Shown: piece after piece, positions 1 through 64,000 of the stretch
Layout: each line of letters begins with the position of its first letter
Position numbering within the stretch: position 1 is the first letter of the stretch
Assembly (NCBI GenBank): GCA_017469445.1
Contig: JAFUGK010000015.1
Coordinates: 75,964-139,963 of the forward strand
Source: Clostridia bacterium
GTDB taxonomy: Bacteria; Bacillota; Clostridia; TANB77; CAG-508
DNA length: 64,000 bases
Direction: 5' to 3'
Translations under genes and position numbers: made by a program
Notes under the pieces: generated by a model
Told to the model about the DNA's origin: nothing
Seen by the model: the letters and a program-made list of their open reading frames with translations, nothing else
Databases searched by the model: none

Positions 1-99
1 TCTCGGTTCGAAGGTTGCTACTACGTTGTTTACATTCACATAGATATGCGGTCAGACATCCGGGAACGCGATCGTGTTAGATAAGTCCATGTAATTTTT

Positions 100-137
100 A
101 GGCAACTAGTTTTTAATTAGTTGCCTATTTTCTTTTT
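100..137 (+). terminator. Putative intrinsic terminator for a gene upstream of the window
   Basis: Inverted repeat aggcaacta / tagttgcct followed by a T-run (attttctttttt). Confidence 0.4.
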
Positions 138-153
138 TAAAGGAGTTAAAACT

Positions 154-948
154 ATGTATATAAAAGAAATTATAGAATCACAAATTGCAAACGAAAATAG
201 ACATCTTTTTATGTATGGATATAATAGTAATAAAAGAGAACAATTATTAAAAGGTATTTCAGAAAAATATCCTTTTAATTTTAATGATAATAAATCTTGC
301 ATCGTGTATATTGATGAAATAGGATTACCCAATATCACTACAAATGCAAAAAATTTAGATCCTGTAAAAATAAAAAGAATTGCAATTAGTTTTTTAGAGT
401 TTAGCATTATACAAAATATAGCAAATAGAATAAATAATACAGACATTAAAGATGATGATAGATTAAGTGAATTAATAGATGAATTTAATTCTATTTCAAA
501 TATACAATATGAAAATCTTGATGAAATAATTTCAAGTTTGGAAAAATCAAAAAAGTTCTATTGTAGTTTTTATGAAGAATATTTAAAAACTGGAAATGAT
601 GAATTTGGAAAAAAACATTTTTCTGATTTGGATATTACTTTTATCCCAGATTTAAGTATGTTTGTTAGAGATATTCAAGAAGCAACAAATAATAACGCTT
701 CTTTTCAAATACTTTTAGACAGAAAAGAAAAAATTCCAGTAGTTTCTGTAATGGCTATTAATTCAATTATTAATATGAGATGCAATAAAGAGCTTTCTAT
801 AAAAGTTGCTTGTTCTCCTGACGAATGGGAAACTTATGCTGATCTTAATAAAAGTTCAATTGATTACATTCATGATTATGGGATTTTAGAATTAGATGAT
901 TCATATAATAAATATTTAAAAAACAAAGACTTTACAATTGATGATTAA
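154..948 (+). CDS. Hypothetical protein (264 aa)
   Basis: Long ORF. RBS aaaggag lies 8 nt upstream of ATG at 154 (MYIKEII...). I recognise no domain. Confidence 0.6.
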   Translation: MYIKEIIESQIANENRHLFMYGYNSNKREQLLKGISEKYPFNFNDNKSCIVYIDEIGLPNITTNAKNLDPVKIKRIAISFLEFSIIQNIANRINNTDIKDDDRLSELIDEFNSISNIQYENLDEIISSLEKSKKFYCSFYEEYLKTGNDEFGKKHFSDLDITFIPDLSMFVRDIQEATNNNASFQILLDRKEKIPVVSVMAINSIINMRCNKELSIKVACSPDEWETYADLNKSSIDYIHDYGILELDDSYNKYLKNKDFTIDD

Positions 949-993
949 GTATAAAAGTGGTGAGAAATGTAAATTTCCCACCACTTTTTCACA

Positions 994-1380
994 TTATGCA
1001 TTTAACTCTTTTTTCAGCATCTCTCCAATTTCATATTCTGTTTTGTCCCAATTTTTTTCTTTTAGCTTTTCATAGCGTTTCCCCAGTTCTTCTTCCAAAA
1101 GCATATTCTTTGTAATATTGATATTCACCGCAGCAAGCATTTTTTCTAACAACTCTTCAGGAAGATATTTTCTAGGAGTTAAATGTGCCCCGCAAAGCAA
1201 GCAATAAGTTCGTATCTTAGAAATACCCAAATCCTTATTTTCTACTGTAACTGTAATCTCATGATTACACTCTTTTTGTAAGACTTTCAACTCCTTGTGC
1301 AAAACCCAATCTTCATACCGGATTCTCTGTAATTCATTTTCGATTTTCTTTTTTCGTTTAAAAACATTGAACTTACTCAT
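994..1380 (-). CDS. Hypothetical zinc-ribbon protein (CxxH...CxxCG), paralog of 14961..15413
   Basis: Intact ORF. Motif QKECNHEI...CLLCGAHL is shared with the 150-aa ORF at 14961..15413. N-terminal half is coiled-coil-like. Confidence 0.55.
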   Translation of the reverse strand: MSKFNVFKRKKKIENELQRIRYEDWVLHKELKVLQKECNHEITVTVENKDLGISKIRTYCLLCGAHLTPRKYLPEELLEKMLAAVNINITKNMLLEEELGKRYEKLKEKNWDKTEYEIGEMLKKELNA

Positions 1381-1461
1381 AATGCACCCTCCTCTTAGTA
1401 TTCGGAGGTTTTGCCTCCGAAAACAATCATTTCAAAGGCAACAAAATTATGTTACTCGATA

Positions 1462-1490
1462 ATTATATTATACTTTACATAAAAAGTCAA
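1462..1490 (-). promoter_or_regulatory. Sigma-A type promoter for 994..1380
   Basis: Minus strand reads TTGACT, a 17-nt spacer, then TATAAT. The 5' UTR has a perfect hairpin ttcggagg-ttttg-cctccgaa at 1404..1424. Confidence 0.4.
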
Positions 1491-1607
1491 CTTTTGTTGA
1501 AAGCCCTATTCTTTTGTGCTATAATAATTATGTAAATTTGTCTTGCTATTAGCAAGTTTTAAAAACTAGTAACTCATTAAGATAATTATTTTAAGGAGGA
1601 TAAAAAA

Positions 1608-2225
1608 ATGAAATCATCTGAAAAGCGGTATCTTGTTAGAGGTTGGAGTGGCTTTTTTACCCCTTTCACAGCAACAGAATTGTATGAAAGAGTAATTAAA
1701 GATTGTCAAACCAAATTCAATTGGTTTACATCTGCCGAAGAACTCGTTAGAGTTTGTGAGACTACTGGTTTTCCAATTGAATATGCAACAGAAATTAAAG
1801 CAGCCATTCTTAATTGTTTTGCAAATGGCCAATTTCAAAAGGAAAATTGGGGATTCGCTTGCATTTATTCTGGAAAAGACCTTAAAGCACTTTACCACTG
1901 CTATAACTCTTTGCCAGTTACAGACAAACCTCTTTTTGATATTAAGAAAAAGTATTTGTTTGCACTGATAAAAGATGTTAGCGACACTCACTACCCCATT
2001 CCTATTCACCCAAATTCTCACGTCTACACTGAGGTTTGTGAAAACTGGATTAACAGACAATTCGAAAGAAACATTTTTAGGGATGATATTAATTTTCCAA
2101 ACTTTATCACCTATTTACATGAAAATTTTGAAACTGAAATCGAAATTGCTGAGAAAAAGGGATTGTTCCAAAAAGATGATGAGGAAATGAAGAAACGATT
2201 TTCAAAGTATGATGAGATTTTTTAA
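1608..2225 (+). CDS. Hypothetical protein (205 aa)
   Basis: RBS aaggagga precedes ATG. ORF is intact and no domain is recognised. Confidence 0.55.
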   Translation: MKSSEKRYLVRGWSGFFTPFTATELYERVIKDCQTKFNWFTSAEELVRVCETTGFPIEYATEIKAAILNCFANGQFQKENWGFACIYSGKDLKALYHCYNSLPVTDKPLFDIKKKYLFALIKDVSDTHYPIPIHPNSHVYTEVCENWINRQFERNIFRDDINFPNFITYLHENFETEIEIAEKKGLFQKDDEEMKKRFSKYDEIF

Positions 2226-2252
2226 GAGCCCTTATAGGGCTCTCTTTCTATT
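2225..2252. terminator. Bidirectional terminator between convergent genes
   Basis: Hairpin agagccc-ttat-agggctct lies between the stops of 1608..2225 (+) and 2248..2460 (-). Confidence 0.5.
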
Positions 2253-2460
2253 TCCATAATTTATTCATTTTTTCTTGCATCTCTTCTTTTCTTTTTTCTG
2301 TTTCTTCTTTGCTTATTTCATATATCCCAGAGTTTTCTATTAGTACATCTCCTTCTTTTACATCAATTGGCAATTTTGATAATTCTAAATTTACCATATC
2401 TCCATCTTGATCCTCGCATACTGCAAAAAACGCTTCTATTCTATCTACTATATATCTCAT
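2248..2460 (-). CDS. DUF3006-family small protein
   Basis: A 70-aa protein (MRYIVDRIE...AVCE...DG...LP...KEGDVL) typical of DUF3006, immediately downstream of an MBL-fold ComEC-like gene. Confidence 0.55.
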   Translation of the reverse strand: MRYIVDRIEAFFAVCEDQDGDMVNLELSKLPIDVKEGDVLIENSGIYEISKEETEKRKEEMQEKMNKLWK

Positions 2461-3387
2461 TTAGTTTTTCTCCTTTTCAACATTTAAATATATATCTTTT
2501 AAAGTCTTTACTCTATTAGTATATCCATCGCTAGTAATAAGTATTGTTCCATCTTCATACGTTCTATATATCTTTATTTTTCTTGCATTTAATCTATTTA
2601 ATATCACTTGATGTGGATGCCAATAATCATTATTCTTTCCGCACATTATTACTGCTATATCCGGTGCTACTTTATCTAGGAACTCTTCTGTTGAACTGCT
2701 ATTAGATCCATGATGTGCAACTTTTAGTACATTTGCTTTTATGTCATAACCGCTATCTATTATTGCTTTTTCTCCATCTGCTTCTACATCTCCTGTAAAC
2801 AAATATGATAATCTTCCAAATTCCATTTTTAACACTATAGAGGAATTATTTAAATTTTCTTCATTATCATCCGTGTGTAATATTTTAAAATTACATTCTC
2901 CTAGCTTAAATGTTTTTCCTATTACAGGTGTTGTAATGTTTAATCCTTTACTTTCAATTGCTTTTATCACATCTTCAAAGCTTTTAGTAGTTGTTGCAAC
3001 TTTAGGCATATATATTTTGCCTATATCAAAATTATTTATTATATTGTCTAAACCGCCTATGTGATCTTCATGTGGATGAGTTCCTACTAATACATCTATT
3101 TTTTCTATAGCTTGAGCTTTTAAAAATTCTACTATTTCATTTCCATCTTCATTGTTACCTGCATCTATTATCATATTTTTTCCGCCATTTTGTATTAGTA
3201 TGCAATCAGCTTCTCCAACATTTAAATAATATATTTTAAGTTCAGAACTAACTTCAACTACCTTATTTATGGCTTCTACTTCAGATTTATCATTTTGCAA
3301 ATATATTCCAACAAACAATAATATTATTAGAAACAATATATACACTACTTTTGACATTTTACGTTCGTATTTTTTCTTTTTCCCCAT
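2461..3387 (-). CDS. MBL-fold metallo-hydrolase, ComEC C-terminal-domain-like, membrane anchored
   Basis: HPHEDHIGG and VAHHGS motifs plus an N-terminal TM segment. Confidence 0.75.
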   Translation of the reverse strand: MGKKKKYERKMSKVVYILFLIILLFVGIYLQNDKSEVEAINKVVEVSSELKIYYLNVGEADCILIQNGGKNMIIDAGNNEDGNEIVEFLKAQAIEKIDVLVGTHPHEDHIGGLDNIINNFDIGKIYMPKVATTTKSFEDVIKAIESKGLNITTPVIGKTFKLGECNFKILHTDDNEENLNNSSIVLKMEFGRLSYLFTGDVEADGEKAIIDSGYDIKANVLKVAHHGSNSSSTEEFLDKVAPDIAVIMCGKNNDYWHPHQVILNRLNARKIKIYRTYEDGTILITSDGYTNRVKTLKDIYLNVEKEKN

Positions 3388-3411
3388 TTTATCCCTCGTT
3401 TCTTAAAGTGA

Positions 3412-4911
3412 TTATACTTTTTCTTTTTTAGGTAAATCTAATTCAAAATAGAACTCTACACCATCATCTCTATTATATACTCCGAAGTCATTTCCATAAT
3501 TTGTCATTATTGCCTTTACAAAAGATAGACCAATTCCTGTACCTCCATTTTCTCTATTTCTTGATGTATCTACTTTGTAAAATCTTTTCCAGATTCTTGT
3601 CAGATCTTCTTCTTTTAATTTTTCACCTGTATTAAAGACCTCTACTCTTGCTTTATCATTATTCTTATTTACTTTTACAACAATTTGTTTGTTACCATTT
3701 ACTTCCTCCACGTTTTTTATTGCATTAGTTATATAATTAGTTACAACTTGTTCTATATAGAAATCATCTGCATATACAAATATTGGTTCTTTTGGTTCAA
3801 ATTTTACAAGCACATCTTGATTTCCTATCATTACAGATGTTTTTCTTATTACTTCTTTTATAAGTTCTGTAATGTCAAATTCGGTATTATTTAATTCTCG
3901 TTTTCCATATTCTAGTTTCATAAGTTCTAATAATTGTTTTACTAATTTATCCATTCTGTTTGCTTCATCTTGTATTACTTCTGCATAAAATTTTCTACTT
4001 TCTTCATCTGTTGTAACATTTTCTGTTAATCCCTCTGCATATCCTTGTATAAGTGCTATTGGAGTTTTTAATTCATGAGATACATCTGAAATAAATTGTT
4101 TTCTCATTTCATCTATTTTTGATTTTTCTTCTATATCTTTTTCTAACTCTATATTATTTTTTTGTAATTCGTTTATTGTTTTTTGCAATTTATCAGACAT
4201 TATATTTATACTTTTACCTAAATTATCAAGCTCATCATCAGCACCTGTTTCAACATATTTCTGTGTGAAGTCTAAATTAGACATTCTTCTAGCTATATTA
4301 TTCAGCTGCAATATTGGATTTGTATATTTACTAGAAATAATAGATACTACAACTCCTCCAACTAATACTGTAAATGTTCCTATTAAAAATAATAAATTAT
4401 TAGAAATTTCAACACTATCTTGTATAGAAGCAACAGATAAACGAATATATAGTTTATATCCATTATCTAGTTTAGCTGTTAATAAAGCAATATTAGATGA
4501 GGTTTTACTGTCTTGAATTGTCCTTATTTGCACATTTTCCCTATGATATATCATATTATTATCATTATTATCTAATATAGCAATTCTACTCACCGAATCC
4601 CAAAAATTTTTATTAGACGAATATATGCTTATGTCTTCATCTGTTTTTAATATGATTTCAAAATTATTTCTTATAGATATTCTTTCTAATTCTAAATCTA
4701 TATCTATTGTTTTATTATCACTATTATAATATGTATTTACTCTTCTATATACATCAAGTAAAGTATTTACTTTTGAATATAGGTAATATTTTTCTAATAC
4801 AACACTATTTATGAAAATAAGTAAAAATACTATTATTGCAACAACTACAGTTAGAGTCACAAATAATTTCATTTTTATAGATTTCAAAGCCTTTGGTATT
4901 TTCATACACAT
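3412..4911 (-). CDS. Sensor histidine kinase (two TM, HAMP, HisKA, HATPase_c)
   Basis: H-box SHELKTPIALI and G-box GGTGIGLS. Confidence 0.85.
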   Translation of the reverse strand: MCMKIPKALKSIKMKLFVTLTVVVAIIVFLLIFINSVVLEKYYLYSKVNTLLDVYRRVNTYYNSDNKTIDIDLELERISIRNNFEIILKTDEDISIYSSNKNFWDSVSRIAILDNNDNNMIYHRENVQIRTIQDSKTSSNIALLTAKLDNGYKLYIRLSVASIQDSVEISNNLLFLIGTFTVLVGGVVVSIISSKYTNPILQLNNIARRMSNLDFTQKYVETGADDELDNLGKSINIMSDKLQKTINELQKNNIELEKDIEEKSKIDEMRKQFISDVSHELKTPIALIQGYAEGLTENVTTDEESRKFYAEVIQDEANRMDKLVKQLLELMKLEYGKRELNNTEFDITELIKEVIRKTSVMIGNQDVLVKFEPKEPIFVYADDFYIEQVVTNYITNAIKNVEEVNGNKQIVVKVNKNNDKARVEVFNTGEKLKEEDLTRIWKRFYKVDTSRNRENGGTGIGLSFVKAIMTNYGNDFGVYNRDDGVEFYFELDLPKKEKV

Positions 4912-4918
4912 TCACCCT

Positions 4919-5599
4919 CTATTTTGTTTCAAATTTATATCCTATTCCTCTTATAGTTTTTATGTATTTTCCCTTTTTACCAAGCTTATGTCTTATCTTT
5001 TTTATATGACTATCTATTGTTCTAGAATCCCCATAATAGTCATAATTCCATACATTATTTAAAATTTTATCTCTAGATAATGCAATATTTTCGTTATCTA
5101 CTAAATATTTTAAAAGTTCATATTCCCTTAAGCTCATTTCTACTGATTTACCATCAACTTCTACTGTCCTTCCTTCATTATCTATTACAATTCCAGCAAA
5201 ATCTTTCTTACTATTTCCGTCTTCTCCATATACTCGTTTTAAAATTGCATCTACTCTAGCCACTAGTATTTTAGGGCTAAATGGTTTTGCTATGTATTCA
5301 TCTACACCAAGTTCAAACCCAAATAATTCATCTTGTTCTTCTCCCCTTGCTGTAAGCATTATAATTGGTACTTTTGAATCTTGCCTTATTTGCCTTAAAA
5401 CAGACCATCCATCAAGTTTAGGCATCATAACATCTAGCAGTATTAGTTTTATTTTATCCTTTTCTTGGTTAAATACTTGTATTGCCTTTTCTCCATCTTC
5501 TGCTTCTAATATATTGTACTCTTTTTGTTTTAAAAAATCCTTGATTAATTTTCTCATTCTAGATTCATCATCTACAATAAGCACTGTCATACCTTTCAT
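4919..5599 (-). CDS. OmpR-family response regulator
   Basis: Receiver domain VLIVDDE...LLDVMMP followed by a winged-helix C-terminus. Forms an operon with the HK. Confidence 0.85.
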   Translation of the reverse strand: MKGMTVLIVDDESRMRKLIKDFLKQKEYNILEAEDGEKAIQVFNQEKDKIKLILLDVMMPKLDGWSVLRQIRQDSKVPIIMLTARGEEQDELFGFELGVDEYIAKPFSPKILVARVDAILKRVYGEDGNSKKDFAGIVIDNEGRTVEVDGKSVEMSLREYELLKYLVDNENIALSRDKILNNVWNYDYYGDSRTIDSHIKKIRHKLGKKGKYIKTIRGIGYKFETK

Positions 5600-5738
5600 A
5601 ATATTCCTCCTGACTTTGTATTTTATTATAATTGTTTTTTGTGTCTGTATTGTGAATATTTTTTGTAATTATATCACATTTTGTATTGAAAAAATATAAT
5701 TCTAGAGTTAAAATAAACTTAAAAAGAATGTAACCTTA

Positions 5739-5826
5739 AAAACTGACATTACTAATTCATATGGGTAGGGGACATTTCTTAACACTAAAGAAGTGACCTT
5801 GGGGAAAGAAGTGTCCCCTGTCATTA
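5739..5826 (-). repeat. Dispersed intergenic repeat, family B copy 1 (GGGGACACTTCTTTCC ... TTAAGAAATGTCCCC hairpin element)
   Basis: Reverse-complement match to copies at 13079..13176, 44923..45016 and 55292..55385. Confidence 0.7.
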
Positions 5827-5838
5827 GAAAGGTAAAAA

Positions 5839-7020
5839 ATGGATTATAAATTTTTATTAGATATCGGATTAATTATTTTAGTTGTAAAAGTTTTAGAATT
5901 AATTACAAAAAAATTTCATGCTCCAAGAATTTTAGGTTCTCTGCTTTCTGGAGTTCTATTAGGACCAGCAATTTTTAATATTGTTCAGTCTAGTGCTCCT
6001 ATAGAGTTCATTTCCAAAATAGGAATTATATTAATAATGTTTGTAGCTGGTATGGAAACTAGTTTAAAGCATTTCTTTGCGGGTGCAAGGAAATTTGCTA
6101 TAATTGCCCTTCTTGGTGTTATAGTTCCACTAGCATTAGGATTTTTATATAGTTTTTCATATACTTTTGATTTGAAAGTAAATTTATTCTTTGGAGTTGT
6201 TATTACCGCAACTTCTGCAAGTATTACTTTGCAATCTTTAATTGAAATGAAAAAAATCAAAACAAGTGTTGGTACAGCTATTTTAGGTGCTGGTGTTGTA
6301 GACGATATTATTGGAATATTATTTTTAACAATAATTATTAATTCAGGTCATTTAAATCTAGGCGGTCTAATAGTAGTTGGCATAGAAATAGCTATATTCT
6401 TCCTAGTTGCCATCTTACTTGCATATATAATGCACCATATATTCCAATTTTTTGAAAGGAAATATCCTCCAAACGAAAAATTACCAATTTTTTCACTTGC
6501 GATTGCCTTAATATTTTCATATTTTGCAGAAAGATTTGGTGTTAGCGGTGTAATTGGTGCATATATTGCAGGTTTAGCCATTGGTAATACAAAACAAGCT
6601 CACTACATAAAAGAACATGTAGACTCTCTTGTATATATGTTTTTTGCTCCAATATTCTTTGCAAGTATAGGACTAAAATTGCAAACACTAGCTCTTCCTT
6701 TTAATACTTGGTTATTTGTTATATTTTTCGTAGTCATAGCTATTTGTGGTAAATTAATTGGAAATGGTTTTGGTGCTAAAATATGCGGATACTCTAAGCT
6801 AGAATGTGTTCAAATTGGATTAGGTATGGCTACTAGAGGCGAAGTTGCTTTAATTATGGTCGAAGAAGCATTAAAAGTAAATCTTATTAATTATGAGGCT
6901 TTTTCATTAATTGTTATCAGCATTTTACTTATTGCAATTATAAGTCCAATACTGTTTACATTAAGTTTTAAACCTTCTTTTGAAAAAAATTTAGAAAAGC
7001 CAAGTGTTTCTGCTGGTTAG
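5839..7020 (+). CDS. Cation:proton antiporter, CPA2 family (NapA/KefB-like)
   Basis: 393-aa polytopic membrane protein with a typical CPA2 N-terminus (ILGSLLSGVLLGP). Confidence 0.7.
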   Translation: MDYKFLLDIGLIILVVKVLELITKKFHAPRILGSLLSGVLLGPAIFNIVQSSAPIEFISKIGIILIMFVAGMETSLKHFFAGARKFAIIALLGVIVPLALGFLYSFSYTFDLKVNLFFGVVITATSASITLQSLIEMKKIKTSVGTAILGAGVVDDIIGILFLTIIINSGHLNLGGLIVVGIEIAIFFLVAILLAYIMHHIFQFFERKYPPNEKLPIFSLAIALIFSYFAERFGVSGVIGAYIAGLAIGNTKQAHYIKEHVDSLVYMFFAPIFFASIGLKLQTLALPFNTWLFVIFFVVIAICGKLIGNGFGAKICGYSKLECVQIGLGMATRGEVALIMVEEALKVNLINYEAFSLIVISILLIAIISPILFTLSFKPSFEKNLEKPSVSAG

Positions 7021-7086
7021 AATTTGACATAATATATAAATTCATTATATAATATAGGTACATACTAAAATAAGGAGGTTGTAATT

Positions 7087-7308
7087 ATGCTCAGTTACAA
7101 AAGTCGGAAGCTAATTAAGATTTTGCAGCAAATTACAAATTCTCACTCCACTATAGTGGAGGATTTGGCACTGCAAGCAAGAGAAGCCGTTATTTCAGAG
7201 CATTTGAGTCATTTACTTCTGGAACTTGCGGATAATCCGCATCGTTTTGAAGTTCATGATGATCTGCTCGATGAGATTATCGAACGTCTCGAAAGTGAAA
7301 TGATTTAA
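7087..7308 (+). CDS. Small hypothetical protein (73 aa) with atypically high GC, possible HTH fragment
   Basis: RBS aaggagg. Local GC is about 40% against about 27% for neighbours. It is followed by terminator 7336..7368. Confidence 0.35.
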   Translation: MLSYKSRKLIKILQQITNSHSTIVEDLALQAREAVISEHLSHLLLELADNPHRFEVHDDLLDEIIERLESEMI

Positions 7309-7335
7309 AAGTTTCTTTGATTGCTTGCGAAAAAT

Positions 7336-7368
7336 GGAGTTGTGATTCACAACTCCTTAATTTTTTTC
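7336..7368 (+). terminator. Intrinsic terminator
   Basis: Hairpin ggagttgtg-att-cacaactcc followed by tttttttc. Confidence 0.55.
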
Positions 7369-7370
7369 AA

Positions 7371-7400
7371 AAAAACAGATGCTTAAAAAGCATCTGTTTA
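7371..7400 (-). terminator. Intrinsic terminator downstream of rpsR
   Basis: Minus strand shows hairpin aaacagatgc-ttttta-agcatctgttt followed by a T-run. Confidence 0.55.
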
Positions 7401-7409
7401 TAATAATCA

Positions 7410-7697
7410 TTAATTTTGTGAAAATGGTAATACAGCAATATGTCTTGCTCTTTTAACTGCTAATGTTATAGTTCTTTGATGTTTTGCACAAGCACCTGTT
7501 GCTCTTCTAGGTAATATTTTACCTTTTTCATTTATGTATTTTCTTAATTGATCACCATTTTTATAATCTAATACTAGATTTTTGTCACTGCATAGTGGAC
7601 AAACCTTTTTTCTTACTTTTCTAAATCTAGGATTAAAATCATCATCATTATTAACATTATTTCTATTTCTCTTGTTGTTTTGTTTTTTATCTGCCAT
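7410..7697 (-). CDS. rpsR: 30S ribosomal protein S18
   Basis: VCPLCSDK...[30 protein letters not shown]. It has an N/D/K-rich N-terminal extension. Confidence 0.9.
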
Positions 7698-7720
7698 TAT
7701 AATTTACCCCCATTTCTTAC

Positions 7721-8146
7721 TTAGAATGGTAAGTCATCATCAGAAGACACTGTAAATTCTGGAGCTGCTGCTGCTACATTTGATCCAAATGTATTTTCAA
7801 AACTTGCTCCTCCAGATTCTCCATCTCTTTTGCTATCTGCAAAATATGCTTCCTCTGCAACTACCTCTGTTACATAGTGTTTAACATTATTTTCGTCATC
7901 CCAAGTTCTTGTTTGGATTCTTCCAATTATACCAACTTGTTGACCTTTTTTAAAGTATTTACTACAAAATTCTCCTAGCTTACTCCAAGCAACAATATTT
8001 ATAAAATCAGCTTGTCTTTCTTCTCCTTGTCTTACAAATCTTCTGTTTACTGCTAAGCTAAAAGAAGCTACTAATGTATTATTAGTTTGTGTGTACCTAA
8101 CTTCTGGATCTCTTGTTAAACGTCCCATTAAAATTACTTTGTTCAT
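7721..8146 (-). CDS. ssb: Single-stranded DNA-binding protein
   Basis: MNKVILMGRLTRDPE...OB fold with an acidic tail ending DDDLPF. Confidence 0.9.
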   Translation of the reverse strand: MNKVILMGRLTRDPEVRYTQTNNTLVASFSLAVNRRFVRQGEERQADFINIVAWSKLGEFCSKYFKKGQQVGIIGRIQTRTWDDENNVKHYVTEVVAEEAYFADSKRDGESGGASFENTFGSNVAAAAPEFTVSSDDDLPF

Positions 8147-8186
8147 ATTCTCGCACCTTTCTTAATATTTTTAAAAGATACATTAA

Positions 8187-8471
8187 TTAGTCGTTTTCTT
8201 TTACAACTATAAATTTAATAACTTCATCAGTTATTCTGTAAACTCTTTCAAGTTCAGCAATTGATTCTGGTTTTGCCTCAAAGTTAAATACAACGTAATA
8301 TCCTTCTGTATTTTTCTTTATTTCGTAAGCTAATTTTTTCTTACCTACTTCTTCAACTTTTTCAAGCTTACCATTACTATTAATTAAATCTGTGAATTTA
8401 GCAATTAAAGATTTTATTCCTTGCTCCTCTACAGACGGATTAATAATAATTACACTTTCGTATTTATTCAT
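8187..8471 (-). CDS. rpsF: 30S ribosomal protein S6
   Basis: MNKYESVIIINP... with RBS gggaggtg upstream. The start was moved from the track ORF to the internal ATG at 8471. Confidence 0.85.
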   Translation of the reverse strand: MNKYESVIIINPSVEEQGIKSLIAKFTDLINSNGKLEKVEEVGKKKLAYEIKKNTEGYYVVFNFEAKPESIAELERVYRITDEVIKFIVVKEND

Positions 8472-8637
8472 TCCGTTCACCTCCCTTTTGGATATAAAAC
8501 CTACACTTTTTCTTGTGTAAGTAAGGAAATAAATAGCCAAAAGCTATTTTTTCGACTGTTATATTTTACCATAGATATTTGTAAAATGCAATACTAAAGT
8601 ACCAAAAACGCTCGAAATATTATAGCAAGTTTTTTAT

Positions 8638-9060
8638 TTATTTAGGTAATGTATAGTACTTATCTCCTTCATATATTATTCCCTTTGGATAATATATTGT
8701 ATGTGTTTTATCATTAACTATATAAACATCATCACCAGTCCATGTCAAATTTCTTGTTAATATTAAACTTGTAAGTTTACTAATATCTATTATATAATAT
8801 CCATCTTCTGCATCATTAGGATTTTTATTAATAGTAAAATCGTAGTTCCCCTCAAATTTTTCTTTTATAGGTAATACTCCATATTTACTATAATACATAA
8901 AAACACTATCATTTAAGCTTTTTATATCTGCATACATATTATTTAAACTTTTTGTTTTTACCGTATTATTATTTGAAATAATAATTGTTATAGTAACTAT
9001 TATTAAAACTACTATTGCAATTACTAGCACAATCACAGATATTCCACTTTGATTTTTCAA
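8638..9060 (-). CDS. Membrane-anchored hypothetical protein with a pilin-like N-terminus (G-ISVIVLVIAIVVL)
   Basis: N-terminal hydrophobic segment resembles those of the 18103, 54173 and 58231 genes. Confidence 0.5.
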   Translation of the reverse strand: MKNQSGISVIVLVIAIVVLIIVTITIIISNNNTVKTKSLNNMYADIKSLNDSVFMYYSKYGVLPIKEKFEGNYDFTINKNPNDAEDGYYIIDISKLTSLILTRNLTWTGDDVYIVNDKTHTIYYPKGIIYEGDKYYTLPK

Positions 9061-9141
9061 TCTAATCTTTCTCCTTTATAATAGTTTTTCCTTTAAAATA
9101 TATTCATTCTGCCTATATCATACTATTATACATGATTTTTT

Positions 9142-9777
9142 TCAAGGGTTTTGTTTTATTATTCTTTCAACTTTTTCTTTTAAAAAATATCTTTTATTCT
9201 CTTTTATAACTAAGGCCCATAAATACATAAGCATAAATAATATTGCTATATTTTTAAAATAGTAAATTGCTATGCTTCCTGCAAATGTTAATATTATTGC
9301 ACCTATATTAGCAATTTTGTTTGTAACATCTTCTGAAATTTTTCTTCCCTTCATTATATATAATGCGCTTCTTACTATTCTTCCACCATCTAATGGAAAT
9401 ATTGGTAGCATATTGAAAGCAATAATTAGTATATTTGCATATATTAATATTTCTTTTGTAAGATTATCTATAGGTAAATTAAATAGTATTACAATCAATA
9501 TTATAATTAAATTTGTTGCCGGGCCTGCTATTGCAATCAACATTTTTTTTAGTTCAAATTCTTTATTTCTACACCCAAATTCTTCAAAAATTATTGCTAG
9601 TCCAAATGGATTTATTTCTAACTTTTTTGGTTTTAACTTTAATAATAAACCAGCTAATAAATGTCCACATTCATGTATAAAAGCAAGTAACATTAATATT
9701 GCATATACATTTATTTGTCTTGTTAAATAAAATATTATGACAAAAATAAAAATTTGAAGACTTATTTTGATTTGCAT
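9142..9777 (-). CDS. M50-family site-2 metalloprotease (SpoIVFB-like)
   Basis: HExxH motif (HECGHLLAG) in a TM helix. RBS aaagggga precedes the MQIKIS start. It lies directly downstream of an M23/LytM gene, the spoIVFA-spoIVFB arrangement. Confidence 0.65.
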   Translation of the reverse strand: MQIKISLQIFIFVIIFYLTRQINVYAILMLLAFIHECGHLLAGLLLKLKPKKLEINPFGLAIIFEEFGCRNKEFELKKMLIAIAGPATNLIIILIVILFNLPIDNLTKEILIYANILIIAFNMLPIFPLDGGRIVRSALYIMKGRKISEDVTNKIANIGAIILTFAGSIAIYYFKNIAILFMLMYLWALVIKENKRYFLKEKVERIIKQNP

Positions 9778-9793
9778 ATTTTCCCCTTTACAT

Positions 9794-10688
9794 TTAAAAT
9801 TCAATAATTAACTCTGGATTAACCAACTTTCCGTTTCTCCTAACCTCAAAATGCAGATGAGGACCTGTTACATTTCCAGTTGCCCCAACTTCTGCAATTT
9901 CTTGTCCTTGAGATATTTTATCTCCTTCATTTACATACATTTTGCTACAATGTGCATATATTGTATCTATTTCACCATTAGTTATCTTAATATGGTTTCC
10001 GATAATCTCCTTTTGTAGATATAAGTGTAACCTCCCCCTCCATTGCAGCAATTATTTTTGTACCTACATTAGAAGCTATGTCTATTCCTGTATGATATGT
10101 TGGTACTGTTGACACTGTTGGATGTCTTACACCAAATCTAGACGATATAGTGCCAGAAAGTGGTTTTACAAATGAAATATTTTGTTTTATGTAATCAGCA
10201 TCTATTTGCATTTGGCTTATGCTACTAGCATCTTCTATATATGTATTTTCTTCTGTTATTCCAAGTATTTCTGCTTGTATTTCATTAGAATTTTGATTTA
10301 CTCCATCTTCTGAATTAACTTCTTCTTTAGTTTCTTGTTGTATTTTATTCTCTTCTGGAATTTGTGTATTTTCTGCATTGGTTTTGTTTATATAACTTAA
10401 GACTGTATCTGTAAGTCTTTGAAAGCTTATATCATATCCTAGTACATTATTTATTTGGTCTACAAATTGTCCAGTAAATATAAATTCTCCATTTTTTATC
10501 ATATAAAAACTAGTATATATTGCTGCACATATACAAATTTGTATTATCATTTTCTTAATTGGAGTTTTAGGCCTACTTTCACCAATATTAACTCTTGCAT
10601 ACGAAGAATTAATATTCTTTCTTCTTGCATATACTTCTTCTGCTCTTCTTATTCGTTCCTCTGGACTCATGGCTTTTTCCACATTCAT
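9794..10688 (-). pseudogene. M23/LytM-family peptidase (SpoIVFA-like), interrupted by a +1 frameshift near 10000
   Basis: ORFs 9987..10688 and 9794..10051 join into one M23 domain (HTGIDIA...GDY|GNHIKITNGEIDTIYAHCS...GPHLHFEV) if one C is removed from TATCGGAAAC. Confidence 0.75.
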
Positions 10689-10807
10689 TTTATCCTTCCT
10701 CCTTAGCTTTTACTTAAATATATTCATAAGCTTTTAGGATATTACAAAAAAAGAAAAGTATAGATTAAAACTATACCTTTCTATATTTATATATTAATAT
10801 TTTTTAC

Positions 10808-10855
10808 AGATGTGTCCCAAATGAGGAATAATTTCTCATTTTGAAACGTCCCCAA
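10808..10855 (+). repeat. Dispersed repeat, family A copy 1 (GATGTGTCCC - palindrome - GAAACGTCCCC)
   Basis: About 48-bp element abutting the stop of 10856..11182. Copies at 15855..15900, 46443..46487 and a composite at 45073..45153. Confidence 0.7.
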
Positions 10856-11182
10856 CTAAATAATTATAAATTCTATTAGTGCTATAACTCCTAATGCAAA
10901 ACTAATATACTTTTGTACTTTATATTTTTTTTGAAAATCTTTTTTGCTCTTTGCTTTTATTGGTCTTTCAAGTTCTGCTATGCAATTATTTATTAGTAAT
11001 TCGGCTTCTTTTAATATATATTCATTTTTATTTTTCTCTTGTTTTTCTGTTCCTTCTACTTTCTTTATATATTGTATATTTTTAACTTTTTGATTTGGCT
11101 TTAATATAACTATTGCTTCTTCTACAATGTTTGATGGTAAATTTTTTAAAACTACCATGTTCTTCATTTGTCCTATATCCAT
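10856..11182 (-). CDS. Hypothetical protein with C-terminal TM anchor (108 aa)
   Basis: RBS aggaggt before ATG at 11182 (MDIGQMK...). No domain recognised. Confidence 0.5.
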   Translation of the reverse strand: MDIGQMKNMVVLKNLPSNIVEEAIVILKPNQKVKNIQYIKKVEGTEKQEKNKNEYILKEAELLINNCIAELERPIKAKSKKDFQKKYKVQKYISFALGVIALIEFIII

Positions 11183-11239
11183 TTTTACCTCCTCTTGGAA
11201 ATATCTTCTTGTTTTAATTTTTTCCAAGAAAAGCTAATT

Positions 11240-11825
11240 TTATTCATTACACTCATAATTTATACAATTATATATTCCAGATGATACTATATCAGATAAA
11301 TTCACTACTCTAGCTAATGGCACATTTCTTAATATGTTTAAATTTTGATTTATATTTCCTGTATTTCTTCCTACAACACCTCTTATTGCCATATCTCCTA
11401 TTTGTACTCCAGTTCTATTTAAACTACTACCTAATTGTAATGGGCCATCTGTTACTAGTATTTGCCCAACTCTATCTGATGTTGATAATGCTGCATCTAT
11501 AGCTACTATAAAAGGATTTGTATATGTATTATTTATATTATCTATTACTTCTTTTATATTACACAAACTTATATTATCACTTAATGTTCCAATTACATTT
11601 AATCTTCTAGCATTTCTTAATAAGTTGGTTAATCTAGTTCCTACTAATGGTCCGAAATGCATCCCCAACTAATCTTTGGGTCCCTATGCAAAGAAAAACT
11701 ATATTAGAATATGTCATTCCCTCCGTAATATTACATATTCTACTGCTAAATTCTTCTACAAAGTTTCTATATATCTCTTCATTTTCTTCCATATAAATTC
11801 CTCCATTTTTTACATTTATATGCAA
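11240..11825 (-). pseudogene. yyaC: YyaC-family sporulation protein (GPR-like protease fold), +1 frameshift near 11652
   Basis: 63-aa ORF (..NIVFLCIGTQRLVGDAF) and 142-aa ORF (GPLVGTRL...IAIDAAL...) together give 205 aa. One extra C in TTTCGGACC splits them. Confidence 0.7.
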
Positions 11826-11843
11826 GAAAACTATTTTTAATTA

Positions 11844-12095
11844 CTACTGTCTTCTTTTATTAGGAGTAATAAATATTTTTATATTATCATCGTTTTTATA
11901 TTTCTTTATTATATCTTCAGAAAATCCTGCAATTTCACTTGTAAGTATAATATTTTTGTAATTATTTTGTATAAGTTTACTAATTTGATTATCTACATCC
12001 TCATTGTCTTCAAGTTCAACAACTTTCATTCCTAAACCTTTTGCAAGTAAAAAACTTTCTGTATCTTTATTAGATTTTATTAACGATATTCTCAT
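11844..12095 (-). CDS. Standalone ATP-synt_F (V/A-type ATPase subunit F)-fold small protein
   Basis: Pattern RISLIKSNKDTESFLLAKG...NYKNIILTSEIAGF..IIKKYK....KIFITP matches the subunit-F family. RBS ggtgaag precedes the internal ATG. Confidence 0.4.
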   Translation of the reverse strand: MRISLIKSNKDTESFLLAKGLGMKVVELEDNEDVDNQISKLIQNNYKNIILTSEIAGFSEDIIKKYKNDDNIKIFITPNKRRQ

Positions 12096-12145
12096 ATTCT
12101 TCACCAATATTATTTTGGTATTCATTCATTTTTTTATACATTAAA

Positions 12146-12168
12146 GGACGACCAATGGTCGCCCCTAC
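12146..12168. repeat. GC-rich palindromic motif GGACGACCAATGGTCGCCCCTAC (second copy at 63827..63849)
   Basis: Near-identical 23-mer at two sites. Here it sits just 3' of deoD and may act as a terminator hairpin. Confidence 0.5.
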
Positions 12169-12173
12169 TTCTT

Positions 12174-12887
12174 TTATAATTTTAAAGAACTTTCTAATGC
12201 TAGTATTATCATATCTTTTAATGCTTTTTCTCTATCCTCTGCTGATACTTGATTTTGCTTTGTAGGTATATCTACAACTGTTAATAAACAAGCTGCCTTT
12301 TTATTTAAGTAATTTGCTAAATAAAACAATGCAAAAGATTCCATCTCTGCAGCTATTATATCTTTTGGTATTCTATCTAGTAACTGTTGTAATTTTGGTA
12401 TATATAAATCAAAGCAATCACTGCATAAAACATTTCCTTTTACATATTTTATATTTTGCTCTTTAGCTACATTTTCTATTATTTCATTTAATTCCTTTGA
12501 AGCTTCTGCTAAATGGCAATCTTCACTATTGAAAGTATATGCGAAATTTCCTTCTGAATAGCTTGATTCTGCAAGTATTGTATCAAATAATTGTAAATCT
12601 TCTCCATAGCCTCCACATGAGCCTATTCTAATTATATTTTCTACTTCATACACTTTATATAACTCATATGCATATATTCCCATGCTTGGCATTCCCATTC
12701 CAGATGCCATTACTGTTATTTCTTTTCCTTTATATGTTCCTGTATATGCAAATATATTTCTAACTTTATTTACTAGTTTTACATTTTCCAAAAAATTTTC
12801 TGCTATATATTTTGCTCTTAATGGATCTCCTGGCATTAATACAGTTTTTGCTATTTCTCCTTTTTTTGCTTCAATATGTGGTGTCAT
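12174..12887 (-). CDS. deoD: Purine nucleoside phosphorylase, DeoD type
   Basis: MTPHIEAKKGEIAKTVLMPGDPLRAKYIAE...TGTYKGKEITVMASGMG. 237 aa. Confidence 0.9.
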   Translation of the reverse strand: MTPHIEAKKGEIAKTVLMPGDPLRAKYIAENFLENVKLVNKVRNIFAYTGTYKGKEITVMASGMGMPSMGIYAYELYKVYEVENIIRIGSCGGYGEDLQLFDTILAESSYSEGNFAYTFNSEDCHLAEASKELNEIIENVAKEQNIKYVKGNVLCSDCFDLYIPKLQQLLDRIPKDIIAAEMESFALFYLANYLNKKAACLLTVVDIPTKQNQVSAEDREKALKDMIILALESSLKL

Positions 12888-12898
12888 ATTATTCCTCC

Positions 12899-13064
12899 TT
12901 ATTTAATTATTTTTAGTGCTTTTTCGCGTGGAAGCATAACTATATGTCCACAACCTAAGCACTTAAATTTAAAATCTACACCCACTCTAATTATTTCCCA
13001 TTCGTTACTTCCACATGGATGTTTCTTTTTTGTTTTAACAATTTGTCCAACTTCATATCCCATA
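12899..13064 (-). pseudogene. DUF951-family small protein, single-base frameshift near 13020
   Basis: Minus strand encodes MGYEVGQIVKTKKK then, after skipping one base, HPCGSNEWEIIRVGVDFKFKCLGCGHIVMLPREKALKIIK. The ORF track missed it because each piece is under 60 aa. Confidence 0.6.
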
Positions 13065-13078
13065 ATGAGTTCCCTTTC

Positions 13079-13176
13079 TAATGACAGGGGACACTTCTTT
13101 CCTTATGGTCATTTCCACTTGGCTAAGAAATGTCCCCTAGCCTTATGTTCAAGTAATGTCATCTTTCAAAGTTTTC
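13079..13176 (+). repeat. Dispersed repeat, family B copy 2
   Basis: GGGGACACTTCTTTCC...TTAAGAAATGTCCCC...AGTAATGTCATC. It lies just 3' of the gltX stop. Confidence 0.7.
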
Positions 13177-13184
13177 TTATTATT

Positions 13185-14843
13185 TTACAATGATTCAATG
13201 CACTTTTTCAATCTAGATACAACTTCATCCGCGCCTAAAACATGCATAATTTCATACATATCTGGTGTGTTATGTCTTTTAGTTAATGCAACTCTTATTA
13301 CTGTGCTTACATCCCCAACATGTGCCTTATACTTTTCTGGCTCTGCTTTAAACATTTTTACTTCTCTAGCATATCCCATTTCTTCACTCAAGTCTTTCAT
13401 TTTATCAAACCAAGCTTGTTTGTCATCATTAATATCAAAATATTTTTCAATGTACTTTGTTAATACTTCTTTTACCTTTTGCTTATCAGATATTTTTTGA
13501 AATTCGTATGTTTCGTTAGAATTATCAAATAATTCTTTATACATATATGATATATTTTCTTTAACATCTGACCATTTTGCTATATCTTTTCTTGGCTTTT
13601 CGTTGCCTCTTTCTATTCCTAATACTTTTAATGAATAGTCTTTATCTTTTTCTAATAAGCTTTCAAGTTCTTTATCAAATCTTTTTGCCCATTCTAATGT
13701 TTCTTCATATACCTTTTCTGCTGAATATTTAGATATTACTATTTTAGAAACATCTAGTAGCTTTACCATATCAAATAAAGCACCACTAACACTCATTTTA
13801 TTTAAGCTAAACTCAAATTCTTCCATCTTTTTATCTTTATTAGCTCTTCTCCAATTTTCAAAATTAGAATTAGCTATATTTAAAAGATACTCTTTAACGG
13901 CATCTGCTGGTATTCCTTCTTGTAAATAGTATGATACTGCTGCTTCTGGGTCTTTTCTTTTACTTAATTTACGTTTGTTTCCATTATCATTTTTCATTAT
14001 TGGTGCAATATGAGCATATTTAGGTAATTTAAAACCTAATTCCATAAATAATTGTATATGAAGTGGAACTGAAGATAACCACTCATCACTACGAATTACA
14101 TGTGTTGTTCTCATCAAATGATCATCAACAGCATGTGCAAAATGGTATGTTGGAAGTCCATCTGCTTTTATTATTACCACATCTTGATCATTTTCTGGGA
14201 AATCTACATTTCCTTTAATAACATCATGATGTTTTATTTTTTTATCTGGATTTCCTGGAGATTTAAAACGAATTATATAATGCTCTCCATTTTTTATTTT
14301 TTCAATTTGTTGGTCTAAAGGCATTCTTCTACATCTTGTCCATTTTCCATAATATCCTGTTCTTTCCATTGCTTTTTCTTGATTACTTCTAATTTCTTCA
14401 AGTGTTTCTGGTGAGCAGAAACATGGGTATGCCTTTCCTTGTTCAATTAAGTATTTTGCATATGCTTGATATATTTCTTTTCTATCACTTTGCTTATATG
14501 GTCCATATTCTCCAACTTCTTCTGTTTGGCTTACCATACCTTCATCTGGGCTCATATCAAAATCTTTTAATGAATCTATTATTCCTTCTATTCCATTTTC
14601 AACTTCTCTTTTTTGGTCTGTATCTTCTATTCTTAAAAAGAATGCTCCATCAGTTTGCTTTGTTAAAGTTCTTGCAACTAGTGCCTGATATAATCCTCCA
14701 ATATGCACAAAGCCTGTTGGACTTGGCGCAAATCTTGAAACTACTGCACCTTCTTTTAAATTTCTTTCTGGATATTTTTCCTCATAATATGAAATATCCT
14801 TTGCATTTGGAAATATTAAATTAGCTAAATCTTTATTATCCAT
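13185..14843 (-). CDS. gltX: Glutamate--tRNA ligase (class I GlxRS family)
   Basis: HIGH-region FAPSPTGFVHIGG and KMSKS-like KLSKRK. RBS gaggagagg precedes ATG at 14843 (MDNKDL...). Confidence 0.75.
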   Translation of the reverse strand: MDNKDLANLIFPNAKDISYYEEKYPERNLKEGAVVSRFAPSPTGFVHIGGLYQALVARTLTKQTDGAFFLRIEDTDQKREVENGIEGIIDSLKDFDMSPDEGMVSQTEEVGEYGPYKQSDRKEIYQAYAKYLIEQGKAYPCFCSPETLEEIRSNQEKAMERTGYYGKWTRCRRMPLDQQIEKIKNGEHYIIRFKSPGNPDKKIKHHDVIKGNVDFPENDQDVVIIKADGLPTYHFAHAVDDHLMRTTHVIRSDEWLSSVPLHIQLFMELGFKLPKYAHIAPIMKNDNGNKRKLSKRKDPEAAVSYYLQEGIPADAVKEYLLNIANSNFENWRRANKDKKMEEFEFSLNKMSVSGALFDMVKLLDVSKIVISKYSAEKVYEETLEWAKRFDKELESLLEKDKDYSLKVLGIERGNEKPRKDIAKWSDVKENISYMYKELFDNSNETYEFQKISDKQKVKEVLTKYIEKYFDINDDKQAWFDKMKDLSEEMGYAREVKMFKAEPEKYKAHVGDVSTVIRVALTKRHNTPDMYEIMHVLGADEVVSRLKKCIESL

Positions 14844-14960
14844 CTTACCTCTCCTCATTTTTTCTTTCCTGTTATTATATATTATTTGTTCGCATTTTTC
14901 AATAGATATAAAGGAAAAATGAGATAGCAACAAAAATTTGCTATCCCATTTTTTTATTAA

Positions 14961-15413
14961 TTACTTCTCCCAAAATGTTGTGCGTATAAAGGTGTAAGTA
15001 TCTTCATCTATATTGTGAAACTTTTCTATAATCTTATCACACGCTTCTTTCACCGCAATTTGGGGATTTTCTTTTGCAATTTGACTGTAAATATGCTGTA
15101 TAAGTATATACTTTTGTTCTTCTGAAAGTATATGGACTGGAATTGTATTTAAAGTATGTAAGTTAAATATAAACTTATATTTAGATAAATCTTCCATATC
15201 CATAACTTTCCCGCATAGCAAACATTTTTTAATATGAGTTCTCTTATTTTCATTTAAAAAATCTGCTATAATTGCATGTTTACATTCTTCTTGAATCTCC
15301 TGTAATTCTTTTTGCTTTTCTTTAATTATTTTTTGTAATGCATTGCTCCGTTTTATTATTTTGATTCTTTTATTGTTTGTCTCCTCCCCTGCCCTTTCAC
15401 TAATTTTTCTCAT
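14961..15413 (-). CDS. Hypothetical zinc-ribbon protein, paralog of 994..1380
   Basis: Shares the EC.H...CLLCG core and a coiled-coil N-terminus. Confidence 0.5.
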   Translation of the reverse strand: MRKISERAGEETNNKRIKIIKRSNALQKIIKEKQKELQEIQEECKHAIIADFLNENKRTHIKKCLLCGKVMDMEDLSKYKFIFNLHTLNTIPVHILSEEQKYILIQHIYSQIAKENPQIAVKEACDKIIEKFHNIDEDTYTFIRTTFWEK

Positions 15414-15512
15414 AGGTCTTGCTTTATACTCTGGGTGTACATATCCTAATATTTCAACAAAATGTAATGCATCATAAAATTTTTCAAAGGAAAAAGTTGC
15501 ATATTCGTCATT

Positions 15513-15749
15513 TTATTCATAGTGCTTTACATTGTCAAACTTATATGGAACATACTTATCATTAGGTGTACCTTTATATACTCTTACCTCATATTCATTA
15601 TCAGCTTTTTCAAGGAAAATCATAAATTCCAAATTTTTCCCATCAGTAACTGATAAAGTTAAAGCTGTTCCATCCTTTTTTAAAAGGTCTTTTTCTGTAA
15701 GCAACCGAACAAAATCCCAATGACAGAAAAGCATTTTATTCATTTGCAT
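15513..15749 (-). CDS. Small hypothetical protein (78 aa)
   Basis: RBS aaaggag precedes the MQMNKMLF start. Possibly co-transcribed with 14961..15413. Confidence 0.4.
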   Translation of the reverse strand: MQMNKMLFCHWDFVRLLTEKDLLKKDGTALTLSVTDGKNLEFMIFLEKADNEYEVRVYKGTPNDKYVPYKFDNVKHYE

Positions 15750-15854
15750 AATAAATCTCCTTTCATAATTCAATGAAAAAAATAAAATATGTAGCTACTT
15801 GCTATATCGCTACATATTTTATCATACTTTACATAATTTTACAACGATGTTTAT

Positions 15855-15900
15855 AGATGTGTCCCAAATTGGGAGCAATTCCCAATTTGGAAACGTCCCC
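15855..15900 (+). repeat. Dispersed repeat, family A copy 2
   Basis: gatgtgtcccaaattgggagcaattcccaatttggaaacgtcccc, with an 11-bp perfect internal palindrome. It abuts the RNase J stop. Confidence 0.7.
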
Positions 15901-15902
15901 AA

Positions 15903-17753
15903 TTAAATTTCCATTATTATTGGTAATATCATAGGATTTCTTTTTGTCTTAACAAATACATAATCTCTTAAACTGTCTTTTAAATTAGATTTTATTGTTG
16001 ACCAATCTTTTATTTGCTTTTCTTCGCATTTTCTTATTTCGTCTCTTACTATCTTCTTTATGTCTTCCATTAAGTTTTCAGATTCTCTTACATATACAAA
16101 TCCTCTTGAAATTACATCTGGTCCTGAGACTACTTCTCCTGTACTTGAATCCATTGTTAATACTATAATTATTAATCCATCTTGAGATAGATGTTGTCTA
16201 TCTCTTAGTACAATATTTCCAACATCTCCAACTCCAAGTCCGTCTACAAGTATTCTTCCAAATGGAACTGTACCTGTAAGTTTTGCACTATTTTCATTTA
16301 ATTCTAATATTCTACCATTTGTTAATGCAAATATATTTTCTTTTTCTATTCCCATTTGCATTGCTGTTTCTGAATGTGCCCTTAATTGTCTATATTCACC
16401 ATGTACTGGTAAAAAGTATTTTGGTCTTACTAAAGAAAGTATTAATTTTTGCTCTTCTTGGCACGCATGCCCTGATACGTGAATATCTTCTAATGCGCTA
16501 TATACAACTTCTGCACCAATTTGCATTAAATCGTCTATAACTCTAGATACAAATTTTTCATTTCCAGGTATTGGTGTTGCAGATATTATTACTAAGTCAT
16601 TAGGTGTTATTACAACTTTCTTATGTTCTCCTGCTGCCATTCTTGTAAGTGCAGACATTGTTTCACCTTGACTTCCAGTTGTAATTATTACAAGTTGTTC
16701 ATCTGTGTAATTCTTTATCATATCAATATCTATAAAAACATTGTCTGGAACTTTAATATATCCAAGTTCTCTTGCAGTTTCTATCATGTTTATCATGCTT
16801 CTACCACAAACTGCAATTTTTCTATTATTTTCAACTGCTGCATCCACAATTTGTTGTACTCTGTGTACATTTGAAGCAAATGTTGCCACAACTATTCTCT
16901 TTTTACAATTTAAGAATAATTTATCGAATACTACTCCAACAGAGCTTTCAGACATAGTATATCCTTTTCTTTCAGAATTTGTACTATCTGAAAGTAATGC
17001 TAAAACTCCATTATTTCCTATTTCAGCTATTCTACCTAAATCCATATGCTTTCCATCTATTGGTGTATGGTCAATTTTAAAATCTCCTGTATGAAGTACA
17101 ACTCCAACAGGTGTTGTTATTGCAAGCATAACAGAATCTGGTATACTATGGCAACTTCTTATAAATTCAACTTTGAACTTTCCTAAAGTAATTGTTTGTC
17201 CTTGTAATACTGTATTTATTTTAGTTTTTCGTAACAACTTATGTTCTTCTAATTTATTATTAATAAGTCCTACTGTTAAAGGTGTTGCATATATTGGCAT
17301 ATCTACTTGTTTTAATAAATATGGTATTCCACCAATGTGATCTTCATGACCATGTGTTACAACTAGTCCTCTTATTTTATCTTTATTTTTTTCCAAATAT
17401 GTTATATCTGGTATAACTAAATCAATACCTAACATCTCATCTTCTGGGAAAGCTAATCCACAGTCTACAACAATCATGTCATCTTCATATTCAAAAACTG
17501 TAATATTTTTTCCTATCTCTAATAATCCACCAAGTGGAATTATTTTTAAATTGCTCTTCTTAAATTGTACTTCTTCTTGTTTTTTATTTTTTCTAGTTCC
17601 ATACTCTCTTTTAGGTCTTCTTTCTGTAGGTTTATTATCTATAGTTGTTTTTTCTCTTTTTGTTTGACTTGTCCTTTCTTTAACATTTCTTGTTCTTCTT
17701 GGTTTTGGCATATTTTTTATTGCCAATTTACTGTTTTTTTCTTTATTTTCCAT
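15903..17753 (-). CDS. rnj: Ribonuclease J (MBL/beta-CASP) with about 60-aa Lys/Arg-rich N-terminal extension
   Basis: HGHEDHIGG and a beta-CASP region. Canonical start KIIPLGGLLEIGKN is preceded by MENKEKNSKLAIKNMPKPRRTRNVKERTSQTKREK... RBS agaggaaaggga. Confidence 0.9.
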   Translation of the reverse strand: MENKEKNSKLAIKNMPKPRRTRNVKERTSQTKREKTTIDNKPTERRPKREYGTRKNKKQEEVQFKKSNLKIIPLGGLLEIGKNITVFEYEDDMIVVDCGLAFPEDEMLGIDLVIPDITYLEKNKDKIRGLVVTHGHEDHIGGIPYLLKQVDMPIYATPLTVGLINNKLEEHKLLRKTKINTVLQGQTITLGKFKVEFIRSCHSIPDSVMLAITTPVGVVLHTGDFKIDHTPIDGKHMDLGRIAEIGNNGVLALLSDSTNSERKGYTMSESSVGVVFDKLFLNCKKRIVVATFASNVHRVQQIVDAAVENNRKIAVCGRSMINMIETARELGYIKVPDNVFIDIDMIKNYTDEQLVIITTGSQGETMSALTRMAAGEHKKVVITPNDLVIISATPIPGNEKFVSRVIDDLMQIGAEVVYSALEDIHVSGHACQEEQKLILSLVRPKYFLPVHGEYRQLRAHSETAMQMGIEKENIFALTNGRILELNENSAKLTGTVPFGRILVDGLGVGDVGNIVLRDRQHLSQDGLIIIVLTMDSSTGEVVSGPDVISRGFVYVRESENLMEDIKKIVRDEIRKCEEKQIKDWSTIKSNLKDSLRDYVFVKTKRNPMILPIIMEI

Positions 17754-18102
17754 ATATTCTCCCTTTCCTCTTTAATCATGCACAAAAAATTAGTTTAAAA
17801 TAAATTTAAACTAATGACTCTTTTAAAACTATATTCATATTTCAATTTTTACCGCTCAATTTCAATATTATCATATGTTTATATTTTTATTATTATAAAT
17901 CTATTATTTAAACTATATACATCTCTTATTTAAATAATATTAAATTTTCCGAATCATTACTTTTATTTAAAACTGTATTTTTAATACATTAATCTCATTA
18001 TTTATCCACTATTTGAATATACTGGAAAATATTATACTATTTTTTACTATATTTGTCAATAATTTGAATAAATAAGAGAACAAGGGGCTGTTTCCTTGTT
18101 CT

Positions 18103-19695
18103 CTATAAATCAAACGTCCAAGCATTATTTTCATTTTTCCCTGTTGTGCAAAGACCTTCTTGCAATTCAACTATTGGCATAACATATGCATAAATTGTAT
18201 TATTTGTGCTATTTGATCTTGAACCTGATAAGTACAATTTAGAATTATTTGAAGTATTTCCTATTGGGCCAGATTCTATCCAACCATTTGATATTGCATA
18301 TACCGCATAATTAACCTCTATATTATATAAAACCGTTCCCCTTGTTGATAAGAAATATGGAATTTTATTTTCACTAGTATTACTTGTCTTTTTAAATATC
18401 ATATTATATATTGTGCTATTAGAAAAGTAATTTTTAGCTTCATATCTATACTGTGTTTGTGTAGCAGTAAATGGATTAATTCCTTCATCAACACCTTGTT
18501 CATTAATGAAAGTTCCCTCGCTATATGTTCTTGTATCACCTATTTTTTTATTTTGCCATCCTGTATGCACATAATTGCTAGTATCATAAGTCGAATATTG
18601 TTCAACATCAGCTAAAGTCATACTTCTTCCTTTTTGGGCTCCTGCTCCAGTACCATACAACGCTCCTATACTATCTAATATTGTTGTATAATTAATATAT
18701 CCTGCTTTTCCCCATAAATTTAATGCTGTATTTGAAATTGGTTCTTCGGGAATAATAGTAACTTTTTTGTTATTTTCATCTATACTAAAAACTCTCCATT
18801 TAGTATTTGCAACTGTAGAAAATGTTTGATCTCTTGAATAACCAGAATTTGCTTTTGCAATTGTACAACTACTAGTTACTGGCGTATAATCTACATAGTC
18901 ACCCAATTGGACTTCTGCAGATAAATACAATTTATTTGCTATCCAATTTGCAGTATATGTTTTATCCCCCATACTTCCTTTTTCTATAGTAACATTTACT
19001 TGTGCAGTTTCTCCATTGCTGCCTGTCCATCCACTAAATGTATAACCCGTCTTGGTAGGCGCATCTAATGAAAATGTTTCAGAGGTATCATAATAATAAG
19101 TTGGATTATCTGCTGTACCTCCACCTAAATCATAAGCTATCTGATATTGTATTGGTTCTGGAGTTGGTGTGTCTATATCTGTTTCAATATGTGTTGATCT
19201 AAAATCAAGTACAGGTATACCAATTTGTTTACACCATTCAGTTAATTTGTCATTATTAGTAATATCATCCATTGATACATAATTTAACTCCCCATGGTAT
19301 ATAACAAGATATTTTTCTTCTTGATTATTTAATGTCCCTAATATACTTTCTAAGTCTGCTTTTTCGCCTAATATGTCTGTTTCTGAAATATTAAATCTTT
19401 CAGCATTCTCTTTTACCAATTTTAATAAAGTTGGCCCAACATTTATAGAATTTTTATTAATTCTTGATGTCCTTTCAAAATTTTCAATATTTTTTATTTC
19501 TATTTTTTCTTTAAGCTGTTGTATTCTCGCTTTAAAAATAGATTCTTGTGCATATTTAATAGTACTCTCTTCATTAAATAATGAATTTACTACAAGCCCT
19601 GCTAAAATAAGCATTATTACAATAGTAACTACTAAGGCTATTAATGTAATTCCTCTATTTTTTGTATTGCAAATTTTCATATTGCCACTATTCAA
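18103..19695 (-). CDS. Surface adhesin-like protein: pilin-like N-terminal TM (NRGITLIALVVTIVIMLILAG), Listeria-Bacteroides (Flg_new) repeat, C-type-lectin/DUF1566-like C-terminus
   Basis: Flg_new motif YDLGGGT...GYTFSGWTG...TANW. C-terminal ...YFLSTRGT...YVMPIVEL resembles the DGR targets, but the 3' end does not match the TR. Confidence 0.6.
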   Translation of the reverse strand: MNSGNMKICNTKNRGITLIALVVTIVIMLILAGLVVNSLFNEESTIKYAQESIFKARIQQLKEKIEIKNIENFERTSRINKNSINVGPTLLKLVKENAERFNISETDILGEKADLESILGTLNNQEEKYLVIYHGELNYVSMDDITNNDKLTEWCKQIGIPVLDFRSTHIETDIDTPTPEPIQYQIAYDLGGGTADNPTYYYDTSETFSLDAPTKTGYTFSGWTGSNGETAQVNVTIEKGSMGDKTYTANWIANKLYLSAEVQLGDYVDYTPVTSSCTIAKANSGYSRDQTFSTVANTKWRVFSIDENNKKVTIIPEEPISNTALNLWGKAGYINYTTILDSIGALYGTGAGAQKGRSMTLADVEQYSTYDTSNYVHTGWQNKKIGDTRTYSEGTFINEQGVDEGINPFTATQTQYRYEAKNYFSNSTIYNMIFKKTSNTSENKIPYFLSTRGTVLYNIEVNYAVYAISNGWIESGPIGNTSNNSKLYLSGSRSNSTNNTIYAYVMPIVELQEGLCTTGKNENNAWTFDL

Positions 19696-19796
19696 TCCTA
19701 AGAGCTCCTTCCTTTGTAAATTTATAATAAAATTATATATTACTACTTTTATTTTTTCAATATTAAATTTATTAAATAATTATATTTTTTTATAAA

Positions 19797-19995
19797 ACAA
19801 AAAAAAGCCCCCGCCATAGCCGTTCTGTGAAGAAATTTTAAGGACCTGCTCTCACAGGTGGGTGCCTTCCTCGATATTCCTGGGTTTCTTAAATATTATA
19901 TTTAAGCATACACGCCATATCAAGAGATTTTGGCTCCCTTTTTAAATTTGTTGGTTCTAAAATTTCAGCAATCACGCACTCTGCAGGGAAAATTA
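19797..19995 (-). ncRNA. Candidate structured cis-regulatory RNA / riboswitch-like leader with intrinsic terminator, upstream of 18103..19695
   Basis: A GC-rich island of about 190 nt in AT-rich DNA. It has hairpin ACCTG-tgagag-CAGGT and motif GAGGAAGGCACCC. The minus strand ends GGCGGGGGCTTTTTTTT about 100 nt before the adhesin start. Class not identified. Confidence 0.35.
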
Positions 19996-20350
19996 TTAAC
20001 TTATTTATTTTTTATTATTGTATAAGAAAAATCTACTTTTATCTTGACCACATATAAGATTTTTCTGTATACAAAAAGGTTAATTTACCTATATTCGTGC
20101 AATATTGCGTAGCAATTTGCACATGTGACCATCGAAATCTTTGATTTCGGTAATGGCCAATTTTCTTATACTTATAATACCATATACTATTAGTATATTC
20201 AACTTATTATTTCTTGATTTAATGCTTTTAAATGCAATTAAATGCTATTTTTACTTATTTTTAATAATAATCTTATATAATTTATATGTATTTATTATTG
20301 GACTTTTTATAAATTTTATGCTAAAATGTATATATATTGATTATTTTTAA

Positions 20351-20379
20351 GAGTCGACATAAGTCGACTCTTTTATTTT
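20351..20379. terminator. Terminator hairpin downstream of 20382..22661
   Basis: Perfect palindrome gagtcgac-ataa-gtcgactc followed by ttttatttt. Confidence 0.55.
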
Positions 20380-20381
20380 AG

Positions 20382-22661
20382 CTAAAAGTTCAATAATTCA
20401 TATGCTGTATAATCATTAACAAAATTATCTTTTTTCTCATATTTTTCATTTAAAAAGTTATTCCATTTTTCCTTATCCTTTACTAATGATTCAAATAATT
20501 GATAATCTTTATCACAAACTATTATCAATTTTGGTTTTTCTATAATTACACTTTCTACAAATTCATCTATTATTTCTTTTCTACGTTCTAATGTAAATGA
20601 ATCCCAAAGTGGCAAATAGCTATACTTGGTTGGTGCTAATCTTTTTGTTTTGTAATTAGCACTTACAGCTTCACTTCCACCACCAATTAATTGAACTGTA
20701 TCTTCTGGATTAGAATGTTTCTCTATATAACCCCTAATTGAGTATCTTATATCATCTTCAATTGGTGTTCTTCTGTCTATAATTTGATTCTCTAAAATCC
20801 CATAATTATAAATTCCAATTATTATCATAGCAATTACAACTGCAATTTCTGCTACTCTTCTTATTGATCTATTTCTAATTATACTTATTGCATATATAAT
20901 AATTGCAACTACAATAAAGATTATAGGAATGAATGTTATAAAGTAATGCATTTGAACTGCTCCACTTAATGAGTTTGAATATAAATTAATTAAAATAGCT
21001 AGTATACTTCCTATAATCAAATATTTAATATTCTTTTCTTTTATTTTCTTAAAAATTAAAAGAACTAAACTAACTATTACAAAAACTGCCATAAGAATTC
21101 CTGCATAAGTATCTTTATTAAATATTTCCAGCATATCTTGTACAGCCTTTAGCCTATCTCCTGTATTAAATCCTCCAAGTACTTGCAAATATGCTGTATT
21201 GATACATTCTATTAATGCATTATTCATAAATAAATATATTGCCATTGGTACACATAAGGTCAAAAATCCTATTATACCATATATTATCCACTTTCCAATT
21301 TCTTTAAATCTTCTGTTTATTATTAATCTTATTCCAATTAATAAAAACAACGGTAAAAATATTAATAATATATTTAGTCTTAGCATTGCAAGCGCAGCAC
21401 TGCAAATTCCAAGTAGTATTATTCCACCTTTAGATAATTGTGTATCGTTTAACATCGTTTTTACAAATAAATATATTCCTATCATTAAAAATGGTAGTGC
21501 AAAATTTTCTGATAATGTTCCTCTTTCATTAGTTGGCACCCAAGTACATAATGCATAAAAACATCCTATAACACTTAACAATTTATTTTTAGATAATACT
21601 TTTATTGTTTTGTATCCAAATATTGTTGTTATTAATAGTGATAAATATTCTAAAAAGTATACTCCAAATTCGCCATCAAATTTTAGTCCTATATAGTAAA
21701 TAAAATACAATAGTGGTCCTTTATTATCCCATGCTCCTGTATACATGAATACCCCATTTTGCATAGCATATCCTATATATGAAAATATACCACAATCATG
21801 TAAAATATCTTGATTATTTATTGGTGAATAATTAGTTATCAAACTTAAAAATAATGGTAATGCTACTAAAAATAAACATATTAAACTATTAGCAATTACT
21901 GTTTTAGTATTATAAATCAATTGTAATTTTATTGCTGTTACAATACTTCTTCTCATTGTAGTAAATACTCTCATCTTGCTTGTCCCTTTTTTATTATCAT
22001 ATCGAAGTTCAAAAGGTACTTCATCAAATTTTGCTCCAACTTTATTTACTTTATATAGTAATTCCATCATACATGCAAAACTTTTTTCTTTAACAACTTC
22101 TTGTCCAAATTTATTAATAAGTTTTTCAATAATTTCATAGGTGTAAATTCTATAACCACATGTATAATCCTTTACTCTATCTATATTTAAAACAACTTTA
22201 TAATATATTCCTGCAATATCACTTAATTTTTCCCTATATTTAGCTAATCCTTTTACTGCAGCCCCTTCTTGATATCTTGATGCAATAACACAATCATTTC
22301 CATTTTGTATTTTTTCTATCATGGAATGAATATATTTAGGATTTTGAGTGTTATCTCCATCCATAATTGCAAGTAAATCTCCACTTTGGGCATTATTATG
22401 GAAATAATTAACTGCAGTATTTATTCCTCCGCATAATCCTTTATTCACTTCGTGTTCTACTATCTGTATATTACTATAATTTTTGCATTTTTCTAATACT
22501 ACTTCTCTTGTATTATCAGTACTTGCATCATTTATAACTCTAATTTGTAATTTTAAATTGCCTTGTTCAAGTTTTTCTTCTTGCTTTTCCCATTCTTCTA
22601 TAAGATTTCCTATATTTTCTGCCTCATTATAGCAAGGCAATAACACATATAATGTTTTCAT
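20382..22661 (-). CDS. Bifunctional glycosyltransferase: N-terminal GT2 (DPM1/polyprenyl-phosphate sugar synthase-like) fused to about 500-aa polytopic membrane domain
   Basis: LLPCYNEAENIG...DASTDNT...DGDNTQNP GT2 signature, followed by many TM helices. Confidence 0.7.
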   Translation of the reverse strand: MKTLYVLLPCYNEAENIGNLIEEWEKQEEKLEQGNLKLQIRVINDASTDNTREVVLEKCKNYSNIQIVEHEVNKGLCGGINTAVNYFHNNAQSGDLLAIMDGDNTQNPKYIHSMIEKIQNGNDCVIASRYQEGAAVKGLAKYREKLSDIAGIYYKVVLNIDRVKDYTCGYRIYTYEIIEKLINKFGQEVVKEKSFACMMELLYKVNKVGAKFDEVPFELRYDNKKGTSKMRVFTTMRRSIVTAIKLQLIYNTKTVIANSLICLFLVALPLFLSLITNYSPINNQDILHDCGIFSYIGYAMQNGVFMYTGAWDNKGPLLYFIYYIGLKFDGEFGVYFLEYLSLLITTIFGYKTIKVLSKNKLLSVIGCFYALCTWVPTNERGTLSENFALPFLMIGIYLFVKTMLNDTQLSKGGIILLGICSAALAMLRLNILLIFLPLFLLIGIRLIINRRFKEIGKWIIYGIIGFLTLCVPMAIYLFMNNALIECINTAYLQVLGGFNTGDRLKAVQDMLEIFNKDTYAGILMAVFVIVSLVLLIFKKIKEKNIKYLIIGSILAILINLYSNSLSGAVQMHYFITFIPIIFIVVAIIIYAISIIRNRSIRRVAEIAVVIAMIIIGIYNYGILENQIIDRRTPIEDDIRYSIRGYIEKHSNPEDTVQLIGGGSEAVSANYKTKRLAPTKYSYLPLWDSFTLERRKEIIDEFVESVIIEKPKLIIVCDKDYQLFESLVKDKEKWNNFLNEKYEKKDNFVNDYTAYELLNF

Positions 22662-22679
22662 TAACTATATTCGCCCCTT

Positions 22680-23570
22680 TTATACTCCACTTAAATTAAA
22701 TTCAGGCACATATTCTTCTTCATGTTTACCTAAATCTTGCATATAGCCATTTTCTATATTTTTTTCAAATATATAATTTTCAATTTCTTCATATTCTTCT
22801 TTCGATATTTTTCTATTTATCTCTGGGATTTCTTTTGCTTTATATGTAGGAAAATATTGTGCCATCATACTTACATATATGTCATTTGAAAAATTTAGCT
22901 TTATGCTGTCTATAACTCTTTTTGTGTTTTCAATATTATTAGGTAATATTAAATGCCTAATTATTAAGCCTTTTTCTATAATTCCATTCTCGTTTAACTT
23001 TGGTGTTCCTACTTGTCTATACATTTCTTTTATTGCTGGTAAACAAATGTCATAATAATTTTTTATTCCAGAATACTTTAAAGCAATTTCATTGTTTGAA
23101 TATTTAAAATCTGGTAGATAAACATCTATTAGTCCTTCTAATTCTTTTAATGTCTCTACTTTTTCATATCCACTAGAATTGTATATTATTGGTATCTTTA
23201 ATCCATTTTGCTTTGCCAAAATTATTGCTTGTTTTATTTGATAAGCATAAATTGTTGGACTTACTAAGTTAATATTATTTGCATTATTTTTTTGCTGTTC
23301 TATCATTATTTCAGCAAGCCTTTCTACATTTACTTCTACTCCATACCCTTCATGGGATATTTTATGGTTTTGGCAAAATACACATCTTAAATTGCAATTA
23401 GAAAAAAATATAGTTCCTGATCCATTCTTCCCGCTTATGCATGGTTCTTCAAAAAAATGCAAAGACGATAAAGCAATTTTTACTTTATCTGTAGCTTTGC
23501 ATCTCCCTATTTGATTTTTTCTGTTTACTTTACATTCATGTGGACATATATCACATTTATTTATGTTCAT
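22680..23570 (-). CDS. Radical SAM protein, PflX/COG1313-like
   Basis: CNLRCVFC (CxxxCxxC) follows an N-terminal CDICPHEC...C cluster. Confidence 0.55.
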   Translation of the reverse strand: MNINKCDICPHECKVNRKNQIGRCKATDKVKIALSSLHFFEEPCISGKNGSGTIFFSNCNLRCVFCQNHKISHEGYGVEVNVERLAEIMIEQQKNNANNINLVSPTIYAYQIKQAIILAKQNGLKIPIIYNSSGYEKVETLKELEGLIDVYLPDFKYSNNEIALKYSGIKNYYDICLPAIKEMYRQVGTPKLNENGIIEKGLIIRHLILPNNIENTKRVIDSIKLNFSNDIYVSMMAQYFPTYKAKEIPEINRKISKEEYEEIENYIFEKNIENGYMQDLGKHEEEYVPEFNLSGV

Positions 23571-24120
23571 ACTCTTTTTCCTCGCTAATATGTCTATAAT
23601 ATGCTTCTTTTAAAATTTTAGGTTTTATTACCTTGTTTACACCTTCGTTGCTTATTCTGCCTAATATTTCCCTTATCATATCTTTTAATTTAGGATTTAA
23701 ATGTACATATTCCTCTGTATTTAACCAATACACTAAATTTGAATATTTTGTCCAATCCTTCCCTTTATATGTTTTAGAAGCAGCTATTTGATCACAAATC
23801 ATTTCTGCCATGTACTTGTATGGTATAATTGGTTCTTTTATTCTAGAGTACTCATCATACCAGTATTGTGGATGATGCTTATTTCTTCCATGATGGTGCA
23901 AACGCGCTTCTGAATAGCCTTTATCCTCTACGCATGCAAATATTGGGCTTCTATTTCCTTGGTAGTATTTTACTCCCTCCCAAAACTCTGTAGGAGAATA
24001 CTTAGAAAGGTCGTGTACTAGTCCTCTCCAAGGTATTCCTGCCCTAACACAAAGTCTAAATACAAGCCATCTATGTTTAGTTATTGTATTAAAATGTAAT
24101 ATAATATTTTTTAACTTCAC
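23557..24120 (-). CDS. Conserved hypothetical protein (His-rich, HD-like motifs LVHDLSKY, RLHHHGRNKHHP)
   Basis: Intact 187-aa ORF. Function is unclear. Confidence 0.45.
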   Translation of the reverse strand: MKLKNIILHFNTITKHRWLVFRLCVRAGIPWRGLVHDLSKYSPTEFWEGVKYYQGNRSPIFACVEDKGYSEARLHHHGRNKHHPQYWYDEYSRIKEPIIPYKYMAEMICDQIAASKTYKGKDWTKYSNLVYWLNTEEYVHLNPKLKDMIREILGRISNEGVNKVIKPKILKEAYYRHISEEKEYEHK

Positions 24121-24132
24121 TTTTTACTCCTT

Positions 24133-25221
24133 TTATTCTCCATATATCGCATTTTTAAATGCTGTACTTGTTTCTTCTAAATCTGCAACAAAATAATATA
24201 TTCCATCTATCATTTGTCCTCTTCCGCTTCCATTACCTTCTTCTTCAGATGGTATTTGTTTAGATATAATATTACTTAAGTATTCATTGCTATTTCCTAA
24301 AGCACCTGTTAAAATTCCTGTCCATTCACCTATATTCAAATTAGTCTTTACTTCTGATAATATACTATCACTTAGCCCTAATATTTTTGGCATATCCATT
24401 TTAGATACTTTTTCCATTACAGCTGTTATAACAGCCCTTTGTCGTTCTTCCCTTGTAAAATCATTTCCTACTGTTCTATTTCTAGCATGTGTTAATGCTT
24501 GCTCACCTGTTAAAGTAACTTTTCCATAAGAACTAACCTTCTTTACAGATTTTTTAGTTAATTGATATGATTCACTAACACGTTCATTTATATAATTCAT
24601 TTCAGCTTTTGTTATTTCTAATTCTACTCCACCAATTTTATTAATTATATTTATTAATCCTCTAAAATTAATTGTTACATATTCAGAAACATTTAATCCA
24701 AAATTTTCATTTATTGTTTTTAGAGCCAACTGTTCTTTCCCATATGCATAGGCATGGTTTATTTTTGTTTTTCCGTGTCCTTCTACTTTAACATAGGTGT
24801 CTCTTGGTACACTTATTAATTTAATAGTATGGTCTGTTTGATTAATTGAAGCAATTATAATTGAATCGCTTCTACCTCCATCAATACCAAGCAAAGCTAC
24901 ATTTTTAATACTATCAAATTCTTGCTTACTTACTTGATTTGATACTTCGCTATATAAATCATTTAAACCAAGTTGAGACTCATCTAGTTTTTCATATCCT
25001 ACTTTTCCAAGTATACTTGATGCAAAATACACTAGTACTCCAAATATTATTGCAAAAATTAATATTATAACAAGAAGTGCAATTATAATTTTCTTACCTA
25101 TACTCATTTTCTTTTTAGGCTCTTTACTTTGCTTTTCTTCTTTACTCTTCTTTACCTTTTCTTTTTTTACTTTTTCTGGCTTTGGATCATTTCCAGCCAT
25201 CCTTTTACCTTTTGTTCCCAA
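24133..25221 (-). CDS. LytR-CpsA-Psr (LCP) family polymer-attachment protein
   Basis: Lys-rich cytoplasmic tail, one TM, then LCP core LLGIDGGRSDSIIIASI...ISVPRDTYV. Confidence 0.8.
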   Translation of the reverse strand: MGTKGKRMAGNDPKPEKVKKEKVKKSKEEKQSKEPKKKMSIGKKIIIALLVIILIFAIIFGVLVYFASSILGKVGYEKLDESQLGLNDLYSEVSNQVSKQEFDSIKNVALLGIDGGRSDSIIIASINQTDHTIKLISVPRDTYVKVEGHGKTKINHAYAYGKEQLALKTINENFGLNVSEYVTINFRGLINIINKIGGVELEITKAEMNYINERVSESYQLTKKSVKKVSSYGKVTLTGEQALTHARNRTVGNDFTREERQRAVITAVMEKVSKMDMPKILGLSDSILSEVKTNLNIGEWTGILTGALGNSNEYLSNIISKQIPSEEEGNGSGRGQMIDGIYYFVADLEETSTAFKNAIYGE

Positions 25222-25244
25222 GACTTTACCTCCAATTATTTATT

Positions 25245-26414
25245 TTAGTCTCTTGCAAATAAATCTCTAGTGTATACTTTATTTGCAACATCATCAAGAG
25301 CTTTTTCTATTCTATTAGCTAAAATTATAGATGATTTTTGCTTTAGTTCTTCAAGATTTTTAACTACTTTAAAGCCATCAAATTCATTTTTATTTAAAGT
25401 AGGTTCATATACAATAACTTCTACATTATTTGCTCTTAATTTTTTCATAATATCTTGAATTGCACTTGACCTAAAGTTATCTGAACCTGCTTTCATTGTT
25501 AATCTATATATTCCAACCACTTTAGGTTTTCTATCCAATATTTGTTTTGTTATAAATTCTTTTCTTGTTTTATTCGACTTAACTATTGCTTCTATCAAAT
25601 TTTGAGGTACATCTTTATAATTTGCTAATAGCTGTTTTGTATCTTTTGGTAAGCAATATCCTCCATATCCAAATGATGGATTATTATAATAAGAACCAAT
25701 TCTTGGATCTAAACAAACACCTTCTATAATATTTTTTGTATTTAAGTTCTTTGTAACAGCATATGTATCTAGTTCATTAAAATATGCCACCCTTAATGCT
25801 AAAAATGTATTTGCAAACAATTTTATTGCTTCTGCATCTGTGCTATTCATAAATAAAGTTGGAATATCCTTTTCTAATGCAGCTTCTTGTAATATTTTTG
25901 CAAATTGTTTTCCTTTTTCATTTTCACTTCCAATTATTATTCTAGATGGATATAAGTTATCATATAATGCTTTTCCTTCTCTTAAAAATTCAGGTGAAAA
26001 GAATATATTATCAATATCATATTTTACTTTCATATTATTTATGAAACCAACGGGTATAGTAGATTTTACAACCATTGTTATATTATTATCTTTCATACTA
26101 ATAACTTTTTGTATTATATCCTCAACACTTGATGTATCAAAATAATTAGTTTCTTCATCATAATTAGTTGGTGTACTTATTATAACAAAATCAGCGCCAT
26201 TAAATGCATCTTTATAATCTAAAGTTGCTCTTAAATTTAATTTCTTTTCCTTCATATATTTTTCAATATATTCATCCTTTATTGGTGATACCATATTATT
26301 TATCATTTCAACTTTTTCTTTAATTATGTCTAATGCCACTACTTCATTTTTTTGGCTTAATAGTACTGCTAATGACAATCCTACATATCCTGTTCCTGCT
26401 ATTGCTATTTTCAT
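25245..26414 (-). CDS. ugd: UDP-glucose 6-dehydrogenase
   Basis: [21 protein letters not shown] Rossmann fold and catalytic [11 protein letters not shown] ggaggt. Confidence 0.85.
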
Positions 26415-26426
26415 TTTTACCTCCAA

Positions 26427-27401
26427 TTATTGATATAATTCTTTATTTTGTTTATACCAATTTACAAAACTTGTTATTCCTTGTTCAAATGTTGTTTTAG
26501 GTTCATAACCAATTAGTTCTTTAGCTTTTGTCACATCTGCATATGTTCTATCTACATCTCCTGGTTGCATTGGTAATTGTTTTATTTTTGGATCAATCCC
26601 AAGTACTTTTCCAATTGTATTAATCATTTCTCTTAATGATACGGGAGATGAATTACCTAGATTTAATATTTCATATACATCCTTATGATTAATCGTATAT
26701 TCACAAGATTTTATTATTCCATCTACAATATCATCTATATAAGTATAATCTCTTGAAGTTGTCCCATCACCAAACATTGGTATTTCTTCATTATTTAGCA
26801 TTAATCTTGTAAACTTATTTATTGCTAAATCCGGTCTTTGTTTAGGTCCATAAACTGTAAAAAATCTAAGCATAATTACATTCATGTCAAACAGTTTATG
26901 ATACACATGTGTCATAACCTCATTAGCCTTTTTAGTTGCTGCATAAGGACTTATTGCAAAATCAACTATCATATTCTCTCTAAATGGTACCTCTTTACAA
27001 TTTCCATATACACTACTCGAAGATGCCATAACTAAATTTTTAACATTATGTTCCTTCATCTCTTCTAATATATTTTGTGTTCCCATACAATTAACTTCTT
27101 GATAAAGAATAGGATTTTCTATTGATGGTCTAACTCCTGCCATTGCAGCTAGGTGCATTACTATATCTATTTTATTCTCCTTAAAAATTTCTTTTAAAAT
27201 ATTTCTATCTCGTATATCTCCTCGATACAACTTAAAATTTTCGTTCTTTGTCAATTCTTTTATGTTGTTTTCTTTTATTTTTTCATTGTAAAAATCGCAA
27301 AAATTATCTATTGCTACTACTTTATTACCTTCCTTTATTAATTTTTCACTTAAACTAGATCCTATAAATCCAGCCCCACCTGTAACAAAATATGTTTTCA
27401 T
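26427..27401 (-). CDS. NAD-dependent sugar epimerase (UDP-glucuronate 4-epimerase-like SDR)
   Basis: VTGGAGFIGSSL and YxxxK. It follows ugd. Confidence 0.7.
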   Translation of the reverse strand: MKTYFVTGGAGFIGSSLSEKLIKEGNKVVAIDNFCDFYNEKIKENNIKELTKNENFKLYRGDIRDRNILKEIFKENKIDIVMHLAAMAGVRPSIENPILYQEVNCMGTQNILEEMKEHNVKNLVMASSSSVYGNCKEVPFRENMIVDFAISPYAATKKANEVMTHVYHKLFDMNVIMLRFFTVYGPKQRPDLAINKFTRLMLNNEEIPMFGDGTTSRDYTYIDDIVDGIIKSCEYTINHKDVYEILNLGNSSPVSLREMINTIGKVLGIDPKIKQLPMQPGDVDRTYADVTKAKELIGYEPKTTFEQGITSFVNWYKQNKELYQ

Positions 27402-27410
27402 TTTTCCTCC

Positions 27411-28616
27411 TTATATTTTTTCAACAAAATCTAATATTTTTTTAGTCTGTACTATATTGTTTTTATTTTTTTTCACAAAATTTAATGCTTCAAAAGCTTT
27501 ATTTTCTAGTTCTTCATTTGGTTTATTAATTAAACTTAATATCGCTTTTATAAATCCTTCTTCATCCTCATTTTCAAACACATAACAATATTTAAAATAT
27601 TCATCAGGAATTCCTTCTAATCTAGTAATTAAAGCTACTGTTCCTACGGAAAAATATTCTAATGTTTTTGAAGGAAATGAATATCTTGTAAATTCTTCAT
27701 TTGAAGGTCTTGGATTAATCAGAATTTTAGCTTTTTTTTCTTGTTGAATAATTTCATTATTAGAAACTACTCCTCCATATATAATTGAAGAGTTTTTTTT
27801 GCTTTTATCTATTAATTCTTGCTTATAATCTCCATTTCCATATATCAATAATTTATATTTATTATCTTTAATTTTTTCAAATGCTTCCACTAGTTTATTT
27901 ATTCCATACCTCTTATCTAAAGTTCCTGCATACATAATAGTATTATCTTTATTCATATACTGTATATTTCTATCATAATTTTCTGCAGTAACCATTCCCT
28001 CTACTACTATATATGGTTTATTTCTTTTATTTATCAATTCATTCATATTTTTACACACTAAAACATATCCATCTAATCTGTCTTCAATAATGTTAGAAAG
28101 TTTTATATATATATAATTTTTAATTTTTAGTATAATATTCCTTTTTTCAAGCAATCTTAATCTATCTATTTCTGTAACAATTGAGACAATTTTATATCTT
28201 TTACTTTTTCTTAATAATAGATACGGAATAATATTTAATGGATTGGTTCCATATATTATAACTTTTTTTTCTTCTTTTTTATTCTCTTTGCTCCATAAAA
28301 GAATTTGTTTAATAATTGAAAAAAATATAGTGATTTGCTTTAAAATTGGTAAATTTATAAAACTTAAATAATTTATATTTATGCCATTTTCCTTACTTTG
28401 CTTTTTTTTCATAATTATTTTTTTATTTTTTGGATATCTAATGACTGGTCTTGTTGATAATACTGTAACATCTTCATTAAAGTTATTAAATTTTATTCCA
28501 CTTAGTATTAATTTTTCAAATTTTTGTTGTGCAAATGGATAGATTTCTCCATTTCCTTTTTTTATTTCCTCCACAAAACCATTTTCACAAAATATTCCAT
28601 TATATAATATTTTCAT
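27411..28616 (-). CDS. Glycosyltransferase, GT4 family
   Basis: GT-B fold C-terminal signature within the polysaccharide operon. Confidence 0.65.
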   Translation of the reverse strand: MKILYNGIFCENGFVEEIKKGNGEIYPFAQQKFEKLILSGIKFNNFNEDVTVLSTRPVIRYPKNKKIIMKKKQSKENGININYLSFINLPILKQITIFFSIIKQILLWSKENKKEEKKVIIYGTNPLNIIPYLLLRKSKRYKIVSIVTEIDRLRLLEKRNIILKIKNYIYIKLSNIIEDRLDGYVLVCKNMNELINKRNKPYIVVEGMVTAENYDRNIQYMNKDNTIMYAGTLDKRYGINKLVEAFEKIKDNKYKLLIYGNGDYKQELIDKSKKNSSIIYGGVVSNNEIIQQEKKAKILINPRPSNEEFTRYSFPSKTLEYFSVGTVALITRLEGIPDEYFKYCYVFENEDEEGFIKAILSLINKPNEELENKAFEALNFVKKNKNNIVQTKKILDFVEKI

Positions 28617-28617
28617 A

Positions 28618-29802
28618 CTAATCCCTTACATTTTTTAATTTTTCATAAAATTCATTTCTTCTACTTGTTAATATTTGATATTCATAATCTTTTGCTTTTT
28701 CTATATTTCTTTCACTTATTTTTTCCATTTCTTCAGGATTTTTTATAAGACTTTCAATAATCTCAGCAAACTTTTTATAGTCGTTTTGCTTTACTAAAAG
28801 TTCTGCTGGTAATAATTCAGGGATTCCACTTATAGGAGTAGAAACGCAAGGTAATCCTACTGCCATAGCTTCTATTATAGACCTTGGTAATCCCTCTGAC
28901 TTAGTTGGTAAAACAAATATATCCGAATTGATTAATTCATTTCTTATATCTACTTTATTAGGCAATAGTCCTGTAAACACTATCTTATCTATTATTCCAT
29001 TTTCTCTAGCTATTTCATAATACTTATCTTTTATCTCACTATCACCTATAAATTTTATTCGCAAATTATACCCTTTTTTGCAAAGTAGTCCTACTGCTTT
29101 TATTAATATATCTTGTCCTTTTACCATTGTTTTAGATATGTTAGCTGTATGTGAAACAATATATTCTTTTTTATTTTTATAATCCTTTTTAGTTCCAAAA
29201 AAAGATTCTTTTAAGTCAATTGAAGAATAATATGTTTCAAAGAATTCCTTTGTCTCCCCTTTTTTTCTTGCCCTAGAAGGATATTTTGATTGTAAAAATT
29301 TTTCTGTAACATATGATGCTCCATTTGCCCTATATGTTATCTTTTTTAGCATTTGCTTTAGTACAAAACCTATTATTTTATAATCTTTATATGCATCTTC
29401 AGGATCAGCAACTATTTCTACTGCATAAGGTTTATTTTGCCTTTTACATGCTAAATATCCTATGTATGATATTATTGATGGTAATCTATATATAATGCAA
29501 TTACAATCTAAAACTTCTTTTTTTATTTCTGTTTTAATCTTACCATAATTTTTTATATATTCTTTTATATTTCTTGCAAATGGTATGTCTATCATTTCAA
29601 TTTTATCATTGTCCACCCTTAGGAATTTTTTTTCATCAACTTTATCCATTTGTTGTACTCTGGTGGCTATTTTAAGTGTATCAAAAACTTTTAAATATCT
29701 ATCAAAAAATTGTGCATCTGTTATTCCTTTGCACCAATACTTTCCATCTTTTGTTTTAAATATATGCGAATCTATAACTAAAAGTAATTTCATGATACTC
29801 AT
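28618..29802 (-). CDS. Glycosyltransferase, GT4 family
   Basis: EGLPRSIIEAMAVGLPCVST motif. Confidence 0.75.
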   Translation of the reverse strand: MSIMKLLLVIDSHIFKTKDGKYWCKGITDAQFFDRYLKVFDTLKIATRVQQMDKVDEKKFLRVDNDKIEMIDIPFARNIKEYIKNYGKIKTEIKKEVLDCNCIIYRLPSIISYIGYLACKRQNKPYAVEIVADPEDAYKDYKIIGFVLKQMLKKITYRANGASYVTEKFLQSKYPSRARKKGETKEFFETYYSSIDLKESFFGTKKDYKNKKEYIVSHTANISKTMVKGQDILIKAVGLLCKKGYNLRIKFIGDSEIKDKYYEIARENGIIDKIVFTGLLPNKVDIRNELINSDIFVLPTKSEGLPRSIIEAMAVGLPCVSTPISGIPELLPAELLVKQNDYKKFAEIIESLIKNPEEMEKISERNIEKAKDYEYQILTSRRNEFYEKLKNVRD

Positions 29803-31205
29803 CTTCTTTCTCTTCTCAATACTAAATATAATAAATCCAAAAACTTTTTCCTATTCTTCAAAAAATATACTAAATAAAATGCTAGATATGAAACTAATCC
29901 CAATATGTAATTAATACTTGTTCCAACCATAAAAATACTCACTCCTAGCATCAAAATTGGTAATGTGTTATTTTTTATAATTCCCATTTTATTTCTTAAT
30001 AACATTTCAGAATCAATTGCTCTATGGGCCATTACAATTAAAGTTATTATCGAAATTCCTATAATACTTTTTGAAAACATACATAATACAACAAATATAA
30101 CAATACTAATAGTATTATCTATCATCATTCTTTTTTCTTCTCTTAGTATTTTATAATATGTATTATTCATCAATATTGTTTTTCCTTGGAAAATTACAAT
30201 AGCAAATAATATATTTAAATAGGCTAATACATTCATATATTTAGGGAACACTAATATTATTCCATAATAAGCTATAAAATACAAAACTAATCCTGTCAAT
30301 GCAATAATATCATAATATTTATTGATAACATTAAACTGTTTCCCGTAATCTTTTTTTTCCATACGTTTTAGCATAGGATACATTACTGTACTAACACTTA
30401 TAAAACATACTAATAATAAATTAATAATCATCATTCCAAAAGAATAGTATGCATAATCTTCTACTTCGTTAAATTGTTCAACAAAAATCTTTCCAATATT
30501 AGAAAGGATTAATGCCATAAAGCTCGCTATCATCAAGCTAATTCCAGTTTTAATATTATTAAAAAATTCTTCTATTCCAGTTTTAATTTTTTCCTTTTTA
30601 CCAAATATTATTTCTTTATTTTCATATATCATAAATATTGTGGTAAGTACAGAAGAAATAATATCAGCCCAAATAAGATATAGATATGATTCTTCATTTA
30701 TGAAGAAAATACTTCCTAATAACAAAATAAATATAACCTTATCTATCAGTGAGTATAGACAATACTTCTTTATATTGTTAGTAATCTGAAATACATATAT
30801 TAATGTTCCATATATTCCCTTTATTGGTATATTAAATACTACTAACATTAAAGCTAGACTTTTATCACTATAATTAAAAAAGTATAATAATAATATTCCT
30901 ATTATTGTTTCTATTACTAAGCATACGAAAAAAATGCTTATAGAACTTCTAAACTTTTTCCTTGGAAGATCTTTGTAATCATAATTTCCATATCTTAAAT
31001 ATATTCCATCATTAAACCCCCAATAGAATAATCCTATGTATGGCAAATACAACAAATATATCTGCCAATATCCAAAAGACTCTACAGAGACCAATAATGG
31101 TATAATAAAAGATTTTATTAAACTTGTTATTAATACTAAGCCTTGTGTTACAATTGCTATCTTAGTATTCTTTATCGCTTCTTCTTTTATTATTTCTTGA
31201 GTCAT
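29799..31205 (-). CDS. wzx: Oligosaccharide flippase (Wzx / MOP superfamily)
   Basis: 468 aa, about 12-14 TM helices, at the usual position in the locus. Confidence 0.7.
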   Translation of the reverse strand: MTQEIIKEEAIKNTKIAIVTQGLVLITSLIKSFIIPLLVSVESFGYWQIYLLYLPYIGLFYWGFNDGIYLRYGNYDYKDLPRKKFRSSISIFFVCLVIETIIGILLLYFFNYSDKSLALMLVVFNIPIKGIYGTLIYVFQITNNIKKYCLYSLIDKVIFILLLGSIFFINEESYLYLIWADIISSVLTTIFMIYENKEIIFGKKEKIKTGIEEFFNNIKTGISLMIASFMALILSNIGKIFVEQFNEVEDYAYYSFGMMIINLLLVCFISVSTVMYPMLKRMEKKDYGKQFNVINKYYDIIALTGLVLYFIAYYGIILVFPKYMNVLAYLNILFAIVIFQGKTILMNNTYYKILREEKRMMIDNTISIVIFVVLCMFSKSIIGISIITLIVMAHRAIDSEMLLRNKMGIIKNNTLPILMLGVSIFMVGTSINYILGLVSYLAFYLVYFLKNRKKFLDLLYLVLRRERR

Positions 31206-31232
31206 TCTTTTATTCCTTTCAATTATTCTTTT

Positions 31233-32360
31233 TTAATGCTTATTCCAAACTGTTCTATTCACTATATCTGTATAACTTTGTATTATTTTTACTACTTTAA
31301 CAGAAACATTCGTATCTGCATAATCTTCTGCCATTACAACTTCTTCTTTATTATCTCTCATTGATACAGCAAGTTCTAGTGCCTGCTCTACTGTTTTGTC
31401 TGTAATTCCGCCTATTACTACTGTTCCTTTATCTAAAACCTCTGGTCTTTCTGTTGATGTTCTTATTAATACACCTGCGAATCCTAACATTGCACTTTCT
31501 TCAGATAATGTTCCACTATCTGAAAGTACACAATATGCATTTTTTTGAAGTTTATTATAGTCCATAAATCCAAAAGGTTTTAAATTTTGGACTAATGGAT
31601 GGAATTTGAAACCTCTTTTATCTATAAATTTCTGACTTCTCGGATGTGTTGAATATATTACTGGCATTTGATATTTTTCTGCAATATCATTTATAGCTGT
31701 CATTAATGACATGAAGTTTCCTTCATTATCTATATTTTCTTCTCTATGTGAAGATAATAAAATATATTTATTAGACTCTAATTTTAATCTTTCTAGTACA
31801 TCACTTTTCTCTATTTTTTCTGCATGATCTCTTAACACTTCTCTCATAGGTGAGCCTGTTACAAATATTGTTTTTCCATCAATTCCTTCTGCTAGCAAAT
31901 ATCTTCTTGAATGTTCTGTATATGGAAGATTTATATCTGATATATGGTCAACTATTTTTCTATTAATCATTTCAGACACATTCCAATCCCAGCAACGATT
32001 ACCTGCTTCCATATGGAAAATAGGTATTTTTAATCTTTTTGCAGAAATTGCTGATAATGCAGAGTTTGTATCACCTAATATCAATATCGCATCTGGCTTT
32101 TCTTTTTGCATAACCTCATAAGATTTTGCAATTATATTTCCCATTGTCTCGCCTAAATCTTTTCCAACACTATCTAAATAGTAATTTGGTTCTCTCAAAC
32201 CTAAATCTTCAAAAAATACTTGGTTTAATGTATAATCCCAATTTTGACCTGTATGTACTAAAATATGATTAAAATACTTGTCTGCACATTTTATTACCGC
32301 TGATAATCTTATTATTTCTGGTCTAGTTCCTATTATTGTCATTAATTTTAATTTTTCCAT
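31233..32360 (-). CDS. wecB: UDP-N-acetylglucosamine 2-epimerase (non-hydrolysing; Cap5G/FnlC-like)
   Basis: IIGTRPEIIRLS...HMEAGNRCWDWNVSEMINRK. 375 aa. Confidence 0.85.
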   Translation of the reverse strand: MEKLKLMTIIGTRPEIIRLSAVIKCADKYFNHILVHTGQNWDYTLNQVFFEDLGLREPNYYLDSVGKDLGETMGNIIAKSYEVMQKEKPDAILILGDTNSALSAISAKRLKIPIFHMEAGNRCWDWNVSEMINRKIVDHISDINLPYTEHSRRYLLAEGIDGKTIFVTGSPMREVLRDHAEKIEKSDVLERLKLESNKYILLSSHREENIDNEGNFMSLMTAINDIAEKYQMPVIYSTHPRSQKFIDKRGFKFHPLVQNLKPFGFMDYNKLQKNAYCVLSDSGTLSEESAMLGFAGVLIRTSTERPEVLDKGTVVIGGITDKTVEQALELAVSMRDNKEEVVMAEDYADTNVSVKVVKIIQSYTDIVNRTVWNKH

Positions 32361-32361
32361 G

Positions 32362-33471
32362 TTATACCTCCATAAAATATGTATCTGGTTTATCTGGATT
32401 GTAGTTTTCGTTTGCCCACATAATTGTTACCATATCTGAATCTCCAACATTTTCTATACTATGCGTATACCCAACTGGTATATCAACAACTTGTAGTTTC
32501 TCTCCACTAACATTGTATTCTATTACTTCGTCTGAATCATATTTTCTAAAGCATATTTTTCCTTTTCCACTTACCACCAAAAATTTTTCATTTTTTGTAT
32601 TATGCCAATGATTTCCTTTAACAATACCTGGATGAGAAATGTTTACAGATACTTGTCCTTGTCCATTTGTCCTTAAAAACTCTGTAAATGATCCTCTATT
32701 ATCCACATGCATTTCTAAATCATAAATAAATTGATTTTTAGGAAGATAACTTAAATATGTACTGTACAATTTTTTAGAAAATTCGTCATTCATATTTGCC
32801 ACGCTTAAATCTTTTCTTGAATTCTTAAATGAATATATTAAGTCAACAATTTCTCCAAGTTTTATAGTGTGGACAATTCTTATTTTACAGAATTGTCCTT
32901 CTTTATTATAATTACCATTTAACGCTGCAATAAATTCTTCAACAACATCATCAATATATACCAAATTCATTACTACATTAGGATCATTTACTTTAATAGG
33001 TAAATCATTTGCAATATTATTACAAAATGTTGCAACAGCACTATTATAGTTTGGTCTACACCACTTTCCAAATACATTTGGCAATCTATAAACAATTGCT
33101 TTTGCACCAGTTTCTTTTTCATATTCAAACATTAAATCTTCTCCAGCCTTTTTACTTCTTCCATATGGATTGTCTAATTCAGCTTGGATTGATGAAGTTA
33201 CTAATATTGGTGCCTTATTATTGTTTTCTTTTAATTTTTCTAATAATTTTGATGTAAATCCAAAATTTCCTTCCATGAATTCTTCTTCTTTTTCAGGTCT
33301 ATTAACACCTGCTAAATGAAATACAAATTCACAATCCTTCACATAAGCATTTAATTCTTCATCTGTTGTTTCTCTGTCACATTCATATATTTCGTTATAT
33401 TCTCTATTTTTTAATTCTGCAATTAAATTCTTCCCTACAAATCCTTTTGCACCTGTTACAAGTATTTTCAT
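32362..33471 (-). CDS. Cap5F/FnlB-like bifunctional SDR + cupin enzyme (UDP-L-FucNAc pathway)
   Basis: N-terminal Rossmann KILVTGAKGFVGKNL plus a C-terminal cupin (HPGIVKGNHWH...). Length 369 aa equals Cap5F. Confidence 0.75.
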   Translation of the reverse strand: MKILVTGAKGFVGKNLIAELKNREYNEIYECDRETTDEELNAYVKDCEFVFHLAGVNRPEKEEEFMEGNFGFTSKLLEKLKENNNKAPILVTSSIQAELDNPYGRSKKAGEDLMFEYEKETGAKAIVYRLPNVFGKWCRPNYNSAVATFCNNIANDLPIKVNDPNVVMNLVYIDDVVEEFIAALNGNYNKEGQFCKIRIVHTIKLGEIVDLIYSFKNSRKDLSVANMNDEFSKKLYSTYLSYLPKNQFIYDLEMHVDNRGSFTEFLRTNGQGQVSVNISHPGIVKGNHWHNTKNEKFLVVSGKGKICFRKYDSDEVIEYNVSGEKLQVVDIPVGYTHSIENVGDSDMVTIMWANENYNPDKPDTYFMEV

Positions 33472-33488
33472 AACATTCCTCCTATTTA

Positions 33489-34760
33489 CTATTTTTCAAT
33501 TTTACATTCTAATTCCATAGTTTCTATTTTTTCTGTATTAATTATAGATGCAGCTAAAGCATATACACAAAGCAATATTATCATTTTAGTAGATAACATA
33601 GGTTCAAACATAGATTGAAAGAAAGCTACTATATAGCTTAACAAATACATATAAGTTAACTTTTTATTTTTCTTGTTAGCTGCGACTTTAATAATTGGAT
33701 AAATTGCCAAGGAAATATATATACCGCCTCCTAATACTCCATAGCATAATAATATTTCCAATATATAATTGTGTGCACCCTGATGTCCCCATCCATCAAA
33801 AAATACTGTTGGCCTTCCTGTTCCAATTAATAGATTATTTCTTATTGTTTGTAAAGATTTATAATAAATTTTTTCTCTTGTTAGAGATTTTTCTGATGGT
33901 TGATATGGTGAGTTATAATCACTATTAGTAATCATACTATATATCCTAATTGGATATTCGAATGTCCTTTCAATTACTTTTTTAAATGATGTATTAACAT
34001 TATAAAGCAATACTATAATAACTATACCTAATAAAGTGATTTTAAAAGACATAAAAACTGTTTCTTTATTAATCTTATTATTAATCCACGCATAAAAAAT
34101 GCATTCCACTAAAAGTCCAACTATTCCAAATCTTGAACCTGCCAAAATAAAAAAAACAAATGACAAAACTATTGTTAAACTCTTTAGTATTCCTTCACCT
34201 TTATTTTTTGTACTATAACTTATCACTACAGGTAGGTTTATCAACATGAAGCTAATATAGGTATTGATATTTCCTAATACTGTCGTTGTTCGAATATCAG
34301 TATTAATTATTAACTCAATCATTAATATAAAATTTATGATAAGTATAAATAATTCTATTGGTCGAATTATATCATGAATCTTTATCTTCTTTAAATCTAT
34401 TAATATGTATGTCATCATCGCAAATATTATATAACTTGTCATTGTTATAGATATAGCAAACTCACTATTAAAGAAATAATTTATTATACTGCTTATTATA
34501 GAATAGACTACTAATATAGCTGTTAGTTTTAATATTTTTATACTAATTTTAGATAATTCGCTATATTCTTTTTTTAATACTATTCTATAAAAAAGGTAAA
34601 TGCTCAAAATAGAAAAAGCAATTACAGAAACATTAAGTGTTACTTTTCTTTCTATTATTATATTTAAATCAAAGCTTATATTAAATTGTGTTAAGCATAA
34701 TAATGTAAAAAACAATATTGATATTCTATTAATTTTATATTTTTCTAATATACTATTCAT
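33489..34760 (-). CDS. wzy: O-antigen/capsule polymerase (Wzy-like, O-antigen ligase family)
   Basis: 423-aa polytopic membrane protein with a large periplasmic-loop region. Position in locus fits. Confidence 0.55.
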   Translation of the reverse strand: MNSILEKYKINRISILFFTLLCLTQFNISFDLNIIIERKVTLNVSVIAFSILSIYLFYRIVLKKEYSELSKISIKILKLTAILVVYSIISSIINYFFNSEFAISITMTSYIIFAMMTYILIDLKKIKIHDIIRPIELFILIINFILMIELIINTDIRTTTVLGNINTYISFMLINLPVVISYSTKNKGEGILKSLTIVLSFVFFILAGSRFGIVGLLVECIFYAWINNKINKETVFMSFKITLLGIVIIVLLYNVNTSFKKVIERTFEYPIRIYSMITNSDYNSPYQPSEKSLTREKIYYKSLQTIRNNLLIGTGRPTVFFDGWGHQGAHNYILEILLCYGVLGGGIYISLAIYPIIKVAANKKNKKLTYMYLLSYIVAFFQSMFEPMLSTKMIILLCVYALAASIINTEKIETMELECKIEK

Positions 34761-34794
34761 ACATTACATCCTTATAACTATAAAATATATCATA

Positions 34795-35826
34795 TTATTT
34801 ATTAAATAATTCAATTTCATTTTTAATATAATCCAGCTCTAATAATTTTTGTTTTACTTCATTTACATTCAAAAGCTCAGTATTATTAGAATTAAATTCA
34901 GAAAGCTTTGTTCTTTCTTCATTGCCTGTTACAAAATACTTATCATAGTTTAAATCTCTCTTATCACATGGTACTCTATAGAAATTTCCCATATCTATTG
35001 CATGTGCACATTCTTCGTTTGTTAATAATGTTTCATACATTTTTTCTCCATGTCTTATACCTATTATTCTTGTTTCTTCATTTTCTGCGCCAAACAATTC
35101 TTTTACAGCTTGTGCTAACACTTCTATAGTACATGCTGGTGCTTTTTGTACCATTATATCGCCAGCTTCCGCATTTTTAAAAGCAAACACAACTAATTCA
35201 ACAGCTTCTTCTAAGCTCATAATAAATCTGGTCATTTTAGGTTCTGTTATAGTTAATGGTTTACCTTCTTTTATTTGATCTATAAATAGTGGTATAACAG
35301 ATCCTCTAGAACACATAACATTTCCATATCTAGTAGCACATATTGTTGTTCTTTCTGGATTTACCGTTCTAGATTTGGCTACTATAACTTTTTCCATCAT
35401 AGCTTTTGATGTACCCATTGCATTTACAGGATATGCTGCTTTATCTGTTGAAAGACAAATTACTTTTTTTACCCCTTCTTCTATAGCTGCAGTAAGTACA
35501 TTTTCTGTTCCTAGTACATTAGTTTTTACAGCTTCCAAAGGAAAAAATTCGCAACTTGGAACTTGTTTTAATGCTGCTGCATGAAAAATATAATCTACGC
35601 CATGCATCGCATTTTTTACACTTTGTAAATCCCTTACATCTCCTATATAGAATTTTATTTTATCATTACAGTATTCTTTTCTCATATCATCTTGTTTTTT
35701 TTCATCACGCGAAAATATACGTATTTCTCCTATATCTGTATCTAAAAATCTATCTAATACAGCATGTCCAAATGAACCTGTTCCTCCTGTAATCATTAAT
35801 GTTTTTCCTTTAAACATATTTCTCAT
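34795..35826 (-). CDS. UDP-GlcNAc 4,6-dehydratase/5-epimerase (Cap5E/FnlA-like)
   Basis: LMITGGTGSFGHAVL...IFSRDEKKQ..M. 343 aa. Confidence 0.85.
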   Translation of the reverse strand: MRNMFKGKTLMITGGTGSFGHAVLDRFLDTDIGEIRIFSRDEKKQDDMRKEYCNDKIKFYIGDVRDLQSVKNAMHGVDYIFHAAALKQVPSCEFFPLEAVKTNVLGTENVLTAAIEEGVKKVICLSTDKAAYPVNAMGTSKAMMEKVIVAKSRTVNPERTTICATRYGNVMCSRGSVIPLFIDQIKEGKPLTITEPKMTRFIMSLEEAVELVVFAFKNAEAGDIMVQKAPACTIEVLAQAVKELFGAENEETRIIGIRHGEKMYETLLTNEECAHAIDMGNFYRVPCDKRDLNYDKYFVTGNEERTKLSEFNSNNTELLNVNEVKQKLLELDYIKNEIELFNK

Positions 35827-35831
35827 CCTCT

Positions 35832-37049
35832 CTATTTTAATACTACTTCTTCAAATTTATCTAAAAGCATTTCTTGATCATAGTTTTTATTATGAAATTC
35901 TACTGCCTTTTTTCGCATTGATTGTAGTTCATTTTCTTCTAATTTCATACATTTTTGGATTTGTTCTTTTAATTTTTCTGCATCTCCTGCTGGTATACAA
36001 AATCCCGCTTTAGATTCTTCTATTACTTTCTTAATTTCGCCATCTGCACAACCTAAAATTGGTATTCCACATGCATAATATGATTGCAATTTTGCCGGTA
36101 AAATTTGGTCAGAAATCAAATTCTTTTTTAATGTAATAAATGCCATATCAGCATTAGCATAATACTTAGGAATTTCTTCAGCTGGTTTTTTATCAATAAA
36201 TTTCACATATTCTTGTAATTCTTTTTCTTCCACCTTTTGTTGCAATTCTTTTTTTGCTCTTCCATTACCTATTAAATAAAATACTGCTCCTACATTATCA
36301 TTTTTTAGCAAAGTAGCTGTATTTATAACAATATCTAAACCTTGTGCATATCCTATATTCCCTGCAAAAACGATTTTAAATTTGTTATTATCAAATTCAG
36401 TTATAGGAAATTTATTTTTATCAATAGGTTTATAAAATGCTTCTGCATATTGTGGCCAAAATATAATTTTTTCTTTAGGATGACCTCTTTTACTTATACT
36501 ATCAATAAAACTTTTTGAAGACGTCAATATAAGATTGCATTTTCTATATATTTTATCTACCATTTTACCAATTATGTTCAATATTATTTTATTCTTTAAT
36601 CCTGTAGCAAGTTCTATGCTTTCAGGCCATAAATCCATAACATACATGCAAGTTTCTATCTTTTTTCTTTTTGCATATTTAATACCTGGTATAGCTTGTG
36701 TCATTGGTGATACTTCATAAATAAAAACTTTATCAAATTTTTTTCTAGTAAATCTTGCCCAAAAAGAGCCAGATATCACAAAAGACATGTAATTTAGCAT
36801 TAGCATTATTGGGTTTTTTCCTCTAGGTATTAATGGTATTCTTATGATTTTTACGCCATCTACAATTTCGTTTCTTTTCTTTGTTAACCCATATCCTTTA
36901 TAATACTTTCCCTCCGGATAATTAGGAATTCCAGTAAGTACTGTAACATCATGTCCTCTTTTAACCAATTCCTTACATATATCATTAATTCGAAATTGTT
37001 CTGGATAGTAATATTGTGATATTACTAGTAATTTCATTTTTCTATACAC
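35832..37049 (-). CDS. Glycosyltransferase GT4 (WbuB-like, likely L-FucNAc transferase)
   Basis: MKLLVISQYYYPEQFRINDICKEL N-terminus typical of the WbuB/Cap5 GT group. Confidence 0.65.
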   Translation of the reverse strand: MYRKMKLLVISQYYYPEQFRINDICKELVKRGHDVTVLTGIPNYPEGKYYKGYGLTKKRNEIVDGVKIIRIPLIPRGKNPIMLMLNYMSFVISGSFWARFTRKKFDKVFIYEVSPMTQAIPGIKYAKRKKIETCMYVMDLWPESIELATGLKNKIILNIIGKMVDKIYRKCNLILTSSKSFIDSISKRGHPKEKIIFWPQYAEAFYKPIDKNKFPITEFDNNKFKIVFAGNIGYAQGLDIVINTATLLKNDNVGAVFYLIGNGRAKKELQQKVEEKELQEYVKFIDKKPAEEIPKYYANADMAFITLKKNLISDQILPAKLQSYYACGIPILGCADGEIKKVIEESKAGFCIPAGDAEKLKEQIQKCMKLEENELQSMRKKAVEFHNKNYDQEMLLDKFEEVVLK

Positions 37050-37896
37050 TTCTCCTTATTGACTCATCATTCTCTACAACTATATAGCTAAAGTCTCCTG
37101 ATATTTCTTTTGAGTATACTTTACTTCCAAAAACTTTATTTATAATTGGCATTTTCTTTGATAACACTTTGATTATTGGATTAAAAATTTTTGTAAAATG
37201 TATCTTTTTATTCATAGTTTCTGCCATTATTTTAATTATCTGCTTTGTGCTAATATAATCCCTATTTTGAGGATAAAATATTCCTCTATCTTGATTATCT
37301 ATTACTTGTTTGAAAAATTCGCAAAGATTATCAATATATATCATGCTTCTATTATTTTCTATATTAGGAAAAATCGGCATCTTTGCAAGTTTTTTCAATT
37401 TAGGGAAATTTCCTTTGCATCCTGGTCCATACACCATAGGGGTTCTAACCATTACAACTTTGAATTTTTCATCTTCTAACTCTTGTATCGCCATATCTGC
37501 ATCTAATTTACTTTTTCCATAAAAATCTTCAGAATTTGGGACAGTTTCACTTGTTATAATCTTTTCTCTCCCTATAGGCTCATCTTTACCATAAATTATC
37601 ATACTACTCATAAAAATAAATTGCTTAACTCCATCTTTTTTAGCTTTTTTAGCAATTTCTATAGCTAAATCTCTATTTACTTTATAATATAAATCTTCTA
37701 ATTTAGGATCTGATGATACATGCGCAATTCCTGCCACATGAAGTATTGTATCGTAATTCGAATAATCTTTCTTCTTCCATTCTTCATTTTTTGTGTCAAT
37801 TTCTTCTACTTCATACATATCTTGATAACATTCTAACCATTTTTTACAATTAGAACCAATATAACTATTTTTACCTGTTATTAAAATTTTTTTCAA
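37042..37896 (-). CDS. NAD-dependent epimerase/dehydratase family protein
   Basis: Rossmann motif ILITGKNSYIGSN. Start is probably TTG at 37896 (RBS aggaga 9 nt upstream). The track's ATG at 37947 would overlap the next gene by 38 nt. Confidence 0.55.
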   Translation of the reverse strand: MKKILITGKNSYIGSNCKKWLECYQDMYEVEEIDTKNEEWKKKDYSNYDTILHVAGIAHVSSDPKLEDLYYKVNRDLAIEIAKKAKKDGVKQFIFMSSMIIYGKDEPIGREKIITSETVPNSEDFYGKSKLDADMAIQELEDEKFKVVMVRTPMVYGPGCKGNFPKLKKLAKMPIFPNIENNRSMIYIDNLCEFFKQVIDNQDRGIFYPQNRDYISTKQIIKIMAETMNKKIHFTKIFNPIIKVLSKKMPIINKVFGSKVYSKEISGDFSYIVVENDESIRRSV

Positions 37897-37909
37897 TTCA
37901 CTATTTCTC

Positions 37910-38512
37910 CTATTTATTTTTTTGTTCTCCTTCAACAACTCCATCATGTTTAAAAACTTTTATAATAGTCTTAAAAAATATTTTTATATCAAACCATAAA
38001 GATATTTTATTTGCATACTCTCCATCATATTTTGCCTTAATAGGTATCTCCAACTCATCTCTTCCGTTTACTTGTGCCCACCCTGTTAAGCCTGGTAGTA
38101 TATCATTTGCTCCATATTTATCTCTTTCTGCTATTAAGTCTTCCTGATTCCATAAAGCTGGTCTAGGTCCAATTAAGCTCATATCTCCTTTTAAAATATT
38201 AATTAACTGTGGTAATTCATCTATGCTTGTTTTTCTCATTATAGCACCAAACTTAGTTATGTAAGAATCTGCATTTTTAAGCATATGAGTTGGCATATCT
38301 TTAGGAGTATCTGTACGCATTGTTCTAAATTTATAAATCATAAAATATTTTTTATTTTTAGTTACACGTTTTTGTTTAAAAAATACTGGCCCTTTTGATT
38401 CTATCTTAATTATAATAGCAAATAATATAAAAAATGGTAATAATACTATTAATGCAATTAGTGATAATATAATATCTATAATTCTTTTAAAGACTAAATA
38501 TATTTTTTTCAA
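37910..38512 (-). CDS. Initiating sugar-phosphate transferase (bacterial sugar transferase, WbaP/PglC-like small form)
   Basis: FKRIIDIILSLIALIVLLP...DELPQLINILKGDMSLIGPRP. Confidence 0.85.
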   Translation of the reverse strand: MKKIYLVFKRIIDIILSLIALIVLLPFFILFAIIIKIESKGPVFFKQKRVTKNKKYFMIYKFRTMRTDTPKDMPTHMLKNADSYITKFGAIMRKTSIDELPQLINILKGDMSLIGPRPALWNQEDLIAERDKYGANDILPGLTGWAQVNGRDELEIPIKAKYDGEYANKISLWFDIKIFFKTIIKVFKHDGVVEGEQKNK

Positions 38513-38543
38513 TTTGCTTCACTCCTTATGTAATTTTAATACT

Positions 38544-40424
38544 TTACCCATTTACCTCTTCAGGTTCTTTATATGTTGGTACTATTGCTTTCATTGCGTC
38601 TTTAACACTTTTTCTAGAATATTCTTCATCATATTCTAAAGTATTTAATAAATTAAGTTTTTCTTCTAGCTCCTTCATTTCCATATGCATTGGTTTTGAT
38701 ATAAATATTTTATTATGTTTAGTTGAAGTTAAACCTTCCTCTGCCATAAGTAATTCTTCATATAATTTTTCCCCAGGCCTTAATCCTGTAAATTCTATTT
38801 GAATATCCACTCCAGGTTCATAGCCAGATAACTTAATTAAACTTACTGCTAAATCGTATATTTTGACTGGCTCTCCCATATCTAATACAAATATTTCTCC
38901 ACCATTTGCATATGTTACTGCTTGAAGTATAAGTCCTACTGCTTCTGGTATTGTCATAAAAAATCTTGTTATATCTTTATGTGTAACTGTAACTGGTCCA
39001 CCTTTTTCAATTTGTTTCTTAAATACTGGTATTACAGAGCCATTACTTCCTAATACATTTCCAAATCTAACTGCAACATATTCTGTTTTGCTAACTTTGT
39101 TTTTGGCTTGAACAATCATTTCGCAAACCCTTTTTGATGCTCCCATTACATTTGTTGGGTTTACTGCTTTATCTGTAGATATTAATACAAATTTTTCTGT
39201 TTTGTATTTATCTGCGCTATTTACTACATTGTATGTTCCAAATATATTATTTTTAACGGCTTCTAATGGATTATTTTCCATAAGAGGAACATGCTTATGT
39301 GCTGCGGCATGGAATACTATTGAAGGTTTAAACTCTTCAAACACTTCATCCATACGTTTACTATCTCTTACGCTTGCAACAACTGCTTCTATTTTAGCTT
39401 TTGGATAATTTGCCTTTAATTCTAAGTCTATATCATATAAATTATTTTCATAAATATCTAATATTACTAATTTTTTAGGATTATATTTTATTATTTGCCT
39501 GCAAAGTTCTGAGCCTATTGAGCCACCTCCACCTGTAACAAGTACAGTTCTATCTTTTATTAATGCACTTATACCTTTGTTGTCTAATTTAATTACATCT
39601 CTACCTAATAAATCTTCTATTTCTACATCTCGCAAGCTATTCATTACACCTTGCTTCTCTATAAGTTCTTCTGTTGTTGGAAGTACTCTAGTTTTTACCC
39701 CTGTGTTTTGGCATATTTCTATTATTTTCTTTCTTGATAGTGGTGTTATTCTATTTATAGCAAAAAAGATTAAATTGACTTCCTTTTCTTTTACTACATC
39801 TGGAATATCGTATCTCGTACCAACTACTGGTACACCTAAAATTGTTTTATTCATTTTATTAGTATTATCATCTATAATTCCTACTAAATTATATTTGCTC
39901 TTCATTGAATTTTTTATAGCTATTATTATTTCTCTTGCACCCATGCCAGCACCTATTATTAGTACATTTTCTGGTGTCCCATCTGGTACAGTATTTTTTA
40001 ATCTCTTTTTATACATTATTGCAGTTCTTCTGGCCATTATAGATCTTCCAGCTAATCTATATAGAACAAATGCTCCTGCAACAAATATTCCTGTTAAAAC
40101 ATTTAATCTTAATCCCAAATATTCAAACCTTAATACTTGTCCGAGTAATGATACAGAGATTGTTGAAATAAAGCAAATAAACATGTATTTTATATAATCT
40201 TTACCTATTTCATATCTCATCATGTTTTTATACATTTGCAATATATTTAAAAACAATTCATATACTAAAACTGCTAATGCAATTTCTTTTATTAAATCTA
40301 TTTTACTAATTATATTTATATCTAAAAATAATATTGCTGCTATATAACTGCATATTATTATTACAATATCTGCAAATATTAGCAAAGAATGTCTATATTT
40401 CTTGCCGATATCAATAATTTTCAT
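38544..40424 (-). CDS. Membrane-bound UDP-sugar 4,6-dehydratase (CapD/PglF/WbpM family)
   Basis: Four N-terminal TM helices, then dual Rossmann LVTGGGGSIGSEL. Confidence 0.8.
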   Translation of the reverse strand: MKIIDIGKKYRHSLLIFADIVIIICSYIAAILFLDINIISKIDLIKEIALAVLVYELFLNILQMYKNMMRYEIGKDYIKYMFICFISTISVSLLGQVLRFEYLGLRLNVLTGIFVAGAFVLYRLAGRSIMARRTAIMYKKRLKNTVPDGTPENVLIIGAGMGAREIIIAIKNSMKSKYNLVGIIDDNTNKMNKTILGVPVVGTRYDIPDVVKEKEVNLIFFAINRITPLSRKKIIEICQNTGVKTRVLPTTEELIEKQGVMNSLRDVEIEDLLGRDVIKLDNKGISALIKDRTVLVTGGGGSIGSELCRQIIKYNPKKLVILDIYENNLYDIDLELKANYPKAKIEAVVASVRDSKRMDEVFEEFKPSIVFHAAAHKHVPLMENNPLEAVKNNIFGTYNVVNSADKYKTEKFVLISTDKAVNPTNVMGASKRVCEMIVQAKNKVSKTEYVAVRFGNVLGSNGSVIPVFKKQIEKGGPVTVTHKDITRFFMTIPEAVGLILQAVTYANGGEIFVLDMGEPVKIYDLAVSLIKLSGYEPGVDIQIEFTGLRPGEKLYEELLMAEEGLTSTKHNKIFISKPMHMEMKELEEKLNLLNTLEYDEEYSRKSVKDAMKAIVPTYKEPEEVNG

Positions 40425-40617
40425 CTATAAACAACTCCTTATTTGCATTAATCTTGTTAGCTTTTGTTATTATATATTAAAATATATATTTATTCAATAC
40501 TAATTAAAGAATTTAGTCAAAAAAAGTCGCATATTTTATATTTTTCTTAATACATATTTTTAGCATTTTTACACATAATACTACTGCTAGCATAAATTTA
40601 ATTCTTAGGAGGTAATT

Positions 40618-40806
40618 ATGTCTAGTAATAATAAAAAGAGCTTAATGTCTGCGGCTTTAAAAGAAGAAATTGCAAAAGAACTAGGTGTATATGATCAGGT
40701 AAAAAAAGATGGCGGTTGGAACAATGTATCTTCCAAAACTTGTGGTAAAATTGTAAGTACTGCCATCGAAATTGCCAACAGGAGTGTTGAAAACAAAAAT
40801 AGCTAG
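40618..40806 (+). CDS. ssp: Small acid-soluble spore protein, alpha/beta type
   Basis: EIAKELGV...GG...S...CGKIV...IEIA signature. RBS taggaggt. Confidence 0.85.
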   Translation: MSSNNKKSLMSAALKEEIAKELGVYDQVKKDGGWNNVSSKTCGKIVSTAIEIANRSVENKNS

Positions 40807-40851
40807 TTCTATTCAAAAATAGGAGAGCAATAATTTGCTCTCCTTTCAATT

Positions 40852-42690
40852 TTAATCACAATTTTCGAACTGGCTATTATATAATTTTTCATAAAATCCA
40901 CCTTTTTGTAATAATTCTTCGTGAGTTCCTTGTTCTACTATATCTCCTTCATTCATTACAAGTATTAAATCTGCATCTCTTATTGTAGATAATCTATGTG
41001 CTATTACAAAGCTTGTTCTACCTTTCATTAAATCTTCCATTGCTTGTTGTATCAAAATTTCTGTTCTTGTATCTACAGATGATGTTGCTTCATCTAGTAT
41101 TAGTATTTTAGGGTCTGCTAAAAACGCTCTTGCTATTGTTAATAATTGTTTTTGTCCTTGAGAAATATTTGTAGATTCCTCGTTTAATACTGTTTTATAT
41201 CCATCTGATAATGTTCTTACAAAATGATCTACTTGTGCTTCTTTAGCTGCTTTTATAACTTCTTCGTCTGTTGCATTTAATCTTCCATACCTTATATTTT
41301 CCATAATTGTTTCATTAAAGCTCCATGTATCTTGAAGGACCATTCCAAACTGACTTCTTAAATCATCTCTTGTAAAGTTTCTTATGTCCGTTCCTTCAAG
41401 TAATATTGCTCCGCTTATTACATCATAATATCTCATTAAAAGTTTTACAATTGTGGTTTTCCCCGCACCAGTTGGACCTACTATTGCTATTTTTTGTCCT
41501 GCATTTATTTTAGCTGAAAAATCATTTATTACAATTTTATTCTCATTATATCCAAAATGTACATTCTTAAATTCCACATTTCCTACTACATTTTCTACTG
41601 ATGCTGGCTTATCTGTATCTGGCACTTCTTCTTTTTCATTTAAAAATTCAAATACTCTTTCAGCCGCTGCCATTGTAGATTGTAATACATTAGATACATT
41701 TGCAAGTTGTGATATTGGTTGTATAAAGCTTCTCATATATTGCATAAATGATTGTATATTACCTACTGTTATAATTCCAATGCTTGCATAATATGCACCC
41801 ATAATGCATACCGCTACATATCCTAAATTTCCAACAAAGTTCATTGTTGGTGGCATAAGCCCAGACAAGAATTGAGATTTCCATGCAGATTCATATAGTT
41901 TTTCATTGTATTGTTCAAATTTTTCTGTTGCTTGTTTTTGACCATTAAATGCCCTTACAATAGTATGGTTTGTATACATTTCTTCTATATGACCATTTAC
42001 ATCACTTAAATGCTTTTGTTGTTTTATAAAATACTTTTGAGATTTTTTAACCACAAAAGCAACTAAAATAATAGCTATTGGAAGTACTAATACTGCAACA
42101 ATTGTCATTTGCCAGCTTATAGATAGCATCATTATTAACACTCCTAAAAGTGTTGTAATAGAGGTTATAACTTGTGTTATACCTTGGTTTAATGTTTGTG
42201 ATACTGTATCTACATCGTTTGTTATGTATGATAATACTTCACCTTGTGTCTTTTTATCAAAGTAACTCAATGGTAATTTATTTATTTTATGTGATATATC
42301 TTTTCTTAGTTTGTATGTAACATCCATTGTAACTTTAGACATTATCCATCCTTGTATGTATGAAAATGCAGCACTTATGATATATAACACAAGCAATGTG
42401 ATAATTATATTTCTTATTCCATCAAAATCTATTCCTAAACCATTTTCAGAAATCATATTCATGACTCCTTCAAACAGAATTGTAGTAGCTTCACCTAATA
42501 TTTTTGGTCCAACTATACTAAAGATTGTTGAAAGTATAGCAAATATTATAACTATAACAATAGCTATTTTGTATTTACCTAAATATTTTAACAATTTTCT
42601 AAAAGTTCCCTTAAAGTCTTTTGCTTTTTCACCAGGCATGGCTACTCTATTTCTTCCGCCCATCGGCCCTCTTTTCTGCTTACTTTCCAT
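40852..42690 (-). CDS. ABC transporter ATP-binding/permease (type I exporter half)
   Basis: 6-TM domain plus NBD with Walker A GPTGAGKTT, signature LSQGQKQ and Walker B ILILDEATS. Confidence 0.85.
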   Translation of the reverse strand: MESKQKRGPMGGRNRVAMPGEKAKDFKGTFRKLLKYLGKYKIAIVIVIIFAILSTIFSIVGPKILGEATTILFEGVMNMISENGLGIDFDGIRNIIITLLVLYIISAAFSYIQGWIMSKVTMDVTYKLRKDISHKINKLPLSYFDKKTQGEVLSYITNDVDTVSQTLNQGITQVITSITTLLGVLIMMLSISWQMTIVAVLVLPIAIILVAFVVKKSQKYFIKQQKHLSDVNGHIEEMYTNHTIVRAFNGQKQATEKFEQYNEKLYESAWKSQFLSGLMPPTMNFVGNLGYVAVCIMGAYYASIGIITVGNIQSFMQYMRSFIQPISQLANVSNVLQSTMAAAERVFEFLNEKEEVPDTDKPASVENVVGNVEFKNVHFGYNENKIVINDFSAKINAGQKIAIVGPTGAGKTTIVKLLMRYYDVISGAILLEGTDIRNFTRDDLRSQFGMVLQDTWSFNETIMENIRYGRLNATDEEVIKAAKEAQVDHFVRTLSDGYKTVLNEESTNISQGQKQLLTIARAFLADPKILILDEATSSVDTRTEILIQQAMEDLMKGRTSFVIAHRLSTIRDADLILVMNEGDIVEQGTHEELLQKGGFYEKLYNSQFENCD

Positions 42691-44897
42691 TATAACTCCT
42701 CCTTTGTTAGCTGTGAAGAAGCTATCTCATAGTATGTAGGGCATTTTTCTAGTAATTCTTTATGTGTGCCTTTTCCTACAATTTTGCCTTTATCTAATAC
42801 TATAATTTGCTCTGCATTCATTATTGTACTTACTCTTTGTGCTACTATTAATATTGTTGCATTTTTCATATTTTCTTTTAAGGCTTGCCTTAAATTAGCA
42901 TCTGTTTTAAAATCTAATGCTGAAAAACTATCATCAAAAATGTATATTGGAGCATTTTTGGCAAGTGCTCTTGCTATAGATAATCTCTGTTTCTGTCCTC
43001 CAGACACATTTTTTGCATTTTGCGATATTTCACTTTGATATTTATTATCTTTGCTTTCTATAAATTCTGATGCTTGTGCAATTCCAGCATATTTTTCCAT
43101 TTCATCATCAGATAATTCTGGTGCTCCATATTTTATATTTGATTCTATTGTTCCAGATAGCAAGCTTCCTTTTTGTGGTACATAACCTATTTGTTTTTGC
43201 AATTCTTCTAAATCTATACTTTTTACATTTACACCATTTACAAGTACTTCGCCATCAGTAGCATCATTAAATCTTGGTACTAATTTTATAAGTGTAGATT
43301 TACCTGAACCTGTTGAGCCTATAAATGCTGTGGTTTCACCTGGTTTTGCTATAAAGCTAATATTCTCTAATACATATTCATCTGCCCCATCATATTTAAA
43401 GCTTACATCTTTAAATTCTACATAGCCTATTTTATCCTTTTTGAATTCTTCTGGTTTTTCTGGATTTTTAATATTTACATCTGTTTCAAGTACTTCTGAT
43501 ATACGTTTAGCAGAAACTTCTGCTCTTGGAAATGTAATAAATATCATTGTTATAAATAAGAAAGACATTATTACATGCATTGCATATTGCATAAAAGCCA
43601 TCATATCGCCTATTTGTAAGTTTGATTCTGCAATTTGTTTTGCTCCAATCCATACTATAAGTAACATTACCCCATTCATAACCAATGTCATTGCTGGCAT
43701 CATTACTACCATTATTCTATTTACAAATAAATTTATTTTTGTAAGTTCTGTATTTACACTATCAAACCTATCTTCTTCATATTTTTGTGTTCTAAAAGCT
43801 CTTGACACCATTATTCCACTTATATTTTCTCTTGAAACTAAATTCAATTTATCTATTAATTTTTGTATTATTTTAAACTTTGGTACAGCTAACAAAAATA
43901 CTACTATAATTAGCGCAATTATAACTGCAATAGCTAAGCCTAAAATCCATGTCATACTTACATTTCTTTGCAATATCATAATAAGTGCACCTATTCCCAT
44001 TACTGGTGCAAAGAAAACTAATCTAATTCCCATTACAATTAAATTTTGAATTTGTGTTACATCATTTGTAGTTCTAGTAATTAAAGAAGATGTACTAAAT
44101 TTTTCAAATTCAGCACCTGCAAATTCTTGTACTTTTTTAAATAAATCTATTCTAATATGTTGACCAACTCTTGCAGACACTCTTGTTGCAATTAAGCTAA
44201 CAATTATTGCAGCCATAGCAACTATTAAGGTCATTCCAAGCATTTTGGTACCTGTTAATATTATGTAATTAGTTTGTATTTTTGATAAATCCATTCCTAG
44301 TTCTTGGTAAAATAATTTTGTAAATACTACTGCAACTTGTGATAGCATTGTATCATCTGTTTTCACAGCATCTTGTCTAGCACTTTCTATTTGTTCTTGT
44401 GGTAAATTTTGCAGTATTGGAATCATATTATATATTTTTTCAAAATCTATCTGTGTATTATCTTGAATGCTAGTTTGCTGACTTTCATTACCTTGTGCCA
44501 TTGATGTCATTATATTTATAAATGTTCTATCTGCAATTTTAAAAATATTATCTAATTTTTCTATATCTGCATCTTGTTTTAATACATATATATTAGTATT
44601 TTGAGATTCTGGATATTTAGCAATATAGTTTGAATCTCCAGAATTTACAAGCTCATAGCTTTGCTCTAAAACCTGTTTTTCATCATCATTTACAAATATT
44701 TTTATTAAGCTCATTCCATTTTCGCTTATTGCTTCTGGAACAGCATTTTCAATTCCATTTGATTGTATTCCCACATTTACAATATCAGACATATAATTTG
44801 GTAAATTAAGTTTACAAATTGCCTGTATATATAAAAACACTATTGCTACTAATAGTGGGAATATGAACGGTTTTAAATATTTTTTCAATTTCCACAT
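42690..44897 (-). CDS. ABC transporter ATP-binding/permease with large extracytoplasmic loop (partner half)
   Basis: GSTGSGKST, LSGGQKQRLSIARA, IYIFDDSFSALD. 735 aa. Confidence 0.85.
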   Translation of the reverse strand: MWKLKKYLKPFIFPLLVAIVFLYIQAICKLNLPNYMSDIVNVGIQSNGIENAVPEAISENGMSLIKIFVNDDEKQVLEQSYELVNSGDSNYIAKYPESQNTNIYVLKQDADIEKLDNIFKIADRTFINIMTSMAQGNESQQTSIQDNTQIDFEKIYNMIPILQNLPQEQIESARQDAVKTDDTMLSQVAVVFTKLFYQELGMDLSKIQTNYIILTGTKMLGMTLIVAMAAIIVSLIATRVSARVGQHIRIDLFKKVQEFAGAEFEKFSTSSLITRTTNDVTQIQNLIVMGIRLVFFAPVMGIGALIMILQRNVSMTWILGLAIAVIIALIIVVFLLAVPKFKIIQKLIDKLNLVSRENISGIMVSRAFRTQKYEEDRFDSVNTELTKINLFVNRIMVVMMPAMTLVMNGVMLLIVWIGAKQIAESNLQIGDMMAFMQYAMHVIMSFLFITMIFITFPRAEVSAKRISEVLETDVNIKNPEKPEEFKKDKIGYVEFKDVSFKYDGADEYVLENISFIAKPGETTAFIGSTGSGKSTLIKLVPRFNDATDGEVLVNGVNVKSIDLEELQKQIGYVPQKGSLLSGTIESNIKYGAPELSDDEMEKYAGIAQASEFIESKDNKYQSEISQNAKNVSGGQKQRLSIARALAKNAPIYIFDDSFSALDFKTDANLRQALKENMKNATILIVAQRVSTIMNAEQIIVLDKGKIVGKGTHKELLEKCPTYYEIASSQLTKEEL

Positions 44898-44922
44898 AAA
44901 CTTATCTCCTTCTAATATTGTA

Positions 44923-45016
44923 AAGGGACACTTCTTTATCTTAGGTCATCTCTTTTATGCTAAGAAATATCCCCGTCCTTGTGAGCTAGTAATGTCAGCT
45001 TTCAAGATTATCTCCC
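44923..45016 (+). repeat. Dispersed repeat, family B copy 3
   Basis: GGGACACTTCTTTATC...TAAGAAATATCCCCGTCC...GAGCTAGTAATGTCAGC. Confidence 0.7.
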
Positions 45017-45072
45017 TATTTTATACAATTTTTATTATACATCGATACATTACTAATAGTCAATATGTAATG

Positions 45073-45153
45073 TGGGGACGTTTCCAAATTAGGAATATAT
45101 TCCAAAACAGTAACGTCCTCAGTTGGGAATTGCTCCCAACTGGGGACACATTT
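45073..45153 (-). repeat. Dispersed repeat, family A composite copy (reverse orientation, about 80 bp)
   Basis: GGGGACGTTTCCAAATTAGGAATATATTCC...CAGTTGGGAATTGCTCCCAACTGGGGACACAT. It abuts the stop of 45153..46391. Confidence 0.65.
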
Positions 45154-46391
45154 TAAAATTCAATTCTTATACTATCTCCAGCATATATTAAATTTACATT
45201 TTTTATATTGTTTTCTTTTGCAAGTTTTGCTACTGTTGTACTAAACATTTTTGCAATTTTGGTAAGAGTATCTCCATATTTTATTTTATAAAACTCTACT
45301 GTTACACTTGAATTTATAGGAATTATTAATTTTTGCCCAACATATATTAAATTTGGATTTTTTATATTATTCAAGTTTACCAATGTACTTATTGTTGTTC
45401 GATAAGTCTTTGCTAAATTGCTTAGTGTATCTCCCCATTTCACATTATAAATTATTGTGCTGTTTAATTCACTATTTTCTTCTTTTTTATTACTTTTTGC
45501 TGGCACTAGTAAACTATTTCCTGCATATATAAGATTTGGATTTTTAATATTATTAAGTTTTACTAATTCTTCGACTGTAGTATTATATTGTTTAGAGATT
45601 AATGTTAAAGTATCTCCTCTTTTTATTTTAATATATATATATTCTTTTGTTTGTTGCTCTTCATTTTCACTGTTTTCTTCTGTTTTTTCATTTGTCCCTT
45701 CATTATTAACGAATATACTTTCTGTAAAATAATCTCTATCAACATAGCCTTCTATTCCATTTATTATTCCTTCGTCTGTATATTGCCATCCAACCCAATT
45801 ATTCCATTTTACATTATTACCTGGCTTTTCTACATCATACTCTGCAATCCATATAGGGTAGATAGTTAATTCTTGTGAAAACACTTCTCTTGCATTGCTT
45901 TCATCTGAATATATTACTACTTCTTTTCCAGTTAGTTCTTTTACAGTTTCCAAAAAGACTTTAGAAATATTATTTATTTCGTATATATTTAATTCTCCAA
46001 AGCTTTCAAAATCCATCGCTAATTTACAATCTACAGTTTTATCTGATATTGTTTTTGCAAAGTGTTCAGCTTCTACTTTTGCATCTTCTTCATTTCTAGC
46101 AATTAAATAATGATAAAATCCAATTTTTAATCCCACTTCCTTGGCATTTTTATAATTAATTTCAAAATATGGATCTATGTATCTATCACCTTCTGTTGCT
46201 TTTATATATACAACTTCAATATTGCTTTCCTTAACTAATTCATAATCTATTTCACCCTGCCACATACTTACATCAATCCCATTATATTGTTTTTCATTAC
46301 TTGGTGAAAATGCATATGTTTCGCAAAAAAACTGCAATATTAGGCTTAAACATAGTATTGATACAATTTTAAAAAGATACTTTTTAATCAT
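45153..46391 (-). CDS. GH25 muramidase (lysozyme) with three C-terminal LysM repeats, secreted
   Basis: [13 protein letters not shown]...GFYHY GH25 core and three copies of GDTL..I/LA..Y.T....L...N.I....IY.G LysM. Signal peptide present. Confidence 0.85.
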
Positions 46392-46442
46392 ATTATCCTC
46401 CTAATAAATAATATGAAAAAGTATCTTTTTTGTTCGAGTTTA

Positions 46443-46487
46443 AGATGTGTCCCAAATTGGGAATCATTCCCCATTTAGAAACGTCCC
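46443..46487 (+). repeat. Dispersed repeat, family A copy 3
   Basis: gatgtgtcccaaattgggaatcattccccatttagaaacgtcccc, abutting the feoB stop. Confidence 0.7.
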
Positions 46488-46497
46488 CAATTTATTC

Positions 46498-48600
46498 CTA
46501 TTTGCAATTATTACAGTAAGGACATGTTGTACATCCTTTTTTCTTGTTTTTTATTCCTCTAATTATTATAAATGCTACAACTGCTATTATTACTAAAATA
46601 ATTAATGTATTTGCTATATTCAATACTCCATTTTCAAATAAGCTTCCTATTTGGTATACAATTGTTGCTAATACCCATGCAAAAAATGTTTGTAAGCATA
46701 CTACTTTTAACATTTTTTTAGTAGAGCCTAATTCTCTTCTTAATGCTCCTATTGCTCCAAAACATGGTGCACTAAATAGGTTAAATACCATAAATGCATA
46801 TGCTGCAGCTGCTGTAAATCCAGCAAATGGAGTACCTTGTGCAAATATCTCGCTTCCTTCTTCTACATCTTCTGCTAGCCCTGCTATTACTGCCATAGAT
46901 GATACTACTTGTTCTTTTGCTACTAAACCTTGTATTGCAGAAACTGTTGCTCCCCAATTGTTTTGACCTAGTACTGGATAAAATACCCATGAAACTGTTT
47001 TTCCAATTGATGCTAACATACTTTCTTCTATGTCTACGCCATATTCCATACTAAATGAGAATGAAAGCAAAAACCATATAACTATTGAACAAATTAAAAT
47101 AATACTTCCTGCTCTTTTTATAAAAGCTATTACTTTTTCCCATACATCTTTTGCAACATATTTTACACTTGGCATTTTATATAATGGTAATTCTGATATG
47201 TATGAATTACTAGTATTTTTAAATTTTACTCTTGATAATACAAATGCAGCAAATATTATTACCAATATTGCAAAGAAATACAATGATGCTGAAACTAAGC
47301 CTGAATGCTCTTCAAAAAAGTATCCTGCGAACAATGCTATTATAGGAAGTTTAGCACTACATGGGATAAATGGCACCAACATAGATGTCATTTCTCTTTC
47401 ATCTGAATTTTCAATTATTCTTGTTCCCATAATTCCAGGAACTGAACATCCTGAGCCAACTATGAATGGTATTAAACTTTTTCCACTTAATCCTAGTTTT
47501 CTAAATAATTTATCAAGTAACATAGCAATTCTTGACATATATCCTGTTGTTTCTAATAATGATATACATAAGAATAATATTATTAATTGTGGTACAAATC
47601 CTAAAACTGCTCCAACACCAGCTATTATTCCATCTACTACTAAACTTGTAAGCCATTCTGAAGTACCAATATTTTCTAATGCTCCTCCTACCCATTCGCC
47701 AAAAGCATCCATACTATCTGCAACCCAATCAACAGTTGCTGAGCCAACTACACCAACAGATAAATAATAAACAAGAAACATTACTACAACAAATATTGGA
47801 AGTGCTAACCATTTATTTAAAAATACTTTATCTAATTTATCTGTTATACTCTCTGGCATGTTTTTTTCCTTAACTGCTTCTTTTTTTACTTTTTCAATAA
47901 ATGCATATCTTTCAGTTGCTATTACTTCTTCTAGGTCTGTATCATAAAATTTTGAAATTTCATTTATTATTTCTTCTGTTTTTGAATTATTCAATTTTGA
48001 AAATCTATTATCTTTTTCCAATAATTTAACAGCTATAAATCTGCTATGTTTATCATTTAAATCATTCTTTATTTTTGCTATACCATTTTCTAGGTTTTCG
48101 TCAAATATTTTTATATGCTCACTATTAGATTTTTTATCTATTTCTGTAACTAATTCTGATATTCCGGTTTCTTTTAACGCAGATATTTTAAAAACTTTTA
48201 CACCTAATTGTTTTTCTAATTTTTTCTCGTCTATGCTTATTCCTCTATTTTCTAATATATCACTCATATTAAGTGCCACAATAACTTTTGTGTCTAACTC
48301 CATAAGTTGTGTGGTTAGATACAAACTTCTTTCAATTGCAGTAGAATCAACTATATTTATAATTACATCTGGTTTTTCATCAAATATAAAACTTCTAGAT
48401 ATTTCTTCCTCTATACTATATGGACTTAATGAATATATACCCGGTAAATCCACTATTTCATGTTTTGTTCCTCTAATAGTTCCAGATTTTTTCTCGATTG
48501 TAACTCCTGGCCAATTTCCTATTTTTGCATTCATTCCTGTTAAATAATTAAATAAAGTCGTTTTTCCACTATTTTGATTTCCTACAAGTGCTACTTTCAT
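46498..48600 (-). CDS. feoB: Ferrous iron transporter FeoB
   Basis: N-terminal G-domain VALVGNQNSGKTTLFN plus a polytopic membrane domain and a Cys-rich C-terminal tail. Confidence 0.9.
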   Translation of the reverse strand: MKVALVGNQNSGKTTLFNYLTGMNAKIGNWPGVTIEKKSGTIRGTKHEIVDLPGIYSLSPYSIEEEISRSFIFDEKPDVIINIVDSTAIERSLYLTTQLMELDTKVIVALNMSDILENRGISIDEKKLEKQLGVKVFKISALKETGISELVTEIDKKSNSEHIKIFDENLENGIAKIKNDLNDKHSRFIAVKLLEKDNRFSKLNNSKTEEIINEISKFYDTDLEEVIATERYAFIEKVKKEAVKEKNMPESITDKLDKVFLNKWLALPIFVVVMFLVYYLSVGVVGSATVDWVADSMDAFGEWVGGALENIGTSEWLTSLVVDGIIAGVGAVLGFVPQLIILFLCISLLETTGYMSRIAMLLDKLFRKLGLSGKSLIPFIVGSGCSVPGIMGTRIIENSDEREMTSMLVPFIPCSAKLPIIALFAGYFFEEHSGLVSASLYFFAILVIIFAAFVLSRVKFKNTSNSYISELPLYKMPSVKYVAKDVWEKVIAFIKRAGSIILICSIVIWFLLSFSFSMEYGVDIEESMLASIGKTVSWVFYPVLGQNNWGATVSAIQGLVAKEQVVSSMAVIAGLAEDVEEGSEIFAQGTPFAGFTAAAAYAFMVFNLFSAPCFGAIGALRRELGSTKKMLKVVCLQTFFAWVLATIVYQIGSLFENGVLNIANTLIILVIIAVVAFIIIRGIKNKKKGCTTCPYCNNCK

Positions 48601-48830
48601 TTTTTTATCACCTCCACCTCAATTTGGCTTAGATTCGCTTTACTAATACACAATTCATAATCTCTTAATCGTATATCTACTGGATCTCCCATTGGTGCTT
48701 TTTTATAAATTTCAACTTCTGTACCTACAGTTAAGCCCATATCTAAAAGATGTCTTCTTGTTTCTTTATCTTGAATATTTAGTTTTAGAATTCTGGCTTT
48801 TTGTCCGATTTTTAATTCATTTAAAAGCAT
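48597..48830 (-). CDS. feoA: FeoA family protein
   Basis: SH3-like LKIGQKARILKL...GLTVGTEVEI. RBS aaaggaga precedes the MLLNELK start. Confidence 0.8.
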   Translation of the reverse strand: MLLNELKIGQKARILKLNIQDKETRRHLLDMGLTVGTEVEIYKKAPMGDPVDIRLRDYELCISKANLSQIEVEVIKK

Positions 48831-48959
48831 TTTTATCTCCTTTCTAATTTGAAACAAATTTCATATTTAAATTTATTCTACTATTAAAAAAAATGAATGT
48901 CAATATAAAGTTGAAACTTTTTTCATATTTAGATAAAAAAGAACACATAGATTAAATAT

Positions 48960-49364
48960 CTATATGTTCTTTCCTTTTTTACAGTCTTCACAAACTCCAT
49001 AGATCAATGTTTTTGAGTCTATACTAAAATTATGTTCTTTTGATATATGTGAATTTAACTTTTCCAGTTCTTCACAATCAAAATGAATTAACTTTCCGCA
49101 TTTTTCACACTTCAAATGAAAATGTTGATCACATTCTTTTGATATATATTGATAATATTTTGTGTTTTTTCGTGCTTCTATTCTTAATTTTCCTTGTTTT
49201 TCAAGTAAATTTAAAAATCTGTATATTGTTGTAAGTCCAACAGTTATATTCTCATCTTTAAAATATTTTTCTATATCTTCTGCACTAACAAAATTATTAC
49301 TATTTTTTATTAAATATTGCAATATTTCTTCTTTTTGTTTTGTTTTATATTTTACTTCTTTCAT
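48960..49364 (-). CDS. fur: Fur-family metal-responsive regulator
   Basis: HTH N-terminus plus HHH...CxxC metal sites (HFHLKCEKCGK...CEDCK). Confidence 0.75.
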   Translation of the reverse strand: MKEVKYKTKQKEEILQYLIKNSNNFVSAEDIEKYFKDENITVGLTTIYRFLNLLEKQGKLRIEARKNTKYYQYISKECDQHFHLKCEKCGKLIHFDCEELEKLNSHISKEHNFSIDSKTLIYGVCEDCKKGKNI

Positions 49365-49426
49365 AATAGCCTCTTTTCATATTGAAATTGTACTATTTTT
49401 TTTGCTAATTGTCAATATACATAAAA

Positions 49427-49455
49427 TTGCAATTAACATAAAATTGTGATATAAT
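49427..49455 (+). promoter_or_regulatory. Sigma-A promoter for 49535..50629
   Basis: TTGCAA, a 17-nt spacer, then TATAAT. Confidence 0.5.
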
Positions 49456-49534
49456 GTTTACAATTTCGCATTATGTGAAATTTATTTAGTTGATTCATAA
49501 ATATTCTTTTTAAGTATTTTAAGGAGGAAAAATT

Positions 49535-50629
49535 ATGGAAAAAGAATTTGTAAGTAGACAACAAGTAGACCTTCTTCGGCAAAGAATTTTTAGAGCTGAA
49601 GAAACAAAGGCAAGTCAGGAATTAGATACTCTTTTAACTACCTTGCAACATCAAAAGCATTCTAAACTTTTAAGTATTTTAGTTGTAGGCGCCGGTGGTT
49701 CATATCCAGCAGCAATTTTTGCAAAATGTGCCTTAAAATTTAAGCTCAACACACCTTATGTATCTGCTGTTACGCCACAAACTGCAGTACGCATTTTAAA
49801 ACCTGTAGGAATTTCTTTCTCTACAAATGCACCTCATTATGATTTAGTTATTGGTTTATCCTATTCTGGTAAAACTGAAGACATCAAAGCTGTGGCTAAA
49901 TTATGTAAGGAATATAAGTACTGCTTTGCACTTGTTACTGGAGCAGAAAAAATCGAATTAAAAAATGATTATTGGGGTACTAGAGCAAAAATCATTTCTT
50001 ATTTCAACCCTAATGACATATCTGGGAAAGAGCGAGGAATGATTTCAATGTTTTCAACTTTAGCTCCTGTAATTATTTTTGATGATGATTCTTCAGATAA
50101 GTTTTTTAAACAATATCAAAATTCATTGTTAAAAGCTGAAGAATTTGTTAATTCCTTGCCAATAAATGAAATTGCCAGTGCTATAAAAGAGCATCCCATT
50201 ATTCATGTTTTTTATGAGTTGGATACTCTTGCTTCCGCAAAAGATATTGAAAGCAAATTTATTGAAGCCGGAATTGCAAATGTTGTTATGCATGAAAAGA
50301 AGAATTTTTCACATGGTCGCTACACTTTACTGTACAAGCAGCCTTTTGCCCTTGCAATTAATTTGGTACGGCCTATCAGGCCAAATGGTTTTGATATGCT
50401 TCTTTCTAGGTTTTTGGAGAACTTGTGTAAAGAGCGAAAAGCAAAATACCTCGAATTCAGAAGTGATTTGCTTTATGCCACGCATTGGAATGTAGATATA
50501 CTTATGATTTTACCATACTTTATAACAAGTATTGGTGAAGCATTAGGAATCGACATTTCTAAGCCGTTTAAGCCAGGTCCATTTCCTAAAGAAGCAATCG
50601 AGTTGTTTAATTATTCTGGCAAATTCTAA
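49535..50629 (+). CDS. SIS-domain-like hypothetical protein, elevated GC
   Basis: VVGAGGSYPAAIFAKCAL...DLVIGLSYSGKTEDI resembles a sugar-isomerase (SIS) fold. Local GC is about 35%. RBS aaggagga. Confidence 0.45.
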   Translation: MEKEFVSRQQVDLLRQRIFRAEETKASQELDTLLTTLQHQKHSKLLSILVVGAGGSYPAAIFAKCALKFKLNTPYVSAVTPQTAVRILKPVGISFSTNAPHYDLVIGLSYSGKTEDIKAVAKLCKEYKYCFALVTGAEKIELKNDYWGTRAKIISYFNPNDISGKERGMISMFSTLAPVIIFDDDSSDKFFKQYQNSLLKAEEFVNSLPINEIASAIKEHPIIHVFYELDTLASAKDIESKFIEAGIANVVMHEKKNFSHGRYTLLYKQPFALAINLVRPIRPNGFDMLLSRFLENLCKERKAKYLEFRSDLLYATHWNVDILMILPYFITSIGEALGIDISKPFKPGPFPKEAIELFNYSGKF

Positions 50630-50640
50630 ACTAACAAAAA

Positions 50641-50677
50641 CTGCTAGCCATCTTAGATGGTTAGCAGTTTTATTTTA
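50641..50677 (+). terminator. Intrinsic terminator
   Basis: ctgctagcca-tcttaga-tggttagcag followed by ttttatttt. Confidence 0.6.
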
Positions 50678-51325
50678 AGATATAAATATATCTATATATT
50701 TTTCTAAAACTTTTAAGCACATTTCTATATATATATTGGCAATATCTTCTGTGATAAAAAAGTTTTCCCTGTTTTCTATTGCTTTATGCATTATTATTTG
50801 TTCATCTATAACTTTCACAAATTTTTCATCATTGTTTAAAAAAATCTTTGTTTCTTCCTTTATCCTCTCAATATCTATTGGTATCTTTTCTATTAAGACT
50901 TTATCTAGATAATTATAATCTTCATATATATTTTGAATAAAATGATCACTATTATGCAATATTTTATAATCTTCATTTTTGTATCTGTACAGTTCTCTTC
51001 CATTTTCATCTTTTCCGCATTCTTCAACGCATTCATTAATAATATTATTAAACCACACATAATCTTCTAATAAATGCGCTAAATATCCTATTATTATTTC
51101 ATCTTTACATTCTTTCTTATTTTCTGCCATAAATTTAGAAATATCTGGTAATAACCTAATTTTATTATTAAATTCTATATTTTTAAGATAATGCGATTTT
51201 GCTTTATTCATTATTGTTTGTTTATATATATCAGGCAAAATGCTACCTACTAAAAATTTATCACTTAAATTATGTTTTTTCCTATATATTTCTGATATGC
51301 ATAAATGCATCATTATTGATCCCAT
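50675..51325 (-). CDS. Hypothetical protein (possible zinc-dependent phospholipase-C-like fold)
   Basis: 216-aa ORF with H...SILPD...H...HLLEDY motifs. Function is uncertain. Confidence 0.4.
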   Translation of the reverse strand: MGSIMMHLCISEIYRKKHNLSDKFLVGSILPDIYKQTIMNKAKSHYLKNIEFNNKIRLLPDISKFMAENKKECKDEIIIGYLAHLLEDYVWFNNIINECVEECGKDENGRELYRYKNEDYKILHNSDHFIQNIYEDYNYLDKVLIEKIPIDIERIKEETKIFLNNDEKFVKVIDEQIIMHKAIENRENFFITEDIANIYIEMCLKVLEKYIDIFIS

Positions 51326-51337
51326 ATATTTCTCCTT

Positions 51338-64000: not shown

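Follow-up and report, generated by a model that had tools for sequence, protein, structure and literature searches.

A textbook 6S RNA gene beside a pilin-like gene and RNase J in an uncultured Clostridia lineage

6S RNA is a small RNA of most bacteria that binds RNA polymerase and dampens its activity. In Escherichia coli, its gene, ssrS, is co-transcribed with the gene downstream. Sequestration of the polymerase by 6S RNA, as well as the refolding and release driven by a short pRNA, has been described (PMC8876501, PMC3299989). In the free 6S-1 RNA of Bacillus subtilis, the 3′ strand of the central bubble forms a small hairpin, whereas the E. coli RNA is unstructured there until a 9-bp hairpin forms after pRNA synthesis (PMC8876501). 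A pRNA initiated with G is the favorable case for a Bacillus-type polymerase (PMC3753640). In B. subtilis, the RNase J orthologue matures and degrades 6S RNAs; pre-6S-1 has an 11-nt leader that is removed by RNase J1, and both 6S RNAs carry a few extra 3′ nucleotides that are trimmed by RNase PH (PMC10578484). For E. coli, work cited in PMC10578484 describes a distal promoter that yields long, processed 6S precursors.

The element considered here lies on the minus strand of a 64-kb stretch of Clostridia DNA (hereafter, the window). It is a GC-rich island of about 190 nt that begins UUUUCCCUGCAG... and ends ...GGCUAUGGCGGGGGC (longer edges, UUUUCCCUGCAGAGUGCG ... ACGGCUAUGGCGGGGGC), followed by eight U (19806..19799); its end, GGCGGGGGC-U8, is located about 100 nt ahead of a pilin-like open reading frame (ORF 18103..19695), as the first-pass annotation had stated; the distance from the end of the U-run to the TTG at 19695 is about 101 nt. 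The GC content is 41.3% for 19804..19992 and 39.7% for 19797..19995, a little below the 45% given in that annotation and well above the mean of the whole window (27.9%) and the values of the adjoining intergenic DNA (10–25%). The internal hairpins noticed at that stage are present as well: the 189-nt RNA has a minimum free energy (MFE) of −53.9 kcal/mol (z = −2.4 versus dinucleotide shuffles, 3 of 200 shuffles being equally good). The element had been read as a terminator-ending leader of the surface-protein gene, either a riboswitch, possibly of the c-di-GMP type, or an sRNA.

An Rfam scan of all 64 kb at the gathering threshold was complemented by a permissive scan (E ≤ 10) of 19600..20450, both strands being searched. 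The 6S/SsrS family (RF00013), one of the models that had been named as candidates, matches 19804..19992 (−) with 86.3 bits (gathering score 46.4, E = 1.2e-15) over model positions 1–187 of 187, i.e., the match is not truncated. The limits of the 189-nt gene are set by the Rfam model, and its true 5′ and 3′ ends may shift by a few nucleotides. SRP RNA, tmRNA, and RNase P had been rightly set aside. Neither c-di-GMP-I (RF01051) nor c-di-GMP-II (RF01786) is matched at the gathering threshold in the whole window or at E ≤ 10 on either strand of 19600..20450, and the same region contains no match to any other riboswitch, leader, or cis-regulatory family at E ≤ 10; the three matches found there besides 6S are at chance level (E above 5), each well under half of its family's gathering score. 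Of the earlier alternatives, the sRNA stands and the riboswitch does not. At the gathering threshold, the window holds two Rfam matches in all, the second being a full-length SAM riboswitch (S-box, RF00162) at 53972..54076 (−), with 74.3 bits against a gathering score of 44.4.

The MFE fold is a single 6S rod: a closing stem is followed by an internal stem, a central bubble with an open 5′ strand and a small hairpin on the 3′ strand, and a long apical stem. Of the 51 pairs of the Rfam consensus structure, 43 are canonical in the threaded window RNA and 8 are not. In both the MFE fold and the Rfam-derived structure, the 5′ strand of the closing stem, CCCUGC (19983..19988, −), pairs with GCGGGGG (19808..19814), and AACAAAUUUAAAAA (19939..19952, −; nt ~41–54), which makes up the 5′ side of the bubble, is single-stranded. 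The conserved CCAACA is found on this side (19949..19954, −). The 3′ side, GGCACCCACCUG (19845..19866, −), overlaps the small hairpin CCUGUGAGAGCAGG predicted in the MFE fold (19845..19858, −). Right behind the closing stem, the U8 run (19799..19806, −) is likely the 3′ end or termination signal of the 6S transcript, and seven T are kept at this position in the closest distinct relative (locus L121). On the minus strand, a simple terminator scan detected no local hairpin terminator at this 3′ end. The G-rich stretch that had been taken for a terminator belongs to the long-range closing helix of 6S, in which it pairs as the 3′ strand with the 5′ end of the RNA; it is not a local terminator stem, and the U-run behind it is the usual one. 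The apical stem also contains a sigma-70-like site, TTGATA-17-TATAAT (19895..19923, −; 11/12); its −10 counterpart in L121 reads TATTAA, so that the site probably arose by chance in the AT-rich apical loop.

For the covariation analysis, homologues were fetched by scanning one genome per species with the 3′-bubble motif GGCACCCACCTGN{2,8}GCAGG. This motif was too loose, giving at least 120 matches, mostly chance occurrences in high-GC genomes, and the window's own species and its near relatives are absent among the matches listed. Even so, each of the 18 low-GC loci scanned with Rfam has a full-length 6S match over the motif (55–125 bits), and 8 further Bacillota-like motif loci were identified as 6S by our own covariance model, which was built from the window RNA and that of L121 on the Rfam-derived structure. 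The model recovers 28 sequences in all (E ≤ 5e-4), and the 26 besides the window and L121 are also called 6S by Rfam. Their sources include Staphylococcus aureus, Fictibacillus, Tepidibacillus, Alkalihalobacillus, Cohnella, Alicyclobacillus, Selenomonas, Phascolarctobacterium, Desulfoscipio, Syntrophomonas, Oscillospiraceae, Ruminococcaceae, and Acholeplasmataceae, among others. The two weakest matches of the model, the antisense strand of the L121 6S gene and a 90-nt stretch in L126, were discarded as spurious.

A plain MAFFT alignment of 20 sequences covered only the conserved helices (23 pairs), and the covariance-model alignment was used instead. Across the 28 Bacillota 6S RNAs, 92.8% of the pair cells are standard, compared with 42–47% when the 3′ partners are slid by 1–3 columns; because the model to which the sequences were aligned stems from the window RNA itself, the pairing counts are somewhat inflated, a point that the slid control answers in part. 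Changes on both sides of a pair occur in 35 of the 43 pairs (196 cells), those of helix 1 and helix 2 included, and none of 500 shuffles reached any of the observed covariation measures. Covariation, which the first-pass annotation had suggested as a check, supports the helices. Neither CCAACA nor the GGGAGCC that comes after it on the 5′ side belonged to the fetching motif, yet both are kept in all or nearly all of the 28 sequences. The 3′ motif GGCACCCACCUG..GCAGG is present in the window RNA and common to all Bacillota 6S RNAs recovered, but having served as the search pattern, it is invariant by ascertainment, and this invariance carries no weight. At the 3′ boundary, 19 of the 28 Bacillota 6S genes have at least six T within an 8-nt window. 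Collectively, these observations indicate that 19804..19992 (−) is almost certainly a gene for 6S RNA (SsrS), probably free-standing and trans-acting, with a probably independent pilin-like gene downstream. It is an already known kind of gene, a textbook 6S that any Rfam-based annotation would call; the fitting label is ssrS (6S RNA), whose product regulates RNA polymerase globally, and the element has no place on lists of candidate riboswitches or adhesin regulators.

Relatives of the locus were sought with the RNase J gene (15903..17753, −) as an anchor. L131, in which RNase J is identical, proved to be the contig of the window itself, and the closest distinct relative is L121, whose RNase J is 91% identical. 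There, an Rfam 6S match of 88 bits is located at 9502..9690, past a radical-SAM gene and directly ahead of the promoter of RNase J. Comparison of the window with L121 by blastn gave four collinear blocks: a DUF5662/radical-SAM block (L121 7451–9271, window 24500–22680; 84% identity), an upstream intergenic block (L121 9302–9491, window 20350–20161; 80%), the 6S block (L121 9485–9694, window 20009–19800; 96%), and RNase J with its leader (L121 9706–11851, window 18060–15903; 87%). The 6S RNA is better conserved than everything around it, namely the coding (84–87%) and the upstream intergenic (80%) sequence, and the few differences within it lie mostly in loops. Three segments are extra in the window: a GT2 glycosyltransferase gene (~20351..22679; 759 aa, PMT_2-like in addition), a piece of about 150 nt upstream of 6S, and the pilin-like segment (18061..19799). 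The GT2 stop is followed by a 10-bp palindromic hairpin (20349..20372) whose tail is T-rich when read on the plus strand but A-rich on the gene's own minus strand; the radical-SAM gene of L121 is followed by a different, canonical terminator. The pilin-like and GT2 genes represent recent insertions or deletions around a conserved 6S–RNase J neighborhood. They bear on strain-level variation of surface structures in this uncultured Clostridia lineage, not on RNA biology.

Ahead of RNase J, a perfect promoter sequence (12/12, TTGACA-17-TATAAT) is present at 18059..18031 (−), and in L121 the matching TTGACA box begins 14 nt past the T-run of 6S. From this promoter to the ATG at 17753, about 280 nt are non-coding (17754..18060, −) and belong to the block that is 87% identical to L121; this long conserved leader might be autoregulatory. 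Among the RNase J relatives checked, 6S is found beside rnj only in L121 and L122 (91% RNase J identity). The next four loci (L123–L126; RNase J 84–87% identical) have no Rfam 6S match within 10 kb, our covariance model detects no 6S in L127–L130, and in a tblastn search of the 26 other Bacillota 6S loci, the pilin-like protein, GT2, and RNase J were all without a homologue. Since the 6S–rnj adjacency was not seen in either set, it is probably coincidental and specific to this small lineage.

The pilin-like gene cassette (18061..19799, −), identified by blastn and Pfam, is missing between 6S and RNase J in L121. It has its own promoter-like site downstream of the 6S U-run (TTGAAA-17-TATAAT, 11/12; 19732..19760, −) and its own terminator with an 11-bp stem (18075..18104, −). 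As this promoter lies between the U-run and the ORF, 6S and the pilin-like gene are probably separate units; the gene would be an independent cassette whose adjacency to 6S is probably an accident of insertion or deletion. The product had been described as pilin-like/Flg_new/CLec-like. Indeed, Flg_new is matched above its cut-off (32.5 bits), whereas the N-terminal methylation motif stays below the Pfam cut-off (19.2 versus 21.2 bits) and no C-type-lectin family is matched at E ≤ 0.001. The putative mature N-terminus is ITLIA, with Ala at +5 where Glu is usual (19620..19695, −), and translation may start at the TTG at 19695, with GGAG 9 nt upstream, or at the ATG at 19680.

Since a local hairpin terminator was not detected, some read-through from 6S into the pilin-like gene is possible. 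A genuine 6S RNA whose transcription continues past the U-run could thus add to pilin-like expression, as a secondary, accidental coupling that arose by the insertion. The helix ahead of the U-run joins distant strands and is no local hairpin, the cassette begins immediately past the U-run, and ssrS of E. coli sets an example of co-transcription with a downstream gene. However, the boundary seen here, U8 right behind a G+C-rich helix of 7 bp, is how Bacillota 6S genes usually end, and the cassette has a near-consensus promoter of its own. Such coupling is unlikely on balance, and two separate transcription units are the preferred reading.

Upstream of 6S, the promoter scan yielded a single good promoter-like site on the right strand, TTGAAT-17-TATTAT with a TG extension (20174..20202, −), which is conserved in L121 and is the best candidate for the 6S promoter. 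In L121, its −10 box ends 23 nt ahead of the 6S boundary, a spacing like that in other Bacillota loci and compatible with a short leader such as that of B. subtilis pre-6S-1. In the window, the distance from promoter to 6S is 152 nt longer, owing to an insert at 20020..20171 (−) that is defined by the alignment gap and the blastn blocks and is absent in L121. Just upstream of the 6S 5′ end, the low-threshold scan gave nothing better than 8/12 matches; among these is a weak alternative, AAGATA-17-TACAAT (20017..20045, −), at the right end of the insert, with a −10 box that ends 24 nt before the 6S boundary. Transcription of 6S would most likely start from the conserved TG-extended promoter (20202..20174) and end at the U8 behind the closing stem. 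A long 5′ leader of about 175 nt containing the insert would then be trimmed; alternatively, the start would be at the weak promoter at the edge of the insert.

At its two edges, the insert has perfect inverted repeats of 11 nt, GTATAAGAAAA and TTTTCTTATAC, and a third repeat-like copy is found inside it (20061..20072). It folds at −43.2 kcal/mol (z = −6.0), as good a value being reached by none of 200 shuffles, and no U-run is found behind its stems. The insert has no match in Rfam at E ≤ 10, no further copy in the window or any of the fetched loci (blastn), and no match among plasmids and phages (blastn); its 20-mers gave 8 matches in metagenome contigs, all of them unrelated beyond a seed of 20–24 nt. 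We see only a slim chance that it is something new, such as a small mobile element of the MITE type or a structured 5′ leader with an effect on how 6S is made or processed, e.g., by RNase J, which is encoded nearby.

The insert also raises the question of whether this 6S copy is decaying or non-functional, having been cut off from its promoter, as the promoter-to-gene distance is abnormal in comparison with L121 and other Bacillota. Yet, the RNA is intact and of full length, its near-identity to the L121 copy exceeds that of the flanking genes, and its substitutions largely spare the helices. Moreover, the insert has no U-run after its stems and provides, at the normal distance from the gene, a weak −10 box as a substitute, and the distal promoter of E. 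coli sets a precedent for 6S made as a long precursor that is then processed (work cited in PMC10578484). Decay is therefore most improbable, and an intact 6S gene is the reading followed below.

The weakest reading, a cis-acting leader (c-di-GMP or other riboswitch, or attenuator) that controls the pilin-like gene through termination at the U-run, agrees with the common strand, the short distance to the ORF, the terminal U-run, and the lack of a canonical hairpin terminator between element and ORF, which makes read-through physically possible, but it deserves next to no credence and is not supported, as 6S is the only significant Rfam match at the locus and no riboswitch family is matched, a promoter-like site separates the U-run from the ORF and a terminator closes the pilin-like unit, L121 retains the RNA at 96% identity without the pilin-like gene, and no homologue of that gene turned up around the 26 other Bacillota 6S loci. 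Of the two points on which the first-pass annotation was to stand or fall, the first went in its favor, in that Rfam gives a match, to 6S, and the second went against it, in the sense that the element is conserved independently of any adhesin gene.

From its family membership, the RNA is expected to act as other 6S RNAs do. The central bubble of the rod would mimic an open promoter, occupy the active site of the sigma-A holoenzyme, and sequester the enzyme, mainly in stationary phase. On nutrient upshift, the polymerase would copy the 5′ strand of the bubble into a short pRNA, upon which the RNA would refold and the enzyme would be released. The predicted pRNA, 5′-GUUGGUUCUAAAAU, would start with G opposite C43 (window 19950), a position placed by alignment with the conserved CCAAC and by analogy to B. 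subtilis 6S-1 (PMC8876501, PMC3753640). We infer the transcript ends, abundance, polymerase binding, and pRNA synthesis of the window 6S RNA from family membership.

Among known systems, the c-di-GMP-I and c-di-GMP-II riboswitches resemble the element only in the position upstream of a surface-protein gene in Clostridia and in the terminal U-run. The window RNA forms a single long rod instead of the GEMM folds, and it is kept independently of the downstream gene. E. coli ssrS belongs to the same family, with the same presumed mechanism of polymerase sequestration and pRNA-driven release, and provides a precedent both for a long processed 5′ precursor and for co-transcription with a downstream gene. 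It differs in that its pRNA starts with A, whereas G is predicted for the window RNA, and in its processing by RNase E/G, whereas the window organism encodes RNase J next door. In the small 3′-bubble hairpin predicted for the free RNA, the window RNA is like B. subtilis 6S-1 and unlike E. coli 6S.

The closest architecture is that of the Bacillota-type RF00013 members, represented by B. subtilis 6S-1 (BsrA). Unlike these, the window RNA has very AT-rich helices (41% GC overall) with the 8 non-canonical consensus pairs, its gene is separated from the promoter by the structured 152-nt insert, and the neighbors are lineage-specific, with radical-SAM and GT2 genes upstream and the pilin-like gene and RNase J downstream. 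Like them, it is about 190 nt long and forms a rod of closing stem, central bubble, and apical stem with a U-rich 3′ boundary; it carries CCAACA...GGGAGCC on the 5′ side of the bubble and GGCACCCACCUG with a small hairpin on the 3′ side; the 5′-bubble C is placed for a G-initiated pRNA; and, in L121, a sigma-A-type promoter is located shortly upstream.
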